Assembly: GCA_050309605.1 (NCBI GenBank)
Contig: JBNRMN010000090.1
Coordinates: forward strand, 1 to 64,000
Source: Anaerohalosphaeraceae bacterium
Lineage (GTDB): Bacteria; Planctomycetota; Phycisphaerae; Sedimentisphaerales; Anaerohalosphaeraceae
Direction: 5' to 3'
DNA: 64,000 nucleotides
How positions within the stretch are numbered: the stretch's first letter is position 1; every line of letters begins with the position of its first letter. Shown one piece after another: positions 1 to 64,000 of the stretch. Both the position numbers and the translations under genes were made by a program. The notes beneath the pieces were generated by a model that was given only the letters and a program-made list of their open reading frames with translations, had not been told where the DNA came from and ran no database searches.

Positions 1-2
1 AT

Positions 3-158
3 ACGCACGCCTTTGGTCCGATCGCGCTGCCGGCAGAAGCGATCAATCAGCCGTATGTGCAGTTGCTGTGGCGCTACTACCACATCGACGGCGACAGCGG
101 CCCGCGAGCGCAACTGCGTCTGGATGATATTGTGGTAACCGGCGAGTCTGCCTCCTGA
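3..158 (+). CDS. C-terminal fragment of a protein truncated by the window edge (possibly CotH-family secreted protein)
   Basis: Open frame from position 3, THAFGPIALPAEAINQPYVQLLWRYYHIDGDSGPRAQLRLDDIVVTGESAS, ending TGA 156-158. Family guess is from recall only. Confidence 0.5.
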   Translation, partial: THAFGPIALPAEAINQPYVQLLWRYYHIDGDSGPRAQLRLDDIVVTGESAS

Positions 159-171
159 GTACAGAACGCGG

Positions 172-1551
172 TTACAGACCGATCATTTGCTCGCAGTTTT
201 CCAGTTTGATTGTTGAATTGTCGCGAGCGGTGATGTTGACGTTTTTGAAGGTCCAGCCTTCGGCGTTTTTTATGGTTCCGGCGGTTCGTGCGCTGATGTC
301 GATGTTTTGCAGCACAACGTTGCCGGCCCTTTGATTCTCACGTCCGCTGACGGAAATCGCCCGCTCGGATTCGGTTGCCTTGATGTCGGCGATGCGGATG
401 TTGTAGATGTACGGCGTGCCTTGCTCCTGGGGCACTACCGTCATCAGTTTTTTCCAGTGCATCGGCAGCTCTTTGCCCTCGGCCTCGATTTCTTTTCGCA
501 CCTCATCCGGCACGGTGTTATACGCCGGATACCAGTCATAATCCAGCTTGATCGCTTCGCGAACATTGACCATCTCCACGTCGTGGATATATACATCCCG
601 AACGGTTCCGCCGCGGCCCTGGGTGGACTTAAAGCGAATGCCGGTGCTGGTGCCGTAACCCTTGAGATTATAAGCGCGAACGTTGTAAATGCCGCCGGAC
701 GTTTCGCTGCCGAAAGTAATCAGGCCGTGGCCGCGGCGGGCGATACAGTCGCGAATGACCACATTGTATGTCGGACGATTGACCCGCAGTCCGTCGGCGT
801 CGCGCCCCGCCTTCAGACAAAAATTGTCATCATTGCAGTCAATATCGCAATTTTGAATCAGCACATTGCTGGAGGAATCGATGTCGATGCCGTCGGAGCT
901 GGGGCCGACTTTCTCATCCAGATTGGCGCGGATGGTCAGCCCGTCGGCCACGACATTCGTACTGTAGCAAATATGCAGCGTCCAGAACCCCGGCTCGCGC
1001 AGCGTCAGTCCCTCGATAACGACATTGGAGGCCTCATAGATCAGAATCAGACGCGGCCGCTTGCAATCGTAATCAACGACCCATCGCAACCCTTTGGGTT
1101 CGTATTCCCGCCGCATCGTCCAGTACTTGTCCCACCACATCGAGCCGGAGCCGTCAATCGTGCCTTTGCCGTAGATTTTCACGTTGGAAACATGATGCGC
1201 GTTAATCAATGCCGCCGGCCAGTGGGTTTCAATGCCCGCAACCCTTGTATAGACATCCGGATAGGCCGATTCGTCCTGCACGCCCTTGATCAGCACGCCC
1301 TCATCGACGCGCAAATCCACGCGATCTTTCAGGAAAATCGAGCCGGTCCTATAGGTTCCCGGCGAGAAGACCACCGTTCCGCCGCCGGCTTGGGCACAGG
1401 CATCAATGGTCTTCTGGATGTGTTCGGTGCAGATCGTCCGGCCGTCCGGTTTAGCGCCGTAATCATCCACCAGGAATTCTGCCGAAATGGCGATACAGGA
1501 CAGACAACAAACACAAAGAATGATCGCCGCTGGTTGAAGCATCGTCTTCAT
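172..1551 (-). CDS. Glycoside hydrolase family 28 (polygalacturonase-like), secreted
   Basis: Signal peptide; GH28 motifs SDGIDID, NDDNFCLK, GHGLITFGSE, RFKS. Confidence 0.9.
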   Translation of the reverse strand: MKTMLQPAAIILCVCCLSCIAISAEFLVDDYGAKPDGRTICTEHIQKTIDACAQAGGGTVVFSPGTYRTGSIFLKDRVDLRVDEGVLIKGVQDESAYPDVYTRVAGIETHWPAALINAHHVSNVKIYGKGTIDGSGSMWWDKYWTMRREYEPKGLRWVVDYDCKRPRLILIYEASNVVIEGLTLREPGFWTLHICYSTNVVADGLTIRANLDEKVGPSSDGIDIDSSSNVLIQNCDIDCNDDNFCLKAGRDADGLRVNRPTYNVVIRDCIARRGHGLITFGSETSGGIYNVRAYNLKGYGTSTGIRFKSTQGRGGTVRDVYIHDVEMVNVREAIKLDYDWYPAYNTVPDEVRKEIEAEGKELPMHWKKLMTVVPQEQGTPYIYNIRIADIKATESERAISVSGRENQRAGNVVLQNIDISARTAGTIKNAEGWTFKNVNITARDNSTIKLENCEQMIGL

Positions 1552-1798
1552 TTGACACCTCTGGGGTTCAGGTTACCATTCAGTCCATCCTGCCGCCGAT
1601 GGCGGATGGATACTGCTGTTGTAACACCAAACGCTTTTCAGAGCAAGGGGTGACAGACAGGACTCACGACCGATACGGCGTTTGTCCCCGCGATGCGAGT
1701 CATTGCCCAATACACGGCTGGCGGGGTTTTTCCTTGACCGCCGCTGGCGGCTCAAGTACAGTAATCGCCGTAGAGATTGCTGTTTAGGGAAGGTTTTT

Positions 1799-3121
1799 AT
1801 GGATGCAAAAACGGTAAAAGTCGGTCTTGTGGGGTTTGGTACCGTCGGCTCCGGCGTGGCGAAAATCCTCCACGAAAACGGTCAGGAAATCGCCGAGCGA
1901 ACGGGAATTCGTCTCCGGTTGGCCTGCGTAGTGGACAACGATATAACGACGCCGCGGGTGGTCTCGCTTCCCGACGAGGTGCTGACCGACGATCTGAGGC
2001 GGCTGCTGGACGATAAAAGCATCGACATCGCCATTGAGCTGGTCGGCGGCACGACCGCTGCGAAAGACATCGTGCTGAACATGCTCACAGCCGGCAAACA
2101 CGTCGTTACCGCCAATAAAGCCCTGCTGGCTGAGCAGGGGGGCGATTTGTATCGAGCGGCGCTGAAGGCGGGGCGCTGTATCGCCTTTGAGGCCAGTTCC
2201 TGCGGCGGCATTCCCATTGTCTCGGCGCTGCGAACCGGGCTGGCGGCCAACGATATTACCGCACTATACGGCATCTTCAACGGCACAAGCAATTATATCC
2301 TGACCCAGATGACCGGCAGCGGGGCGGCCTTTGACGATGTGCTCAATGAAGCCCAGCGAAAGGGGTTTGCCGAGGCCGACCCGACACTGGACATCAACGG
2401 CACCGACACCGCCCATAAGCTGGCGATTTTGGCGGGTCTGGCGTTCGGCTGTCGTATTGAGATGAAGGATATCAGCATCGAGGGCATCCAAAATATTCAG
2501 ATTGAAGACATCCGAAATGCACAGGAACTGGGGTATGTGCTGAAACTGCTGGCAATCGGTGAAAAAGATCCCGATGGTCGGATTTCGCTGCGCGTGCACC
2601 CGTCGTTTCTGTCGGAAGATACCCCGCTGGCCGATGTCGATGGGCCGTTTAACGCGGTCAGCGTGTTCGGCAATGCCGTGGGCAATGTGATGTTTTACGG
2701 TCGGGGGGCCGGTATGATGGCCACCGCCAGTGCCGTCGTAGCCGATATCATCGAGATTGCCCTTGGAACCAGTGAACGGCTCTTTGAACGGATGCCGATG
2801 GTGACCGAAAAACGCAAAGCCGCCAATTTCAAAAAGATCGATGATATCCAGAGCCGATTTTACATACGGATTATGGCCAAAGACCAGCCCGGCGTATTTG
2901 CCCGCTACGGCCAGGTGCTCGGCAGGCATAACATCAGCATCAGCGGGGCGATGCAGCACGAAGGCGCCGGCCCGGAGAATACCGTGCCGGTCATTATCAC
3001 GACCCATCCGACCCGCCAAAAGAACATGACCGCGGCCCTGAAAGAATTGCAGCAATTGGATATTCTGCGCGGCACACCCGTCTGTATCCGAATTGTTGAT
3101 ATTCCGGAGGATAAGGAATGA
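1799..3121 (+). CDS. hom: Homoserine dehydrogenase with C-terminal ACT domain
   Basis: GFGTVG Rossmann motif, VVTANK, GGIP, NGTSNYIL, AEADPTLD, GRGAG; ATG at 1799. Confidence 0.95.
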   Translation: MDAKTVKVGLVGFGTVGSGVAKILHENGQEIAERTGIRLRLACVVDNDITTPRVVSLPDEVLTDDLRRLLDDKSIDIAIELVGGTTAAKDIVLNMLTAGKHVVTANKALLAEQGGDLYRAALKAGRCIAFEASSCGGIPIVSALRTGLAANDITALYGIFNGTSNYILTQMTGSGAAFDDVLNEAQRKGFAEADPTLDINGTDTAHKLAILAGLAFGCRIEMKDISIEGIQNIQIEDIRNAQELGYVLKLLAIGEKDPDGRISLRVHPSFLSEDTPLADVDGPFNAVSVFGNAVGNVMFYGRGAGMMATASAVVADIIEIALGTSERLFERMPMVTEKRKAANFKKIDDIQSRFYIRIMAKDQPGVFARYGQVLGRHNISISGAMQHEGAGPENTVPVIITTHPTRQKNMTAALKELQQLDILRGTPVCIRIVDIPEDKE

Positions 3122-4311
3122 CCGCCAAATATGTCATTATCGTCCCGGACGGAGCGGCCGACGATCCGCTGGACTGTTTTGACGGGCAAACCGTCCTTGA
3201 AGCGGCCGAGACGCCGAACATGGATCGCATCGCCGTCGAGGGACGGCAAGGGCTGGTGCGAACCGTTCCGCCGGGAATGACGCCGGGCAGCGATGTGGCT
3301 CTGATGAGTTTGCTGGGCTACGACCCGGCCCAAAGTTACACCGGTCGGGCGCCGATTGAGGCGATTGCGCAGCACATTCCCCTGGCTCCGGATGACTGGG
3401 TGTTTCGCTGCAATCTGGTGACCTGCGCTGACGGGCTGATGGCCGATCACAGCGCCGGACATATTTCAACCAAAGAAGCCCGCGAGATCATCGACGAACT
3501 GAAGGCCGCGCTTGAAAGTGAGTCGGTTACCTTTTATCCCGGCGTCAGTTATCGCCATTTATGTGTCATCAGCGGGATTGATTTTTCGAAAGTTACGACG
3601 CAGCCGCCGCACGATATCCTCGGTCAAAAAGTCGCCAAACATCGGCCCAAAGGAAAACACGCTGATTTTCTCAATGACCTGATGGCCCGGTCTGAACAGC
3701 TCTTTGAAAATCATCCCATTAACCGTGTTCGCCGCGACCTGGGCGAAAATCCCGTCAGCACGATCTGGCTCTGGGGGCAGGGGCAAAAAGCGCTGCTGGA
3801 GCGGTTCAGCAAAAAATACGGCAAGCACGGTGCGGCCATCACCGCGGTCGATCTGGTGCGCGGACTGGCCCGTCTGATCGGGTTTGACCTGATTCCGGTC
3901 GAAGGGGCCACGGGCTATGTGGACACCAATTACGCCGGCAAAGGACAGGCCGCGATTCGGGCGCTGGAAAACTACGATGTGGTTTTCGTGCATATCGAAG
4001 CGCCGGACGAGGCCGGCCACAGCGGCAACCCGCAGCAGAAGAAAAAGGCCGTCGAGCTGATTGACAAATTCATCGTCGGGCCGGTCTATGACGCACTGGG
4101 GCAGTATGAATCATACCGCATTCTTGTTTTGCCGGATCATCCGACACCGGTGAACACCCGCTCGCATATGGCCGAACCGGTTCCCTTTGCCATGGCCGGC
4201 ACGGGTGTCAAAGGCGTTCTTCAAAAACCGTTTTGTGAACGCCACGGGCAGGAGTCGGGCTTTGTCATCGAAAACGGCTCCGATATGATGGAATTTTTCC
4301 TGAAAATATAA
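3118..4311 (+). CDS. apgM: Cofactor-independent phosphoglycerate mutase family (ApgM; proposed homoserine kinase type)
   Basis: PDGAAD, PGSDVA, YTGRAP, EAPDEAGH, PDHPTP motifs; ATGA overlap with hom stop. Confidence 0.88.
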   Translation: MTAKYVIIVPDGAADDPLDCFDGQTVLEAAETPNMDRIAVEGRQGLVRTVPPGMTPGSDVALMSLLGYDPAQSYTGRAPIEAIAQHIPLAPDDWVFRCNLVTCADGLMADHSAGHISTKEAREIIDELKAALESESVTFYPGVSYRHLCVISGIDFSKVTTQPPHDILGQKVAKHRPKGKHADFLNDLMARSEQLFENHPINRVRRDLGENPVSTIWLWGQGQKALLERFSKKYGKHGAAITAVDLVRGLARLIGFDLIPVEGATGYVDTNYAGKGQAAIRALENYDVVFVHIEAPDEAGHSGNPQQKKKAVELIDKFIVGPVYDALGQYESYRILVLPDHPTPVNTRSHMAEPVPFAMAGTGVKGVLQKPFCERHGQESGFVIENGSDMMEFFLKI

Positions 4312-4326
4312 TCGTGGCCGGTTCTT

Positions 4327-4354
4327 TTGACATTTCGTCCTGTTGTGTTACAAT
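4327..4354 (+). promoter_or_regulatory. Sigma70-type promoter
   Basis: TTGACA-N16-TACAAT. Confidence 0.55.
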
Positions 4355-4533
4355 CATTTTCAAACGCATTCGAACTCGACTATGGATTCAAAGTAGTAAT
4401 ACGAAGCGGCGTACGGGTGTATCGTCCCATATAGAAATTTGGGGTATATGGTCCAGATTCACCGAAATCTATCAAGATGTGTACAGCGTCTGCAAATCCG
4501 AGCCGGAAAGTGATTTTACACGGGAGATTGAAT

Positions 4534-6093
4534 ATGAAGATTAGAGTGATTTTTGCCGCGTTTGTCATCAGTCTGGGAGCCGTTGCCTCCGCCGATACCT
4601 TTCGCCACCGGGACACCGGAGAGGTCTTTTACGGTTTTCGCACCAATCGACGTGCCGGCGGCAAGTTGCAGGTGTATCACAGCGAAGAGAAAAAGATGAT
4701 CACCATCGAAGAAAATCAGTACGACATCACGCTTGACGACAAGGGACGCCGGGACACGATTGTTCACATCCCCATCCGTCAGGCCGAGGCGCTGATCTCC
4801 AAAGTGGTGTCGGACCGCATCGCTCAGACCATTATTGACGCGGCCAACAGCGGACCGCAGTTGATTCTGATTGATATTGACTCGCCCGGCGGCCGCGGCG
4901 AATATGTCCGAACCATTGCTTCGGCCATCGAACAGACGACCCATTGTCCGACCGTGGCGTTTATATCCGGCGGGGAGTTTGCCGGGGTCTATTCGGCCGC
5001 GGCGCTGATCGCTTTGGCGTGCGATGAAATCTATATCGCGCCGAGCGCCTCAATCGGCGCGGTCGGTCCGATGACAGGCGCCTTCACGAATGAACAATTC
5101 GTGTCCTATCTGAATCTGTACTGTTCGGATACCCTGGCCGCCTACGCCGGTTATGCGATGTCGCTGGTCGATCAAGAGCCGCTGAGGCTGATTGTTCGAG
5201 CACTGGTGGATAAATCGGTCTCCGTCGTTGAAGTGGAAGATATTAACAACAGGACTTCATTTATCGAACGCCAGAATCGCCAGCCGACCCAGACCATTGT
5301 CCGCACACTGGCCGAAGGGGTCTCTGTAACGCCTTCTCGTGAGTCTTCCGCAGAAGGGCCGTTACCCGCTGAAATCATCGGTCGCGTCCTGATGCTGTCG
5401 TCCGCCGAGGCGGTGCGGATCGGCCTGGTGGACCACACGGCCTCTTCGGTTGAGGATATTACCCGTGCACGCGGCGTGCCCGATGCCCGGGTGATTCAGT
5501 CCTCCGACATTAACGCCACGGTCCGTCGATTTGCGGCCGCTCGGCGTACCATCGGACAGGGGCTGGCAACGATTGAACGGCTTGAAGACTACGCGGCCAC
5601 ACTCGAAAACCAAATCGCCCGCGTGGAAGATCAGCTTCGCACAGGGACCGTCACCCGTGAGGTCAGTCGTGTGGAGCCGCTGACGCGCCGCAGGCGGGTT
5701 GATTTTCCGAGGAGAGTGGACGAGTTTTACGGCATTGATTTCGGCGACACCGCCATTACACGAAACAGCCGCACCCGCAGTACACAGTCGGCGCGTGCGC
5801 GTCGGCAAAGCTCCGAATCCGAGCGCGTTATCAGCGATCAGCCCATCGCCAGCCTCGAAGTGCTGCGTTCCGAACAAGCGGTCGTGCTTCGCAACTTGAT
5901 TTCCGAATATCGCCGCATCATTACGCTGGCGCGCCGCTGGCCCGGCGGTCTGCCTCCGGAGCTGCCCGCCCAAACGCTCGAAAACAATATGAACTCCGCC
6001 TCGGCCCTGCTGGATCAAATTATGCGGCTGCCGATACAAACCTACCAGCCGCCTACGCAGCGAATTCCGGTACAGCCTCCATCACGTCGCTGA
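4534..6093 (+). CDS. Secreted ClpP/crotonase-fold (NfeD N-terminal-like) protein
   Basis: Signal peptide MKIRVIFAAF; IDSPGG, SAAALIALACD, APSASIGA; coiled C-terminus. Confidence 0.7.
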   Translation: MKIRVIFAAFVISLGAVASADTFRHRDTGEVFYGFRTNRRAGGKLQVYHSEEKKMITIEENQYDITLDDKGRRDTIVHIPIRQAEALISKVVSDRIAQTIIDAANSGPQLILIDIDSPGGRGEYVRTIASAIEQTTHCPTVAFISGGEFAGVYSAAALIALACDEIYIAPSASIGAVGPMTGAFTNEQFVSYLNLYCSDTLAAYAGYAMSLVDQEPLRLIVRALVDKSVSVVEVEDINNRTSFIERQNRQPTQTIVRTLAEGVSVTPSRESSAEGPLPAEIIGRVLMLSSAEAVRIGLVDHTASSVEDITRARGVPDARVIQSSDINATVRRFAAARRTIGQGLATIERLEDYAATLENQIARVEDQLRTGTVTREVSRVEPLTRRRRVDFPRRVDEFYGIDFGDTAITRNSRTRSTQSARARRQSSESERVISDQPIASLEVLRSEQAVVLRNLISEYRRIITLARRWPGGLPPELPAQTLENNMNSASALLDQIMRLPIQTYQPPTQRIPVQPPSRR

Positions 6094-6142
6094 GAAAGCG
6101 ACGCGTCGCGCTGCGGTGCGGGTGATTTGCCGTTGCGGGGCG

Positions 6143-7591
6143 CTACTCCAGACTGGCGATGTTGACATTGCGCGCCGCGGCGGTTTCGTCCAGGCGGCCG
6201 ACCGGCGTGGTAATCGGTGCGTTTTTCAGGCTGTCCGGATTGGTTTCGGCCGTGCGAGCCAGCTCAATCATTGCCCCGATAAACGCATCCAGCGTCTCTT
6301 TGCTTTCGCACTCGGTCGGCTCGATCATCAGCGCCTCTTTGACGATCAGCGGGAAATACATCGTCGGCGGATGAAAACCCGCATCGATCAGTCCCTTGGC
6401 CAGATCCAGCGCGTGCACGCCGTGTTGGGTCTGACGCGACGCGCTCAGGACGCACTCGTGTTTGCAGGTCTGCGGATAGGGCGTCTCATAATACGGCCGC
6501 AGCTTTTCCTTGATGTAGTTGGCGTTGAGCACGGCGTTTTCCGCGACGCGCTTAAGCCCCTCGCACCCGACCATCAGGAGATACACATACGCCCGCAGAA
6601 TGACGGCAAAGTTGCCGTAAAACGGGGCGATATAGCCGATGGTCTTGGGGCGGTCATAATCAAGGGCAAACGTGCCGTCCTGACGCTTGACAACGGTCGA
6701 AACAGGCAGGTAATCGGCCAGCTTTTCGACCACGCCGACCGGCCCGGCGCCGGGACCACCGCCGCCATGGGGCGTGGCAAAGGTCTTGTGCAGGTTCAGA
6801 TGCACGATGTCAAAGCCCAGATCGCCCGGACGGACTTTGCCGACGATGGCGTTCAGGTTTGCCCCGTCGTAGTAGGCCAGGCCGTCCACGCTGTGGATAA
6901 GATCGCAAATATCCTTGACGTGCGGGTTGAACAATCCCAGCGTATTGGGACTGGTCAGCATCAGCCCGGCCACCTCGTCGCTGAGCATCTCCTTCAGCGC
7001 CGTCATTGACATCACGCCGGTTTCGTCGCTTGGTACGGTCTTGACGGTATAGCCGGCAATCGCGGCGCTGGCCGGGTTCGTGCCGTGGGCGCTGTCCGGA
7101 GCGAGAATGATGCTTTTTTTGTTGCCGCGGTCGCGATGGTAGGCCGCCATCATCATAATACCCGTCAGTTCCCCGTGCGCCCCGGCCATCGGCTGCATCG
7201 TAAACGCGCTCATCCCGCAGAGTTCACGCAGCAGCCTGTCCATTTCGTACAGCACCTCCAGCGCCCCCTGGGTCAGCATCCCGCCGCCGCGAAGCTGGGG
7301 CAGCAGCGGATGCAGATGGGCAAAGCCCGGATACGACGCGATTCGCTCACAGACCTTGGGGTTGTACTTCATCGTACACGAGCCGAGCGGGTAAAAGTTG
7401 GTATCCACGCCGAAATTCCGCCGCGACAGCTCGGTAAAATGCCGCACCACATCCAGCTCGCTCAACTCCGGCAGGGCGGCGTCTTTTTCCCTCAGCAAGT
7501 CCTGCCGCAGATGAATGCTCGTCGGCACATCGCTGGCCGACACACGCAGACCCTGACGGCCCGGCACACTTTTTTCATAAACCAGCTTCAT
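6143..7591 (-). CDS. gcvPB: Glycine dehydrogenase subunit 2
   Basis: YPLGSCTMKYNP, AGAHGE, HLNLHKTF (PLP lysine), PHGGGGPG. Confidence 0.96.
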   Translation of the reverse strand: MKLVYEKSVPGRQGLRVSASDVPTSIHLRQDLLREKDAALPELSELDVVRHFTELSRRNFGVDTNFYPLGSCTMKYNPKVCERIASYPGFAHLHPLLPQLRGGGMLTQGALEVLYEMDRLLRELCGMSAFTMQPMAGAHGELTGIMMMAAYHRDRGNKKSIILAPDSAHGTNPASAAIAGYTVKTVPSDETGVMSMTALKEMLSDEVAGLMLTSPNTLGLFNPHVKDICDLIHSVDGLAYYDGANLNAIVGKVRPGDLGFDIVHLNLHKTFATPHGGGGPGAGPVGVVEKLADYLPVSTVVKRQDGTFALDYDRPKTIGYIAPFYGNFAVILRAYVYLLMVGCEGLKRVAENAVLNANYIKEKLRPYYETPYPQTCKHECVLSASRQTQHGVHALDLAKGLIDAGFHPPTMYFPLIVKEALMIEPTECESKETLDAFIGAMIELARTAETNPDSLKNAPITTPVGRLDETAAARNVNIASLE

Positions 7592-7617
7592 TTTTATTTC
7601 CTATTTCAAATTATTTT

Positions 7618-7644
7618 GCCACAGAGGACACAGAGTTCACAGAG
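7618..7644. repeat. Left inverted repeat, 3 x 9-mer with CACAGAG core
   Basis: GCCACAGAGGACACAGAGTTCACAGAG; 24/27 match to the reverse complement of 8208-8234. Confidence 0.9.
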
Positions 7645-7648
7645 GTTT

Positions 7649-8200
7649 TTACGATTTATGACAGAGCTTACACAGCAACTGGCAATTATCAATGTCATAA
7701 TCTTTTGAGGCATCTATTCTATGTAAATGAACACCGCGTAAAGAAGGGAAAGGTTTACCGCATATTTGACAGGCTCGAATGCCTGAATCCCACAACGCCT
7801 GCTTAAATGGTTTTTTCTGTTGTCGTTCATCTTGCATAAGTCGTGCATATACCCACCGGTTTATCTTGAAACGCAAATCCGCATTTCCATTTGCGGCTTC
7901 TGTAATTGCGATGCGCGTCTGTCGGAGAATCTCATCACCGCGTTCTTTTACCAAGTTCTGATTATTGGACCTATCGGCTATGTTTTCTGAAAGTTTGATT
8001 TTGACATTTCCAGAGAACTCTTCTTGAAATCTCCCCTTACAAATCTGGTAGCGATACCAGTTCCAATGCGTATTATTCCATGCGCTATCAGGGAAATAAG
8101 TCAAAACCTGTTGTTCCAGTTCCTCTGGATTCACTGCCCCATCACTCATCCGTACAAAATCGAAAACAAGTTCTTTAATTGTACGATATTTTTTATTCAT
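7649..8200 (-). CDS. HNH endonuclease family protein with uncharacterised N-terminal domain
   Basis: C-terminal CQIC...HLHRID...NCQLLCKLCH zinc/HNH pattern; visibly more AT-rich than its flanks. Confidence 0.75.
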   Translation of the reverse strand: MNKKYRTIKELVFDFVRMSDGAVNPEELEQQVLTYFPDSAWNNTHWNWYRYQICKGRFQEEFSGNVKIKLSENIADRSNNQNLVKERGDEILRQTRIAITEAANGNADLRFKINRWVYARLMQDERQQKKPFKQALWDSGIRACQICGKPFPSLRGVHLHRIDASKDYDIDNCQLLCKLCHKS

Positions 8201-8207
8201 TTTTACT

Positions 8208-8234
8208 CTCTGTGTTCTCTGTGCCCTCTGTGGC
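8208..8234. repeat. Right inverted repeat, 3 x 9-mer
   Basis: CTCTGTGTTCTCTGTGCCCTCTGTGGC. Confidence 0.9.
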
Positions 8235-8243
8235 TAAAAAAGC

Positions 8244-8265
8244 GATGGGCTAAAGCCCATCCTAC
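8244..8265 (-). repeat. GTAG-family REP-like palindrome
   Basis: Minus strand GTAG-GATGGGC-TTTA-GCCCATC, just after the gcvPA stop. Confidence 0.7.
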
Positions 8266-8270
8266 AGAAT

Positions 8271-9602
8271 TTACAAGATTGCTTCCAGTTCCTCGGCCAG
8301 CATTCCGATTTGTTGTTTGGTGCGTTTTTCGGTTACGGCGATCAGGATGGCGTTGTCCATTCCCTTATAGTATCGGCTCAGCGGGAAGCCGGCGGCGTAG
8401 CCTTTTTCGATCAGTCTGGCCGCAACATTGGCCGCATCGCAGGGCAGATCCAGCACAAATTCATTAAAGAACCATTTGGCGTGGAAGTGCGGCCTGACGC
8501 CGGGAATAGCCGTCAGCCGCTGATAGGCATAGCTGGCCTTGTCCGCGCAGAGCTGAGCGGTCTGTTTGAGGCCGTCTTTACCCAGCAGGCTCACATAGAT
8601 CAGCGCCACCAGTGCACACAGCGCTTCATTGGAGCAGATATTTGACGTTGCCTTGTCGCGTCGGATGTGCTGCTCGCGGGTTTGCAGCGTCAGCACGAAT
8701 CCGCGGCGACCCTGTTTGTCGGTCGTTTGTCCCACGATCCGGCCGGGCAGTTGGCGGACATACTGTTTTCGCGTGGCCATAAAGCCCAGATACGGCCCGC
8801 CGAACGACATCGGCAGCCCCAGGCTTTGCCCTTCGCCGGTGACAATGTCGGCGCCCATCGCGCCGGGTGTTTTGAGAATCCCCAGGGCTATCGGATAACA
8901 CGAGGCGATCAGCAGGGCGCCTTTGTCGTGGGCCGCCTGGGCCAGGTCGCTGAAGTCATCAATACAGCCGAAAAAGTTCGGGTTCTGCACCAGCACCGCG
9001 GCGGTCTTGTCGTCCAGTGCCGCCCGAATCGCCTCCCGATTGGCCAGCCCCTCGGTGTTGGTCGTTTCGATCAACTCGATGTTCAGGTTGCGCGTGTAGG
9101 AATGAATCATCACCCGGTAAATCGGGTTCAGCGAATCGTCCATGATGACCTTGTTTCGCCGCGTAATCCGCAGCGCCATCATCATCGCCTCATACATCGA
9201 CGTGCCGCCGTCATACATCGAGGCATTGGACGCTTCCATCTCCGTCAGTCGGCAGATCATCGACTGAAACTCATAGATCGCCTGAAGCGTACCCTGCGAA
9301 ATCTCCGGCTGATAGGGCGTATAGGCGGTATAAAACTCCGACCGTCCCGCCAGATCATACACCGCCGACGGAATGAAGTGGTCATAAAACCCGCCGCCCA
9401 GAAAACAGGTCAGGTGAATATAATTCTTGGCCGCCAGTTCCGCCAGTCGTGTGCGAACCTGCTGTTCGCTGAGGCCGTCGGGCAGATTCAGCCTGCCGCA
9501 GAGCAGTTCCTTCGGAATGTCGGCGAACAAATCCTCGGCGGTTAAGCCGATTTCGTTGAGCATCTCGGCCCGCTGCTGATCGGTGTTGGTGATATACGGC
9601 AT
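8271..9602 (-). CDS. gcvPA: Glycine dehydrogenase subunit 1
   Basis: TAYTPYQPEISQG, NASMYDG, TREQHIRRDKATSNICSN. Confidence 0.96.
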   Translation of the reverse strand: MPYITNTDQQRAEMLNEIGLTAEDLFADIPKELLCGRLNLPDGLSEQQVRTRLAELAAKNYIHLTCFLGGGFYDHFIPSAVYDLAGRSEFYTAYTPYQPEISQGTLQAIYEFQSMICRLTEMEASNASMYDGGTSMYEAMMMALRITRRNKVIMDDSLNPIYRVMIHSYTRNLNIELIETTNTEGLANREAIRAALDDKTAAVLVQNPNFFGCIDDFSDLAQAAHDKGALLIASCYPIALGILKTPGAMGADIVTGEGQSLGLPMSFGGPYLGFMATRKQYVRQLPGRIVGQTTDKQGRRGFVLTLQTREQHIRRDKATSNICSNEALCALVALIYVSLLGKDGLKQTAQLCADKASYAYQRLTAIPGVRPHFHAKWFFNEFVLDLPCDAANVAARLIEKGYAAGFPLSRYYKGMDNAILIAVTEKRTKQQIGMLAEELEAIL

Positions 9603-9667
9603 GAAACCCTCACGGAATCAAAATTCGTAAACAATCTGTCTTTATTTTAATGTTTTTCTGTGCTGAA

Positions 9668-11011
9668 TCAATCAAGAATGGCCTCAATGTTGACGTTTTT
9701 CCGCGGCAGGACAATATCATCCGGCGCCGTGCCGAGGGCCGGGCGTGTGAACGTCTCGCCGAAGCGGGTAAAGCCATCGACAAACCCGCCGTGGCTCAGG
9801 AAGAACTGCCCGTTTTCGAGGCCCATAAACCGGTCAAGCCGATCGCTGCGGCCGGTGGCGTCATGGCTGAACGAGGCCTGCGTCAATTCGAGCCACCGGC
9901 CCTCTGTGGTCAGAATCCACTGATTGCCGTAAAGCGCCTTGCGGACCAGGTGGCCGTTGGAACCCCAGAAATTCTCGCTGAAGCTGTGCGGACGTTGCAG
10001 ATAGCCGCCTTCCTTGGGCGCTTTCCAGGATGAAATCAGCATCCATCGCCGCGAATCCGGATGGAAATAGTATCCTGAAAAGATGGTAAATGTCTCGTCC
10101 ACCGGTTCAGCGGTGACCACGAACCGCTGTTTTTGGCCGGTTCTCCACATATATTTCAGGTGGCTGTGTCCGCCGGTGCCTTCGTTGCCGAAGTCGCCCG
10201 AATACACGCCGTCGCCTTTGTCCATCAGCACCACGCGGTTTTCCTGGGCGACTTTGCTGCGGTCAATCGGTTCGCCGCCGCTGTCCCAGACGCTGAAGAT
10301 GATCCGCCGTTCGACGGAACTGTTCACTTGCATCCCAAAGTAGCCGCGATGCCAGCCGCAGGCCATATAAAATGTGGCAGTCGGGTCTTCCAGGCCGGTC
10401 ACTTCACAATAAAACGCCGCAATCTCGACGTCGGAGGGCACCGGATAACTGAGGTGGACCGAGGCGGCGTTGCGTCGCGGCTTGAGATTGAAATGCGCCT
10501 CGTTGAGGGCCGGCCCTTCCAGCCGCAGCGCCTCCGGATCACCAAACGGTCTGCCCGGTTCATTGAGCGATTCGAGCATCAACCGGTGGTATCCCGTTTG
10601 CCGGATTTCAAAAACGCCGAAATCGGCCGTAACCGGTGTGTCGTCGCCCTGGCCGATAACGCGGGTTTGGCGGCTCTGTTCGCCGAGGGTCATTTTCAGG
10701 TTTGACGCCGCACCGTCGTCCAGCCGCAGCACCACGCTGACCGACAGCCGGCCGGTGTGTCGGAACAGGCCGTACCAGTTGACGCTGGTTTGCGGATCCG
10801 TCCAGCCGGTGACGCCGCGGCGCTGGGAGATGCGCGCCGCATCGGGGTCAGGCAGCGTATAAGCCGTAAACGCCGGCACACGCAATGTCAGCTCGGCCGG
10901 CTCTTCAGTCGGCTCGGAGTCAGCGGCGTACACGATCGCAGCCGTTAACCCCATACAGATAATAAGTGCAAAAAACAGTGCATTGTTCAACGAACTGACG
11001 TGTTTCATCAT
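9668..11011 (-). CDS. Secreted DUF5077/DUF3472 domain protein
   Basis: Signal peptide; GYFGMQVNS..ERRIIFSVWD, FGNEGTGG, HSFSENF. Confidence 0.75.
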   Translation of the reverse strand: MMKHVSSLNNALFFALIICMGLTAAIVYAADSEPTEEPAELTLRVPAFTAYTLPDPDAARISQRRGVTGWTDPQTSVNWYGLFRHTGRLSVSVVLRLDDGAASNLKMTLGEQSRQTRVIGQGDDTPVTADFGVFEIRQTGYHRLMLESLNEPGRPFGDPEALRLEGPALNEAHFNLKPRRNAASVHLSYPVPSDVEIAAFYCEVTGLEDPTATFYMACGWHRGYFGMQVNSSVERRIIFSVWDSGGEPIDRSKVAQENRVVLMDKGDGVYSGDFGNEGTGGHSHLKYMWRTGQKQRFVVTAEPVDETFTIFSGYYFHPDSRRWMLISSWKAPKEGGYLQRPHSFSENFWGSNGHLVRKALYGNQWILTTEGRWLELTQASFSHDATGRSDRLDRFMGLENGQFFLSHGGFVDGFTRFGETFTRPALGTAPDDIVLPRKNVNIEAILD

Positions 11012-11070
11012 ATACTCTCCAATCTCATTTGATCTGCATACCCATCATCGGCGCCCGCGCAGCGTCGCGT

Positions 11071-12522
11071 TTAATTCTCGGATAAGACAATGGTCTCGCT
11101 GAGGTAGTTTGCCACCGCCTCATGGCCGTCGGGCGTCCAGTGCTGATCAAAGCTGTAATAGGTTTGCACGCCGTTGCGCATTTGTCGGCGCAGTTCCTCG
11201 GTCAGACTGATAAAGGCAATCCCGTGTTCCTCGCAATACTGTCTGAATACCCGCTGGCGGACCTGGGTCCCTTCTTTGATTTTCGCCGCGAATTCTTTCG
11301 GCTCCGGCAAATCGCTGATGCGGGTACTTAGAAACGCGCGAAGCTGCTCGGCGTCCACCCGCTCAAGCATATCTTCGATCAGCACATGCGGCCGGTCGGG
11401 TGCGTAAATAAAAATCAGCACCGCGCCGTTTTCCTCGCACATCCGCCGGGTTTCTTCAAGCAGCCGCAGCGACTCAATGCACGCCAAACTCCCGCGAAAT
11501 CCCTCCTCGGTCACATAATGCTGTTCAAGCCGCTTGACCTCGAACGCATAGCCGTTGCCGCTGCCTTCGGGCAGCTCAAACGGAAGCCACGCCACCGGAT
11601 ACATCCGATGCGACGGGGCGTGGATGGTCGAGTCGTTGTAAAAGCGTTTGCGTCCGACAGGCCCCAGCGTTCGTATCAATGAGTCTTTGAGCACTTGTCG
11701 CAGCGGCGAGGCCTTAAACGCCACGTCCCACATTGACAGACGTTCCCGACCGTTGACCCGCTGCCGTCGAAAGATGGAATTGCGCAGATCGTTGCCCTCA
11801 TACAACAGATACAGCACCGCTTTGGGCCGCAGTTCAAGGCCGAACCGTTTGAGGGTATCCAGATAGGTAACCGGATTGCCGCCGGACATGCCCAGATTGT
11901 ACAGCCGCACGCCGCGCCGTTCGGCCAGGCGTGCCGTCCAGACCTGATCATCCGAGACTTTTGATCCTTCGGCAAATGAATCGCCCAGCACAATCCAATC
12001 GTACCGTTCATGCCGGACGGGATTGCGAAACCCCCGCTCGTCCACCGTCAGCACAAACGGCGTCGGCGGATACCCCTCAATCGGATTCGGATAACTGAAC
12101 GCAAATTCCGGCCGGTCGTGAAACACCCCCTCGTAAACGCTGTTGGGAACCCGGTGATAGGACGGCTGCTGGTCATCGTCGGTCACATAGTGCTGCCGCT
12201 GACTGAGCCGCAGGGCCACATCGGCGACCACAATCCCCAGAATAATCGAAACCGTCAGCGAGATTTGTTTGAACGCCGCCAGGCGTTTGGCCTTGGGGTC
12301 GGCGGGCTTGTTCTTATCAGTCCATTGCCCGATCAGGACGCACAGCAAAATCGGCGTGGCAATCAGCAGGGCAAGGGTCTTTTCGAGGGTATAACGTCCC
12401 AGCAGGATCGGCCGCTGCTGCGCGACGTTGTAGGCAATATCGCTTTCCAGACCCCACATCAGGGCCAGCACCATAACAATGATGCCGGTAACGGCAATCC
12501 GAATTATCTTCTCTTTATTCAT
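11071..12522 (-). CDS. Membrane-anchored SGNH/GDSL hydrolase (AlgX/AlgJ-like)
   Basis: N-terminal TM helices; LGDSF, YEGND, DQHW catalytic DxH. Confidence 0.8.
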   Translation of the reverse strand: MNKEKIIRIAVTGIIVMVLALMWGLESDIAYNVAQQRPILLGRYTLEKTLALLIATPILLCVLIGQWTDKNKPADPKAKRLAAFKQISLTVSIILGIVVADVALRLSQRQHYVTDDDQQPSYHRVPNSVYEGVFHDRPEFAFSYPNPIEGYPPTPFVLTVDERGFRNPVRHERYDWIVLGDSFAEGSKVSDDQVWTARLAERRGVRLYNLGMSGGNPVTYLDTLKRFGLELRPKAVLYLLYEGNDLRNSIFRRQRVNGRERLSMWDVAFKASPLRQVLKDSLIRTLGPVGRKRFYNDSTIHAPSHRMYPVAWLPFELPEGSGNGYAFEVKRLEQHYVTEEGFRGSLACIESLRLLEETRRMCEENGAVLIFIYAPDRPHVLIEDMLERVDAEQLRAFLSTRISDLPEPKEFAAKIKEGTQVRQRVFRQYCEEHGIAFISLTEELRRQMRNGVQTYYSFDQHWTPDGHEAVANYLSETIVLSEN

Positions 12523-12535
12523 TTTCCACAGCGAT

Positions 12536-12733
12536 TCAAAACAGCGGATAGATAAACAGAGCAATCGCCGAGCTGCTCAAAAAGACCAGCAGCCCCATCG
12601 CCAGCAGAATAAGGATAATCGGCAGCAGCCACCATTTTTTATTGTGCTTGAGAAATTCTATAAACTCTCCCATCAAGGTGGTGCGCTTCTGCTGGGACAA
12701 TTGTTCAAATTCGTTGGTTTTATCGTCAGCCAT
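12536..12733 (-). CDS. DUF5989 family (SxtK-like) small membrane protein
   Basis: FLKHNKKWWLLPI...FIYPLF signature. Confidence 0.85.
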   Translation of the reverse strand: MADDKTNEFEQLSQQKRTTLMGEFIEFLKHNKKWWLLPIILILLAMGLLVFLSSSAIALFIYPLF

Positions 12734-12759
12734 AAGTGAGACCCTGAAACAATCCGAAA

Positions 12760-13179
12760 TTAAAATTGATGGAAATAATCTTTGGCCGTGCGTTTGTGTT
12801 TGTACGGCAGCCAGTAGCTCTCGGCGTTGAGGTCATAGGCCCGATGCAGCGGATCGCGCTTGAGCAGTTTGAACACCAGCCCGACGGCGCCGATGATGAC
12901 ATAATAAAACAGCGCCATCACCGTATGACTAATGACCCAGCCGATGGGGAACGTCACCACCATCAGCCCGCAATAGATCGGCCGCACCAGCGTAACCGAG
13001 ATACGGCTGAGCAGATAAATTGCCACGCCGACGAAGCAAATGATGATAAACACCCGGACCGGCAGACCCGCCAGCCACATCAGCAGCAGCCCGACGATAT
13101 TGCACATACACAGGGCGATGTCGCCGAAATCGCGCAGTTGTTTTTCATTCGGTTTTAAGTTTAATGACACCAGCGCCAT
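12760..13179 (-). CDS. SxtJ family membrane protein
   Basis: LRDFG, PIGWVIS, KRDPL, SYW, C-terminal QF. Confidence 0.82.
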   Translation of the reverse strand: MALVSLNLKPNEKQLRDFGDIALCMCNIVGLLLMWLAGLPVRVFIIICFVGVAIYLLSRISVTLVRPIYCGLMVVTFPIGWVISHTVMALFYYVIIGAVGLVFKLLKRDPLHRAYDLNAESYWLPYKHKRTAKDYFHQF

Positions 13180-13188
13180 ACACACTCC

Positions 13189-15039
13189 CTAATCCAGTTC
13201 AAATTGAGCCATATAGGACTCGACCTCTTGTCGGCTGATTTCGGACTGGCGATCCTTATACAGCACAAAATTTTCCAGCACCAACACATCCATATGCGTC
13301 GCTAAAAAGCACCGATACGCATCTTCCGGCGTACAGACAATCGGCTCGCCGCGGATATTAAAACTCGTGTTAATGACCAGCGGACAGTCGGTTTTTTGTT
13401 TGAATCGCTCCAGCAGACGATAATACCGCCCGTGCCGTTCGGCATCGACCGTTTGAATCCGCGCCGAGTAATCCACGTGGGTAACGCCGGGAATCCGACT
13501 GCGTTTGACCTTGAGCAGCTCGATCCCGCTTAACCCCTCTTCCTGTCCGTTGCAGGCGATGCGTTTGCTTTCCTGCACCGGCGCGACCAGCAGCATATAC
13601 GGGCTTTCCCGGCGCGCATCCAGCTCAAAATAATCGGCCGCCCGTTCGCGCAGGACGCTGGGGGCAAACGGTCGGAACGATTCGCGAAACTTGATTTTCA
13701 GATTCATCCGCGACTGCATCTGTTCATCACGGGCGTCGCCGATAATGCTGCGCGATCCCAGCGCCCGCGGCCCGAACTCCATTCGTCCCTGAAACCAGCC
13801 GATGACCTTGCCGCCCTCAATATCGCCGGCCAGCGTTTCAAGCAGCACATCTTCATCGTCATAATACGAATAGACCGCACCGACCGCGTCGAGGAAGCCG
13901 CGAATATCCGCCGCGGCAAAGCGCGGCCCCAGCAGCGAACCGGCCTGCAGGTCGCGGCGGTTGTCCGCCGTGCGTTCATGGCCGAGCAGTTGATAATGCA
14001 CAAACAATGCCGCTCCCAGTGCGCCGCCCGCATCACCGGCGGCCGGCTGAATCCAGAGATTGTCAAACGGCCCCTCGCGCAGGATCCGCCCGTTGCCCAC
14101 ACAATTGAGCGCCACCCCCCCGGCCAGGACAAGGTTTCGCATTCCCGTTTGCTGATGCGCAAACCGCACCATCCGCAACATAATCTCTTCGGTTACGCTC
14201 TGGATCGATGCGGCGATATCCATTTCCCGCTGCGTTACCGGCGATTCGGGCCGCCGTCGGGGACCGTCGAACAGCGCGGCGAACTTCTCGCCCACCATCA
14301 CATCGGTATAGCAATAGGTAAAATATTCCATATTCAGACGAAAGGAACCGTCTTCTTTCAGATCGAGCAGATGCTCAAGAATCAGGTCGCGATAAACCGG
14401 CTTGCCGTACGGCGCCAGGCCCATCAGCTTGTATTCGCCGGAGTTGACCTTAAACCCCGTAAAATACGTAAACGCCGAGTACAGCAGCCCCAGCGAATGC
14501 GGAAACCGAAGCTCATATTTCAGCTCGATTCGATTGCCGCGTCCAACGCCGATGCTGGCGGTTGTCCATTCGCCCACGCCGTCCATCGTGACGATGGCCG
14601 CCTCCTCGTAAGGGCTGGGGAAAAACGCACTGGCCGCGTGCGACTCGTGGTGCTCGGTAAAGATGTACTTGCCCTGAAACGGCGTGCCCAGCGCCTTGTC
14701 AATCTCGCGCGGAATGTGCAGCTTTTCGTTAAGCCACTGCGGAATGCCCATCAGAAACTGCCGAAACCCGTGCGGCGCATAGGCAAACCACGTCTCCAGC
14801 AGCCGGTCAAATTTCAGCAGCGGCTTTTCATAAAACACCACATAATCCAACTGCTGGACAGTCAAATTCGCCTCGCGCAGACAATACGCAATGGCGTTGA
14901 CCGGCATTCGAAAATCGTGTTTCTTTCGCGTAAACCGCTCTTCCTGTGCGGCTGCGACAATCTGTCCATCGCAAAGCAGCGCTGCGGCGCTGTCGTGATA
15001 CAGCCCCGAAATGCCCAAAATAGCCTGCGGTTTGGCCAT
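13189..15039 (-). CDS. O-carbamoyltransferase (NodU/CmcH/SxtI family)
   Basis: YHDSAAA, EERFTRKKH, HHESHAASAF, EFGPRALG, RESFRPFAP, NTSFN. Confidence 0.95.
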   Translation of the reverse strand: MAKPQAILGISGLYHDSAAALLCDGQIVAAAQEERFTRKKHDFRMPVNAIAYCLREANLTVQQLDYVVFYEKPLLKFDRLLETWFAYAPHGFRQFLMGIPQWLNEKLHIPREIDKALGTPFQGKYIFTEHHESHAASAFFPSPYEEAAIVTMDGVGEWTTASIGVGRGNRIELKYELRFPHSLGLLYSAFTYFTGFKVNSGEYKLMGLAPYGKPVYRDLILEHLLDLKEDGSFRLNMEYFTYCYTDVMVGEKFAALFDGPRRRPESPVTQREMDIAASIQSVTEEIMLRMVRFAHQQTGMRNLVLAGGVALNCVGNGRILREGPFDNLWIQPAAGDAGGALGAALFVHYQLLGHERTADNRRDLQAGSLLGPRFAAADIRGFLDAVGAVYSYYDDEDVLLETLAGDIEGGKVIGWFQGRMEFGPRALGSRSIIGDARDEQMQSRMNLKIKFRESFRPFAPSVLRERAADYFELDARRESPYMLLVAPVQESKRIACNGQEEGLSGIELLKVKRSRIPGVTHVDYSARIQTVDAERHGRYYRLLERFKQKTDCPLVINTSFNIRGEPIVCTPEDAYRCFLATHMDVLVLENFVLYKDRQSEISRQEVESYMAQFELD

Positions 15040-15041
15040 CC

Positions 15042-15428
15042 TTACGCTTCCGTCTCAAGGAATGTTCGATAGGCGGCAGCATCCATCAGCCCGTCCAGCT
15101 CGGCCGGGTCGGTCGGCTCGACCTTTATCAGCCAGCCGGCGCCGTAAGCGTCCTGCTTGAGACCGTCGGGATTGTCGCACGCCGAGGTATTCACCTCAAC
15201 GACCTTGCCGCCGACGGGCGCATACATATCCGAGGCCGACTTGACCGATTCGACCACGCCGAACATCTCACCCTGTTTGAGCGTTCGCCCGACTTCGGGC
15301 AGTTCCAGATACACGATATCGCCCAGTTGTTCAATGGCGTACGCCGTCAGGCCGACGGCAATCCGATCGCCGTCTTTTTTCGCCCATTCGTGTGATTTCA
15401 AATATCTTGCGTCCGGATCAATCATCAT
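15042..15428 (-). CDS. gcvH: Glycine cleavage system H protein
   Basis: SHEW, LGDIVY, VESVKSASD lipoyl-lysine motif. Confidence 0.96.
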   Translation of the reverse strand: MMIDPDARYLKSHEWAKKDGDRIAVGLTAYAIEQLGDIVYLELPEVGRTLKQGEMFGVVESVKSASDMYAPVGGKVVEVNTSACDNPDGLKQDAYGAGWLIKVEPTDPAELDGLMDAAAYRTFLETEA

Positions 15429-15520
15429 CTGTAGAATTCCTTATAATAAATCGTCCTGTCTTGCCGCTATGCCGCTTTATACTTCAAGTTCCGGCTTTCG
15501 GTTCTGACGTCTGTCTTGTT

Positions 15521-16765
15521 TTATTCAATCTCAGCCAGGGCAATATCGCCGCTGCGATTGTCCAGATTTCGCCGAACAAGCCGCATTTTCAGCCGCCGCT
15601 GCCGCACGTCGGCCTCCAGTACCGCATCGGGGGCCACCTCCGGCGCGACCAGTGCCAGCCCGATTGCGCGTCGGCCCGTCTGATCGGTCAGCCGCCAGGT
15701 GTCGCCGTCTTTGCGTGTACCCCAATAGGGCGCTACCGTCCCGCTGGTTACAAAACCGACCGGTTTGTCCCTATCATACACCACCGTCTCAGCGCGTGCA
15801 ACACCGCTGTCTGTCAGTCGAAACGACCGAATCACCCGCGGCAGATCGCTTGTCTGTGAAAAATCACCCGCGGCGTATCGTTTCCGTGCCTCGGCCTGAC
15901 GCAGCAGGGCTGCTTTGCCGACATACTCGCCCTTGCTTTGGTCAAAACTGACCGCATACCGCGCGATCGGACAAGCCAGCGCGCCGATTTCCGCCCCGTC
16001 CGGCCCGACGCCGAACTCATGGCCGTACAGCGGCAGTCCCGCTTCCAGCCGCAGCGTGTCCCGCGCTCCCAGCCCGACCGGCTCGGCCCCGCCATCCAGC
16101 AGCGCATCCCACAGCGATCCAACCGCCTCGGCGGCAATAAACACCTCAAAACAGATCGGTTCGCCCGTATAGCCGGTGCGGGCGACCGTTGCCTGAACAC
16201 CGCAAAGGGTGACCTGACTTAATGCATTGCGCCGCTTCGGCGGCAGGACGCCGCCCTCAAGCAGCGTGCGCAAGATCGTCTCGCTCTGAGGCCCCTGCAG
16301 GGCGATCATCGCAAGCGACTCGCTGATATCCGTCAGGGTAACCCCGTCAAACGTCGAGACGTGCGAACGGAGATACTCATAATCCGTTTGGGCGTTCGAG
16401 GCGTTGACCACCAGCAGATAATCCCCCCTGTCAAGCTGATACAGATAGGCATCGTCGATGACCCCGCCTTCCGGGTTGGCCATAATCGTGTACTGGCTGT
16501 TGCCCGGCGACAGGTTTAGAACATTGTTGGTCAAAAACCGCTGGAGAAAATCAACCGCCTTTTCGCCCCGGATACGAAACCGCCCCATATGCGAGACGTC
16601 AAAAAGCCCGGCGTTCTTTCGGGTGGCCAAGTGCTCGGCCACAATGCCCCCGGCGTACTGAATCGGCATCTCCCAGCCCGCGAAATCCGCCATCCGCGCC
16701 CCCAATGCCGTATGACGTTGATGCAGTCTTGTCTGTTTCATAGCCTGACTTAAAAAAGAGTTCAT
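15521..16765 (-). CDS. gcvT: Glycine cleavage aminomethyltransferase
   Basis: FAGWEMP, LFDVSHMG, RTGYTGE, GLGARDTLRLEAG. Start may instead be 16741. Confidence 0.95.
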   Translation of the reverse strand: MNSFLSQAMKQTRLHQRHTALGARMADFAGWEMPIQYAGGIVAEHLATRKNAGLFDVSHMGRFRIRGEKAVDFLQRFLTNNVLNLSPGNSQYTIMANPEGGVIDDAYLYQLDRGDYLLVVNASNAQTDYEYLRSHVSTFDGVTLTDISESLAMIALQGPQSETILRTLLEGGVLPPKRRNALSQVTLCGVQATVARTGYTGEPICFEVFIAAEAVGSLWDALLDGGAEPVGLGARDTLRLEAGLPLYGHEFGVGPDGAEIGALACPIARYAVSFDQSKGEYVGKAALLRQAEARKRYAAGDFSQTSDLPRVIRSFRLTDSGVARAETVVYDRDKPVGFVTSGTVAPYWGTRKDGDTWRLTDQTGRRAIGLALVAPEVAPDAVLEADVRQRRLKMRLVRRNLDNRSGDIALAEIE

Positions 16766-16883
16766 TTGTCGTAAAGTGGAACAAAAAGTCTAACACACAC
16801 CGCCGCCGACGTCAAACACAATCGCGATTATGCAAAATACCTCTTGCTATTCAAAACGAATTCGGTATAGTAATACGCTCATT

Positions 16884-16969
16884 GCCCAGGTGGCGGAATA
16901 GGCAGACGCGTCAGGTTGAGGGCCTGATGGGGTTAATACCCCGTGCTGGTTCGACTCCAGTCCTGGGCA
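16884..16969 (+). tRNA. tRNA-Leu(GAG)
   Basis: Acceptor stem GCCCAGG/CCTGGGC; anticodon arm TCAGG-TTGAGGG-CCTGA; long variable arm; GGTTCGACTCC; no encoded CCA. Confidence 0.95.
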
Positions 16970-17085
16970 ATCGTCATTCCGCGCTGCCCCTGAGAGACCG
17001 CCATTATGGCTGGGTCGTCTCATCTTGAACGGCGTGAGGGAAAGCATCAATCCTCTGTTGCGTCGAACTTTTCTTGTGTGTTCAG

Positions 17086-18510
17086 TTATATTGAGCCGGT
17101 CGCGCGTTCAAAGGCCGCTTTGGCGATATGATAGTTCCACTGCGTTTCGACCAGAACGCTTTCGGCTTGGGACAAGGCGGCCTGGGCATCCAGCAGGTCC
17201 GTGACAGTACTTTTGCCGACTTCGTAGCGCTGGCGCGTCAAACGCATGCTTTCCCGTGCGTCTTTGACCAGGATATCGGCGGCATGCAGCGCCTCACATG
17301 CCTCTGTCAGACGCGAATGACTTGTCCAGACCTCTTGCCGCACGGTCAGGATAAGCTGTCGGATCTGAGCTTCCTTTCTCGACAGTTCGCGGCGTGTTCG
17401 ATCCAATCGACGGCTTCGTTCAAATCCGGTAAACAGCGGCAGCTCAAGACCAACGCCTACAGACCAATCCTCATCGCCGGGCCAGAACTCCGAGTCGCGC
17501 CGCCCGTACCGCCCCATGGCTCGCAGTACCGGGCCAAAATCGCTTTGGGCGGCCGCCACCTCGCTTTGAGCGCCGACGATACGCTGAAGGGCGGCTTTCA
17601 GCTCAGGCCGCTGCTGTATGGCCGATTCGAATGAAGCGTCCAGATTGACCGTGTTCGGCGCGATAACCGACGGCAGCGTATCGTCAATCTCTATCGGCAA
17701 CTCGACCGGCAGTCCCATCGCGGTATTGAGATTGCCCCGGCTGATACGCACTCGGTTTTCCGCTCGAACGACAGCCAGCCTCCGGTCGGCCGTTTCCACC
17801 CGCATCCGCAGCACATCGGCCTCGACCGCGACGCCGACCTGTCTGCGCTGCTCGGCCAGACGCAGGTGGTCCTCTGCCCGCGCTGCGTTTTCTTCGGCAA
17901 CCTTGAACGCCTCATAAGCCGACAACAAACCATAGTAGGCCTGCTGAACCATCAACGCAATATCCTGCCGCACTATTTCAGCTTCGTATTCCGAGGCGCC
18001 GGCTTTGGCTCGGGCCGCGGTCAGGTGCGCCCGTCGTCGGCCGCTGTCAAGCAGCAGCCACTGCGCAGCCACCCCGCCGCTGTAATCGTCCGTCGGGCCG
18101 ACGACGCTGGTTTGCGGCCCCATCGCACCGCCCAGTCCGCCGGGCAAAAAGGCATGCGTCTGAAACCGTCGATAGTCGGCGGTCAGATTCACGTGAGGGT
18201 AATAGCCCGCCTCTGCCTGTTTGGCGGCATGGTGTGCGGCGGCCAGACCTTCACGCGACGCCTGGAGCAAAGGGTTTTGTGCCAGTGCAATGCGCACACA
18301 CGCCTCAAGCGTCAAATCTTGATCCTCCGGAATGAGGTCTGTTTCCTTGGTGGGTACCCCCGCAGCATCTGACGGCTGTGAAATGGACGGCGGCAGATAG
18401 CGGTTGATGGACGGCGTGCGTTCATACGGCAGTTCAGCACAGCCGGCAAAATACACAAAGCCCACGGTTAACCTAATCAGCAGATGGATACCGCGTTGAA
18501 TATTCATCAT
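17086..18510 (-). CDS. TolC-family outer membrane efflux protein
   Basis: Lipoprotein-like N-terminus (FAGC); duplicated OEP helical repeats; last gene of RND operon. Confidence 0.9.
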   Translation of the reverse strand: MMNIQRGIHLLIRLTVGFVYFAGCAELPYERTPSINRYLPPSISQPSDAAGVPTKETDLIPEDQDLTLEACVRIALAQNPLLQASREGLAAAHHAAKQAEAGYYPHVNLTADYRRFQTHAFLPGGLGGAMGPQTSVVGPTDDYSGGVAAQWLLLDSGRRRAHLTAARAKAGASEYEAEIVRQDIALMVQQAYYGLLSAYEAFKVAEENAARAEDHLRLAEQRRQVGVAVEADVLRMRVETADRRLAVVRAENRVRISRGNLNTAMGLPVELPIEIDDTLPSVIAPNTVNLDASFESAIQQRPELKAALQRIVGAQSEVAAAQSDFGPVLRAMGRYGRRDSEFWPGDEDWSVGVGLELPLFTGFERSRRLDRTRRELSRKEAQIRQLILTVRQEVWTSHSRLTEACEALHAADILVKDARESMRLTRQRYEVGKSTVTDLLDAQAALSQAESVLVETQWNYHIAKAAFERATGSI

Positions 18511-18534
18511 ATCACCTCGAATCATCAATTGACG

Positions 18535-21500
18535 TTAGTCATCTGTCGCCGCAGCCGCCGGCCGGACGCGGCGTTTCAGGCACGCCGCCGCCGAGTCCAT
18601 CGATGCATAGACCACCGGGATAATCACCATTGTCAAAAACGTCCCCGCCAGCAGACCACTGGCCGCGGCAATGCCCAGCGGACTCATCCGCTCCAATCCG
18701 ACGGCCAATTCCAGCACCAGCGGCGTCAGGCCCAACACCGTCGAAACCGTCGTCATCAGAATCGGGCGAATGCGAAGCCGAACGGATTGGACAATGGCCT
18801 CATCCCGTGCCATCCCTTCCTGTTGTGCTTTGAGGATAAACCCCAGCATCAGAATGCTGTTGTTGACCACCGTGCCGCCCAGCAGAATCAGCCCCATCAT
18901 GGCCGGTTGACACATCGGTTTGTCAAACAACAGCAGTCCCCACAGCGCCCCGGCAGCGGCCAGCGGAATGGCCGCCAAAATCGTAATCGGATGACGCAGC
19001 GATTTGAACGTCGCCATCAGCAAAATATACAACAGCACCAAACCCACCGCCAATGCCTGAACCATACTCTTCTGGGCACGCGCCATATCCGCGACGGTAC
19101 CGGCCACCTCGATATGATACCCCTCCGGCGATTCGATTTCCAACAGACGCTGCCGGACCATGGCGGCGACTTGCTTGATCGTATAAACCCGATTGACAGC
19201 GGTAATGTCCAGTGTATTGCGCAGATGTTCGCGTGTGACAAACGGCTGGTCGCGCTGGGTCTGAACCTGCGCCATCGCTCGCAGCGGCAAAGGACCTGAA
19301 GACGTGCTGACATAGATCTGCTCCAGTTGATCGGGGTATTGTATCTCGGATGGTGCATATTGCACGTAAATGGGAATGTCGAGCATACCTTTCAGCCGCA
19401 TCATGGAAGCGGGCACACCTTTAACGGCGATCTTGAGTTCCTCGGCCATTTGGGACGGCGTGGTTTGATAAAGACGGGCAAGGGCCGGATCGACACGGAC
19501 AATATACTCGACCTTGTCGAAATACCAGCTTCGTCTTACATCCATCAGACCCGGCAAACCGTCCAGCGCTTCAAGGCACTCATCGGCCAATGACGAGACA
19601 ATCGTTGAATCCGGCCCGCTGACAATAATATTCAGCGGCGCTTTGGTCGTGGCCATCGGCGTGGCCCCGTATTCGTTGATGCGGCTGGAACGGACGCCGG
19701 ACAGCGCTGTCAATTGTTCTCGCCAGGCGTCCTGAATCTGCCAGATGGTTTCGCTGCGCTGCGTTCGGTCCACCAGATGAACGGTGATTTTCGCTGTCTG
19801 GGCGGTTGCTCCGCCGCCGCCGAAACTGATTTGTCCGGCCTCCGAGCCGACGACCGAGGAGACCATTTGAACGCCCGGTGTAGCGAGAATGATTGATTCC
19901 GCCTGCGACAGCACATCTTCGACCTGGGCCGGCGAGTACTCCGTTGGCGTCTCAAACTCAATCATGCTGATACCGGTATCCATCGGCGGCATCAACTCGC
20001 CGCCGATCAATGGGACGACGATGCGTACCGTGGCGACAAACAACACCGCCGCCCCAAGCAGCGTGACTGTTTTGTACCGCAGCGCCCACCGCAATGCGCC
20101 GACATAGACCGTTGCAAGGACGCCGACCCCGCGATCCATATTGCCGAAGAAGCGTTCCAATACGTTTTTCTTTGTTTTTCGCCGCTTGAGCAGCCAGGAC
20201 GCCACCAGCGGCACCACCGTCAGCGCGCTGAGCAGGGAGGCGGCCAATGTCGTCACAATCATCAGATTCAAAGGCCGCATCACCTGCTGGGTATAGCCGC
20301 CGGTAAACGCCACCGGAACCAGGACCACCACGGTGGTCAGCATGCCGGCGGTAATTTCCAGTGCCACCTGGTTGGTTCCCACGCGCGCCGCTTCGGCGGC
20401 GTCGGGTTTGTCCATCTGCTGCCAATGCCGATAGATATTTTCCAGCACCACCACCGAGGCATCGACCACCATGCCGACCGCGATAATTAAGCCTGACAGC
20501 GTGACCATATTGAGCGTAAACGGCGACAGGCTCAACACCATCAGACTGCCCAGAAAGCTCAGCGGAATACTGACCGCCACGACCGCCGCCGCCCGCACAT
20601 CGGCCAGGAAAACAAATATCACGATAACCGTGATGATGACCGCCTGGCCCAGACTTTGCTGCATGCCGCGCACGTTAACATCGATCAAGGGCTGCTGGTC
20701 GTCGGTAATCTCAAAAACAATGTCAGGATAGCGCGCCTCCAGTTTGGGCAAAAATGCCTTGAAGGTACGGATGGCATCCACAGTCGGACTGTCGTCGGGC
20801 CGCAGAATGTTGACCGCAATGGCCGGTTTGCCGTTGCCGTGATAGACACTGCGCGGCTGCTGAACCGAAAGGCTGACATCAGCCACATCGCGAACACGCA
20901 GCAATCCCTGGCCGGTCAATCGCAGCGGCAAATTGCGAATCTGCTCGAGCGACTCAAATTCGCCGACGATTTTAACAAGATGCTCCTCGCGTTCGGAATA
21001 CATCGTCCCTGCCGGGGCGGCGACATTTTGGGCGGCCAGCGCCGAAACGACTTCAGGGAGCGTCAGACCATGGACGGCCAAACGATCCCGGCTGATGCGT
21101 ACCTGTACTTCGGGCTGATGGCCGCCGAAGACATCCACGTCGGCAATTCCGGGCAATGCAAGAATCTGGTCTTTGATCTGGTTTTCAGCCAGCAGACGAA
21201 TCTGCGACAAGGTTTGTGGACTGCCCGCACGGGGCGACAGCGCCAGCGTCGCCAGCGGCCGTGTGGCGTCGGTGATCTTGAAAATGCGCGGCTCAAGAAT
21301 ATCCGCCGGCAAATCCGCCCGCACCCGACCGATGGCATTCTGAACATCCAGAACCGCCTGTCCGATGGTGGTGTCATAATCGAACTCCACGTTGATGCTC
21401 GACACTTCGTCGCGCGTCGTGCTGGCCACCTTGACAAGACCGTCCAACGTATTCAGCTCTTTTTCCAACACACGGGTGATCTTGTCGGCCACGTCGCCGG

Positions 21501-21666
21501 CGGCCGCGCCGGGACGCACGGTAATCACGGCCACCTGAGGCGGAACCGTGTTCGGAAACAAATCCGTCGGCGTGCGAAGCAGCGACAAAATGCCCAGCGC
21601 CGCGACAACCATCACCGCGGCAACGACCGCATACGGATTGCGAAGCGAAAAACCGGTCAGATTCAT
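18535..21666 (-). CDS. RND efflux permease (AcrB/CusA superfamily)
   Basis: About 1040 aa; GMVVDASVVVLENI, RIRPILMT. Confidence 0.93.
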   Translation of the reverse strand: MNLTGFSLRNPYAVVAAVMVVAALGILSLLRTPTDLFPNTVPPQVAVITVRPGAAAGDVADKITRVLEKELNTLDGLVKVASTTRDEVSSINVEFDYDTTIGQAVLDVQNAIGRVRADLPADILEPRIFKITDATRPLATLALSPRAGSPQTLSQIRLLAENQIKDQILALPGIADVDVFGGHQPEVQVRISRDRLAVHGLTLPEVVSALAAQNVAAPAGTMYSEREEHLVKIVGEFESLEQIRNLPLRLTGQGLLRVRDVADVSLSVQQPRSVYHGNGKPAIAVNILRPDDSPTVDAIRTFKAFLPKLEARYPDIVFEITDDQQPLIDVNVRGMQQSLGQAVIITVIVIFVFLADVRAAAVVAVSIPLSFLGSLMVLSLSPFTLNMVTLSGLIIAVGMVVDASVVVLENIYRHWQQMDKPDAAEAARVGTNQVALEITAGMLTTVVVLVPVAFTGGYTQQVMRPLNLMIVTTLAASLLSALTVVPLVASWLLKRRKTKKNVLERFFGNMDRGVGVLATVYVGALRWALRYKTVTLLGAAVLFVATVRIVVPLIGGELMPPMDTGISMIEFETPTEYSPAQVEDVLSQAESIILATPGVQMVSSVVGSEAGQISFGGGGATAQTAKITVHLVDRTQRSETIWQIQDAWREQLTALSGVRSSRINEYGATPMATTKAPLNIIVSGPDSTIVSSLADECLEALDGLPGLMDVRRSWYFDKVEYIVRVDPALARLYQTTPSQMAEELKIAVKGVPASMMRLKGMLDIPIYVQYAPSEIQYPDQLEQIYVSTSSGPLPLRAMAQVQTQRDQPFVTREHLRNTLDITAVNRVYTIKQVAAMVRQRLLEIESPEGYHIEVAGTVADMARAQKSMVQALAVGLVLLYILLMATFKSLRHPITILAAIPLAAAGALWGLLLFDKPMCQPAMMGLILLGGTVVNNSILMLGFILKAQQEGMARDEAIVQSVRLRIRPILMTTVSTVLGLTPLVLELAVGLERMSPLGIAAASGLLAGTFLTMVIIPVVYASMDSAAACLKRRVRPAAAATDD

Positions 21667-22862
21667 TGCCGCACCTCCACCGGCAGTCCCGAATTGAGTA
21701 CCGACCACCCCAGAAATGTGCTGATAACCACCTGCTGCCCCGGCTCGATGCCTTCCACCGCGGCCTGATCGTTCTGCTGTCCGATTAGACGTACCGGTAT
21801 GGCGTCAAGCCGACCGTCCCTGACGACAAAGACATGCGATTGCCCTTTGGGGGATTCGGTAACAGCGGCAGCGGGAACGAAGGTGACACTTTCTTTTCGT
21901 TTTAGCACCAACGAAAGCGGAATGTAAGCTCTGCCGACCAGCTCTTCAGCCGACTCGCCGGTCAAAACGGCTTCGGCCCGCAGCATCCGAGCGTGATTCA
22001 ACGAAGGATAAAGCGTATGAACGGACGCCTGACGAACAGTCCCTCCCGGCGTCGTATAGCTGACGGACATTCCCGTTCGCACCTGTGGTACATCCTGTTG
22101 CGGAATATCAAACGCCAGCTTGAGACGACGGTGATCTTCGACGGTCAGCAGCGCTTTTCCGGGAGCCGCCAGATCACCCGGATCGACATGGCGCTCAGAC
22201 ACCACCCCGTCAAAGGGACTGACGATGGAACAATAACTGAGCCGCGTTTGTATCTCCGCCAGCCGCCGTTTCAGCGAGGCGGCCTGATACTCCAGGGCGC
22301 GGGACTTTTGGCGAGTTGATTCCAGCCGACCGGTGATTTCATTGACCCGCTCCCGAGCCGCTTCCGCCTCTGAGACCGTTGCGGCTCCGCCGGCCTGCAG
22401 GTGTGCGATTCGGTCGGCTTCCCGCGTCCAGTAATCCAGTGAGCCGGCCAGCGATTGAACCGTAGCGTCATTGGCCGCCTGTTCGGCCCGTACCTGGTCG
22501 ATCTGGGCCTGAACGGAGGCCATGGTCTCTTTGATCTCCCGATCATCCAGCGTCATCAGCAATTGACCGGCCTCAGCCCGGTCGCCTTCTTTGACCAAAA
22601 GGGATTGAACCGTTGTGGTCAGGCGGGCAGACAGTGTCGCGGTCTGCACCGGCTCGGCAAGGGCCAGGTAATCTCTGACATGCTCCCATGTTCCCCTGTA
22701 AGAGCGGGCGGTCTGCACCGCAAGCGGCCTGATCTGAAACCGAGGCGCAGCGGCCAACGCCGTCTTTTTTTGTTGAATCAGCATCCTGGCGCCAAAACCA
22801 ATCCCGATGACGACGATAACGGCCAACAGGATGTATCGTGTGCGTTTCAATCGAATTTTCAT
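21663..22862 (-). CDS. RND periplasmic adaptor (MFP)
   Basis: N-terminal TM, VKEGD, coiled hairpin, SPFDGVV. Confidence 0.92.
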   Translation of the reverse strand: MKIRLKRTRYILLAVIVVIGIGFGARMLIQQKKTALAAAPRFQIRPLAVQTARSYRGTWEHVRDYLALAEPVQTATLSARLTTTVQSLLVKEGDRAEAGQLLMTLDDREIKETMASVQAQIDQVRAEQAANDATVQSLAGSLDYWTREADRIAHLQAGGAATVSEAEAARERVNEITGRLESTRQKSRALEYQAASLKRRLAEIQTRLSYCSIVSPFDGVVSERHVDPGDLAAPGKALLTVEDHRRLKLAFDIPQQDVPQVRTGMSVSYTTPGGTVRQASVHTLYPSLNHARMLRAEAVLTGESAEELVGRAYIPLSLVLKRKESVTFVPAAAVTESPKGQSHVFVVRDGRLDAIPVRLIGQQNDQAAVEGIEPGQQVVISTFLGWSVLNSGLPVEVRQ

Positions 22863-22898
22863 AGAATGTCCTTTATTGAACGCTGGTGCTCTCCGGTT

Positions 22899-23492
22899 CT
22901 ACTGAAGCGCCTTGAGAAACAACGGCCAGACCTTTTGGGCCTGCCGCGTCACATCGAAATCGCCGTCGCTGAGATGCCATAAAATCATAGACGGCTGAAT
23001 CAGTCCCAAAAACAGCACCGCCGCCGCGCCAACATCCACCGTTTCGGCAATCTGGCCGGCGGATTGAGCCTGACCCAGCAGACATGTCACTTCATCCAGA
23101 TAAGAACGGATGACCCCCAAAATGCGACCTTTGCGCTCCGGATGGTCGGCGTGAAAATCCCGGGAAAAGATAACGACGGGAATCCCGCGGTTTTCCTGAA
23201 TCAGGTGAATATGCCGACAAAACAACTGATGCAATCGCTCAAGCGGGGCCTGTGTCTGCTCACGGACAGCCGCGACATTGTCGAGCAGTTTGCTGTGTAT
23301 CAGCTCAACCGTCAGGTTTAAGATCTCGTCTTTATTCCTGAAATGACGGTACAGGGCCGAGGGAACCAGCCCCACACGTCGTGCCACCGCGGCAACACTG
23401 AGCTGCTGAAGCCCGCCGGCTGACACGATGTCCAGAGCCGCTTGGGCGATCTGTTCTCGACGAATCCGAGTTTTAAGTTTTTCAATAGCCAC
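22899..23492 (-). CDS. TetR/AcrR transcriptional regulator
   Basis: HTH VARRVGLVPSALYRHF. GTG start chosen at 23492 because the promoter/operator overlaps the upstream in-frame start. Confidence 0.9.
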   Translation of the reverse strand: MAIEKLKTRIRREQIAQAALDIVSAGGLQQLSVAAVARRVGLVPSALYRHFRNKDEILNLTVELIHSKLLDNVAAVREQTQAPLERLHQLFCRHIHLIQENRGIPVVIFSRDFHADHPERKGRILGVIRSYLDEVTCLLGQAQSAGQIAETVDVGAAAVLFLGLIQPSMILWHLSDGDFDVTRQAQKVWPLFLKALQ

Positions 23493-23503
23493 AATAAACT
23501 CAC

Positions 23504-23550
23504 AATGTGAATGGATGTTCACATTATAACAGCCAGAAAAGATTTGTCAA
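23504..23550 (-). promoter_or_regulatory. Consensus sigma70 promoter with overlapping palindromic TetR operator
   Basis: Minus strand TTGACA-N16-TATAAT (23550-23523); perfect IR AATGTGAA-N6-TTCACATT at 23504-23525. Confidence 0.8.
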
Positions 23551-23593
23551 TACCGAAACGCCCGGGATAAAATGAAATATTCCTAAAAACAGG

Positions 23594-23640
23594 TTGATTT
23601 GATAGAATGAAAACATATAATGTGAGTATTATGTGTTATT
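23594..23640 (+). promoter_or_regulatory. Putative promoter and ArsR operator of the ars operon
   Basis: TTGATT-N16-TATAAT followed by an imperfect AT-rich inverted repeat. Confidence 0.5.
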
Positions 23641-23673
23641 GTAACAGAGTGATACAGCCGAAAAGATTGATAT

Positions 23674-24003
23674 ATGGACAAAGAAAAACTGAAATTTTAC
23701 GAACTAAAGGCCGAGGTGATTCAGGCCGCGGCCCATCCGATCCGTTTGGCGGTTATCGAGTTTCTGGCCGAAGGCGAACAGTGTGTTTGTGATATTGTAA
23801 CGTATGTCGGGGCGCAGCGATCCAATGTCTCGCGCCATCTGGCGGTGATGCTGCGGGCCGGGATTCTCGAATGCCGAAAAGAAGGGCTAAAGGTCATCTA
23901 TTCGCTCAAGACTCCGTGCATTGTGGAATTTCTGGGTTGTGTGGAAGAGGTCTTGAAAGAACGAATGAAAAGCCAGACGGCCTTGCTGAGCAGGCTCGCG
24001 TAA
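23674..24003 (+). CDS. ArsR/SmtB regulator
   Basis: AHPIRL, EQCVCDI, VSRHL. Confidence 0.92.
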   Translation: MDKEKLKFYELKAEVIQAAAHPIRLAVIEFLAEGEQCVCDIVTYVGAQRSNVSRHLAVMLRAGILECRKEGLKVIYSLKTPCIVEFLGCVEEVLKERMKSQTALLSRLA

Positions 24004-24049
24004 AGTCGTCCCGACTGAATGCAATTATTCATCAACGAGAACTGATGCA

Positions 24050-25378
24050 ATGGACTGGAAGAACGAATTCAAGAAATTAGCCGCGGTAGTGGTCGTGTTT
24101 CTGGCGTGTTTTTATCTGCCGGTCCATCATTCACGATTTGTAAACGCCGTTCTCGAATCGCTGCATCTGGTCAAGTGGTACGCCCGCGAGCATGTGCTGC
24201 TGTGTCTGATCCCGGCGTTTTTCATTGCCGGTGCAATCGGCGTGTTTGTCAGTCAGGCATCGGTGATGAAATACCTCGGCGCCAAGGCCAACAAAGTACT
24301 GGCCTACGGCGTGGCCAGTGTATCCGGGACGATCCTGGCGGTCTGTTCGTGTACGGTGCTGCCGCTGTTTGCGGGAATTTATAAGATGGGGGCCGGACTG
24401 GGGCCGGCCACGGCGTTTTTGTATTCCGGCCCTGCAATCAATGTGCTGGCGATTATTATGACCGCGCGGATCCTCGGCCTGGAGCTGGGCATTGCCCGAG
24501 CGGTCGGAGCGATTGTGTTCAGCGTGGTCATCGGGCTGCTGATGCATCTGATCTATCGCAAAGAGGAACTGGAAAAAAGCAGCGGACAAATGGCGATGCC
24601 TGAACCCCAAGTGGCCCGGCCGTTGTGGAAAAATGCGGCGTTTTTCGCGTCAATGGTAGGTATTCTGGTCGTGGCCAACTGGGCGCGGAGCGGCGACGTA
24701 CGGGCGGTCTTTCTGTGCTGTCCGGGCGGCCTGAGCACTTATACGATTGAAGGGATGGTGGTTCAGGAGGGCGACGATTACGTCCGCGTGGTCGATCGCG
24801 CCGGGACCGAACATGAAATCCCCGCCGAGCAGCTTCAGGCAGTCGAACCCGTTGACAAGAATATCGTGTATGAGGCCATTTTTCGCGCCCGCTGGGGTAT
24901 TACGGCAGCACTGCTGGTGCTGTTCGGCGGGATGCTGCTGATGTGGTTCAGTCGCGGTGAGATAGCCGAATGGGTCGGGGCGTCGTGGGGGTTTGCGTGG
25001 CAGATTTTGCCGCTGCTGCTGATCGGCGTACTGGCGGCCGGATTCCTGCTGGGTCGCCCGGGCTATGAGGGCATTATCCCGGCCCAATGGGTCGAAAAGG
25101 CCGTCGGCGGCAACAGCCTGTGGGCAAACTTGTTCGCCTCGTTTGCCGGGGCGTTTATGTATTTTGCGACATTGACGGAAGTGCCGATTTTGCAGGGTCT
25201 GCTCGGCGCCGGCATGGGCAAAGGCCCGGCGCTGGCGCTGCTGCTGTCCGGGCCGGCGTTGAGTTTGCCGAATATGCTGGTCCTCCGCTCGGTGATGGGC
25301 ACACAGAAAACAATCGTCTTTGTGGCGCTGGTCGTCGTGATGGCGACGATCAGCGGATTGATTTACGGGGCGCTATAA
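24050..25378 (+). CDS. DUF318/ArsP-type permease with an inserted soluble loop
   Basis: HVLLCLIPAFFIAG, AVCSCTVLP, YFATLTEVPI, GPALSLP. Confidence 0.88.
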   Translation: MDWKNEFKKLAAVVVVFLACFYLPVHHSRFVNAVLESLHLVKWYAREHVLLCLIPAFFIAGAIGVFVSQASVMKYLGAKANKVLAYGVASVSGTILAVCSCTVLPLFAGIYKMGAGLGPATAFLYSGPAINVLAIIMTARILGLELGIARAVGAIVFSVVIGLLMHLIYRKEELEKSSGQMAMPEPQVARPLWKNAAFFASMVGILVVANWARSGDVRAVFLCCPGGLSTYTIEGMVVQEGDDYVRVVDRAGTEHEIPAEQLQAVEPVDKNIVYEAIFRARWGITAALLVLFGGMLLMWFSRGEIAEWVGASWGFAWQILPLLLIGVLAAGFLLGRPGYEGIIPAQWVEKAVGGNSLWANLFASFAGAFMYFATLTEVPILQGLLGAGMGKGPALALLLSGPALSLPNMLVLRSVMGTQKTIVFVALVVVMATISGLIYGAL

Positions 25379-25420
25379 GAACCGCAGGTTTTACAGAAAA
25401 CATAACGTAGGTTTGTTGCA

Positions 25421-25900
25421 ATGACACAATTTACAGTACATCGGATCGGCGTCATCCGTACGCCGCATAAGCAAGCTGACGGCACGCCGATTCAATCGGC
25501 CTTTGCCAAAGGCATTGAAGGCGTGGTCGAAGTCTTTGAGCCGTATGCTGCGGGACTGAAAGATCTGGAAGGCTTTGATCGCATCTGGCTGATTTACTGG
25601 TTTGATCGCTCAGCGGACTGGAAGCCGCTGGTCAAACCCTACATGGATACACAGCAGCGCGGTGTTTTTGCCACGCGAGCGCCGGCCCGACCGAATCCGA
25701 TCGGTCTGTCATCGGTCAAACTCGAGGGCATCGAGGGCAACACACTATACATACGCGATGCGGATATGCTGGACGGAACGCCGCTGCTGGACATCAAGCC
25801 GTACAGTCCAATGTTTGACCATTTTGATGTGTCGCGCAGCGGCTGGATGGACCACGTCAAAGACGCACGGATAATCGCCGACGAGCGATTCCAAAAATAA
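25421..25900 (+). CDS. tsaA: TsaA/TrmO-like SAM-binding protein (single domain)
   Basis: GVFATRAPARPNPIGLS, DMLDGTPLLDIKPY. Confidence 0.88.
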   Translation: MTQFTVHRIGVIRTPHKQADGTPIQSAFAKGIEGVVEVFEPYAAGLKDLEGFDRIWLIYWFDRSADWKPLVKPYMDTQQRGVFATRAPARPNPIGLSSVKLEGIEGNTLYIRDADMLDGTPLLDIKPYSPMFDHFDVSRSGWMDHVKDARIIADERFQK

Positions 25901-25975
25901 GCTCAAGGGTAAAATGTAAAAGGAAAAATTATGGATTCGGCCGCAGCCGAGGCTATTTGATCAGGAGACAGACGA

Positions 25976-26209
25976 ATGAAAAAGATACAGATATTGGGAA
26001 CGGGGTGTCCGAAGTGTAAAAAGCTGGCCGAGAATGCCGAAGCGGCCGTCAAAGCCGCCGGTGTGGCCGCCGAGATTGAAAAGGTAACACAGATCAACGA
26101 CATTATGGCAATGGGCGTGATGATGACCCCGGCTCTGGCGATTGACGGCCAGGTTAAAATCGTCGGCAAGGTCGCCTCGCCGGATGAGATTCAGGCAATG
26201 CTAACATGA
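25976..26209 (+). CDS. Small redox-active disulfide protein (MTH895-like thioredoxin)
   Basis: ILGTGCPKC, GVMMTPAL. Confidence 0.9.
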   Translation: MKKIQILGTGCPKCKKLAENAEAAVKAAGVAAEIEKVTQINDIMAMGVMMTPALAIDGQVKIVGKVASPDEIQAMLT

Positions 26210-26279
26210 CAGAAGTCAGAAGTCAAAGGTCAGAGGTCAGAGGCCAGAAGACAGAAGACAGAGGACAGAAGTCAGAAAG
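26210..26279 (+). repeat. Tandem array of ten degenerate 7-mers (CAGARGN-like)
   Basis: cagaagt cagaagt caaaggt cagaggt cagaggc cagaaga cagaaga cagagga cagaagt cagaaag. Confidence 0.9.
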
Positions 26280-26288
26280 GGACAGACC

Positions 26289-26753
26289 ATGAGTACGATT
26301 GTAAAAATGGCAATTGTCGGCGGGTTGATGGCGGCTATCGGGACGGTCGTCGTACTGAAAAACGGCGGAACCTCTACGTGCTGCCCGCCGGCGACCCATC
26401 CGCCCGGCGGCGCCGGTCTGCACGATGAATATGATGAACCGGTACAGATTGCTCCCTCGCCGTCGGGTCTGCCGCGGCTGGTGGAGTTGGGATCAACGAC
26501 GTGCATCCCCTGCCAGATGATGAAGCCGATTCTTGAAGAGCTGACGTCCGAGTACGACGGCAGGCTGGAGGTGCAGTTCGTGGATGTCCACCAAGAACCG
26601 GCCAAGGCCGAACAGTTCAAGGTTCGTGTGATCCCGACGCAGGTGTTTCTTGACGCCGACGGCAGCGAGCTGTTTCGCCACGAAGGCTTCTTTCCGAAAG
26701 AGGATATTTTAGCCAAATGGGCCCAACTGGGATTCGATTTTGTTCAGCCATGA
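26289..26753 (+). CDS. Exported or membrane-anchored thioredoxin family protein
   Basis: N-terminal hydrophobic segment, TCCP linker, CIPC active site, cis-Pro VIPT. Confidence 0.88.
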   Translation: MSTIVKMAIVGGLMAAIGTVVVLKNGGTSTCCPPATHPPGGAGLHDEYDEPVQIAPSPSGLPRLVELGSTTCIPCQMMKPILEELTSEYDGRLEVQFVDVHQEPAKAEQFKVRVIPTQVFLDADGSELFRHEGFFPKEDILAKWAQLGFDFVQP

Positions 26754-26777
26754 TCGGTTAAACCCAAAGGCAATACG

Positions 26778-27473
26778 ATGCAGGAACTGTTTACACAATT
26801 GACGCGCGCGGTCGAAGGGGCATGGTTTGCTGCGTTGGCCGCGTCGTTTATCTGGGGCGTGTTGAGTATCGTGCTCAGCCCTTGCCATCTGGCCAGTATT
26901 CCGCTGATTGTCGGATTTATCGAAGGACAGGGGCGCATGACGACACGGCGGGCGTTTGCGGTTTCAACGGCGTTTTCGGTCGGCATCCTAATCACAATCG
27001 CACTGATCGGCGTGGTCACCGCCGTGGCCGGTCGGATGCTGGGCAGTCTCGGTGCGTGGAGCAATTATCTGGTCGCAGCGATTTTTTTTCTGGTGGGGTT
27101 GTATCTGCTGGATGTGATCCCGATGCCGTTTTCAGCAGCCGGTCCCCAAGGCGTGCGGCGAAAAGGCATCCTCGCGGCGCTGCTGCTGGGGCTGGTCTTC
27201 GGCGTGGCGCTGGGACCGTGCACCTTCGCGTATATGGCGCCGATGCTTGCGATTACGTTTCGGCTGGCCTCGACGGATATAGGGTACGGCGTGCTGCTGC
27301 TGGCGGTGTACGGCATCGGGCATTGTTCGGTTATCGTCTTTGCCGGCACGTTTACAGAAGTGATTCAGCGTTATCTGAACTGGAATGAATCCTCCAAAGG
27401 GGCGGTGGTGGTGAAACGACTCTGCGGCCTGCTCGTGCTGCTCGGCGGCTTGTATATGCTCTATATTGCCTGA
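26778..27473 (+). CDS. CcdA/DsbD transmembrane thiol-disulfide transporter
   Basis: LSPCHL and LGPCT paired cysteines; about 6 TM helices. Confidence 0.88.
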   Translation: MQELFTQLTRAVEGAWFAALAASFIWGVLSIVLSPCHLASIPLIVGFIEGQGRMTTRRAFAVSTAFSVGILITIALIGVVTAVAGRMLGSLGAWSNYLVAAIFFLVGLYLLDVIPMPFSAAGPQGVRRKGILAALLLGLVFGVALGPCTFAYMAPMLAITFRLASTDIGYGVLLLAVYGIGHCSVIVFAGTFTEVIQRYLNWNESSKGAVVVKRLCGLLVLLGGLYMLYIA

Positions 27474-27515
27474 ACACAGTAAGAACTGGATAATTCAAAA
27501 CTGAGGAAAAGTCTT

Positions 27516-28214
27516 ATGTCACAACAAGTCAACAGACGTGCATTTATGAATGCGGCCGGTCTGGCTGCGGCGACCGGTCTGGTCGGTACTTCCGCAATGC
27601 AAGCCGAAACGATCAGGCCGGAGGATAAGATTCTCATCATCGGCGTGGCGTGCAGTCCGCGCAAGGGAAAAACCACTTCGGTGTCGGTTCAGACGGCGCT
27701 GAAAGCGGCTGAGACGACCCATCCGCGGATTGAAACGCGGTTTATTGATTTGGGCGGATTGACTATCGGCGGCTGGCAGGGCGGCGCCAAGCCGGACGCC
27801 CCGGCCGAGATTCGCGACGATTTCGACTTGATCATACCTTATTTTGAGGCCCCGAATCTGGGCGGGCTGATTATCGGCTCGCCGTGCTATTTCCGCAGCA
27901 TCAGTGCGTTGTGCAAGGCGTTTATGGAACGGCTGTATGTGCTGCGTACGCCGACTATGCGGCTGGAAAACAAGCCCTTGGGCGCGGTCGGCGTCGGGTC
28001 GTTCCGCAACGGCGGACAGGAACTGGTCATCGAGCAGATTCAGACGGCGATGCAGTGTTTTGAGGTGATGGCCGTCGGCGGTAAACCCAGTGCCCATCAG
28101 GGAGCAACGCTCTGGAACAATTGGAACGATGACATTACGAAAGACACCTTTGGCATCGATACTGCCAACAAACTCGGTATCCGTGTAGCCGAGGCGGCGC
28201 TTAAAGTGGTGTAA
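27516..28214 (+). CDS. Flavodoxin-like / NADPH-dependent FMN reductase family protein with Tat signal
   Basis: NRRAFM twin-arginine leader; CSPRKGKTT, IIGSPCYF, RNGGQE. Confidence 0.8.
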   Translation: MSQQVNRRAFMNAAGLAAATGLVGTSAMQAETIRPEDKILIIGVACSPRKGKTTSVSVQTALKAAETTHPRIETRFIDLGGLTIGGWQGGAKPDAPAEIRDDFDLIIPYFEAPNLGGLIIGSPCYFRSISALCKAFMERLYVLRTPTMRLENKPLGAVGVGSFRNGGQELVIEQIQTAMQCFEVMAVGGKPSAHQGATLWNNWNDDITKDTFGIDTANKLGIRVAEAALKVV

Positions 28215-28297
28215 GTCGTGCCCAGTTGCGATTGCATGTGGTCTGCGTGGAAGTATTTGATACGACAACAAATCCTTGTTTAGACGGGAGGTTATGT

Positions 28298-28957
28298 ATG
28301 GATCGCAGGACATTTGTCAACACGACACTGGCCGCCGGGGCAATGGCGGCGGGTTTGACCTCGACGGTCAAGGCCCAATCGAACGAACCGGTCAAGATTC
28401 TGGGGGTGGCGTGCAGCCCGCGCAAAGGGATGACGACCGCCGGCGGCATTCATGCCGCCCTGGACGGCGCCCGGGCCTTCAGCGACCGAATCAAGGTCGA
28501 ATTTCTTGATCTGGGCGGACTGAAGTTTGCCGGCTGGACGGCGGACGGGACGTTTGATAAGGATGATTTTTCAGAGTTGGTATTGCCGAAGCTGACCGAT
28601 CCGATACCGGCAGGCTTGATCATCGGTTCGCCGGTGTATTTCCGCAATCTCAGTTCGTTGTGTATGGCGTTTCTGGAGCGGCTTGCGGCGGTGCGAAGCC
28701 CGCGGCTGCTGCTGGCCGATACGACAGTCGGCGTGCTGTCGGTCGGGGCCTATCGCAACGGCGGCCAGGAATTGGTCATCGCCCAGATTCAGGCGGCCAT
28801 GCTGTGCCATCGCGCCAGGCTTGTCGGCGGCCAGCCGGCCGCCTTTCAGGGGGCAACGCTCTGGAACAACTGGGACGATGACATCTCAAAAGACACCTTC
28901 GGACTGGAATCCGCCCGCAAACTCGGCGCCCGTGTGGCCGAAGAGGCACTGAAATAA
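28298..28957 (+). CDS. Flavodoxin-like FMN reductase paralogue with Tat signal
   Basis: MDRRTFV leader; CSPRKGMTT, IIGSPVYF, RNGGQE, GATLWNNW shared with the upstream paralogue. Confidence 0.8.
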   Translation: MDRRTFVNTTLAAGAMAAGLTSTVKAQSNEPVKILGVACSPRKGMTTAGGIHAALDGARAFSDRIKVEFLDLGGLKFAGWTADGTFDKDDFSELVLPKLTDPIPAGLIIGSPVYFRNLSSLCMAFLERLAAVRSPRLLLADTTVGVLSVGAYRNGGQELVIAQIQAAMLCHRARLVGGQPAAFQGATLWNNWDDDISKDTFGLESARKLGARVAEEALK

Positions 28958-29028
28958 AAAAAGATACAAACGACAAATAAAAATGAACCATTTTCTGATT
29001 TTGGGCTTGCTTTTTTTCTAATTATCTG

Positions 29029-29051
29029 TATATATGTACATATACGCATAT
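29029..29051. promoter_or_regulatory. Putative ArsR operator
   Basis: Palindrome ATATGTACATAT within TATATATGTACATATACGCATAT, directly upstream of the second arsR. Confidence 0.55.
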
Positions 29052-29069
29052 TTTGTCAACGTTCTTGTG

Positions 29070-29405
29070 ATGATGGACAAAGAAACAACAATATTAAAGG
29101 TTTTGGGTGAACCCAATCGGCTGCGGCTGGCCGTTTTACTGGCAGCCGAAGGTCATCTGTGCGTCTGCCAGTTGGCCGCGGCGGTGGATGAGCCGGAGTA
29201 CAAGGTCTCGCGGCACTTGGGGATTATGCGTGCGGCCGGACTGGTCACGGCACGGCGCGAGGGGACGTGGATGTATTATACGCTGGCCGAGCCGGGCTGT
29301 CCGCTCCAGTCGCATTTGATCGCGTTCCTGAAAACGGGCTTTAACAGCCATCCCACCGTTCAATCCGACCGCAAACTTCTCAAACAGATCAAATGCAAAA
29401 CATAA
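29070..29405 (+). CDS. arsR: ArsR family regulator
   Basis: PNRLRL, HLCVCQL, VSRHL, REGTWMYY; heads the arsC-arsC-acr3 unit. Confidence 0.9.
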   Translation: MMDKETTILKVLGEPNRLRLAVLLAAEGHLCVCQLAAAVDEPEYKVSRHLGIMRAAGLVTARREGTWMYYTLAEPGCPLQSHLIAFLKTGFNSHPTVQSDRKLLKQIKCKT

Positions 29406-29447
29406 GAGACCGGCGGTTTATTATCCATTCCCGTTTGGAGGCGAAAA

Positions 29448-29885
29448 ATGGCAAAAAAATTGAACGTCTTGTTTTTATGTACCGGAAACTCCTGCCGAAG
29501 TCAGATGGCCGAGGGCTGGTGCCGGCACCTCAAGGGCGATATCATCGATGCATACTCGGCGGGTATCGAGACACACGGTCTCAATCCCAATGCCGTGGCG
29601 GTCATGGCCGAGGCGGGGGTGGATATTTCAAAACAACACTCAAAACGTCTGGATCAAGTGAAACACATAGACTTTGATTACGTCGTGACCGTCTGCGCCC
29701 ACGCCAACGAAAACTGCCCGATGTTCCCCGGCAAGGCCAACGTTGTCCACGTCGGCTTTGACGACCCGCCGACCCTGGCCAAGGCCGCCCGGACCGAAGA
29801 AGAAGCTCTCGACATCTACCGCCGCGTACGCGATGAGATAAGGGCATTTGTCGCAGAGTTGCCGGAACAATTGAACCGACTGTGA
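29448..29885 (+). CDS. arsC: Thioredoxin-coupled arsenate reductase (LMWP family)
   Basis: CTGNSCRSQMAE, VTVC...CP, FDDP. Confidence 0.93.
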   Translation: MAKKLNVLFLCTGNSCRSQMAEGWCRHLKGDIIDAYSAGIETHGLNPNAVAVMAEAGVDISKQHSKRLDQVKHIDFDYVVTVCAHANENCPMFPGKANVVHVGFDDPPTLAKAARTEEEALDIYRRVRDEIRAFVAELPEQLNRL

Positions 29886-29899
29886 AAGCGAGGTAAACC

Positions 29900-30337
29900 A
29901 TGAAGAAGAAAAAACGAATCCTGTTTTTCTGTAAACATAACTCCTGTCGCAGTCAGATGGCCGAGGCCCTCCTGAAACATCAGGCAGGCAATCGATTTGA
30001 GGTTTTCAGTGCGGGGCTGTCGCCTCGTCTGATCCATCCACTTGTCTATACGGTGATGGATGAGGTAGGCATTGACATTCGAAAACAGACCCCCAAGAGC
30101 ATCGATCTGTACCTCGGCCGCGAACCGCTTGATGAAATCATTATCGTCTGTCAGGAATCCGAGGCGGAATGTCCCCGGCTGTACCCGTTCGCCCTGCACG
30201 TCGAACGCTGGCCGCTGCCCGATCCGACCGCCAAAGAGGGAACGCCCGAAGCAATCCTTGACGCCTTTCGCAAAACCCGCGACCACATCGAAGACAAAAT
30301 TGAAATCTGGCTGATGCAGCACAAGGAGACATTGTGA
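29900..30337 (+). CDS. arsC: Second arsenate reductase (LMWP family)
   Basis: CKHNSCRSQMAE, IVC...CP, LPDP. Confidence 0.88.
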   Translation: MKKKKRILFFCKHNSCRSQMAEALLKHQAGNRFEVFSAGLSPRLIHPLVYTVMDEVGIDIRKQTPKSIDLYLGREPLDEIIIVCQESEAECPRLYPFALHVERWPLPDPTAKEGTPEAILDAFRKTRDHIEDKIEIWLMQHKETL

Positions 30338-30543
30338 TGGATGAGAAAATGAAAGAACTGATCGCACTGGGCGCCTCGGTGGCGTGCAACTGCCACCCGT
30401 GCGTTAAATTTCACACCGACAAGGCACGGAAGATGGGCATTGCCGGTGCCGAAATCAAGATGGCCTTCGAAGTCGGCAAAATGGTCCGCCAAGGCGCTGC
30501 CGCCCAGATGGACAATGTGCTTAACAATTTACCTCAAGAATAA
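30334..30543 (+). CDS. CMD/AhpD-like protein
   Basis: KELIALGASVACNCHPC..FH. Confidence 0.82.
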   Translation: MMDEKMKELIALGASVACNCHPCVKFHTDKARKMGIAGAEIKMAFEVGKMVRQGAAAQMDNVLNNLPQE

Positions 30544-30556
30544 GGAATAAGGTTAT

Positions 30557-31654
30557 ATGGTTGAAAAACTGGAAACATCAAAGCTGAATATCTTTGAACG
30601 CTATCTGACCATCTGGGTCGCCCTGTGCATCATCGGCGGGATCGTGCTGGGTAAGATCGCCCCGGGCGTGGCCGAGGCACTGGACGGCATGGCGATTTAT
30701 GTTGACGGCGCGCCGGTGGTCTCGATTCCGATTGCCATTGCGCTGTTTTTTATGATGTACCCGATCATGGTCAAGATCGACTTTGCCGAGGTCGTCAAAG
30801 CGGGCAAAAGCCCCAAGCCCGTCGGCCTGACGCTGTTTGTCAACTGGTGCGTCAAGCCGTTTACGATGTTTGCCATCGCGTGGTTTTTTCTCGGCGTGGT
30901 CTTTCGCGGATTGATCCCCGGCACAGAGATCGTCAAAGACGGCACGGAGGTTGAGCTGTATCGTTCCTATATTTCCGGAGCCATCCTACTGGGCATCGCC
31001 CCCTGTACGGCCATGGTGCTGATGTGGGGCTATCTGGCCCGGGGCAATCAAGGCCATACGCTGGTCATGGTTGCGATTAACTCGCTGACCATGCTTGTCC
31101 TGTACGGCCTGCTGGGCGGCTGGCTGCTGGGCGTCAACCAAATGCCTGTGCCTTGGCAGGCGCTGCTTTTGTCGATCGGCATCTATGTCGCGCTGCCGCT
31201 GGCGGCCGGCTACTTGTCGCGCAAGTGGATCATCACCCACAAGGGGCTGGACTGGTTTCAGGCCAAGTTTCTCCACATCCTGACGCCGGTATCCATCATC
31301 GCCCTGTTGGGAACCCTGGTGCTGCTGTTTTCGTTCAAGGGCGAGACGATTTTAAACAATCCGCTGACGATTCTTTGGATTGCCATCCCCCTGTTCATCC
31401 AGACGGTGCTTATTTTTGCGATTACGTATGCCTTGGCCAGACTGTTGAAGTTCAGTTACGAAGACGCCGCTCCAACGGCTATGATCGGCGCATCCAATCA
31501 TTTCGAAGTCGCTATCGCCACAGCCACGATGCTGTTCGGTCTGTCCTCCGGTGCGGCCCTGGCCACCGTCGTCGGCGTTTTGATCGAAGTACCGGTGATG
31601 CTGATGCTGGTCAAGCTCTGCCTTCGCACCAAAGGCTGGTTTAACGTCCCATAA
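30557..31654 (+). CDS. acr3: Acr3 arsenite efflux transporter
   Basis: [38 protein letters not shown]. Confidence 0.95.
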
Positions 31655-31770
31655 AAGCGAATCATCGGCGATTAAAATGGGCCGTAAACAAGTTTCGATA
31701 GACGACGTCTTTTGTATGGCTCCCTCTTGTGCCAAGGCCATAAAAACAGAACCAGACAGAGAAAAAGGAT

Positions 31771-31807
31771 AAAAAACCCCGTTGAAGGGGTCAAAAACGG
31801 GGTTTTT
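31771..31807. terminator. Probable bidirectional intrinsic terminator between acr3 and tRNA-Ser
   Basis: AAAAACCCCGTT...AACGGGGTTTTT inverted repeat. Confidence 0.7.
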
Positions 31808-31823
31808 GGCCGAAAAAGGCCAA

Positions 31824-31908
31824 CGGAGGAGGAGGGATTCGAACCCCCGGTGGGTTGCCCCACAACGGTTTTCAAGACCGTCACCTTAAGCCACTCGGTC
31901 ACTCCTCC
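31824..31908 (-). tRNA. tRNA-Ser(TGA)
   Basis: Minus strand GGAGGAG...CTCCTCC-G; anticodon arm ACGGT-CTTGAAA-ACCGT; long variable arm; GGTTCGAATCC. Confidence 0.95.
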
Positions 31909-32187
31909 AAGTCTTTTTTGATAAACGACTTAGACATTAACTACGGCGGCCGCCGTCATCCGTGCCCCTCGTCGTTATCTATCGGCTGCCAAAGCTTGAA
32001 CGTCCACTGACTCTACCTAAAACACGACACGATTGCAAGAAATTTCAGGGAAATCTATCCGGGGGCTTGCTTTCTTTCTTCGGACTTGACAGCACCGGTA
32101 CGGCCTTTGGCTTGACCTGGCGGGCGGATTGCGATACAGTACGTCCCGAACAAGACACGGTGACGAAAAACGCAAGGAATAATCGCA

Positions 32188-32811
32188 ATGGCACACGACG
32201 AACAGGTATTGGTGGTCCGGCGGGAGGCGCTGGAACAGACGGGCATGTTTCAGGGGCTGGCGTTTGATGTGACAGCTCGGCTGGAGCGGCTGTTTGCCCC
32301 CGGCACGGCGCGGTTTATGCCCCGCGACCGGGCCGAGCAGGACCCGAACTTCAAGCAGCTCATCCCTTATGTCATCCTGCGCTGCGGCGACCGCACCCTC
32401 AGCTATGTCCGCGGCAAACGCGCCGGCGAGACGCGGCTGGTCGGCAACCGCTCCATCGGCATCGGCGGGCACATCAACCCGATTGACGAGATGGCCCTGT
32501 TCGGCGATCTGCGCGAGACCTATCTAAACGCCGTCCAGCGTGAGGTCGATGAAGAGATCCACGTTAAAACCAATTACAGCGACCGCATCGCGGCCCTGAT
32601 TAATGACGACTCCAACGATGTCGGTTCGGTGCATTTGGGCGTGGTGCATATCTGGACACTGGACAGCGACCAGATCGAAAAACGCGAACAGATGATTACC
32701 CAGATGGGCTTTATGACCACCGACGAACTGCTGGCCGTGCGGGACACAATGGAAACCTGGTCGCAACTGTGTCTGGACGGACTGATCGCAGCGGCAGGAC
32801 GACAACAATGA
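32188..32811 (+). CDS. Predicted NUDIX-family phosphoesterase
   Basis: KQLIPY, SIGIGGHIN, REVDEE, VGSVHLG, METWS. Confidence 0.8.
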   Translation: MAHDEQVLVVRREALEQTGMFQGLAFDVTARLERLFAPGTARFMPRDRAEQDPNFKQLIPYVILRCGDRTLSYVRGKRAGETRLVGNRSIGIGGHINPIDEMALFGDLRETYLNAVQREVDEEIHVKTNYSDRIAALINDDSNDVGSVHLGVVHIWTLDSDQIEKREQMITQMGFMTTDELLAVRDTMETWSQLCLDGLIAAAGRQQ

Positions 32812-33917
32812 CGCAGATGATTTTTTCGGCGATGATGCTGCCGGTCGCGGCACTGGCGGTCTGTGCGGTGCTGACTGCGATGGTGCGGCGTCAGGCGGTG
32901 CGGCGGTCATTCGTCGCCCGACCGCAGCAGGATCGTTATCATCGGTCGATCATCGCGCTGGGCGGGGGAATCGCGATTTTCTGGACGCTGGCGGCCTTTC
33001 TGCTCGGCGGGGCGGTCGTCGTTCGCTTTGGTCTGGCCCCGGGACACCTGGACGGGTGGCTCTCGCCGAAGCTGCTGGTGCATACCGAAGGATTTCTGGA
33101 GAAACTGCCGGATTTGATGGTGGTTCTGGCCGCGGCCCTGGTGCTGCATCTGCTGGGATTGTGGGACGACCAAAAACACCTCGGCCCGTATGTCAAACTG
33201 GCGGTGCAGTTTGCCGCCGCAGCCATCGCGGCGATCTGGGCCGATGTGCGCGTGGAGATGTTTATCGAAAACAAGGTTATCACGACGATCCTGTCGGTCT
33301 TCTGGATCGTCCTGATCATCAATGTGTTTAATTTTCTGGACAATATGGACGGCCTCAGCGCCGGCATTGCCGCCATCGCCGCGGCAGTGCTGATGGCGGC
33401 GGCCTTTCGCAGCGGACAGGTCTTTGTCGGCGCGATGGGATTGGTCTTTCTGGGGACCTTGGCGGGTTTTCTGGTGTTCAACTTTCCGCCGGCGACTATC
33501 TTTATGGGCGACGCCGGCTCGATGGTGGTGGGCTTTTTCGTGGGGCTGCTGACGCTGCGCACCACGTATTATAATCCGCAGATCGGCACACCGCTGTATT
33601 CGGTCTTTATGCCGGCGGTGGTGATGGCCGTGCCGCTGTATGATTTTGTGACGGTCACCTTTTTGCGGCTTCGGCAGGGCAAAAGCCCGTTTGTCGGCGA
33701 CACCCAGCATTTTTCGCATCGGCTCCAGCGCCGCGGCCTGTCCGACCGGCAGGTTGCGCTGACGCTGTATCTGGCAACGCTGTGCACCGGCCTGGGCGGC
33801 ATTATTCTTCAGCAGGTCAGTCCGGTCGGCGCGGTACTGGTGTTTACCCAAACGATATTGATACTGGTCATTGTCGGCATTCTTGAGGCCACATCAAACA
33901 ACGGACGAAGTCATTGA
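32808..33917 (+). CDS. WecA/TagO-like polyprenyl-phosphate GlcNAc-1-P transferase (MraY family)
   Basis: GLWDD, NFLDNMDGL, FMGDAGS, HFSHRL. Confidence 0.9.
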   Translation: MTQMIFSAMMLPVAALAVCAVLTAMVRRQAVRRSFVARPQQDRYHRSIIALGGGIAIFWTLAAFLLGGAVVVRFGLAPGHLDGWLSPKLLVHTEGFLEKLPDLMVVLAAALVLHLLGLWDDQKHLGPYVKLAVQFAAAAIAAIWADVRVEMFIENKVITTILSVFWIVLIINVFNFLDNMDGLSAGIAAIAAAVLMAAAFRSGQVFVGAMGLVFLGTLAGFLVFNFPPATIFMGDAGSMVVGFFVGLLTLRTTYYNPQIGTPLYSVFMPAVVMAVPLYDFVTVTFLRLRQGKSPFVGDTQHFSHRLQRRGLSDRQVALTLYLATLCTGLGGIILQQVSPVGAVLVFTQTILILVIVGILEATSNNGRSH

Positions 33918-36322
33918 AAGTTCAAAACATCGGCCATCTGCAAAAGAAAGCGGCGCAGAACACCCAGCCGCTCTGGCTTCGGGTTTTCGAGCAGGCGCTG
34001 CTGGCGTTGGTCCTGGCCGCGGCGGTGCTGCGAGTAACGGTAATCGAAACGCCGCATGTCGAGCCGACGGCTCGAACGAGCGCACTGAGCAATGAAGCCA
34101 TCAGCCTGCTGATGTCCTCTGTGTTCTGGGGGGCGGCGGTCCTGTGGGTGATGCTCAGTGCGAGTGCCGGCCGCCTGCGGTGGCGGCGCACGTCGATCAC
34201 CGGAGCCGTCGCCCTGTTTGGCATCGTGGGTTTGGCTGGCGTCGCGTTTGCGTCCGACAAGCGGGCAGCGCTGACCGACTGGGCGGTGATGTTGTCCGGA
34301 CCGGCAGCCGGACTGCTGGCAATGCAGCTTTTCAGCCGTCGGGAAACAGTCCGGCTGTTTTTGTGGCTGCTGCTGGCGGTCGGGGCGGCATCAACCTATG
34401 CCTGTTATGATAAAATGACCTCCTCTCATGAGATGCTCATCCGCGAATACGAACGCAACCTCGACGCGTTTCTTGAGACTCTCGGCATCGAGCCGGATAG
34501 CCTGTCTCATTGGCAGTACGAACATCGTCTGTATTCGCGCGACGTGTCGGGATTTTTGACGACGAGCAACTCGACCGGCTCGTTTTTGCTGCTGGCGGTG
34601 TTTTCGGGGCTGGGGCTGTGCATTGAGACCTGGCGAGCCATGCGCCGCAAAAAGCATGATGACCGCCGCCGTCGCGAAGAAGCGCTGGTCGCCTTGGTCT
34701 GTACAGCCGCGGCAACGGCGCTGTCGCTGGTCGGGCTGATGATGACCCAAAGCAAAGGGGCGATTGGCGCGTTCATCATATTCGTCCCCGCCTTGCCGGC
34801 GTGTCTGCTGTTCCGCAAGACGCTTTGGACATACCGTCGCGTGCTGGCGATCGGCCTGGTCGTGTTGGGCCTTTTGGCCGCGGCGGCAATGATTCTCTAC
34901 GGCATACGGCATGGCCGACTGCCCGGGGGCAACTCCATGCTGGTACGCTGGCAGTATTGGGTGGCCTCGGTTGAGATGGCCAAAGAATCGCCCCTGCTCG
35001 GTGTCGGCGGAGGCAACTATGCAGCCTCTTATATGACCCACAAAGACCCGGCCGCACCGGAAACCATCGGCGATCCGCACAACTGGGTTCTGTCACTGTT
35101 GTGTCGATACGGTCTGATCGGGCTGGCAGCGATGGGCTGTGCGCTGCTGCGTCCGGTTATGAAACTCTTTGCCGCCGGTCTGGGTTTCGACCCAACAGAA
35201 GCCGCCGGCCAAACACTCCGAAACAGCGGCCCCGAAACGATTCGCAGCAAAAAACATTGGACAGAACGCGGCGAGTGGCTGATGTGGCTGGCGGCAACGA
35301 TGGCGGTGATGGTCATCATACGTCCCGTATTGCTGGAGCTGAACACCGCACACGCCTCGGCGGCGGAATGGTCGGCGGCGTTTTTGCTGCTGGTGCTGGT
35401 TCCTGTCGGGATTATTGCGCTGGTGGTCGGTCTGCTTCGGTTTGCCTGCGCCGCAGACCATTCGATTCATCAGCCCGCGACCGCGCTTGTGTCGGCCATT
35501 GCCTGCGGACTGGCAGCGGTTCTGCTGCATAATCTGGTGGATTTTGCCCTGTTCGAGCCGGGTGTCTGGACGATGTTCTGGCTGACCGCTGCTGCCGGTT
35601 GCGCACTGTATCACACACACACCAACGGCAACACCCTGCGAATCTATCCGTTGGCCGGGCGACTGCGTCGCGGCGTCGCCCTGCTGGGTCCGGCGGCGCT
35701 GTTTTCGGCGTTCGTGTGGCAGGTCGTCGCGCCGCCGATTCAGCGGGACACACTGACCTTCGAAGCAGCGCGTGCGTTCACTGCCGAGCAGGCCCAGTCC
35801 CATCTCCATCAAGCCGTCGCCGCCGATCCCTTGTCGCCGCAGGCCGCCCGACTCGGAGCACGCCTGCTGCTGCACCGATCAACGCAGCGGTTTATTTCGA
35901 ATCAAGAACAAATGCTGCACGCCGCACAGCGTTTGGCCGAGACGGCCATCGCCCGCAACCCCGCCGATGCCCGTCCGCGTCAACTGCTGGCCGACATCCT
36001 GTTGGCCGCAGCCGAACAGACCGACGAAGAGGCCGAAAAAACAGCCCGCAAACAGCGGGCCTTTCAGGCCTTTCAAGACGCCCTTGAGCGGTATCCCGGA
36101 TCGGATGTGCTGAATTACCAATTGGGCGTGCTGGCCGAGGAACTGGGGCGTCCCGAACAGGCCGTCAGTTATCTCGAAACCGCGCTGGACATTGAACAGC
36201 GTTATCGCCAACAATTTCAAATAATGTACCCCGATCAGCCGGAGATCATCAGCCGTTTGGGACCCTGCCGATACGAGGATCTGCTCGAGCGGCTCAACCG
36301 GCTGCGCAGCGACCGCCCATGA
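33914..36322 (+). CDS. O-antigen ligase family membrane protein with C-terminal TPR
   Basis: Multiple TMs; TQSKGA, GVGGGNY, DPHN; TPR-like tail; TTG start. Confidence 0.8.
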   Translation: MKVQNIGHLQKKAAQNTQPLWLRVFEQALLALVLAAAVLRVTVIETPHVEPTARTSALSNEAISLLMSSVFWGAAVLWVMLSASAGRLRWRRTSITGAVALFGIVGLAGVAFASDKRAALTDWAVMLSGPAAGLLAMQLFSRRETVRLFLWLLLAVGAASTYACYDKMTSSHEMLIREYERNLDAFLETLGIEPDSLSHWQYEHRLYSRDVSGFLTTSNSTGSFLLLAVFSGLGLCIETWRAMRRKKHDDRRRREEALVALVCTAAATALSLVGLMMTQSKGAIGAFIIFVPALPACLLFRKTLWTYRRVLAIGLVVLGLLAAAAMILYGIRHGRLPGGNSMLVRWQYWVASVEMAKESPLLGVGGGNYAASYMTHKDPAAPETIGDPHNWVLSLLCRYGLIGLAAMGCALLRPVMKLFAAGLGFDPTEAAGQTLRNSGPETIRSKKHWTERGEWLMWLAATMAVMVIIRPVLLELNTAHASAAEWSAAFLLLVLVPVGIIALVVGLLRFACAADHSIHQPATALVSAIACGLAAVLLHNLVDFALFEPGVWTMFWLTAAAGCALYHTHTNGNTLRIYPLAGRLRRGVALLGPAALFSAFVWQVVAPPIQRDTLTFEAARAFTAEQAQSHLHQAVAADPLSPQAARLGARLLLHRSTQRFISNQEQMLHAAQRLAETAIARNPADARPRQLLADILLAAAEQTDEEAEKTARKQRAFQAFQDALERYPGSDVLNYQLGVLAEELGRPEQAVSYLETALDIEQRYRQQFQIMYPDQPEIISRLGPCRYEDLLERLNRLRSDRP

Positions 36323-37407
36323 CAGAGACCTGCCGCACACAAACGATTCAAAAGCGTCTGCTGAAATGGTTTGATATTCACGCGCGGACACTGCCGTTTC
36401 GCGGCGTGCGGGATCCGTATGCAATCTGGATCAGTGAAATCATGCTCCAGCAAACCCAGGTAACCACCGTCGTGCCGTATTACCAACGGTTTATGAAGCG
36501 CTTGCCCACGGTGCAGGCACTGGCTTCGGCGCGGCTTGATACGGTCCTGAAGCTGTGGCAGGGACTGGGCTATTACAGTCGCGCCCGCAATCTGCACAAG
36601 GCCGCCGGCCTGATCGTCAGCCGACATGACGGCACGTTTCCCGATACCCTTGAAGCCCTGACGGCGCTGCCGGGCATTGGCCGCTACACCGCCGGCGCCA
36701 TTGCAAGCATCGCCTTTGGTCGGCGCGTACCGGTGCTGGACGGCAACGTGATGCGCGTCTTGTGTCGGCTGGATCGGCTGCCGGACAATCCCAAAACCGC
36801 CGCCGTCCAAAAACACCTTTGGCATCTGGCCGAAACACTCGTGCCCCAACGCCGTCCCGGCGATTTTAATCAGGCACTGATGGAACTGGGGGCCACTGTC
36901 TGTGCTCCAAAATCTCCCGATTGTGCGGCCTGTCCGCTTCAGTCGCTGTGTTCGGCATACGCCCACGATGAACAGGATGTCCTGCCGCGTATGCCCAAAG
37001 CCGCCGCGACGCCGCATTATACCGTCGCAGTCGGACTGGTCATCAAAGACGGCAAGCTGCTGATTGACAAACGCAAACCCGACGGGATGCTCGGCGGACT
37101 CTGGGAACTGCCCGGCGGCAAAAAACGAAAAAACGAAACGCTCAAACACACCGTCGCACGCGAGATTAAAGAAGAAACCGGAATCGAGGTCGTCGTCGGC
37201 AAACGGCTGTGCATCGTGCGCCATGCGTATTCACACTTTCGCATTACGCTGCACGCCTACCCTTGCGACTGGGCCGGCGGCACGGCCAGACCGATCCACT
37301 GCACCGCGGTCAAATGGGTCGCACCGAAGGACTTAAATAAATACGCCTTTCCCGCCGCAACGGTTAAGATATTCAAATCCATCGGTCTCGACGTCAAACA
37401 GCCTTAA
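36319..37407 (+). CDS. mutY: A/G-specific adenine glycosylase
   Basis: WISEIMLQQT, WQGLGYYSRARNL, LPGIGRYTA, C-x6-C-x2-C-x5-C, NUDIX-like C-terminus. Confidence 0.96.
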   Translation: MTETCRTQTIQKRLLKWFDIHARTLPFRGVRDPYAIWISEIMLQQTQVTTVVPYYQRFMKRLPTVQALASARLDTVLKLWQGLGYYSRARNLHKAAGLIVSRHDGTFPDTLEALTALPGIGRYTAGAIASIAFGRRVPVLDGNVMRVLCRLDRLPDNPKTAAVQKHLWHLAETLVPQRRPGDFNQALMELGATVCAPKSPDCAACPLQSLCSAYAHDEQDVLPRMPKAAATPHYTVAVGLVIKDGKLLIDKRKPDGMLGGLWELPGGKKRKNETLKHTVAREIKEETGIEVVVGKRLCIVRHAYSHFRITLHAYPCDWAGGTARPIHCTAVKWVAPKDLNKYAFPAATVKIFKSIGLDVKQP

Positions 37408-37453
37408 GCCGAATCACGGCCTATTGGCATAGCAGGGCGGCGGCGGTGGATAC

Positions 37454-38383
37454 CTATCGGCTCCAGACCAGGTCAAGCTGTTCTTTGATGTATGCCAGCG
37501 CGGGGGCCAACTCCTCATCAAAGTTCTCCCAGCGGCATTCAAACGAAATCCCGCCGGTGTAGCCGATCTGCCGCAGGGCGTCAAAATACGGCGCAAAATC
37601 ATACGGCGCCACACCCGGTCGGGTACGGCCTTCCTTCTCGGCCAAATGCACGTGTGCCAGCAGGGGGCCGGCGTCAAGAATGGATTGAGGCCCTTCGTCC
37701 TCCAGCGCCATATGATAAATATCCGCCAGCACGCGAATGTTGGGGTGGTTGACCTGCCGCACAATCTCGGTGCCCTGTTTGACGGTGTTAATGAGATTGC
37801 ACTCGCTTTGATTCAGCGGCTCAATGGCAACGATGATATTGTACACAGCGGCAATCGGCCCCATATCCTTCAGCAGCTCAACGAATTGTTCCAGTGCCTC
37901 GTCGCGACTGAAACCGTCGGGCACACGCCGGGCGCGGCCGCTGCCGAATACAATGATTTCGCTGCCGACCTGGCCGGCCCGGTCAAACGCCGTCCGCGCA
38001 TAGGCCAAAACCGCTTCATGGTCAGCCTCCGGACCGACACATTTCAGATCGCCCGGTAAAAATCCCGCGTATGCATACACCGGCAATGAAGCGGACAAGG
38101 CATTGACCAAATTGGCGCCAAATTTGTCCGTCGGCTCCAGCGGCACAAGAAGCCGCTGAACACCTTCTTCGACATAATCGTAACCGGCCGCTTTCAGTTT
38201 GTCTGCGTTATTGACCGACGTGCAAACGCCGATTGGCGGTTGCGGGACATCCCGATACGAGGTCGAGGGCGCCGAGTCCGGAGCAGGAGCCTTCTCACAT
38301 CCCATGATCGACAAGCCGACCAGCAACGATACCGCACAGAAAAAGAGTGTCCGATAAAAACGCACAGACTTGTGATTTCCCAT
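37454..38383 (-). CDS. Sugar phosphate isomerase/epimerase (xylose isomerase-like TIM barrel), lipoprotein-like leader
   Basis: IMGC lipobox; IEPLN, DIYHM, HVHLAE, SFEC. Confidence 0.85.
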   Translation of the reverse strand: MGNHKSVRFYRTLFFCAVSLLVGLSIMGCEKAPAPDSAPSTSYRDVPQPPIGVCTSVNNADKLKAAGYDYVEEGVQRLLVPLEPTDKFGANLVNALSASLPVYAYAGFLPGDLKCVGPEADHEAVLAYARTAFDRAGQVGSEIIVFGSGRARRVPDGFSRDEALEQFVELLKDMGPIAAVYNIIVAIEPLNQSECNLINTVKQGTEIVRQVNHPNIRVLADIYHMALEDEGPQSILDAGPLLAHVHLAEKEGRTRPGVAPYDFAPYFDALRQIGYTGGISFECRWENFDEELAPALAYIKEQLDLVWSR

Positions 38384-38503
38384 AACAAATATCTCCTTTC
38401 GCACGACTACAGAAGCTGTTTTTCTGAAACTTAACACGCCGTGAGATATTTGTCCAGCACCGTTTTTGAATAAAAATATGAAAGTTTTCCCGATCCCTGC
38501 GAT

Positions 38504-39250
38504 TTACTTGATTTGCCCCTGAAGACCGATCGTCACGTCCCTGAACGGTACATCCACCTGCGCCAGTGCGATTGCCTGTTGTGCAATCCGCACCAGGCCG
38601 GTACAGCAGGGCACCTCCATATGCACTACGGTCAGACGCTTGAGATGATTGTGCTTGATCAGTTGTGCCAGTTTCTCGACATAGGGCGACGTGTCGTCCA
38701 GCTTGGGACAGGCAATAGCAATCGCCCGACCGGCCAGCAGCGTCTCGTGAAAATCAGCCATCGCAAACGGCACACAGTCGGCCGTGAGCACCAGATCGGC
38801 CCCGGCAAAATACGGCGCCGTCGGCGAGACCAGATGAAGCTGCACCGGCCATTGCGCCAAGTGGGACGGTCGGTCGCCGGCTTGGGTTGTTGAATTCGAT
38901 TTCACCGCGGCGGCCTGGTTCAACGACATCATCCGCGCCCCCGAACAGACAAACCCGCCCTCGCGGGGCTCCTTGGGCTGCGATACAGGCTCAGCCTTGC
39001 CGGCCTGAAGCGTCTTGAGATACGCCTCGGTTGCCGCCTCGTCAAACTCAGCCGCCTCACGCTGCTCAATGGTAATTGCGTCCTGCGGACAATGCCCCAG
39101 ACACGCGCCCAACCCGTCGCAATAGGTCTCGCTGACGAGCCGGGCCTTGCCGTCGATAATCTGGATCGCGCCTTCAGCACAGGCGGTCACACACAGCCCG
39201 CACCCGTCGCATTTGCTTTCGTCAATCTTTACAATCTGTCGTATGGCCAT
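38504..39250 (-). CDS. 4Fe-4S dicluster ferredoxin-domain protein
   Basis: CDGCGLCVTAC, CDGLGACLGHCP, QWPVQL, ACPKLD, MEVPCC. Confidence 0.88.
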   Translation of the reverse strand: MAIRQIVKIDESKCDGCGLCVTACAEGAIQIIDGKARLVSETYCDGLGACLGHCPQDAITIEQREAAEFDEAATEAYLKTLQAGKAEPVSQPKEPREGGFVCSGARMMSLNQAAAVKSNSTTQAGDRPSHLAQWPVQLHLVSPTAPYFAGADLVLTADCVPFAMADFHETLLAGRAIAIACPKLDDTSPYVEKLAQLIKHNHLKRLTVVHMEVPCCTGLVRIAQQAIALAQVDVPFRDVTIGLQGQIK

Positions 39251-39287
39251 AATCTGTCCTGTCTAATCCCGTCCTGTTAGAAAATGC

Positions 39288-39506
39288 TTAATGACTATGT
39301 TCACGAATGGTTGGCTCGTCTTCCGGGCGAACCCACTTAAAAACAGCATCCGGCAGGCCCGATTCGATGGCTGTCTTGGCATCCGCGACGACCGGGCCGA
39401 ATAGCGTATCACAATGCGCCAACACGGAGGACGGAAACATCCCAAGCCCAAGCCATAGAGATATACAAACAGTGCGTTGAATAAGGCCTCTCATCTCATT
39501 GTCCAC
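39288..39506 (-). pseudogene. Truncated DUF6448-like secreted protein
   Basis: Signal peptide then AHCDTLFGPVV...KWV motif; stops after 72 aa. Confidence 0.55.
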
Positions 39507-39538
39507 AATGGGTTTTTTATTTCTTCTATTTGTAGTGC

Positions 39539-40285
39539 TTACTCTGAGGCCGCTTTTTGCTCGATCAGCACGGCCTTGGGAAACAGGATATTGTTTTCCA
39601 AATGAATGTGCGCGTGCAGGTCGCTTTCAAGCTCCGCCAGGCCGTCATAAAGGGCCTTGAATTTCTCGCAGGCATCGTCGGGCGGCTGCCAGTTGGATGT
39701 CAACTGGCGCATCCGATCCAGCGCCGCACCGGCGTTGTCATGCTCATATTCCATTTGACGGATAGGGTTCTGCACGCTGCCGCAATGCACTTCGGGCAAC
39801 GGCGCACCGGCCAGCAAATGCCGCTCAAACTGAGTAATATAAGGAAACAGAATCTGTTCTTCTTTTTCCAGATGCATCTCGATTTCCGCGGCCAATCCGT
39901 CAAACACCTCGCGCAGTGCATCAATCAGGGCGCCATGCGCTTTGCCGTGCGCGGCCCGCACCTGGTCAAACAGCGTTCGCAGGCGCGGCAGTTGCCGACG
40001 CATAAACCCGTGGTGATGATCGACAATGTAATCGCACAGCTCCTCGGCGCCGGCAGCATTCCAGTCTTTCGGCGGCGTCCCGGCGGCCGCTGCCTGCACC
40101 GCCGCGGCCAGCTCATCCTGAAGCGCCGCCACATCGAGGCCTGCCTTCTTGGCGGCCTGCTGCAAAGTCTGTTGGCCGTTGCAGCAGTAATCCAGCCGAT
40201 GTTTCTCAAACACCGCACGCAGCGCCGGATAGCGCGTCACCAGCGCCCCCAGCGATTCATTTTGATTGATATTCAATGTTTTCAT
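39539..40285 (-). CDS. ric: Iron-sulfur cluster repair di-iron protein (Ric/YtfE/ScdA)
   Basis: LDYCCNG, HH, HLEKEE.ILFP, MEYEHD, HIHLENNILFP. Confidence 0.95.
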   Translation of the reverse strand: MKTLNINQNESLGALVTRYPALRAVFEKHRLDYCCNGQQTLQQAAKKAGLDVAALQDELAAAVQAAAAGTPPKDWNAAGAEELCDYIVDHHHGFMRRQLPRLRTLFDQVRAAHGKAHGALIDALREVFDGLAAEIEMHLEKEEQILFPYITQFERHLLAGAPLPEVHCGSVQNPIRQMEYEHDNAGAALDRMRQLTSNWQPPDDACEKFKALYDGLAELESDLHAHIHLENNILFPKAVLIEQKAASE

Positions 40286-40335
40286 CGTACACCATCCTTC
40301 TGTGCAATACACAGAATCGGGTTAACCGTTCACGA

Positions 40336-40408
40336 ACCAGAGACCAGAGGCCGAACAGTATTCGACCTCTGCCTCTGTCTTCTGTCTTCTGTCTTCTGAC
40401 CTCTGATC
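40336..40408. repeat. 7-mer array (about 6 units, minus strand) plus short inverted copy forming a hairpin
   Basis: Minus strand cagaggt cagaaga cagaaga cagaaga cagagg cagaggt cgaa-tactg-ttcg gcctctg gtctctg. Confidence 0.85.
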
Positions 40409-42058
40409 CTAACTGGCCAGCATCACTTTCAAATCCTCTTGCGGCGTGCTGATCGGGGCAATGTTAAATTGTTCCACCAACACGTTCAGCACATTCGGAC
40501 CAATAAACGCCGGCAGCGACGGCCCCAGCCGCATATTCCTGATGCCCAGATGCAGCAGCGTCAACAGGATACACACCGCCTTTTGCTCGTACCAGCTCAG
40601 CACCAGGGTCAGCGGCAGATCGTTGACATCACACTCAAACGCATTGGCCAGCGCCACGGCAATCTGAATCGCCGAGTAGGCGTCGTTGCACTGGCCGACA
40701 TCCAGCAGCCGCGGAATCCCGCCGATATCGCCGAACGGCAGCTTGTTAAAGCGATACTTGCCGCAGGCCAGCGTCAGGATGACGCAATCATCGGGCACCT
40801 GTTGAGCAAACTCGGTGTAGTAGTTGCGTCCCGGCTTGGCGCCGTCGCAGCCGCCGACCAGGAAAAAGTGCCGAATCTGTCCGGCCTTGACCGCCTCGAT
40901 AACTTTATCGGCCACCCCCATCACCGCGTTGTGTCCAAATCCGATAGTAATAGTCTTTTCCTCGGCGTCTTCGGTAAAGCCCGGCTGCGCCAGCGCGGCC
41001 TCGATCACCGGCGAAAAATCACGATTACTGATGTGCTTAACACCCGGCCAGGCGACCAGCCCGCAGGTAAAGATGCGGTCTTTGTAGCTGTCGCGCGGCT
41101 TTTGGATGCAGTTGGTCGTCATCAAAATCGCACCGGGGAACACATCAAACTCTTTTTGCTGATCCTGCCACGCCCCGCCGTAGTTGCCGGCCAGATGCGA
41201 ATACTTCTTCAGCCCCGGATAGGCGTTGCACGGCAGCATTTCGCCATGGGTATAGACGTTGATGCCTTTGCCTTCGGTCTGCTTGAGCAATTCTTCAAGG
41301 TCTTTCAGGTCGTGGCCGGACACCAATATGGCTTTGCCTTTTTTCGGCGTTATACGAACGACGGTCGGCTCCGGGTGCCCATACGTTCCGGTGTTGGCCT
41401 TGTCCAGCAGTTCCATCACTTTCAGGTTCACCTCGCCGACCTTCAGGGTCATCGCCACCAGCGCATCAACATCGGTCGCCTGCGGCTCGGTTAAAAAGTT
41501 CAAGGCCTCATAGAAAAAGTCATACACCGCATCCTCTTCAATACCCAAAATCATGGCATGATCAGCATACGCCGCCATGCCTTTCAGCCCATAGACAATC
41601 AATTCCTGCAAGCCCGACACATCCGGCCCGAGGGCTTCAATTTTTTTGGCAATACTGAGGTCTTCGGCTTGGCGCATCATCTCATCCCGATTGGCCGGCG
41701 CACGCCAGTCGGCCGCGCCGCCGAGCGGTTCAGCGGATTGGCCGGCTTTCTGAGCCGCGGTTTGATAATGGTTCTTGGCCCGGTCCAGCAGCGTCCCGGC
41801 CTTGCCGAGCAGTGCTTCAATCCGAACCGGATCAAAGTTCACATTGGTCACCGTCGTAAACAAGGCCTCCAAAATGAAACGGTCAATCTCCCGATCACGG
41901 ACGCCCAGCTTGCCGGCGCGATGCATCACCATTGAGATCCCTTCGGCCGCGTGCACCAGCAAATCCTGCAACAGTGCCGTCTCATTGTCCTTGCCGCACA
42001 CACCAACGCGCGTACATCCTTTACCGCCTACTGTCTGTTCACACTGATAACAAAACAT
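40409..42058 (-). CDS. hcp: Hybrid cluster protein (hydroxylamine/NO reductase)
   Basis: MFCYQCEQT...C...[30 protein letters not shown]. Confidence 0.97.
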
Positions 42059-42085
42059 GTCTCAATCCTTTCAAAAAAGTGTTTC

Positions 42086-42123
42086 GTATCTGATTTCTGT
42101 CTTCTGTCCTCTGTCTTCTGTCC
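42086..42123 (-). repeat. 7-mer array (about 5 units)
   Basis: Minus strand cagaaga cagagga cagaaga cagaaat cagatac. Confidence 0.8.
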
Positions 42124-42474
42124 TCACGCACGAATCATTGTCAACAGCATCTTAAATTTTTCCTCGCCGCGCACCGCATGCGGGATATGGGCCGGCATAA
42201 TCACCACCTGCCCGGCTGAGACGGTCATTTCTTCGCCCGCAATGGTAATCACCGCCTGACCATCGGTAATCTGCACCAGCGCGTCATACGGCGCGGTATG
42301 TTCACTGAGCCGCTGGCCGGCGTCAAAGGCAAACAGCGTCACCGTGCCGGGATCTTTATCGACCAGCGTCTTGCTGACCACCGAATCAGACGCATACGTG
42401 ATCAAATCATTCAATGCCTGCGGCTTGGCCGTACAGGCGTCCAGGATGCCGTTTCGTTTTTTTGCTTGACTCAT
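42124..42474 (-). CDS. Cupin domain protein
   Basis: VTLFAFDAGQRLSEHTAP, MPAHIPHAV, KMLL. Confidence 0.9.
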   Translation of the reverse strand: MSQAKKRNGILDACTAKPQALNDLITYASDSVVSKTLVDKDPGTVTLFAFDAGQRLSEHTAPYDALVQITDGQAVITIAGEEMTVSAGQVVIMPAHIPHAVRGEEKFKMLLTMIRA

Positions 42475-42895
42475 CGTTTTGCATTCCTTTCGTTTTTGCA
42501 AATTCCGCCAGCGTCACATCCGCCAAGAATCCGTCTATTACGTGCTGCATATCGCCCAGCTTCTGATGCACCGGACAGCCGCCTTTCAACGGACAGCGAA
42601 AATCGCCCGCCAAACAGCGAATCACATTGACCGGTCCCTGTATGGCCTCGATCACCTGTCCAAAAGTAATCGCTTCCGGCCGTCGCGACAACACAAATCC
42701 GCCCCGCGGCCCCATCGTACTGACGACCACGTCCGCGGCCGAGAGCTTTTGCAGCAGCTTACAGGCAATCGCATACGACACTGCATTATCCCGCGCCAGC
42801 ACCCGCGCCGAAAGCGGTTTTCCGGTTTGGTACGCCTTGGCCAGATGAGATGCCATCCGCAGGGCATAATCGGTATCGCGTCGTATCACATCCAT
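42407..42895 (-). CDS. Rrf2 family Fe-S transcriptional regulator
   Basis: DYALR, GPRGGF, three cysteines (C..C..C.VH). Its 3' tail overlaps the cupin start. Confidence 0.9.
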   Translation of the reverse strand: MDVIRRDTDYALRMASHLAKAYQTGKPLSARVLARDNAVSYAIACKLLQKLSAADVVVSTMGPRGGFVLSRRPEAITFGQVIEAIQGPVNVIRCLAGDFRCPLKGGCPVHQKLGDMQHVIDGFLADVTLAEFAKTKGMQNDESSKKTKRHPGRLYGQAAGIE

Positions 42896-42937
42896 TCTTT
42901 CAAGTTGCCTTCATTCAAATCATGCTGTCTTGTTTAT

Positions 42938-42974
42938 ATAGGAATAATTTAGTCCTATTTTCGGCAAAAGTCAA
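42938..42974 (-). promoter_or_regulatory. Promoter with overlapping Rrf2-type operator
   Basis: Minus strand TTGACT-N17-TAAATT; IR ATAGGA-N9-TCCTAT at 42938-42958. Confidence 0.65.
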
Positions 42975-43054
42975 TACCCAAATTTAAATTTTTTTGATTT
43001 TTTTCAATAATCCCGCTATGCTGACGTGGTCTTTTTGCACTAAGTCTTTCAAAT

Positions 43055-43597
43055 ATGAGCACTTATATATTCAAAACCCGATGGGGGTGGTGTGGTTTAA
43101 CCGGTTCTGCGCACGGCCTGAAACAGGCGTGTCTGCCGATGGCCGACGAACAGGCCGTGCTCCGATACTTGCAGGTGGAAAACGCCAGCAACGCCTTATC
43201 AGATAAAATGCTCTCAACCTGTCGGGGCGTGTTCTGCGATTATTTTGAGGGCAAACGGGTCGATTTTTCCCGTATCCCTGTCGATTGGGCCGGTTTTACC
43301 CCCTTTCAGCGGAGTGTGCTCCGTGCCCTTCAAATGATAAGCTACGGAAAAACAATCAGTTACGATGGTTTGGCCGAGCTGGCCGGCCGTCCGCGGGCTG
43401 TTCGGGCCGCGGCCAACGCCGTGGCGAATAATCCATTGCCGCTGATTATTCCCTGCCATCGCGTCGTGCGAAAAGACGGCGCATTAGGCGGCTTTTCCGC
43501 CCCCGGCGGGACAACAATCAAAGAAAAATTACTCACACTCGAGCACATCGACCTGTCTTCCGGCCGGGTCGATTCACCCGCCGCATCTTATCCATAA
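43055..43597 (+). CDS. ogt: Methylated-DNA--protein-cysteine methyltransferase
   Basis: TPFQ, AVRA, IIPCHRV active site. Confidence 0.93.
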   Translation: MSTYIFKTRWGWCGLTGSAHGLKQACLPMADEQAVLRYLQVENASNALSDKMLSTCRGVFCDYFEGKRVDFSRIPVDWAGFTPFQRSVLRALQMISYGKTISYDGLAELAGRPRAVRAAANAVANNPLPLIIPCHRVVRKDGALGGFSAPGGTTIKEKLLTLEHIDLSSGRVDSPAASYP

Positions 43598-43655
43598 AAA
43601 CAGGCACGCCATTTCAGGACGTGCCGAACAGAAAAAATGATGTTGAGTTTGTGAA

Positions 43656-44339
43656 TTATTTGATGGTTTCGTCCGGTTCAGCTCCGCGCAACGGCCCCAG
43701 CAGGCCGGTGCTTTTTCGCGGCGGAACCTGCACCCGCACGCCCATCCGACCCAGTTCCGAGGCCACATCCGGCTGATTGGGGTCAATCTCAAAACTGCGC
43801 CGCAAGTGGGTCTCGGCCCGAACGGAATCGCCTTTGGATAGGTAAAAATACCCTAACTGTTTGTGGATTGACGCGGTATTCGGCGACAATTCCTGCGCCC
43901 GCCTGTAACAGGTCAGCGCATAATCATCCAGTTTTTCCCGCTGAAAGCTGCGCCCCAGAGCCATCAGGGCCGACGCACTGGTTGCGGCCTGATTGATATA
44001 CATCTCGGCCGTGATTTTGGCGCGTTGGGGGTCCTTACGATCCTGATACAGCTTAACCATCGCGGCCTGGGCCTTCCGATGGGCCGGATCAAACCCCATC
44101 GCCACATTATAATGAAACTCCGCACGCTCGTATCGGCCTTCCTGATGGTACATCTTAGCCAACTCATAATGGGCCTGCGGGTTTTCGTAGCGGGCGGCGA
44201 TCGTCGTCTGCAACTCGGCCTTGCGCGCCTCGGCGGCTGTGCGGGCGGGCGCTTCCGCTGCCGTATCGGAAGGACTCGTGCAGCCTCCGACCCATACCGC
44301 CGCTATCATGCATACTGCTATCCAATATGTCTGTTTCAT
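43656..44339 (-). CDS. TPR-repeat lipoprotein
   Basis: VGGC lipobox; several TPR-like repeats. Confidence 0.8.
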   Translation of the reverse strand: MKQTYWIAVCMIAAVWVGGCTSPSDTAAEAPARTAAEARKAELQTTIAARYENPQAHYELAKMYHQEGRYERAEFHYNVAMGFDPAHRKAQAAMVKLYQDRKDPQRAKITAEMYINQAATSASALMALGRSFQREKLDDYALTCYRRAQELSPNTASIHKQLGYFYLSKGDSVRAETHLRRSFEIDPNQPDVASELGRMGVRVQVPPRKSTGLLGPLRGAEPDETIK

Positions 44340-44485
44340 ATAAGCCTCCGTTCTTTATCATCGGGCTTTTGAGCGCGTTTTGTGCACAAAATTTGCCGGC
44401 GGCGCTATTCTGTACACACTGCACCGATATTGCAAGCAAAAAACCGTTTCCCGTCGTCGGGGACAGGCCCCTTGCTAAGGGGCAA

Positions 44486-46924
<2,439 letters not shown>

Positions 46925-47296
46925 TTAGATATCCTCGTCATAATCTTTCATTGGAATAATCCGCAGCTTTCGGACCGCGGCAGTCGGACAGCAGCGATGC
47001 AGCTCAGCCAGCAGGTCATTGCGCATCATCTGAAGCTGATGCATATACGGCCCCGGCGCCGCCTGAATGGTCAGGACGTGTCCCGTGTACGAATCCAGCC
47101 GACACCACGGCTTCAATCCCGGGGGGATCAACGCCTCCCATGCATCCACCAGCAACGCGTTTCGGTTAAGCTGGGCCGCGCGGCGCTGCAACAATGCCGT
47201 CGCCTCCTGATCCGCTCGAAAACAGCGCGACGCCGGCTTTTTCTGCCATTGCGTCGCGGAACGCAGCAACCTGTCCTGTTTCAGTTCGTCATTCAC
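46925..47296 (-). CDS. DUF721/DciA family protein
   Basis: Conserved position between dnaN and gyrB; size and W/L pattern. Confidence 0.7.
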   Translation of the reverse strand: MNDELKQDRLLRSATQWQKKPASRCFRADQEATALLQRRAAQLNRNALLVDAWEALIPPGLKPWCRLDSYTGHVLTIQAAPGPYMHQLQMMRNDLLAELHRCCPTAAVRKLRIIPMKDYDEDI

Positions 47297-47374
47297 ATCC
47301 GCACAGCCTTAGGACAACAAAGACACGTTCAGACAGCCCACACCGCCGGAGGTCTTGCCCGCCGCAGAGGATTT

Positions 47375-48472
47375 TTACAAATTGACGGGCATAATCAGGT
47401 ATAAGAAATTGGCGCCGCTTTTAATCAGACCGGGCCGGTCCGACTGACCGAGGTGCAGCTCAAAATCATTGGCCTTGAGCACACGCAGCACATCCACCAA
47501 AAACTGGGGGTTAAAGCCGATCTCAATCGGCTCACCGTCATACTCCACCGCCATATCAATCTGCGCATCGCCCGTCTCCGGCGCACGGCTTGAAAACACC
47601 AGCGAGTGCTTGTCCAGACTCAGTTTGATGCCTTTGCTGTCTTCGGTCGCCAGCAGGGCGGCACGGCGCACGGCACTGAGCGTCGGAGCGGTCGGCAGCG
47701 TCACTTTCTTTTGATAATCCGTCGGGATGATATCTTCGTAGCGAGGGAAGTTGCCTTCGAGCAGATTCGAGCTGACCACCACATCGCCGCATATCAGCGC
47801 CACTTGATTATTGATAAACCGGATCCCCGCCGACACACCGTCCTGCATCGGAATCTTGTCGAGAATGGTCATCGTCTTGGCCGGGACAATGATACGGCCT
47901 TCCGGCACCGAGGACGCTTTTTCCAGCGGGACCATCGACTTGGACAACCGCCGCCCGTCCGTCGCAACCAGGGCCAGCTTTTTGCCGTGCAGCTCCCAGA
48001 GGATGCCGTTCAGCGCATACCGCGTGCTTTCTTTGGCGGCGGCAAAGACCGTCTGCTCGATGCCCTCCTGGAGCGTCTCCAGTTTGACCTCCAGATCGGC
48101 CTGCCCCTCAAAGCCCGGCACAGTCGGATACTGAGCCGAGTCGTGGCCGTAAATCGTGAAGCGGCTGTCCGAACCGACCAGATGAACGGCCGACTCGGCA
48201 GCCTGCATTTCTATAATCTCGTCAAAACTTTCTCGCACAATCGAGTTAAGCTTGTCGGCGGGGATGACAATATCGCCTTCCTCAGCCACCTCAACCTGGT
48301 TGATCAGGGCGGTGATGCCGATCTCAAGATCGGTAGCGCTCAGACGCACCGCGCCTTGTTCGGTCGCAATGCGCAGGCACTGAAGGATCGGTTTGGGTGT
48401 TCGGCTTGGAACAATGCTGGTGACCAGACCCAATGCTTCCTGTAACGCCGCTCGATTGAATTTTACTTTCAT
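47375..48472 (-). CDS. dnaN: DNA polymerase III beta clamp
   Basis: ATDLE, VATDGRRL, LLEGNFP, IGFNP, YLIMPV. Confidence 0.97.
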   Translation of the reverse strand: MKVKFNRAALQEALGLVTSIVPSRTPKPILQCLRIATEQGAVRLSATDLEIGITALINQVEVAEEGDIVIPADKLNSIVRESFDEIIEMQAAESAVHLVGSDSRFTIYGHDSAQYPTVPGFEGQADLEVKLETLQEGIEQTVFAAAKESTRYALNGILWELHGKKLALVATDGRRLSKSMVPLEKASSVPEGRIIVPAKTMTILDKIPMQDGVSAGIRFINNQVALICGDVVVSSNLLEGNFPRYEDIIPTDYQKKVTLPTAPTLSAVRRAALLATEDSKGIKLSLDKHSLVFSSRAPETGDAQIDMAVEYDGEPIEIGFNPQFLVDVLRVLKANDFELHLGQSDRPGLIKSGANFLYLIMPVNL

Positions 48473-48990
48473 AGCGTCCCTCGCTTGGTTAAACAGTGTC
48501 TGTTACGCTCTAAATTCAGGCTTTCTTATCCAAAGTCAATCCTCTAATTTACCCTACCCGAAGGCATTTGAAAAGGGTTTTTTACGCTGTCAATGCGGAT
48601 ATTTTTCTCTTCAGAGCAGACATCCAACAGGGTGCCGCCCCGGCTGTTCAAAACAATATATTAAAGAAAAAAGAAACAGTCGTATTAAAACTATGGCCGG
48701 TGAAATTGTGAGGCAATTCTGGCGGCGGAGAGTAACCTGAGTTCCGCAAAGCGGTTAGAAAAAGAAAAATCAGTCGATTAGTGTGGACAAGCTGTTGGAT
48801 TGACTGTGTGGATAGGTATCGAAATGCTGTTAAAACTTTGATATTAGTACTGGAAGGGGGGCTTTTTTACATTTTCTCCAACATGCCTCACATGATTATT
48901 AACAGGTTTTCCACAGAACGTATAACACATCGACACTGCTCTTTCAGCATTAAAAACAGCGGTCTTTGAAGGGTACGTTTATTGTCGTTT
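48473..48990. other. Candidate replication origin (oriC)
   Basis: AT-rich gap upstream of dnaN with DnaA-box-like 9-mers: TGTGGACAA 48782, TGTGGATAG 48807, TTATTAACA 48896, TTTTCCACA 48907, TTATCCAAA 48526. Confidence 0.65.
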
Positions 48991-50940
48991 TTATCCTAAT
49001 CGATATTCCCATGCTTCATACCATAAAGACAGATCCTTTTTAAGAGATTCCATCTCCTGTTTTAATTGAGCCAGTCGAGCCGGGTTTTGGTAAACGCTTT
49101 CGTCGCCGAAAAGGGCGTTTAGCTGTTCCTGTTTTTCCTCAAGGGCGGCAATGGTTTGTTCCATCTGCTCGAGTGTGTATTTATTAAAGGCCTTCAGATG
49201 TTTCGGTGCGGCGTTTTTGGATTCCCGCGATGGTTCTGTGGTTTTGGCGGTTTCGGCCCGACAGAGATCAGCCGCTTTCCGCTGTTCAAGTATTTGAATG
49301 TAAGTGCTGTAAACACCATTACTTTCAGGATAAATAGAGGGGATAATTTCGAGGTTCCCCAACTGTTTTTGACCATAGCGGTCCACGCCGATAACCAGCA
49401 GTTCTTCCGCCACCTGATCAAGGAAATAGCGGTCGTGGCTGACAGCCATAATCGTGCCGTTAAAATCCTGCAGGGCCTGTTCAAGTAGTTCGCGACTTGG
49501 AATATCGAGATGGTTGGTTGGCTCGTCAAGAATCAGTAAATCCGGCTCCTGCAAAACCAATTTACAGAGCATCAGGCGGCTTTGCTGGCCTCCGCTCAGG
49601 TCGCCGACCCGTTTGAAGACCTCCTCGCCGCTGAACAGAAATGCCCCCAAACGGGAGCGAATCGCCTCCGGCAGCAGCTCCGGGCGGGCGGTTCGTGCCT
49701 CATCAAGAACCGTGTTTTCCACATCCAAACTTAAGGCGTGTTGATCCAGGTAACCGACCTTAATCGAGCGCCCCAGTCGAATCAACCCGTTATCCGGCGA
49801 AAGCTGACCCAGAATCAGACGTAATAAAGTGGTCTTTCCGGTTCCATTCGGGCCTGTAATACCCAGTCGTTGACCATTTGTCAGCTCGAATGACAGATTT
49901 TCAAATAAGGTCAGACTGTCAAAGCGTTTACTGATATCGTCAACACGCAAAACAAGCTCTGTTTTTGAGTGGGATTCGGCAAATGAGAAGTGAATCGTTT
50001 TGTTTTTAGAGGTTTTTTGGAGAAAATCAGGGTTTTCTTTAAGCATCCGGTTCAGTCGGGTCTTTCGCCCGCGGGCGGTTTTGCGCATCCCCTCCTTGTC
50101 TTTGTTGCGGGCGATAAAATCAAGCGTGCGTTCGACCATCTCGGTTCGCTTTTTGTATTCTCTTTCCTGAGAAAGACTAACCGCTTGCTTGGTGGCCAGA
50201 AACTGTGAATAATTTCCCTTCCAGACGCGAGCGGTTTTGTGTTCAAGCTCAACGATTTTTTCGGCCACCCGGTCCAGCAAATACCGGTCATGGCTAATCA
50301 AAATAACGGCGCCGGGATAGGCCCGAAGGTAATCCTCCAGCCACGAGGCCGCCTGCAAATCGAGATGATTGGTCGGTTCGTCAAGCAAGAGACAATTGGT
50401 GTTCTGGACAAGGACTTTCGCTAATCCAAGGCGCGAGACCTGCCCGCCGCTTAGGGCGGAAGTTGGGGTGTCGTACAATTCCGGCCCGAATCCAAGCCCT
50501 GCCAGTGTACTTTTAATGCGGGCTTCGCAGCCGTATCCGCCGGACACCTCGACGGCATGGCACAAGTGATCATATTCGTTCATCACGGATGTCAAGTTCT
50601 GGCCGTGCGAGTGGGCCATTTGCTCGGCCAGGTGTTCGATCCGCCGCAACATCGTCAAGGTCTCGGCCATGCCGTCGTACATCTCCTCAAGCACGGTTTT
50701 TTGCCCGTCAAATGTCGGTTCTTGGGACAAATATCCGATTTTGAGGTCGGATGCAAGGGTTACTGTGCCCATATCAGGCGATTCTGTGCCCAGAATCATC
50801 TTTAATAAAGTGGTCTTGCCGCTGCCGTTCGGGCCGATAAGCCCGACCTTCTGCCCGGCATATAAATGCAGGGCCAGACCGGAAAAAACAACATCCGAAC
50901 CAAATGTCTTGTGAATATCCTGAAATACCGCAATTGCCAT
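48991..50940 (-). CDS. ABC-F family ATPase (Uup/YheS-like)
   Basis: Two Walker A motifs (GPNGSGKT, GPNGTGKT), two LSGG, two DEPTNHLD; coiled-coil C-terminus; no TM. Confidence 0.93.
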   Translation of the reverse strand: MAIAVFQDIHKTFGSDVVFSGLALHLYAGQKVGLIGPNGSGKTTLLKMILGTESPDMGTVTLASDLKIGYLSQEPTFDGQKTVLEEMYDGMAETLTMLRRIEHLAEQMAHSHGQNLTSVMNEYDHLCHAVEVSGGYGCEARIKSTLAGLGFGPELYDTPTSALSGGQVSRLGLAKVLVQNTNCLLLDEPTNHLDLQAASWLEDYLRAYPGAVILISHDRYLLDRVAEKIVELEHKTARVWKGNYSQFLATKQAVSLSQEREYKKRTEMVERTLDFIARNKDKEGMRKTARGRKTRLNRMLKENPDFLQKTSKNKTIHFSFAESHSKTELVLRVDDISKRFDSLTLFENLSFELTNGQRLGITGPNGTGKTTLLRLILGQLSPDNGLIRLGRSIKVGYLDQHALSLDVENTVLDEARTARPELLPEAIRSRLGAFLFSGEEVFKRVGDLSGGQQSRLMLCKLVLQEPDLLILDEPTNHLDIPSRELLEQALQDFNGTIMAVSHDRYFLDQVAEELLVIGVDRYGQKQLGNLEIIPSIYPESNGVYSTYIQILEQRKAADLCRAETAKTTEPSRESKNAAPKHLKAFNKYTLEQMEQTIAALEEKQEQLNALFGDESVYQNPARLAQLKQEMESLKKDLSLWYEAWEYRLG

Positions 50941-51097
50941 GAGCACACATAATCTGGATTGATGAGCGGAACAATCTAACAGCACCGAAGTATAAAAAAA
51001 GCGGGCAGCAAAAGCAATCAAACTTTTCAGATCGAGCGGCGATAATCGAGGCCGCCGCCGGAGGTGTAAGCGAAATCCGTGTTTATGAATTTTTATT

Positions 51098-51126
51098 TTG
51101 ACAGTAATTTTTTGGTATGATACAAT
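51098..51126 (+). promoter_or_regulatory. Sigma70-type promoter
   Basis: TTGACA-N17-TACAAT. Confidence 0.65.
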
Positions 51127-51176
51127 TTTGGAGGCGTTAATCCGCGTATGACGGCATTATATTTGCAGGGATAACA

Positions 51177-51398
51177 ATGACGATGAGAAAAAACAATAGC
51201 GTATGGCCGGTAATCGCTCTGCTGATTGCAGTCGGGGTGTTTGGATCGGGATGCAGCTCGCGGGGGATGACTGCGGCTGAAGTCAATCGACGGCACGAAC
51301 GGACAATCCAGAACAATTTGTGGCAGGTTCAGGAAGATATCGATAAGATTTTTCTGCTCGATGGGCCGACCCGTTTAAGCGAACAAATGATACGGTGA
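51177..51398 (+). CDS. Small lipoprotein of unknown function
   Basis: Hydrophobic leader with GSGC lipobox; promoter upstream. Confidence 0.7.
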   Translation: MTMRKNNSVWPVIALLIAVGVFGSGCSSRGMTAAEVNRRHERTIQNNLWQVQEDIDKIFLLDGPTRLSEQMIR

Positions 51399-51475
51399 CC
51401 AGCCTGTCGGCAGTGTGAGGTGCATCAGGGCGAATTACGGCAACCGGTAACGTATTCGGAACAGGAAGCGGATTC

Positions 51476-52339
51476 TTGAATGCGATTCTTGACTATATTC
51501 TGCGCATTGACTTCTATGAACGTTTGATAGTTCTGGCCGAGTTGCTGTTAATTGGGTTGTTTGTTTACGCCGTTGTCAATTTTCTGGAGGGGACGCGCGG
51601 CGAACGGCTTTTTCGCGGGATGATATTCATCCTGGTGGTCGGGTCGCTGATGCTGAATCTGGTGGTCAAAAAGTTCGGCATGGATCGGATCGCCTATTTG
51701 TACGGCGGTTTTCTGATCGCCATCCTCATCATCGGCGTGACCGCCTTTCAGCCGGAAATACGACGGGCACTGATACGCATCGGACAAGCGCGGTTTTTCA
51801 CATCCAGTTCACCGCTCCAACTCAGCCGCAGCGTCGAGCAAATCATTACCGCCGTCAGTCATATGGCCGCATCGCGAACGGGAGCGATTATCGTGATTCC
51901 GCAGCAGGTCGGCCTGGGGGAATTCATCGAAACCGGCGTGCGCATCGATGCGCGCGTAACCGCGGAGTTAATCGAAACGATTTTTTACGAAGGCTCGCCG
52001 CTGCACGATATGGCGATGGTGATTCAGGGCAACCGTATTATTGCCTCACGGGTGCAATTGCCGCTGGCCGAGAGCGAGGCGATGCCCGGCAGGCCGTTAG
52101 GTTCGCGCCACCGGGCGGCCGTGGGCGTGACAAACAGTTCCGACGCCATCGTGATTGTCGTCAGCGAAGAGACCGGCATTGTATCGCTGGCAATGAACGG
52201 AACGCTGATTCGCAATGTTTCCGAGGCTCAACTGCGTCGCCACCTGACTACAGCCGTGGTCAAGACCACGCCGATTCTCGAAAAACTCGGCAAACTTCAG
52301 AAAGACAATGACGATGACGGGGCGGTTGAAGGTTCGTGA
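51476..52339 (+). CDS. cdaA: Diadenylate cyclase CdaA
   Basis: Three N-terminal TMs, FQPEIRR, LHDMA (DGA-variant), GSRHRAA, VSEETG; TTG start. Confidence 0.9.
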   Translation: MNAILDYILRIDFYERLIVLAELLLIGLFVYAVVNFLEGTRGERLFRGMIFILVVGSLMLNLVVKKFGMDRIAYLYGGFLIAILIIGVTAFQPEIRRALIRIGQARFFTSSSPLQLSRSVEQIITAVSHMAASRTGAIIVIPQQVGLGEFIETGVRIDARVTAELIETIFYEGSPLHDMAMVIQGNRIIASRVQLPLAESEAMPGRPLGSRHRAAVGVTNSSDAIVIVVSEETGIVSLAMNGTLIRNVSEAQLRRHLTTAVVKTTPILEKLGKLQKDNDDDGAVEGS

Positions 52340-53355
52340 TGATGTCTGAAAAAGTCAAAAAACTTGCGGCGGTTGTTTTCCTGACCCTCCTGGTTTGGGC
52401 GTGGGCGTATTTGTCGCTGGAGCGGCAGATTTCGCTGTGGGGCACCATTGAACTGTCGCCGGCGGCCGGGCCGGAGTATCTGGTTGCCTTTGAAGACGGC
52501 GCCTCTTTTCCCGTCAAATTGACGTTTAAGGGAACGCCGACCAAAGTCAGCGAGATCGAGCGTCGTTATCGTTCGGCGCTGATGGATCCGCTTCACGAAA
52601 AACTGGTTTATTATTATATGCCGCAGGATTACGGCCATACGACGACGGGTTCATACACGCTTGATTTGCTGGATTTTATTCGACAAAGCCCGACCTATCG
52701 GGAGATGGCGTTGACACTGGAGGCCTGCGAGCCGTCGCGGGTTGAGGTGGATGTGGAGGTGTTGGAATCCAAACAGCTTGCTGTGCAATGCATCGACGAA
52801 ACCGGTGCGCCTCTGGCGGCTGCGGACATCCAGCCCGGCCAGGTCGAGATGTATGTGCGGCCCAATTATACCGGCCCGTCCTATATTCGTCTGTCCGCCC
52901 AGCAGATCGCCGCGGCGCGGCAAGGCCCGATTCGCCAGCGGCCGTATGTGGAGTTGGGTCCGACCGGCCCGCGCCGAATCGCCGATGAAGAAGTCCGTAT
53001 CGCCCTGCCGGCCACCGAACAGCTCAACGAATATCCGTTTCAGCCGCAGAGCATCGGTTTCATTTTCAGCCGAAATTCCACCATTCCATCGCGTTTTCGC
53101 GTTCAGATTGAAAACGAGAGCGACCTGCGCACCATTCATTTCCGGGCAACCGAAGAGGCCTATGAGGCCTATCGGCGAATGCGGTATCACCTGTTGATCG
53201 AGATTCGTGAAGAGGATGCGGCATTGGAGGAGATTCCGCCGCGCGAAGTGATCTTTAACTTCCCTCCGGAATTTGTCCGCAACGGACAGATCGAGGCCAC
53301 TTCGTCCAAGACTGCGATGATTCAACTGGTTCCTGTAAGCCCGTCCGGCGGCTGA
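52336..53355 (+). CDS. CdaR/YbbR-like membrane-anchored protein
   Basis: N-terminal TM, beta-rich extracytoplasmic part; start overlaps the cdaA stop. Confidence 0.6.
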   Translation: MMMSEKVKKLAAVVFLTLLVWAWAYLSLERQISLWGTIELSPAAGPEYLVAFEDGASFPVKLTFKGTPTKVSEIERRYRSALMDPLHEKLVYYYMPQDYGHTTTGSYTLDLLDFIRQSPTYREMALTLEACEPSRVEVDVEVLESKQLAVQCIDETGAPLAAADIQPGQVEMYVRPNYTGPSYIRLSAQQIAAARQGPIRQRPYVELGPTGPRRIADEEVRIALPATEQLNEYPFQPQSIGFIFSRNSTIPSRFRVQIENESDLRTIHFRATEEAYEAYRRMRYHLLIEIREEDAALEEIPPREVIFNFPPEFVRNGQIEATSSKTAMIQLVPVSPSGG

Positions 53356-53406
53356 TGGGGCCGATTTTCCCGCGGGGCGGCGGCAGACCCGCAAACCGTG
53401 AACAGA

Positions 53407-55143
53407 TCACTGTTTTTTACAGAACACAATGACGGTTTCGACGGTCATCCACGCCGCCAGTATCAAAACGATACCGCCGACAATGGTCAGCAGATGATTT
53501 TGTTTGCCGATGTAACTGATTTCGTTCAGCACCATGGCCCAGCCGGTCAGGATGACCATCACCAAACAGGGTAGTCCGGCAACCAGAAACCCCAGGCCGC
53601 CTTTGCGTTTCAGGTACATCGTTACCACCAGCAGCGCCAGCGCCGCCAGAAGCTGGTTGACCGTTCCGAACAGCGGCCAGAGGACCTTGGCACCGGTGGC
53701 GTCGGCGCCGAAGGCAATGTGTCCGCCCTCGGTCTTGATGAAGGCCAGTGCCGCGGCCGTCATAACCGCCAAGGTCGTGGCCGTCCAGCGATTCGTCAGG
53801 GCCGGCAGTTTGAAATCCTCAGCCAGTTCGCCGACGACATAGCGCTGCAGTCGCACGGCGGTATCCAGCGTGGTTCCGGCAAACGAGGCGACAAATACTC
53901 CCATCAAAGCGAAGCCGAGCGTCTGCGGAATGCCCAGCGAAGCCATTAGGTTGGCTGCGCCGCCGATAACCGGCGCCAGGTTGTCGCCCAGCCCCTTTTC
54001 ACCCATCCACGAACTGTAATAATGCTGCCAGGCCTCCTGCCCGTTCATCTGACCGATGCCCAGACTCAACCCCGCTGCGATGCATAAGATCACCAGTACC
54101 GCCAGGCCGCCTTCGACGAGCATGGAGCCGTAACCGACGAACTGAGCGTCGGTTTCTTTGCCGAGCTGTTTGGTGCTGGTACCGCTGGCCACGAGCGAAT
54201 GAAAACCGCTGATCGCGCCGCAGGCGATAATCACGAACATCATCGGCAGCAGCGGCGGCGCATCGGCTCCGGCGGTCTGTATCGCCGGGGCGACCAGTTC
54301 AAACTCCGTCCGAGTCAAGGCCGTAACGGTGATGCCGGCAGCCAGCATCGCCATGATGATAAACAACTGCCAAGCGTTGATGTAATCCCGCGGCTGAAGC
54401 AGCACGGTTACCGGCAAGGTCGAGGCAAAGAAGGCGTAAATCAGCAGCAGTATCGTCCACATACCGGTCGGCGGGATGCGCCACGTGTCAGGAAACTGCG
54501 AAGGAAAAAGCCCGGCCTGTTCGTTCCACGCCCCCAATGCGACAGCACCGTACATCAGCCCGACGGCCATGACGGTTGCCAACAGGACATTGACATTTTT
54601 TTTATAGACCATCCAGCCCAGGCCGACGGCGATGGGGATTTGCAGCCAAACCGCCGCAACCGATTGCGGATACAGCTTAAACACAGTGGCGATGACGATG
54701 CCGAAGATAGCGATGATAATCAGCAGGGCAAAAAAGACAATCAGAAAGAAGATCAGCCGGACGCGCGTATTGATGTACCGTGCGGCGATCTCGGAGATGC
54801 TTTTGCCCTCGTTGCGCAGCGACACGACCAGTGTGCCGAAATCGTGCACCGCACCCATCAGAATACAGCCGACCGTAACCCACAGCAGCGCCGGCAGCCA
54901 GCCCCAGATGATCCCGATGGCCGGCCCGACAATCGGTCCCGTGCCGGCAATGGAGGTAAAATGATGACCAAAGACGATGCCCCGTCGTGTCGGCACAAAA
55001 TCGACGCCATCCTGTTTTTCGCGACTGGGCACGGGGGCGTCGGGCAGCAGCCGAAAAATTCGCCGCGCCAAAAACCGCCCGTACGTATGATACGCCGCCA
55101 CATACCCGATCAAACACGCCAACATTAACAAAAGTACAGTCAT
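53407..55143 (-). CDS. cstA: Carbon starvation protein A family transporter
   Basis: GHHFTSIAGTGPIVGP, LLQPRDY, ACGAISGFH, LWPLFG. Confidence 0.93.
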   Translation of the reverse strand: MTVLLLMLACLIGYVAAYHTYGRFLARRIFRLLPDAPVPSREKQDGVDFVPTRRGIVFGHHFTSIAGTGPIVGPAIGIIWGWLPALLWVTVGCILMGAVHDFGTLVVSLRNEGKSISEIAARYINTRVRLIFFLIVFFALLIIIAIFGIVIATVFKLYPQSVAAVWLQIPIAVGLGWMVYKKNVNVLLATVMAVGLMYGAVALGAWNEQAGLFPSQFPDTWRIPPTGMWTILLLIYAFFASTLPVTVLLQPRDYINAWQLFIIMAMLAAGITVTALTRTEFELVAPAIQTAGADAPPLLPMMFVIIACGAISGFHSLVASGTSTKQLGKETDAQFVGYGSMLVEGGLAVLVILCIAAGLSLGIGQMNGQEAWQHYYSSWMGEKGLGDNLAPVIGGAANLMASLGIPQTLGFALMGVFVASFAGTTLDTAVRLQRYVVGELAEDFKLPALTNRWTATTLAVMTAAALAFIKTEGGHIAFGADATGAKVLWPLFGTVNQLLAALALLVVTMYLKRKGGLGFLVAGLPCLVMVILTGWAMVLNEISYIGKQNHLLTIVGGIVLILAAWMTVETVIVFCKKQ

Positions 55144-55155
55144 GACGACCTCCAC

Positions 55156-56100
55156 TTAAATTGAATCATGAGGCCCTAAAAATCGGTCCCCGTTATAGTG
55201 TATCAGATGGTCGGGCATTTCTGCAATCCAGACTTCCGTTTCCCACGCGATGTCTTTGAGATGCTTTCGAAACTCGGTAAAATCAGGAAACGCACTGACA
55301 AACACAAGCCCGGCTTTGATCGACCGGAAGATTTTCTTCAGTTCCGTGACTCGCTTGGGATTCATCGGACCGTGAGAGGTAACAACTTCAATCAGATAAA
55401 GCCATTGTTTGCTTTCTTGGTATAAGATGATATCCGGTAGTTTGTCATGATCGCTCAAAATGATTCCCAGTTTCCTGAGGTCATGACTGTTGTAATACAG
55501 ATTTTTTTTGGCGGTATCACTCAGATACAGCACTTTCGCTCCCGGCGCAAAACGCGGCCCGAATTCTTCAAGTACTTTGATCTGAACAAGATTGTGTTTG
55601 CCCGGTGACAGGCTCAATTGCTTGCCGTTCGGCAAAGTCAAAGGAATCTGTTTTATGCGCCTTGGATTTTGATACAGCTCTATCAGCAAGCCGTGTTTTT
55701 TGATAAATGCATCACAGGCTTTCTCTTGTTTGGCAGTATTCCATGCCTGAAGAACCTGAAGACATTCGGATGTCAAAGCATAATGTGCATTAGGGTTGTT
55801 GGTGGGCAATGCGGCGTTATCCGGATTGTAATCGGCAATACGAGCCTGAACGAATTGATGGAGCACCTGGCGCCGAAACGTCTCACGCGTATTGGGTGCG
55901 TACTGTTTTCCGTAATATCGGGATATAAAGGCCATAATCCCTTTTGTAATAGTCATTGATTGGCGTGTTGCCTTGTGCCAGGAATCGCGAGGCTTTAGGT
56001 TCGCCAGTGCCAACAGAGTGAGTCCCGAGATATCATTTTGCTGGGCTTTCGGCAACCCGAGTACCGTCAAAATTGTTTTGGCCTCCTCGATTTTCTTCAT
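55156..56100 (-). CDS. Type II restriction endonuclease, BsuBI/PstI family
   Basis: YAPNTRETFRRQ, LSPGKHN, KLPDIILY, IEVVTSHGP, IAWETEVW, IHYNG. Confidence 0.9.
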   Translation of the reverse strand: MKKIEEAKTILTVLGLPKAQQNDISGLTLLALANLKPRDSWHKATRQSMTITKGIMAFISRYYGKQYAPNTRETFRRQVLHQFVQARIADYNPDNAALPTNNPNAHYALTSECLQVLQAWNTAKQEKACDAFIKKHGLLIELYQNPRRIKQIPLTLPNGKQLSLSPGKHNLVQIKVLEEFGPRFAPGAKVLYLSDTAKKNLYYNSHDLRKLGIILSDHDKLPDIILYQESKQWLYLIEVVTSHGPMNPKRVTELKKIFRSIKAGLVFVSAFPDFTEFRKHLKDIAWETEVWIAEMPDHLIHYNGDRFLGPHDSI

Positions 56101-56115
56101 CGCCTTTATGTCCTT

Positions 56116-57726
56116 TTATCGTTGAAAAAAAAGCGCTGCAATAGCCTCGACGTTACAGCCGTCAAATCCCGCTTCTAAAGCAATCTGACCGGCTTGGATT
56201 ATTGTTTCGAGAGGCGGCAGCGGAATCAGTGAAATTTCCATTGCGCCCACTTGAGTATTTCCGTTAATAACGCGAAAATAGGTATCCAGATGTTTGCTGT
56301 TCAATAAGACTGCAAGTCCGGTCGCCTCTTGAGGTGTCAGCGTGCCTTCCCGTTTATATATATAATTTAGATGATTTTCAAGTCCAAGATGCGAGACCGG
56401 CAGAAGCGATTTCAGATATGGCGCAGCAACCAGGCGACGTTGTTCTTCTTTGGCACTGAAGCGCCTTACAAGGATGAGGTTTTGATTTCTTACACAAAGT
56501 TTTGCAGTTTCATTGCAAAGCCGAAGCCATTGCGGTTTTTTGTGTGTATGGGTTGGCCATTGGATTTTCATAGAACGAATATGATGAAGCCACAACAAGG
56601 GCACCGCCTCATTCGGTTGAGTGTCACTGTACAACAGAAAATCATGTGAACGAAACGCCACCACCGGACCGGTAGAAATGTGCAGGTTGTATTTTTCGAA
56701 AGAACCGGGCCAGGCCAGAATGCGCTCGACTATTTGCTCTTCGCCGCGATTTTTCGGCAAACGCAGAATATTCATTTTTGATCTGGTATCCAGCAATGAG
56801 TCGGCATCATAAACAGAGGCTTGAGCCTGGTTAAGGTCGTCGGCCGAATTGCTGACGGAGATGTGAATTGCGGTTTGTGTTTTTTGTTGTCTCCACAGAT
56901 CGCTTCGCGTCCCTTTTAGAATAATCATTTCCTGAAGAACGCCGTCCTTTTTGAAACCGTCGCGTCGCGAATCGAACAGATGGATAAGTTCCGGTCTGAT
57001 GAGGTTGAAAAAGTAATCTCGAAATCGCTTGAAGTAAAACCCTGAAGCGAAACTTCGAGGCGTGATGAACACAAGTTGTCCGCCCTTTTTCAGCAGCGCC
57101 GCCGAGACGGCCATAAACAGTGCGTAGATATTGGGTTGTCCGTAAATGACCGACAGAGCAGCGACTGCTCGGCGATCTGACTTGGAAAGCTTGAAATATG
57201 GAGGATTGGAGATACAAACATCATAGGCGGCGATCGCATCATTAAACAACAATGAGCCGCTACAGAGCGCATCCGCATGCTCAAGAATAAAATCGTTGGT
57301 ATGGATTTGATAGTCGAGTTTGACAGAATGACGATTTAGAATACTCGACATGTGCGACATACATGTGTCCAGTAATACAGACAAATCAGGGTCGGCTTCA
57401 TAGAGATCAAGGCGGATGATTTTCATCTGATGTGGGTTTCGGATAATTTGTTCACAGACTGCGCAAGACAGGATTCCGCAACCGGCCCCCGGATCAAGAA
57501 TTCGTATTTCCGGTCCGACCGGTGCTGTCAAAGAGGCCATAAATTGCGCGATGTCGGCTGAGGTAAAAAATTGACCGAATTGTTTCTTGTGTTCTCGCGA
57601 ACGGCGGGCAGAGAACCACTCTCCCAGTCTTTGGGCGTACTCGACCGCCGATTCTTCGAGGCTCGATTTCGGGATTTCCGAGGCTGTTTGCGGTAACTCT
57701 GGTTTGTGCTTTTTGAGTTTTAACAT
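56116..57726 (-). CDS. N6-adenine DNA methyltransferase (gamma class, BsuBI/PstI-type)
   Basis: GQFFT, motif I LDPGAGCG, motif IV NPPY, RRFSAKEE, ENHLN, NGNTQV. Confidence 0.92.
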   Translation of the reverse strand: MLKLKKHKPELPQTASEIPKSSLEESAVEYAQRLGEWFSARRSREHKKQFGQFFTSADIAQFMASLTAPVGPEIRILDPGAGCGILSCAVCEQIIRNPHQMKIIRLDLYEADPDLSVLLDTCMSHMSSILNRHSVKLDYQIHTNDFILEHADALCSGSLLFNDAIAAYDVCISNPPYFKLSKSDRRAVAALSVIYGQPNIYALFMAVSAALLKKGGQLVFITPRSFASGFYFKRFRDYFFNLIRPELIHLFDSRRDGFKKDGVLQEMIILKGTRSDLWRQQKTQTAIHISVSNSADDLNQAQASVYDADSLLDTRSKMNILRLPKNRGEEQIVERILAWPGSFEKYNLHISTGPVVAFRSHDFLLYSDTQPNEAVPLLWLHHIRSMKIQWPTHTHKKPQWLRLCNETAKLCVRNQNLILVRRFSAKEEQRRLVAAPYLKSLLPVSHLGLENHLNYIYKREGTLTPQEATGLAVLLNSKHLDTYFRVINGNTQVGAMEISLIPLPPLETIIQAGQIALEAGFDGCNVEAIAALFFQR

Positions 57727-57731
57727 AACCG

Positions 57732-59051
57732 TTATGTTTTCTCTGTTCGTTGTCGCAGGAGCAGTCGGATGGGGACTTCTTCCAGTCCGAGCAGTTCGCC
57801 CAGTCGATGGGTCAGGAAGCGCTGGTGCGGTTCATCGAACAGGGCGGGCCGATTGACAAACAGCAGGATGCTGATCGGTCGGACGGCCACTTGTGTCGCG
57901 TAGTAAATTTTCGGGACGCCGCGCTTGCTGCGGGCGCCGAAGCGTTCTTCGCTGATGATTTTAATCGCCTTGTTGAGCCGGCCGGTGGGGATTTTCGTGC
58001 CGGCCTGCTTGAACAGTTCCGCGGCGATATCCAGCACGCTTTGGATGTTTTTGGCGTCTTTGGCGGTGGTAAAGGCAATCGGGGCGTGCCGCAGGCCGAC
58101 GAGCACCTTGTCCAGATAGTCGGCGTAGTCCTCCGAGGCGGCGACGTCTTTGGCCAGGTCCCACTTGTTGACGATCAGGATGCAGGGCTTGAACTCGTCG
58201 CGCACCAGGTGGCCGAGTTTTTTGTCCACCTGCGACACGGGCGTGGTCGCGTCCATCATAAACAGCACCACGTCGGCCCGGCGGATGCTGCGCAGGGCGC
58301 GGGTATAGCCGTAGTATTCGATGTCGTGGGTCATCTTGCCGACTTTGCGGACGCCGGCGGTGTCGATGATCATATACTGCCGGCCGTCTTTTTCGAACAG
58401 CACGTCCACCGCGTCGCGCGTCGTGCCGGGGATGTCGCTGGTGATGACGCGATCCTGTCCGACGACGGCGTTGATGAAGGTGCTCTTGCCGGCGTTGCGC
58501 TTGCCGACGATGGCGATTTTCATCACGGCCTGGACGGGCTTTTCTTTGGGCAGGTGATCCAGGGCGGCATCGATACGGTCGAGCAGCTCGCCGCGATTGA
58601 CCAGATTCCTGGCCGAGATGCAGATCGGCTCGCCGAAGCCCAGCCGCACGAATTCCCCGGCCAGCGGCAGCTGTTTGGGGCTGTCGGCCTTGTTGGCCAC
58701 CGGCATCACGGGCAGGTCGTGCTTGCGAAGCAGTTGGGCGATGCGCGTATCCAGCGGGGTGATCCCCTCGCGGATATCCACCACGAACAGCACCAGACTG
58801 GCCTGGCTGATGGCCTGAAAGATCTGGTTTTCGACGTGGCTTTCCAGTGCGTCACTATCGACAATGCCGTAGCCGCCGGTATCGACCAGCTCAAAAAACC
58901 GCTCGTTGTACTCCAGAATTGTGCTCACGCGGTCGCGCGTCACCCCGGCCGTCGGATCGACGATACTGATCATCTGGCCCGACAGCGAGTTGAGCAGACT
59001 GCTCTTGCCGACATTCGGTCGGCCGATAATTGCCACCACAGGAAGCGCCAT
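57732..59051 (-). CDS. der: Ribosome biogenesis GTPase Der
   Basis: Two G domains: GRPNVGKS/DTGG/NKAD and GKRNAGKS/DTAG/NKWD. Confidence 0.96.
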   Translation of the reverse strand: MALPVVAIIGRPNVGKSSLLNSLSGQMISIVDPTAGVTRDRVSTILEYNERFFELVDTGGYGIVDSDALESHVENQIFQAISQASLVLFVVDIREGITPLDTRIAQLLRKHDLPVMPVANKADSPKQLPLAGEFVRLGFGEPICISARNLVNRGELLDRIDAALDHLPKEKPVQAVMKIAIVGKRNAGKSTFINAVVGQDRVITSDIPGTTRDAVDVLFEKDGRQYMIIDTAGVRKVGKMTHDIEYYGYTRALRSIRRADVVLFMMDATTPVSQVDKKLGHLVRDEFKPCILIVNKWDLAKDVAASEDYADYLDKVLVGLRHAPIAFTTAKDAKNIQSVLDIAAELFKQAGTKIPTGRLNKAIKIISEERFGARSKRGVPKIYYATQVAVRPISILLFVNRPALFDEPHQRFLTHRLGELLGLEEVPIRLLLRQRTEKT

Positions 59052-59284
59052 AAATCTCTCAAAACCGAAGGGATATTGTAAATTAGACAATAAATGATTA
59101 TAACTGCTTAATCTCACAATGCAAAGAACACTTCTAATTTGCTTGCACGAGTGCTTAAATGTTTGATTTCCAATTTGACGCTTGATTGTGGACGATTAGA
59201 GGCTGAAATTATCGATTGTGTTCGGTTGTTTTCTTCAAAACCAGACAAACATGATTTAGAGATTGCCGTAAATAAATATCAGAT

Positions 59285-59312
59285 TTGACAATTTATCGTT
59301 TTTTCATATAAT
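59285..59312 (+). promoter_or_regulatory. Consensus sigma70 promoter of the TIGR04255 operon
   Basis: TTGACA-N16-TATAAT. Confidence 0.75.
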
Positions 59313-59374
59313 GTCACTTCACGACTGTGTGATCTTGTAACCGGACAGGAGTATATATCCTGAGGAGATGAAGA

Positions 59375-60193
59375 ATGGATGTAGGGACCAAGCCAATACC
59401 GAGTTTTAAGAAACCTCCTGTAACAGAGGTTGTTCTGGGTGTTCAGTTTGACAAGCTTAAGTCCTTTAATTCACTTCACTACGGCCTATACAGAGAGAGA
59501 GTGGCTATAAATTACCCAAATTACGAAGATCGCCCCCCTCTTGTCAGTTCCTTTGAGCTTTTCGGAGACAAGGCTCAGTCATTTTTCAAGCAGCATATGT
59601 CTTCGATACCTCCGTTACGGAGAGGGTGGTTTATCGAAAAAGAAGGGAACAGGCTTATTCAGATCGACCCGGAACACTTTTTTCATAACTGGCGAAAGGT
59701 CACCGGCGATGAAAACTACCCCAGATATCCCAAGGTCAAAGAAGATTTTTTGGCTTTGTGGGGTGATTATTTAGAATTTTTAAAGGACGTTGCTTCGGAA
59801 GAGGTTAAAGTCAATCATTGGGAAGTCACCTATGTCAACCATATTGATAAAACTGAAGGATGGGATAATCTTGACGATTTGGAAAATATTTTCGCCCAAT
59901 GGTCCAGTGGCCTGACAGAAGGCTTTCTGTCTGTTCCGGAAACTCTTGAAATCAAGCAAACGTATGCCTTTCCAGAGCAAAGGGGACGATTGCATGTCGT
60001 TCTTCAGCCGGCAATCAGACATCGAGACAACAAGGAATGCATATTGCTCAGATTGACGGCACGAGGCCGACTGGATTCAAGTGAACCAGAAACAGTATCA
60101 AAGCATCTGGATATGGGCCGAGAATGGATCGTAAGAGGTTTTGCTGACCTGACAACTCCCAAAGCTCATGAATTATGGCAAAGAGAGGTTTGA
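59375..60193 (+). CDS. TIGR04255 family protein
   Basis: FKKPPVTEVVLGVQF, R.WF, LIQ, NWRK, YPRY, YVNHI, F..LTT...H..W pattern. Confidence 0.85.
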   Translation: MDVGTKPIPSFKKPPVTEVVLGVQFDKLKSFNSLHYGLYRERVAINYPNYEDRPPLVSSFELFGDKAQSFFKQHMSSIPPLRRGWFIEKEGNRLIQIDPEHFFHNWRKVTGDENYPRYPKVKEDFLALWGDYLEFLKDVASEEVKVNHWEVTYVNHIDKTEGWDNLDDLENIFAQWSSGLTEGFLSVPETLEIKQTYAFPEQRGRLHVVLQPAIRHRDNKECILLRLTARGRLDSSEPETVSKHLDMGREWIVRGFADLTTPKAHELWQREV

Positions 60194-60194
60194 T

Positions 60195-60680
60195 ATGACA
60201 CCTGAAACAGTAATTTCCGACCCTATTACAATAAAAGACAGCTATGAACTTCGGGATGAATTTGATTCTTTGGGCACTGTCTCAAGTTGCTCTACAGACG
60301 ATTTTTTTTCTGTCAACCTGACCGCTGTAGCATATCGAGCATTGAGTCAACTTAATGCCATAGCACAGTTGGCGGATGATTGGGATTCTTATGGAAGTCC
60401 GCGATTAAGCGAAGAACTGTACTCGAGCGCAAAAAAACTTGTTGACTTAATTCAAGATGCCTTTGTTTCACAGGCTCCCGATGTCGTTCCTGTTTCGGGC
60501 GGCGGTGTTCAATTCGAATGGCAGTACGGGGGCTGTGAATTAGAAATAGAATTCTCAAGTCCTTTTGAGGTTGCGTATCTCAAGGTTTTTGAAGATGAGA
60601 GTATGGAAGAAGGTGTATTTTCGATAGAGGAAATGGAAACCGAAGTCCGCAAGCTCCTGTCTTGGCTCTTTGCATATTAA
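60195..60680 (+). CDS. Acidic hypothetical protein with WDSYG motif
   Basis: LADDWDSYGS...P...GGVQFEW...LEIEF; starts immediately after the upstream stop. Confidence 0.75.
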   Translation: MTPETVISDPITIKDSYELRDEFDSLGTVSSCSTDDFFSVNLTAVAYRALSQLNAIAQLADDWDSYGSPRLSEELYSSAKKLVDLIQDAFVSQAPDVVPVSGGGVQFEWQYGGCELEIEFSSPFEVAYLKVFEDESMEEGVFSIEEMETEVRKLLSWLFAY

Positions 60681-60689
60681 CAAAGAACA

Positions 60690-61130
60690 ATGGGTAATGA
60701 AATGAATGCTGCCGAAGGAGCAACACAAAACAGCGTCGATGACAATGAATTACTCTATCGCTGTATAGTTGTTAATATCGAACCGCAACAGTCGGCTCAA
60801 ATTATTTGGGATGACAATGCTAAAAAATATCGTTTGACGTCTGCTGCTTTTAAGGATCCAGATAATTCTGTAGATATTGCCTCAAAAACGACTCCACAAG
60901 AATGTCTTGGAAGAAAGCCAAAAAGCGGGGCGGTTGCCGTCCTGTTGGCGATTGAACCCAAAAAACTGGGGTATCGTGTAGTTGAAGATCCTCTTCAAGA
61001 CAATCCGGCGCATGCGTTAATTCTCAGCGGAGGAAAGCCGATGAAGAAAGCACATAAAAGGATATTGGTGAAAAAGTGTCGATGGGTAATCGCCCCAAAG
61101 GGGTTTGATATGCTTGAGCCTGTGATTTAA
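60690..61130 (+). CDS. Basic-tailed hypothetical protein, possible ADP-ribosyltransferase/RES-like fold
   Basis: ELLYR...SAAFKD..NSVD...NPAHALI; the fold is an inference. Confidence 0.6.
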   Translation: MGNEMNAAEGATQNSVDDNELLYRCIVVNIEPQQSAQIIWDDNAKKYRLTSAAFKDPDNSVDIASKTTPQECLGRKPKSGAVAVLLAIEPKKLGYRVVEDPLQDNPAHALILSGGKPMKKAHKRILVKKCRWVIAPKGFDMLEPVI

Positions 61131-61175
61131 TCAAAACGCGGATTTGTGTGACACTATTTAGCGAATACTCAAGAG

Positions 61176-61901
61176 ATGGCGGAAAATCCCACAAAAAAAT
61201 GTCCGTTTTGCGGCGAGCAGATTCTTGCCGAGGCGATCAAGTGCCGGTTTTGTCGTGAGTTTCTGGAAGACGACAACGGCCTTCCGGTCTCGCACCATGC
61301 CCGGGCCGTGCGTACCGAACGGCCGTTGGCTCGACCGCCGGAGCCGGAGACACAAACACCCGAGCCGGCAGCGGACGATGAAGCGGCCATGGTGGTCTAT
61401 CCGTCGCTGTGGGCGCTGGCGGGGGTGTTTTGCACGGCGCTGGCGGGGCTGATCGCGGCGATTGTGTTGATGGCGTATCCGTTGGGTCAGTTGCTCATTG
61501 AGCATTTTGAGTTAAGCGAAACCGCCGCCGGTTCGGTGGACTCGGCGGCGAATTGGACGGGGCTGGTGTTGTTTTTGGTTCTGGTCGGCTGGGTGTTGTA
61601 TCGGGCCGTGGCGATCAAGCGGATTCGCTACGAGATCAGTCCGGATCGGATTGAGTTTGCCCGCGGCATCTTCAGCCGAAAGATCGACAATCTGGATGTG
61701 TTTCGCATCGTCGATATCAAGCTGCACCGCTCGTTATTGGATTGCCTGACCGGCGTCGGTGCGGTCACGCTGATGACACGGGACGAAACCGACCCGGAAT
61801 TTCGATTCGAAAAGGTCAAAGACCCCAAAGACCTCTACGATATCATCAAAAAGGCCACTCTCGTTGCAGACCGCAAACAGGGCGTGGTGCATTTGCAGTA
61901 A
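61176..61901 (+). CDS. Zinc-ribbon + membrane + bacterial PH domain protein
   Basis: CPFC...CRFC; two TMs; RYEI...RGIFSR...D. Confidence 0.8.
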   Translation: MAENPTKKCPFCGEQILAEAIKCRFCREFLEDDNGLPVSHHARAVRTERPLARPPEPETQTPEPAADDEAAMVVYPSLWALAGVFCTALAGLIAAIVLMAYPLGQLLIEHFELSETAAGSVDSAANWTGLVLFLVLVGWVLYRAVAIKRIRYEISPDRIEFARGIFSRKIDNLDVFRIVDIKLHRSLLDCLTGVGAVTLMTRDETDPEFRFEKVKDPKDLYDIIKKATLVADRKQGVVHLQ

Positions 61902-62020
61902 AAATCCGATGTACCTCAACGCCGGCAGAGCCGCTCACTTATGCCGAAACCGTTCACCGTTTACAGTTCGACCCGTTCGTTTAGAAACGCACCGAAGGTG
62001 CACTCTAATTGCAGCCCAGG

Positions 62021-62035
62021 GCAAATGTAATACCA
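62021..62035 (-). promoter_or_regulatory. Putative sigma54 (-24/-12) promoter
   Basis: Minus strand TGGTATTACATTTGC with exact GG-N10-GC spacing. Confidence 0.45.
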
Positions 62036-62212
62036 ACGCAAAATAAGGATTTGCATACACAATAGCGATGCCATATTTAAGTTGGCAAGTTGGGGGGTTG
62101 GGTTTCGTGCTTGCTTGTTGCTCTGAAAACCGATAGGATTTCGATCGACAGGGGCGTTGCAGGCAATCGGCGCGTTAGATAACCAAAAATTTGGATATGG
62201 TTTTGCACTTTT

Positions 62213-63004
62213 ATGTCAGAAATTGTTGTTGCAGTCAATCAGGTGACGTTTTATCGCAAACAGCGGGCGATTTTGTCCGATGTGAGCTGGCACATTGAAA
62301 AAGGGCGGCACTGGGCGTTGCTGGGCGCCAACGGGTCGGGCAAGACGACATTGCTGAAGCTGCTCTGCGGTTATGAATGGCCGACGTTCGGCTCGGTGCA
62401 GGTACTCGGTCGGCGGTTCGGGGCGTGCGATGTGCGTCACCTTCGCAAGCTCATCGGCTGGGTCAGTTCGGCGATGTGCCATCAACTGCCCGGCCATGAT
62501 ACGGCCCTTCAGGTCGCGGCCTCAGGCCTGGAGGCCAGCATCGGACTGTACCGCACGTTCAGCGCTGAGGAGCTGGACAAAGCCCGTCGGATGCTGGCGC
62601 ATCTGGGCGCTGAACACATTGCCGAGCAGCGGTATAGTACCCTGTCCCAGGGTGAACAGCAAAAGACACTGATCGCCCGAGCACTGGTCAGCGAGCCGAA
62701 GCTGCTGATTCTTGATGAGCCGTGTATCGGGCTGGATCCGGCATCCCGTGAGCGGTTTTTGCAGGATTTGGATGAGTTTGCCGCGCGCTGCGAGGCGCCG
62801 ACCATGATCCTTGTGACCCACCATATCGAAGAAATTCGCCCGTGGGTCCGTCGAGTCCTGATGCTCAAAGACGGCCGGGTGCTGGCGCAAGGCCGTCCGG
62901 ATGAGGTGATCTGCGGTGCGACGATGGGGCGGCTGTTTGATTGTCAATGCCGCGTCAGCAGAGCAGACAACGGATTCCGGCTGTGGATGGAAACGGCGGG
63001 GTGA
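62213..63004 (+). CDS. ABC ATP-binding protein (ModF/YlmA-like)
   Basis: GANGSGKT, LSQGE, LDEP, VTHH. Confidence 0.88.
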   Translation: MSEIVVAVNQVTFYRKQRAILSDVSWHIEKGRHWALLGANGSGKTTLLKLLCGYEWPTFGSVQVLGRRFGACDVRHLRKLIGWVSSAMCHQLPGHDTALQVAASGLEASIGLYRTFSAEELDKARRMLAHLGAEHIAEQRYSTLSQGEQQKTLIARALVSEPKLLILDEPCIGLDPASRERFLQDLDEFAARCEAPTMILVTHHIEEIRPWVRRVLMLKDGRVLAQGRPDEVICGATMGRLFDCQCRVSRADNGFRLWMETAG

Positions 63005-63006
63005 GC

Positions 63007-64000
63007 ATGACCGAGACGGTGCGTTCACAATGGGGGCGGCTGGTTGCCCTGACGATGGCTCATTTTGTGCTGGATATGTTTCCCGGCCTGATGCACACGA
63101 TCCTGCCGGCGGTTCAGCAGCGATTTGTCTTGTCGGTGACCGCCGGCGGGGTGCTGTTGTCGGTGTTCCTGGTCGGGTCCAATGCGATTCAGGTGCTCAT
63201 CGGTCATTTACGTGAAAACGAAAGCAAGCCGCTGTTTTTATATGTCGGCCTTGGGCTGACGTGTACGATCCTGCTGTTCGGGCTGGTCGCGCCGCACCGC
63301 CTGTCGCTGTTGTGGCTGTCGGTCATCGCGCTGGTCTGCGGATCAGGCGTGGGGATGACCCACCCCGAAGGGCTTCGGGCGGTGCATCGGCTGGAAGGGA
63401 TTTCCTCATCGGTCAGCTCGGCGGTGTTTATGGGCGGCGGCGTGCTGGGCTTTGCCTTCGGCAGCGTGGCCAGTACCCATTTGTATGCGCGATGGGGCTT
63501 TGCCGGACTGATCCCGTTTTGTGCGGCCTCAATTGTCACGGCGGTGGTGTTGATGCTGCTGGGTATTCGGCTGGCGTTGGAGCGCGACGAAGCCAATCGA
63601 AAGGCACTGCGCATTGACCAGAACCGATATACGGAAATCCCGTTTGGTGTTGTGCTGCTGATTGCGACGCTGACTGTCAGTTCGGTGCAGATTTTGATGT
63701 GGATAGTGCCGCAGCATATCAGCGCGATCGGGGCCGATTTGACCCGCGGCGGCAAGGCGGTCTCACTGTTTACGCTGGCCGGCGGCATCGGGGGGATGGT
63801 GCTGGCGCGATGGGCGGCTCGACGCGGCGAATTTAAGATCGTCATCTTCATGCTGGCCGTCGGTATCCCCTTTGTGCTGGGCTATGTCGTGCTGCTGCGG
63901 TTTGCCGTCTCGGTGGTGCTGCTCAGCGCGGGCGGGTTTTTCTGTTTCGGAGCGTATCCGATCATGGTCAGTATCGCGCGCAGCAGCAGGGGGCCGAATC
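63007..64000 (+). CDS. MFS transporter (Fsr-like), truncated by the window end
   Basis: ATG 63007, MTETVRSQWGRLVALTMAHFVLDMFPG...GMTHPEG; hydrophobic helices; appears open to the edge. Confidence 0.8.
   Translation, partial: MTETVRSQWGRLVALTMAHFVLDMFPGLMHTILPAVQQRFVLSVTAGGVLLSVFLVGSNAIQVLIGHLRENESKPLFLYVGLGLTCTILLFGLVAPHRLSLLWLSVIALVCGSGVGMTHPEGLRAVHRLEGISSSVSSAVFMGGGVLGFAFGSVASTHLYARWGFAGLIPFCAASIVTAVVLMLLGIRLALERDEANRKALRIDQNRYTEIPFGVVLLIATLTVSSVQILMWIVPQHISAIGADLTRGGKAVSLFTLAGGIGGMVLARWAARRGEFKIVIFMLAVGIPFVLGYVVLLRFAVSVVLLSAGGFFCFGAYPIMVSIARSSRGPN

Follow-up and report, generated by a model that had tools for sequence, protein, structure and literature searches.

CmdTAC and PDC-M32 are among the known systems closest to the locus reported here. 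CmdTAC combines an ADP-ribosyltransferase (ART) toxin, an antitoxin and, as third protein, a SecB-like chaperone; the chaperone recognises a C-terminal tail (ChAD), controls the antitoxin and can serve as a phage sensor, and the parts are modular and swappable (bioRxiv 10.1101/2024.02.24.581848). PDC-M32, consisting of genes A and B, is one of 145 phage-defence candidates of PADLOC and has been found inside BREX, DISARM or type I R-M systems (doi 10.1101/2024.01.29.577857). In our literature search, a single paper mentioned PDC-M32, solely as a PADLOC match, and no publication on its fold or mechanism was found.

Within the window, the whole stretch of 64,000 nucleotides that was analysed, we studied a cassette of three genes. 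Like CmdTAC, the cassette comprises three genes, here presumed to encode a toxin with an ART fold (ORF3), an antitoxin (ORF2) and a third protein (ORF1). Unlike in CmdTAC, the third protein belongs to the TIGR04255 family, yields a guanidino-kinase-like model and is encoded by the first rather than the last gene, and the variable tail of ORF2 is N-terminal, whereas the ChAD tail is C-terminal. The parallel with CmdTAC drawn in the preliminary description extends to the three-gene layout and the ART fold of ORF3; SecB was not among the matches listed for ORF1. The cassette also differs from the ART-fold toxin pairs DarTG, ParST and Xre-RES: no sequence-family match to these was found, a third gene is present, ORF2 belongs neither to the macrodomains nor to the Xre/DUF2384 proteins, and the residue set of ORF3 is R-S-H. 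With somewhat more confidence than doubt, we read the segment from 59065 to 61175 as a horizontally acquired three-gene module of the toxin-antitoxin type, in which ORF3 would be an NAD-using effector, ORF2 its neutraliser and ORF1 the controller.

Gene structure and insertion site

The three ORFs are co-directional and tightly packed between 59375 and 61130, with intergenic gaps of 1 nt (ORF1/ORF2) and 9 nt (ORF2/ORF3). On the plus strand, ORF1 (59375-60193) encodes 272 aa, ORF2 (60195-60680) 161 aa and ORF3 (60690-61130) 146 aa. The ATG chosen for ORF2 at 60195 lies 1 nt past the stop codon of ORF1, while the longest form of this ORF starts at 60168. The true start of ORF3 may be the ATG at 60702, because homologue alignments begin at residue 5 of ORF3. 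A sigma-70-type promoter-like site, TTGACA-N16-TATAAT, is located at 59285-59312 on the plus strand, 62 nt upstream of ORF1, and agrees with the consensus at 12 of 12 positions. Seven promoter sites were predicted between 58900 and 61400 (3.3 ± 1.7 in shuffled sequences), and this one is the only perfect site among them. A look for RNA runs containing the stretch listed none. The predicted pI values of ORF2 (4.05) and ORF3 (8.74) are opposed.

The segment that separates the 5′ end of der from the start codon (ATG) of the PH-domain gene (59065-61175, 2111 bp, no strand assigned) has a GC content of 0.421, whereas the der part (57732-59064) reaches 0.605 and the PH gene 0.580, and the GC3 of the cassette is 0.36-0.43 versus 0.71. 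The downstream gene encodes a bPH_2 protein (E 1.7e-10). Upstream, an R-M pair consisting of a BsuBI/PstI endonuclease and an Eco57I/N6 methylase ends 1.56 kb before the promoter-like site, and none of the six proteins scanned near the cassette is encoded by a mobility gene. The preliminary description had listed the tight packing, the perfect promoter-like site, the AT-richness relative to the flanks, the PH-domain gene, an R-M pair at about 1.6 kb and the lack of a mobility gene, and all of these are confirmed by the present values.

Homology to same-genus genomes breaks off at 59064 and picks up at 61176. In three of them (G002, G006 and G001) der and the PH gene are spaced by only 144-175 bp; the der of G006 is 97% identical, and G001 does contain the triad, but on a contig other than that carrying der and the PH gene. 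A contig from run X9 joins 59064 to 61176 via 4085 different letters, using exactly the same junction. The segment, inserted or replaced at this position, is of foreign origin, horizontally acquired and self-contained, and the der/PH junction offers a clean natural case of a strain-variable cargo site. The ORF3 family is present in 4 of 41 relatives and in 24 of 401 genomes of the phylum. In Mycobacterium paragordonae, a plasmid harbours the same triad between the genes for a MobF relaxase and a coupling protein. A tblastn search with ORF3 against plasmid and phage collections gave no match. When seven triad loci were compared, every flank was different and no defence island was found in any of them. 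The preliminary reading as a tripartite toxin or anti-phage system is supported in part. What the analysis shows is the structure of the genes, their foreign origin, the folds assigned and the co-occurrence, while toxicity, use of NAD, the binding partners, the trigger and a role in defence are inferred.

Predicted fold and conserved residues of ORF3

The predicted structure of ORF3 (pLDDT 89.7) displays the split beta-sheet ART/NAD+-binding fold. Its best and most numerous matches were 11 KptA/Tpt1 entries, with an rmsd of 2.4-2.7 Å for the best of them. An independent wide fold search returned KptA (7.7), mouse Tpt1 (6.6), AvrPphF (6.3), Tse2 (5.3) and Scabin (5.1), and DarT, RES, ParT and others were among the lower fold matches. 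Judged from the model, ORF3 is a minimal ART-fold protein with a core of ~125 residues, its shape being nearest to the NAD+-binding lobe of KptA/Tpt1 (PF01885). The structural alignment spans only chain residues 84-182 of KptA/Tpt1, and, unlike these proteins, ORF3 has no N-terminal substrate lobe. Moreover, ORF3 sits in a mobile toxin-antitoxin-like cassette, whereas KptA/Tpt1 is encoded by a housekeeping gene. By sequence, ORF3 belongs to neither the Tpt1/KptA nor the RES family: no match was found to ART, RES or Tpt1 sequence models or to Pfam, an hhalign comparison of 76 ORF3 relatives with 17 planctomycete Tpt1 proteins gave a probability of 0.16% and left the Tpt1 invariant residues unaligned, and the ORF3 profile had no sequence relatives among solved structures. 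Searching BFVD by fold gave a single unnamed protein of viral origin (E 3e-3), along with weak rows for viral Tpt1.

In ART enzymes, an Arg or His in strand 1 and a Ser or Tyr in strand 2 hold NAD+. In the R-S-E enzymes, the strand-1 Arg and the following Ser touch NAD+, and in both the R-S-E and H-Y-E clades the catalytic Glu opens strand 5. An alignment of 76 diverse homologues of ORF3 shows R24, S60-V61 and H108 to be invariant or conserved in at least 90% of them. The first long strand (21-27) contains R24, strand 58-63 contains S60-V61-D62, and the invariant His108, in the motif NPAHAL, opens strand 108-112. After S60, neither the consensus nor the list of columns with full or at least 90% conservation includes a Glu. 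Mapped by secondary-structure position rather than by superposition, His108 would stand where the R-S-E transferases keep their catalytic Glu. Tpt1-type members are likewise not known to have this Glu. Of the ART/RES-like layout suggested earlier for ORF3, the ART fold and the conserved R24, S60 and H108 stood up, but no match to the RES sequence family was found.

We infer that ORF3 is an effector whose use of NAD+ would modify or deplete some target in the cell. A nucleic acid would be the preferred candidate, since RNA or DNA is what the proteins with the nearest folds (KptA/Tpt1, Scabin, DarT and pierisin) act on. The top fold matches also include ART-like folds without known transferase activity (Tse2 and AvrPphF ORF2), and ORF3 might be a toxin that acts by binding or another catalysis, as proposed for Tse2-like proteins, rather than by NAD chemistry; ORF2 would then be an immunity protein and the locus still a toxin-antitoxin or defence cassette. 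We regard this as unlikely, since genuine NAD+-binding lobes provide both the top matches and the largest group of matches, and the strand-1 Arg and the following Ser are at least 90% conserved. If our reading is right, the ORF3 family, which is large and unannotated, counts 2434 representative clusters at 50% identity and has no Pfam entry, would be a candidate for a new clade of toxins of the ADP-ribosyltransferase type, marked by an unusual set of residues, Arg-Ser-His.

ORF2, the WDSYG domain and the relation to PDC-M32

ORF2 is acidic, as described before, with a net charge of about −22, and its first ~45 residues differ among homologues. This tail is followed by a conserved WDSYG domain, in which W63, D64, P99 and G103 are nearly invariant. 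This domain has its homologue in the C-terminal part (~100 residues) of PDC-M32A: ORF2 matches positions 263-360 of the 375 positions of the PADLOC model (E 1.4e-8), and hhalign aligned it with PDC-M32A homologues at a probability of 97% (E 4.6e-11). Neither the ORF2 profile nor the PDC-M32A profile had sequence relatives among solved structures. In the Protein Atlas, the ORF2 domain lies near unnamed clusters of ~114-130 aa, some of them viral, which we note as a lead only.

In 23 of 24 planctomycete loci and in all 11 Bacteroidota loci, the gene immediately preceding the ART-like gene encodes a WDSYG domain. This pair is conserved, about 50 loci carry the triad, and TIGR04255 also occurs with other partners. 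ORF2 may be the cognate neutraliser of ORF3, because the WDSYG domain accompanies this family of toxins wherever it occurs, and the variable acidic tail of ORF2 is likely a regulatory or degradation handle. Type II toxin-antitoxin behaviour of ORF2 and ORF3 is presumed from the context, namely the conserved pairing, the opposite charges and the PIN and MazF partners of TIGR04255.

As in PDC-M32, the adaptor gene precedes a small effector, and the ORF3 family grades into PDC-M32B. Among 14 ORF3-like proteins, eight reached a PDC-M32B model at E≤1 and seven at E≤0.01, with values of 9.4e-50 (L047) and 5.9e-34 (L036) at one end and about 4e-10 for the TIGR04255-linked L044 and L042. The ORF3 of the window itself matched no PADLOC family at E≤1, including the PDC-M32B models, and is thus related to gene B via intermediates only. 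Likewise, ORF2 corresponds to part of gene A and not to its full length, so that the PADLOC comparison suggested earlier yielded a partial match for ORF2 and none for ORF3. Unlike the cassette, PDC-M32 has a single gene A protein of ~375 aa, and the N-terminal part of this protein (~255 residues) has no relationship to TIGR04255; the cassette lacks this part and begins instead with a TIGR04255 gene of its own. We rejected PDC-M32A as a fusion of TIGR04255 and WDSYG parts (hhalign probability 0.4%). Elsewhere, the WDSYG domain is fused to other N-terminal modules, namely the full PDC-M32A in 1 + 3 loci and a TPR module in L036. The three proteins of the window had no match in PHROGs, and PDC-M32A/B-type relatives match phrog_30544 and phrog_31579, both lacking an assigned function. 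If our reading is right, PDC-M32 would gain a concrete mechanism and a modular plan, with a swappable front module followed by a WDSYG adaptor and an ART-like effector.

ORF1 and the TIGR04255 family

As described before, ORF1 is a TIGR04255 protein: it matched positions 2-251 of the 252 positions of the model (E 1.9e-20; 73.8 bits, cut-off 30), and the genome search agreed. Among Pfam and NCBIfam models, TIGR04255 was its only match; SecB was absent there and among the fold matches listed. Its fold-match lists are headed by guanidino kinases, McsB and TBP, and the model resembles the guanidino-kinase/McsB catalytic domain. The model was built from alignment A4, whose 20 rows include two doubtful ones, a 271-aa protein of locus L035 and L043:2471-3148. 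An independent broad TIGR04255 profile matched neither of them, and the L035 protein was rejected as a natural ORF1-ORF2 fusion, its match to the ORF1 family being circular, as the sequence itself is in A4. The ORF1 profile had no sequence relatives among solved structures. In the Protein Atlas, ORF1 lies near TIGR04255 clusters, again a lead only.

TIGR04255 genes were found in 71 of 401 sampled planctomycete genomes, and our literature search found no paper naming the family. We surveyed the neighbourhoods of TIGR04255 genes at 70 additional loci. Counting from the TIGR04255 gene, the second one downstream encodes a PIN protein in five loci, MazF/PemK in one and DUF7689 in three; in 15 loci this second gene is ART-like or follows a WDSYG gene. 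In one more locus, a PIN-like product is encoded by the directly next gene. The middle gene encodes an Xre-type HTH protein in 12 of the 70 loci. A common short N-terminal motif of the middle proteins was not supported: of 63 proteins, 8% contain TS[AST]G, all of them in the Xre-type class. TIGR04255 is not always part of a toxin-type module, because seven of the 70 loci lack a co-directional downstream gene and four adjoin M48 peptidase and pyrimidine genes.

ORF1 may be a third component that controls the ORF2/ORF3 pair, as a promiscuous first gene in front of many antitoxin-like/toxin pairs. Its most likely role towards the middle protein would be that of sensor, stabiliser or modifier, and a trigger, for example phage infection, would then free the toxin, leading to abortive infection or addiction. 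In a wider reading that we hold to be possible but doubtful, TIGR04255 would be a hitherto unrecognised third component that is widespread among modules of the toxin-antitoxin and abortive-infection type. It would be a sensor or (pseudo)enzyme of guanidino-kinase/McsB fold, encoded first in the operon, which binds or marks the antitoxin-like middle protein and so gates many unrelated toxins (PIN, MazF, DUF7689, a protein of metallo-beta-lactamase fold and the R-S-H ART-like family, the last as a new NAD-using clade with His for Glu). By analogy, it would take the role of the SecB-like chaperone of TAC systems with a different fold and logic. If true, the family, labelled only 'TIGR04255 family protein' by NCBI, would gain a role as the shared front gene of three-gene toxin cassettes.

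ORF1 could instead be neither sensor nor chaperone, with ORF2 and ORF3 an ordinary type II pair, and we consider this distinctly unlikely in either of its forms. In one form, it would be an active ATP-using enzyme of the guanidino-kinase/McsB type that phosphorylates or otherwise marks ORF2 or ORF3. Guanidino kinases carry a conserved arginine cluster, but across 84 TIGR04255 members such a cluster is not conserved, only P15, E18, P48, F86, Q96, Y115, Y153 and F256 reach at least 70% conservation, and the ORF1 of the window deviates at five of the commoner polar positions. In the other, it would be a TBP-like DNA-binding regulator of the operon, comparable to omega in omega-epsilon-zeta, but TM-scores to TBP were just 0.21-0.40, with an rmsd of ~10 Å.

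Finally, a non-toxin operon in which ORF3 is a Tpt1/KptA-like enzyme for nucleic-acid ends (2′-phosphate removal or 5′-phosphate capping) or repair, with ORF1 and ORF2 as accessory proteins, would suit the nearest folds of ORF3 and a kinase-like ORF1 in a nucleic-acid processing pathway, but is very unlikely given the missing N-terminal lobe, the unaligned Tpt1 residues, the patchy family with diverse genomic contexts, the pairing of TIGR04255 with PIN and MazF toxins and the family link to the defence-embedded PDC-M32 candidate, which points to a conflict system. Across the TIGR04255 operons, the genes mostly overlap by 4 nt or stand a few nt apart.

A strain-variable cassette between der and the PH gene

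The three genes between der and the downstream bPH_2 gene (PH gene) were found at the positions reported in the preliminary description. These are ORF1 (59375–60193, 272 aa), ORF2 (60195–60680, 161 aa), whose ATG start lies 1 base past the ORF1 stop and is preceded by AAAGAGAGG, and ORF3 (60690–61130, 146 aa), which starts 9 nt past the ORF2 stop. Of the 7 promoter-like sites in 58900–61400 (3.3 ± 1.7 in shuffled sequences), only the one described for these genes as a perfect promoter, TTGACA-N16-TATAAT (59285–59312), scores 12 of 12. No terminator-like site was found on the + strand between ORF3 and the next gene. The AT-richness was also apparent, with a GC content of 0.421 in 59065–61175 compared to 0.605 in the der part and 0.580 in the PH gene; GC3 of the cassette is 0.36–0.43 versus 0.71.

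A DNA search of four same-genus genomes showed a der-to-PH-gene distance of 144–175 bp in G001, G002 and G006, while G001 carries the triad on a separate contig (C37, locus L002). The match to G006, of which der is 97% identical to that of the window, ends at 59064 and restarts at 61176, the ATG of the PH gene. X9, a public sequencing run of another study, contains a 5819-bp contig that agrees with both flanks apart from 1–2 differences; between these two positions it has 4085 other, unrelated letters. Two further runs, X5 and X6, contain loose ends bearing the cassette-free spacer as well as low-depth contigs identical to the cassette, ORF3/PH junction included. The same junction thus holds, depending on the strain, the short spacer of the three genomes, 2111 bp (window) or the 4085 letters of X9. 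Together, the same-genus spacers and the public contigs show that 59065–61175 is strain-variable cargo at one fixed junction.

The PH gene (region 61131–61901) encodes a zinc-ribbon, membrane segments and bPH_2, and begins 45 nt past ORF3. In three same-genus genomes the der-PH spacer harbours a conserved promoter-like stretch, TTGCCA...GATATGTT, before the PH gene, which is absent in the window. Since the cassette replaces this stretch, PH-gene transcription in the window may rely on transcripts that start at the cassette promoter and read through. Across der from the cassette, the BsuBI/PstI-type R-M pair (55156–57726, GC 0.466) is not shared; the G006 flanks matching around its site are ~2.2 kb apart, and the DNA between them is unlike the ~2.6 kb of the window. 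As neither the R-M pair nor the cassette is shared, both sides of der look variable. Between the PH gene and an ABC-ATPase gene lies a ~77-bp element (61948–62024) with 84–92% identity to five other G006 contigs, at which contigs of several runs end loosely (61960, 61987, 62006, 62024); it is probably a small dispersed repeat.

Co-occurrence of the three genes and overlap with PDC-M32

ORF1 scores 73.8 bits against the NCBIfam family TIGR04255 (cut-off 30), and its best match in Pfam is sub-threshold (E 0.066). ORF2, for which neither Pfam nor NCBIfam gave a match, matches the PADLOC model PDC-M32A at positions 263–360 of 375 (E 1.4e-8), in agreement with a profile-profile comparison of ORF2 to 31 PDC-M32A homologues (probability 97%, E 4.6e-11). 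Its conserved core, the WDSYG domain, reads NWDSYG...P.P.V.P...GGVQFEW...ELEIEF and its first ~45 residues are variable; the protein is indeed acidic, as noted before (pI 4.05). The N-terminal part of PDC-M32A was ruled out as TIGR04255-like (profile comparison probability 0.4%). The PDC set consists of 145 untested candidates located inside BREX, DISARM or type I R-M loci (Payne et al. 2024, doi 10.1101/2024.01.29.577857). In the portions of the literature covered, a single paper mentions PDC-M32, and solely as a PADLOC hit in Sinorhizobium prophages. The window cassette overlaps this existing, untested database candidate. What we add to it is a third component, a mechanism proposed from the folds, and a broader pattern for the unstudied TIGR04255 family.

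Conservation of the triad, proposed earlier as a check, was evident in species-representative genomes, where the triad is complete and identically ordered in 7 of 11 loci. Of the other four, two start within ORF3 at the edge of a contig and two match weakly, one of the weak ones (L011) being a triad by HMMs. In the phylum sample, 24 of 401 genomes have the ORF3 family, and in three of the 24 its match is split across two frames. Outside the window, a WDSYG gene lies directly upstream in 23 of the 24 phylum ORF3 loci (16 by PADLOC, 7 more by an HMM from validated members only; the exception is L046), and a TIGR04255 gene is found upstream in 17 (15 over the cut-off, 2 below). In L047 the front module is a PDC-M32A of full length (E 3.6e-120), with PDC-M32B (9.4e-50) behind it. 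L036 (G340:C31:156885-160208) encodes a 474-aa TPR-repeat protein ending in WDSYG, then a PDC-M32B-type gene (5.9e-34); the next gene there is a GmrSD-like HEC-06/Orf5 (E 1.3e-73), a defence-gene neighbourhood. Two TIGR04255-linked ORF3 relatives, L044 and L042, reach PDC-M32B at ~4e-10, which bridges the ORF3 family of the window to the PDC-M32 candidate.

Among 301 Bacteroidota genomes, 11 harbour the ORF3 family, all 11 with a WDSYG gene upstream. In three of them that gene is a full PDC-M32A, another three have an intact TIGR04255 gene ahead of it, one has a fragmented TIGR04255, and the last four have neither. In L126, L127 and L128, also from Bacteroidota, WDSYG/ART-like (ADP-ribosyltransferase-like) pairs lie behind a co-directional 145–221-aa gene, which matches neither the TIGR04255 nor the PDC-M32A profile and may be another front module. 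A complete triad, L133, was found on a 306-kb plasmid of Mycobacterium paragordonae (NZ_CP025547.1 79746–81485), flanked by a MobF relaxase gene and a type IV coupling-protein gene. There, TIGR04255 (PGAP-annotated) is followed by a 180-aa WDSYG protein (1.2e-13) and a 142-aa ART-like protein (4.5e-15), both annotated as hypothetical. The flanks of 7 long triad loci contain unrelated housekeeping genes (ParB, HtrA-like proteases, peptidase M42, Pol A, POR, ArgB/ArgD, MnmG and others) and no integrase or transposase. The defence-island enrichment that was to be checked for was not seen in these flanks, which hold no recognisable defence family.

Structural models and putative mechanism

We give somewhat better than even chances to the reading of the triad as a mobile cassette of three parts, of the toxin-antitoxin or abortive-infection kind. 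In it, ORF3 would act as an ART-type toxin that uses NAD and has an unusual R-S-H site, the WDSYG domain of ORF2 would be its dedicated neutraliser, and ORF1 would act as a gate on ORF2. In CmdTAC, an ART toxin acts on mRNA, the antitoxin has a ChAD tail and the SecB-like chaperone is also the phage sensor (bioRxiv 10.1101/2024.02.24.581848).

No match to ORF3 was found in Pfam, NCBIfam, PADLOC or PHROGs, nor to Pfam for any of 76 sampled family members. It has 26 close homologues, and an exhaustive profile search extended the family to 2434 representative clusters (E<=0.001). The Arg, Ser and His motifs pointed out previously held among the 76 members: L22 and H108 are invariant, and conservation reaches at least 90% for R24, S51, F54, S60, V61 and P101. 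By secondary-structure position in the model (pLDDT 89.7, pTM 0.82), the first core strand contains R24, the conserved strand that follows contains S60-V61-D62, and strand 108–112 starts with H108. R-S-E transferases hold Arg, Ser-Thr-Ser and the catalytic Glu at those three places, so by this placement the residue set of ORF3 is R-S-H, and its NAD chemistry is putative. An ART-like toxin without NAD chemistry is unlikely.

Next in probability, and doubtful as well, is another role for ORF1, for example as an enzyme or regulator. Its model (pLDDT 86.7), for which 2 of the 20 alignment rows proved on later checking to lack validation as TIGR04255 proteins, shows an internally duplicated sheet-plus-helix fold; Foldseek placed TBP on top (E 1.4e-4), yet with TM of 0.21–0.40. 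Across 84 family members, conservation of at least 70% is confined to P15, E18, P48, F86, Q96, Y115, Y153 and F256, and the window ORF1 deviates at several of the commoner polar positions. We therefore lean towards a binding or pseudo-enzyme role, an active enzyme being less likely. We give little credence to a non-toxic, Tpt1-like enzyme pathway. The Foldseek comparison proposed for ORF3, one of three fold searches made with its model, gave KptA as top row (E 0.07, probability 0.96). By sequence, ORF3 was ruled out as Tpt1 (profile versus 17 planctomycete Tpt1 sequences, probability 0.16%).

Gene partners of TIGR04255

The TIGR04255 model matches 71 of the 401 phylum genomes (88 rows); of 14 control genomes it matches none. 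We classed 70 loci, leaving out those already in the ORF3 list; a 4-nt overlap between genes is usual. The TIGR04255 gene is followed by a WDSYG and/or ART-like gene in 15 loci, by a ~240-aa Xre-type HTH protein in 12, by a small protein and a PIN-domain protein in 5 (in 1 more the next gene is PIN-like), by a small protein and a MazF/PemK toxin in 1, by a ~145-aa protein and DUF7689 in 3, and by a ~235-aa protein and a metallo-beta-lactamase-fold protein in 2, one of them in the same-genus genome G003. In another 4 loci the neighbours are M48 peptidase and dihydroorotate dehydrogenase genes; 7 loci lack any co-directional gene within 150 nt, and 20 have other, unclassified partners. Behind the HTH gene, 7 of the 12 Xre-type loci carry a further co-directional ~260–290-aa protein of unassigned family; in most of the remaining ones the fetched DNA ends there. 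With the 16 rows shared with the ORF3 list added, 31 of 86 full-length TIGR04255 genes in the sample belong to an ART-type cassette.

Both PIN and MazF belong to the classical type II toxins. Of the arguments from gene context, their partnership with TIGR04255 is the strongest for reading the window triad as a module of the toxin-antitoxin type in which TIGR04255 is a swappable third part. Full-text literature searches returned no paper with TIGR04255, IPR026349, CHP04255, DUF7689 or PF24738. The G003 locus, L121 (G003:C76:1-2836; listed with L116), encodes TIGR04255 (286 aa), a 233-aa protein and a 346-aa metallo-beta-lactamase-fold protein, in a genome without the ART-type cassette. In L053, L056 and L082, DUF7689 (PF24738, ~150 aa) occupies the toxin position behind TIGR04255 and the middle protein, and may be an unrecognised toxin family.
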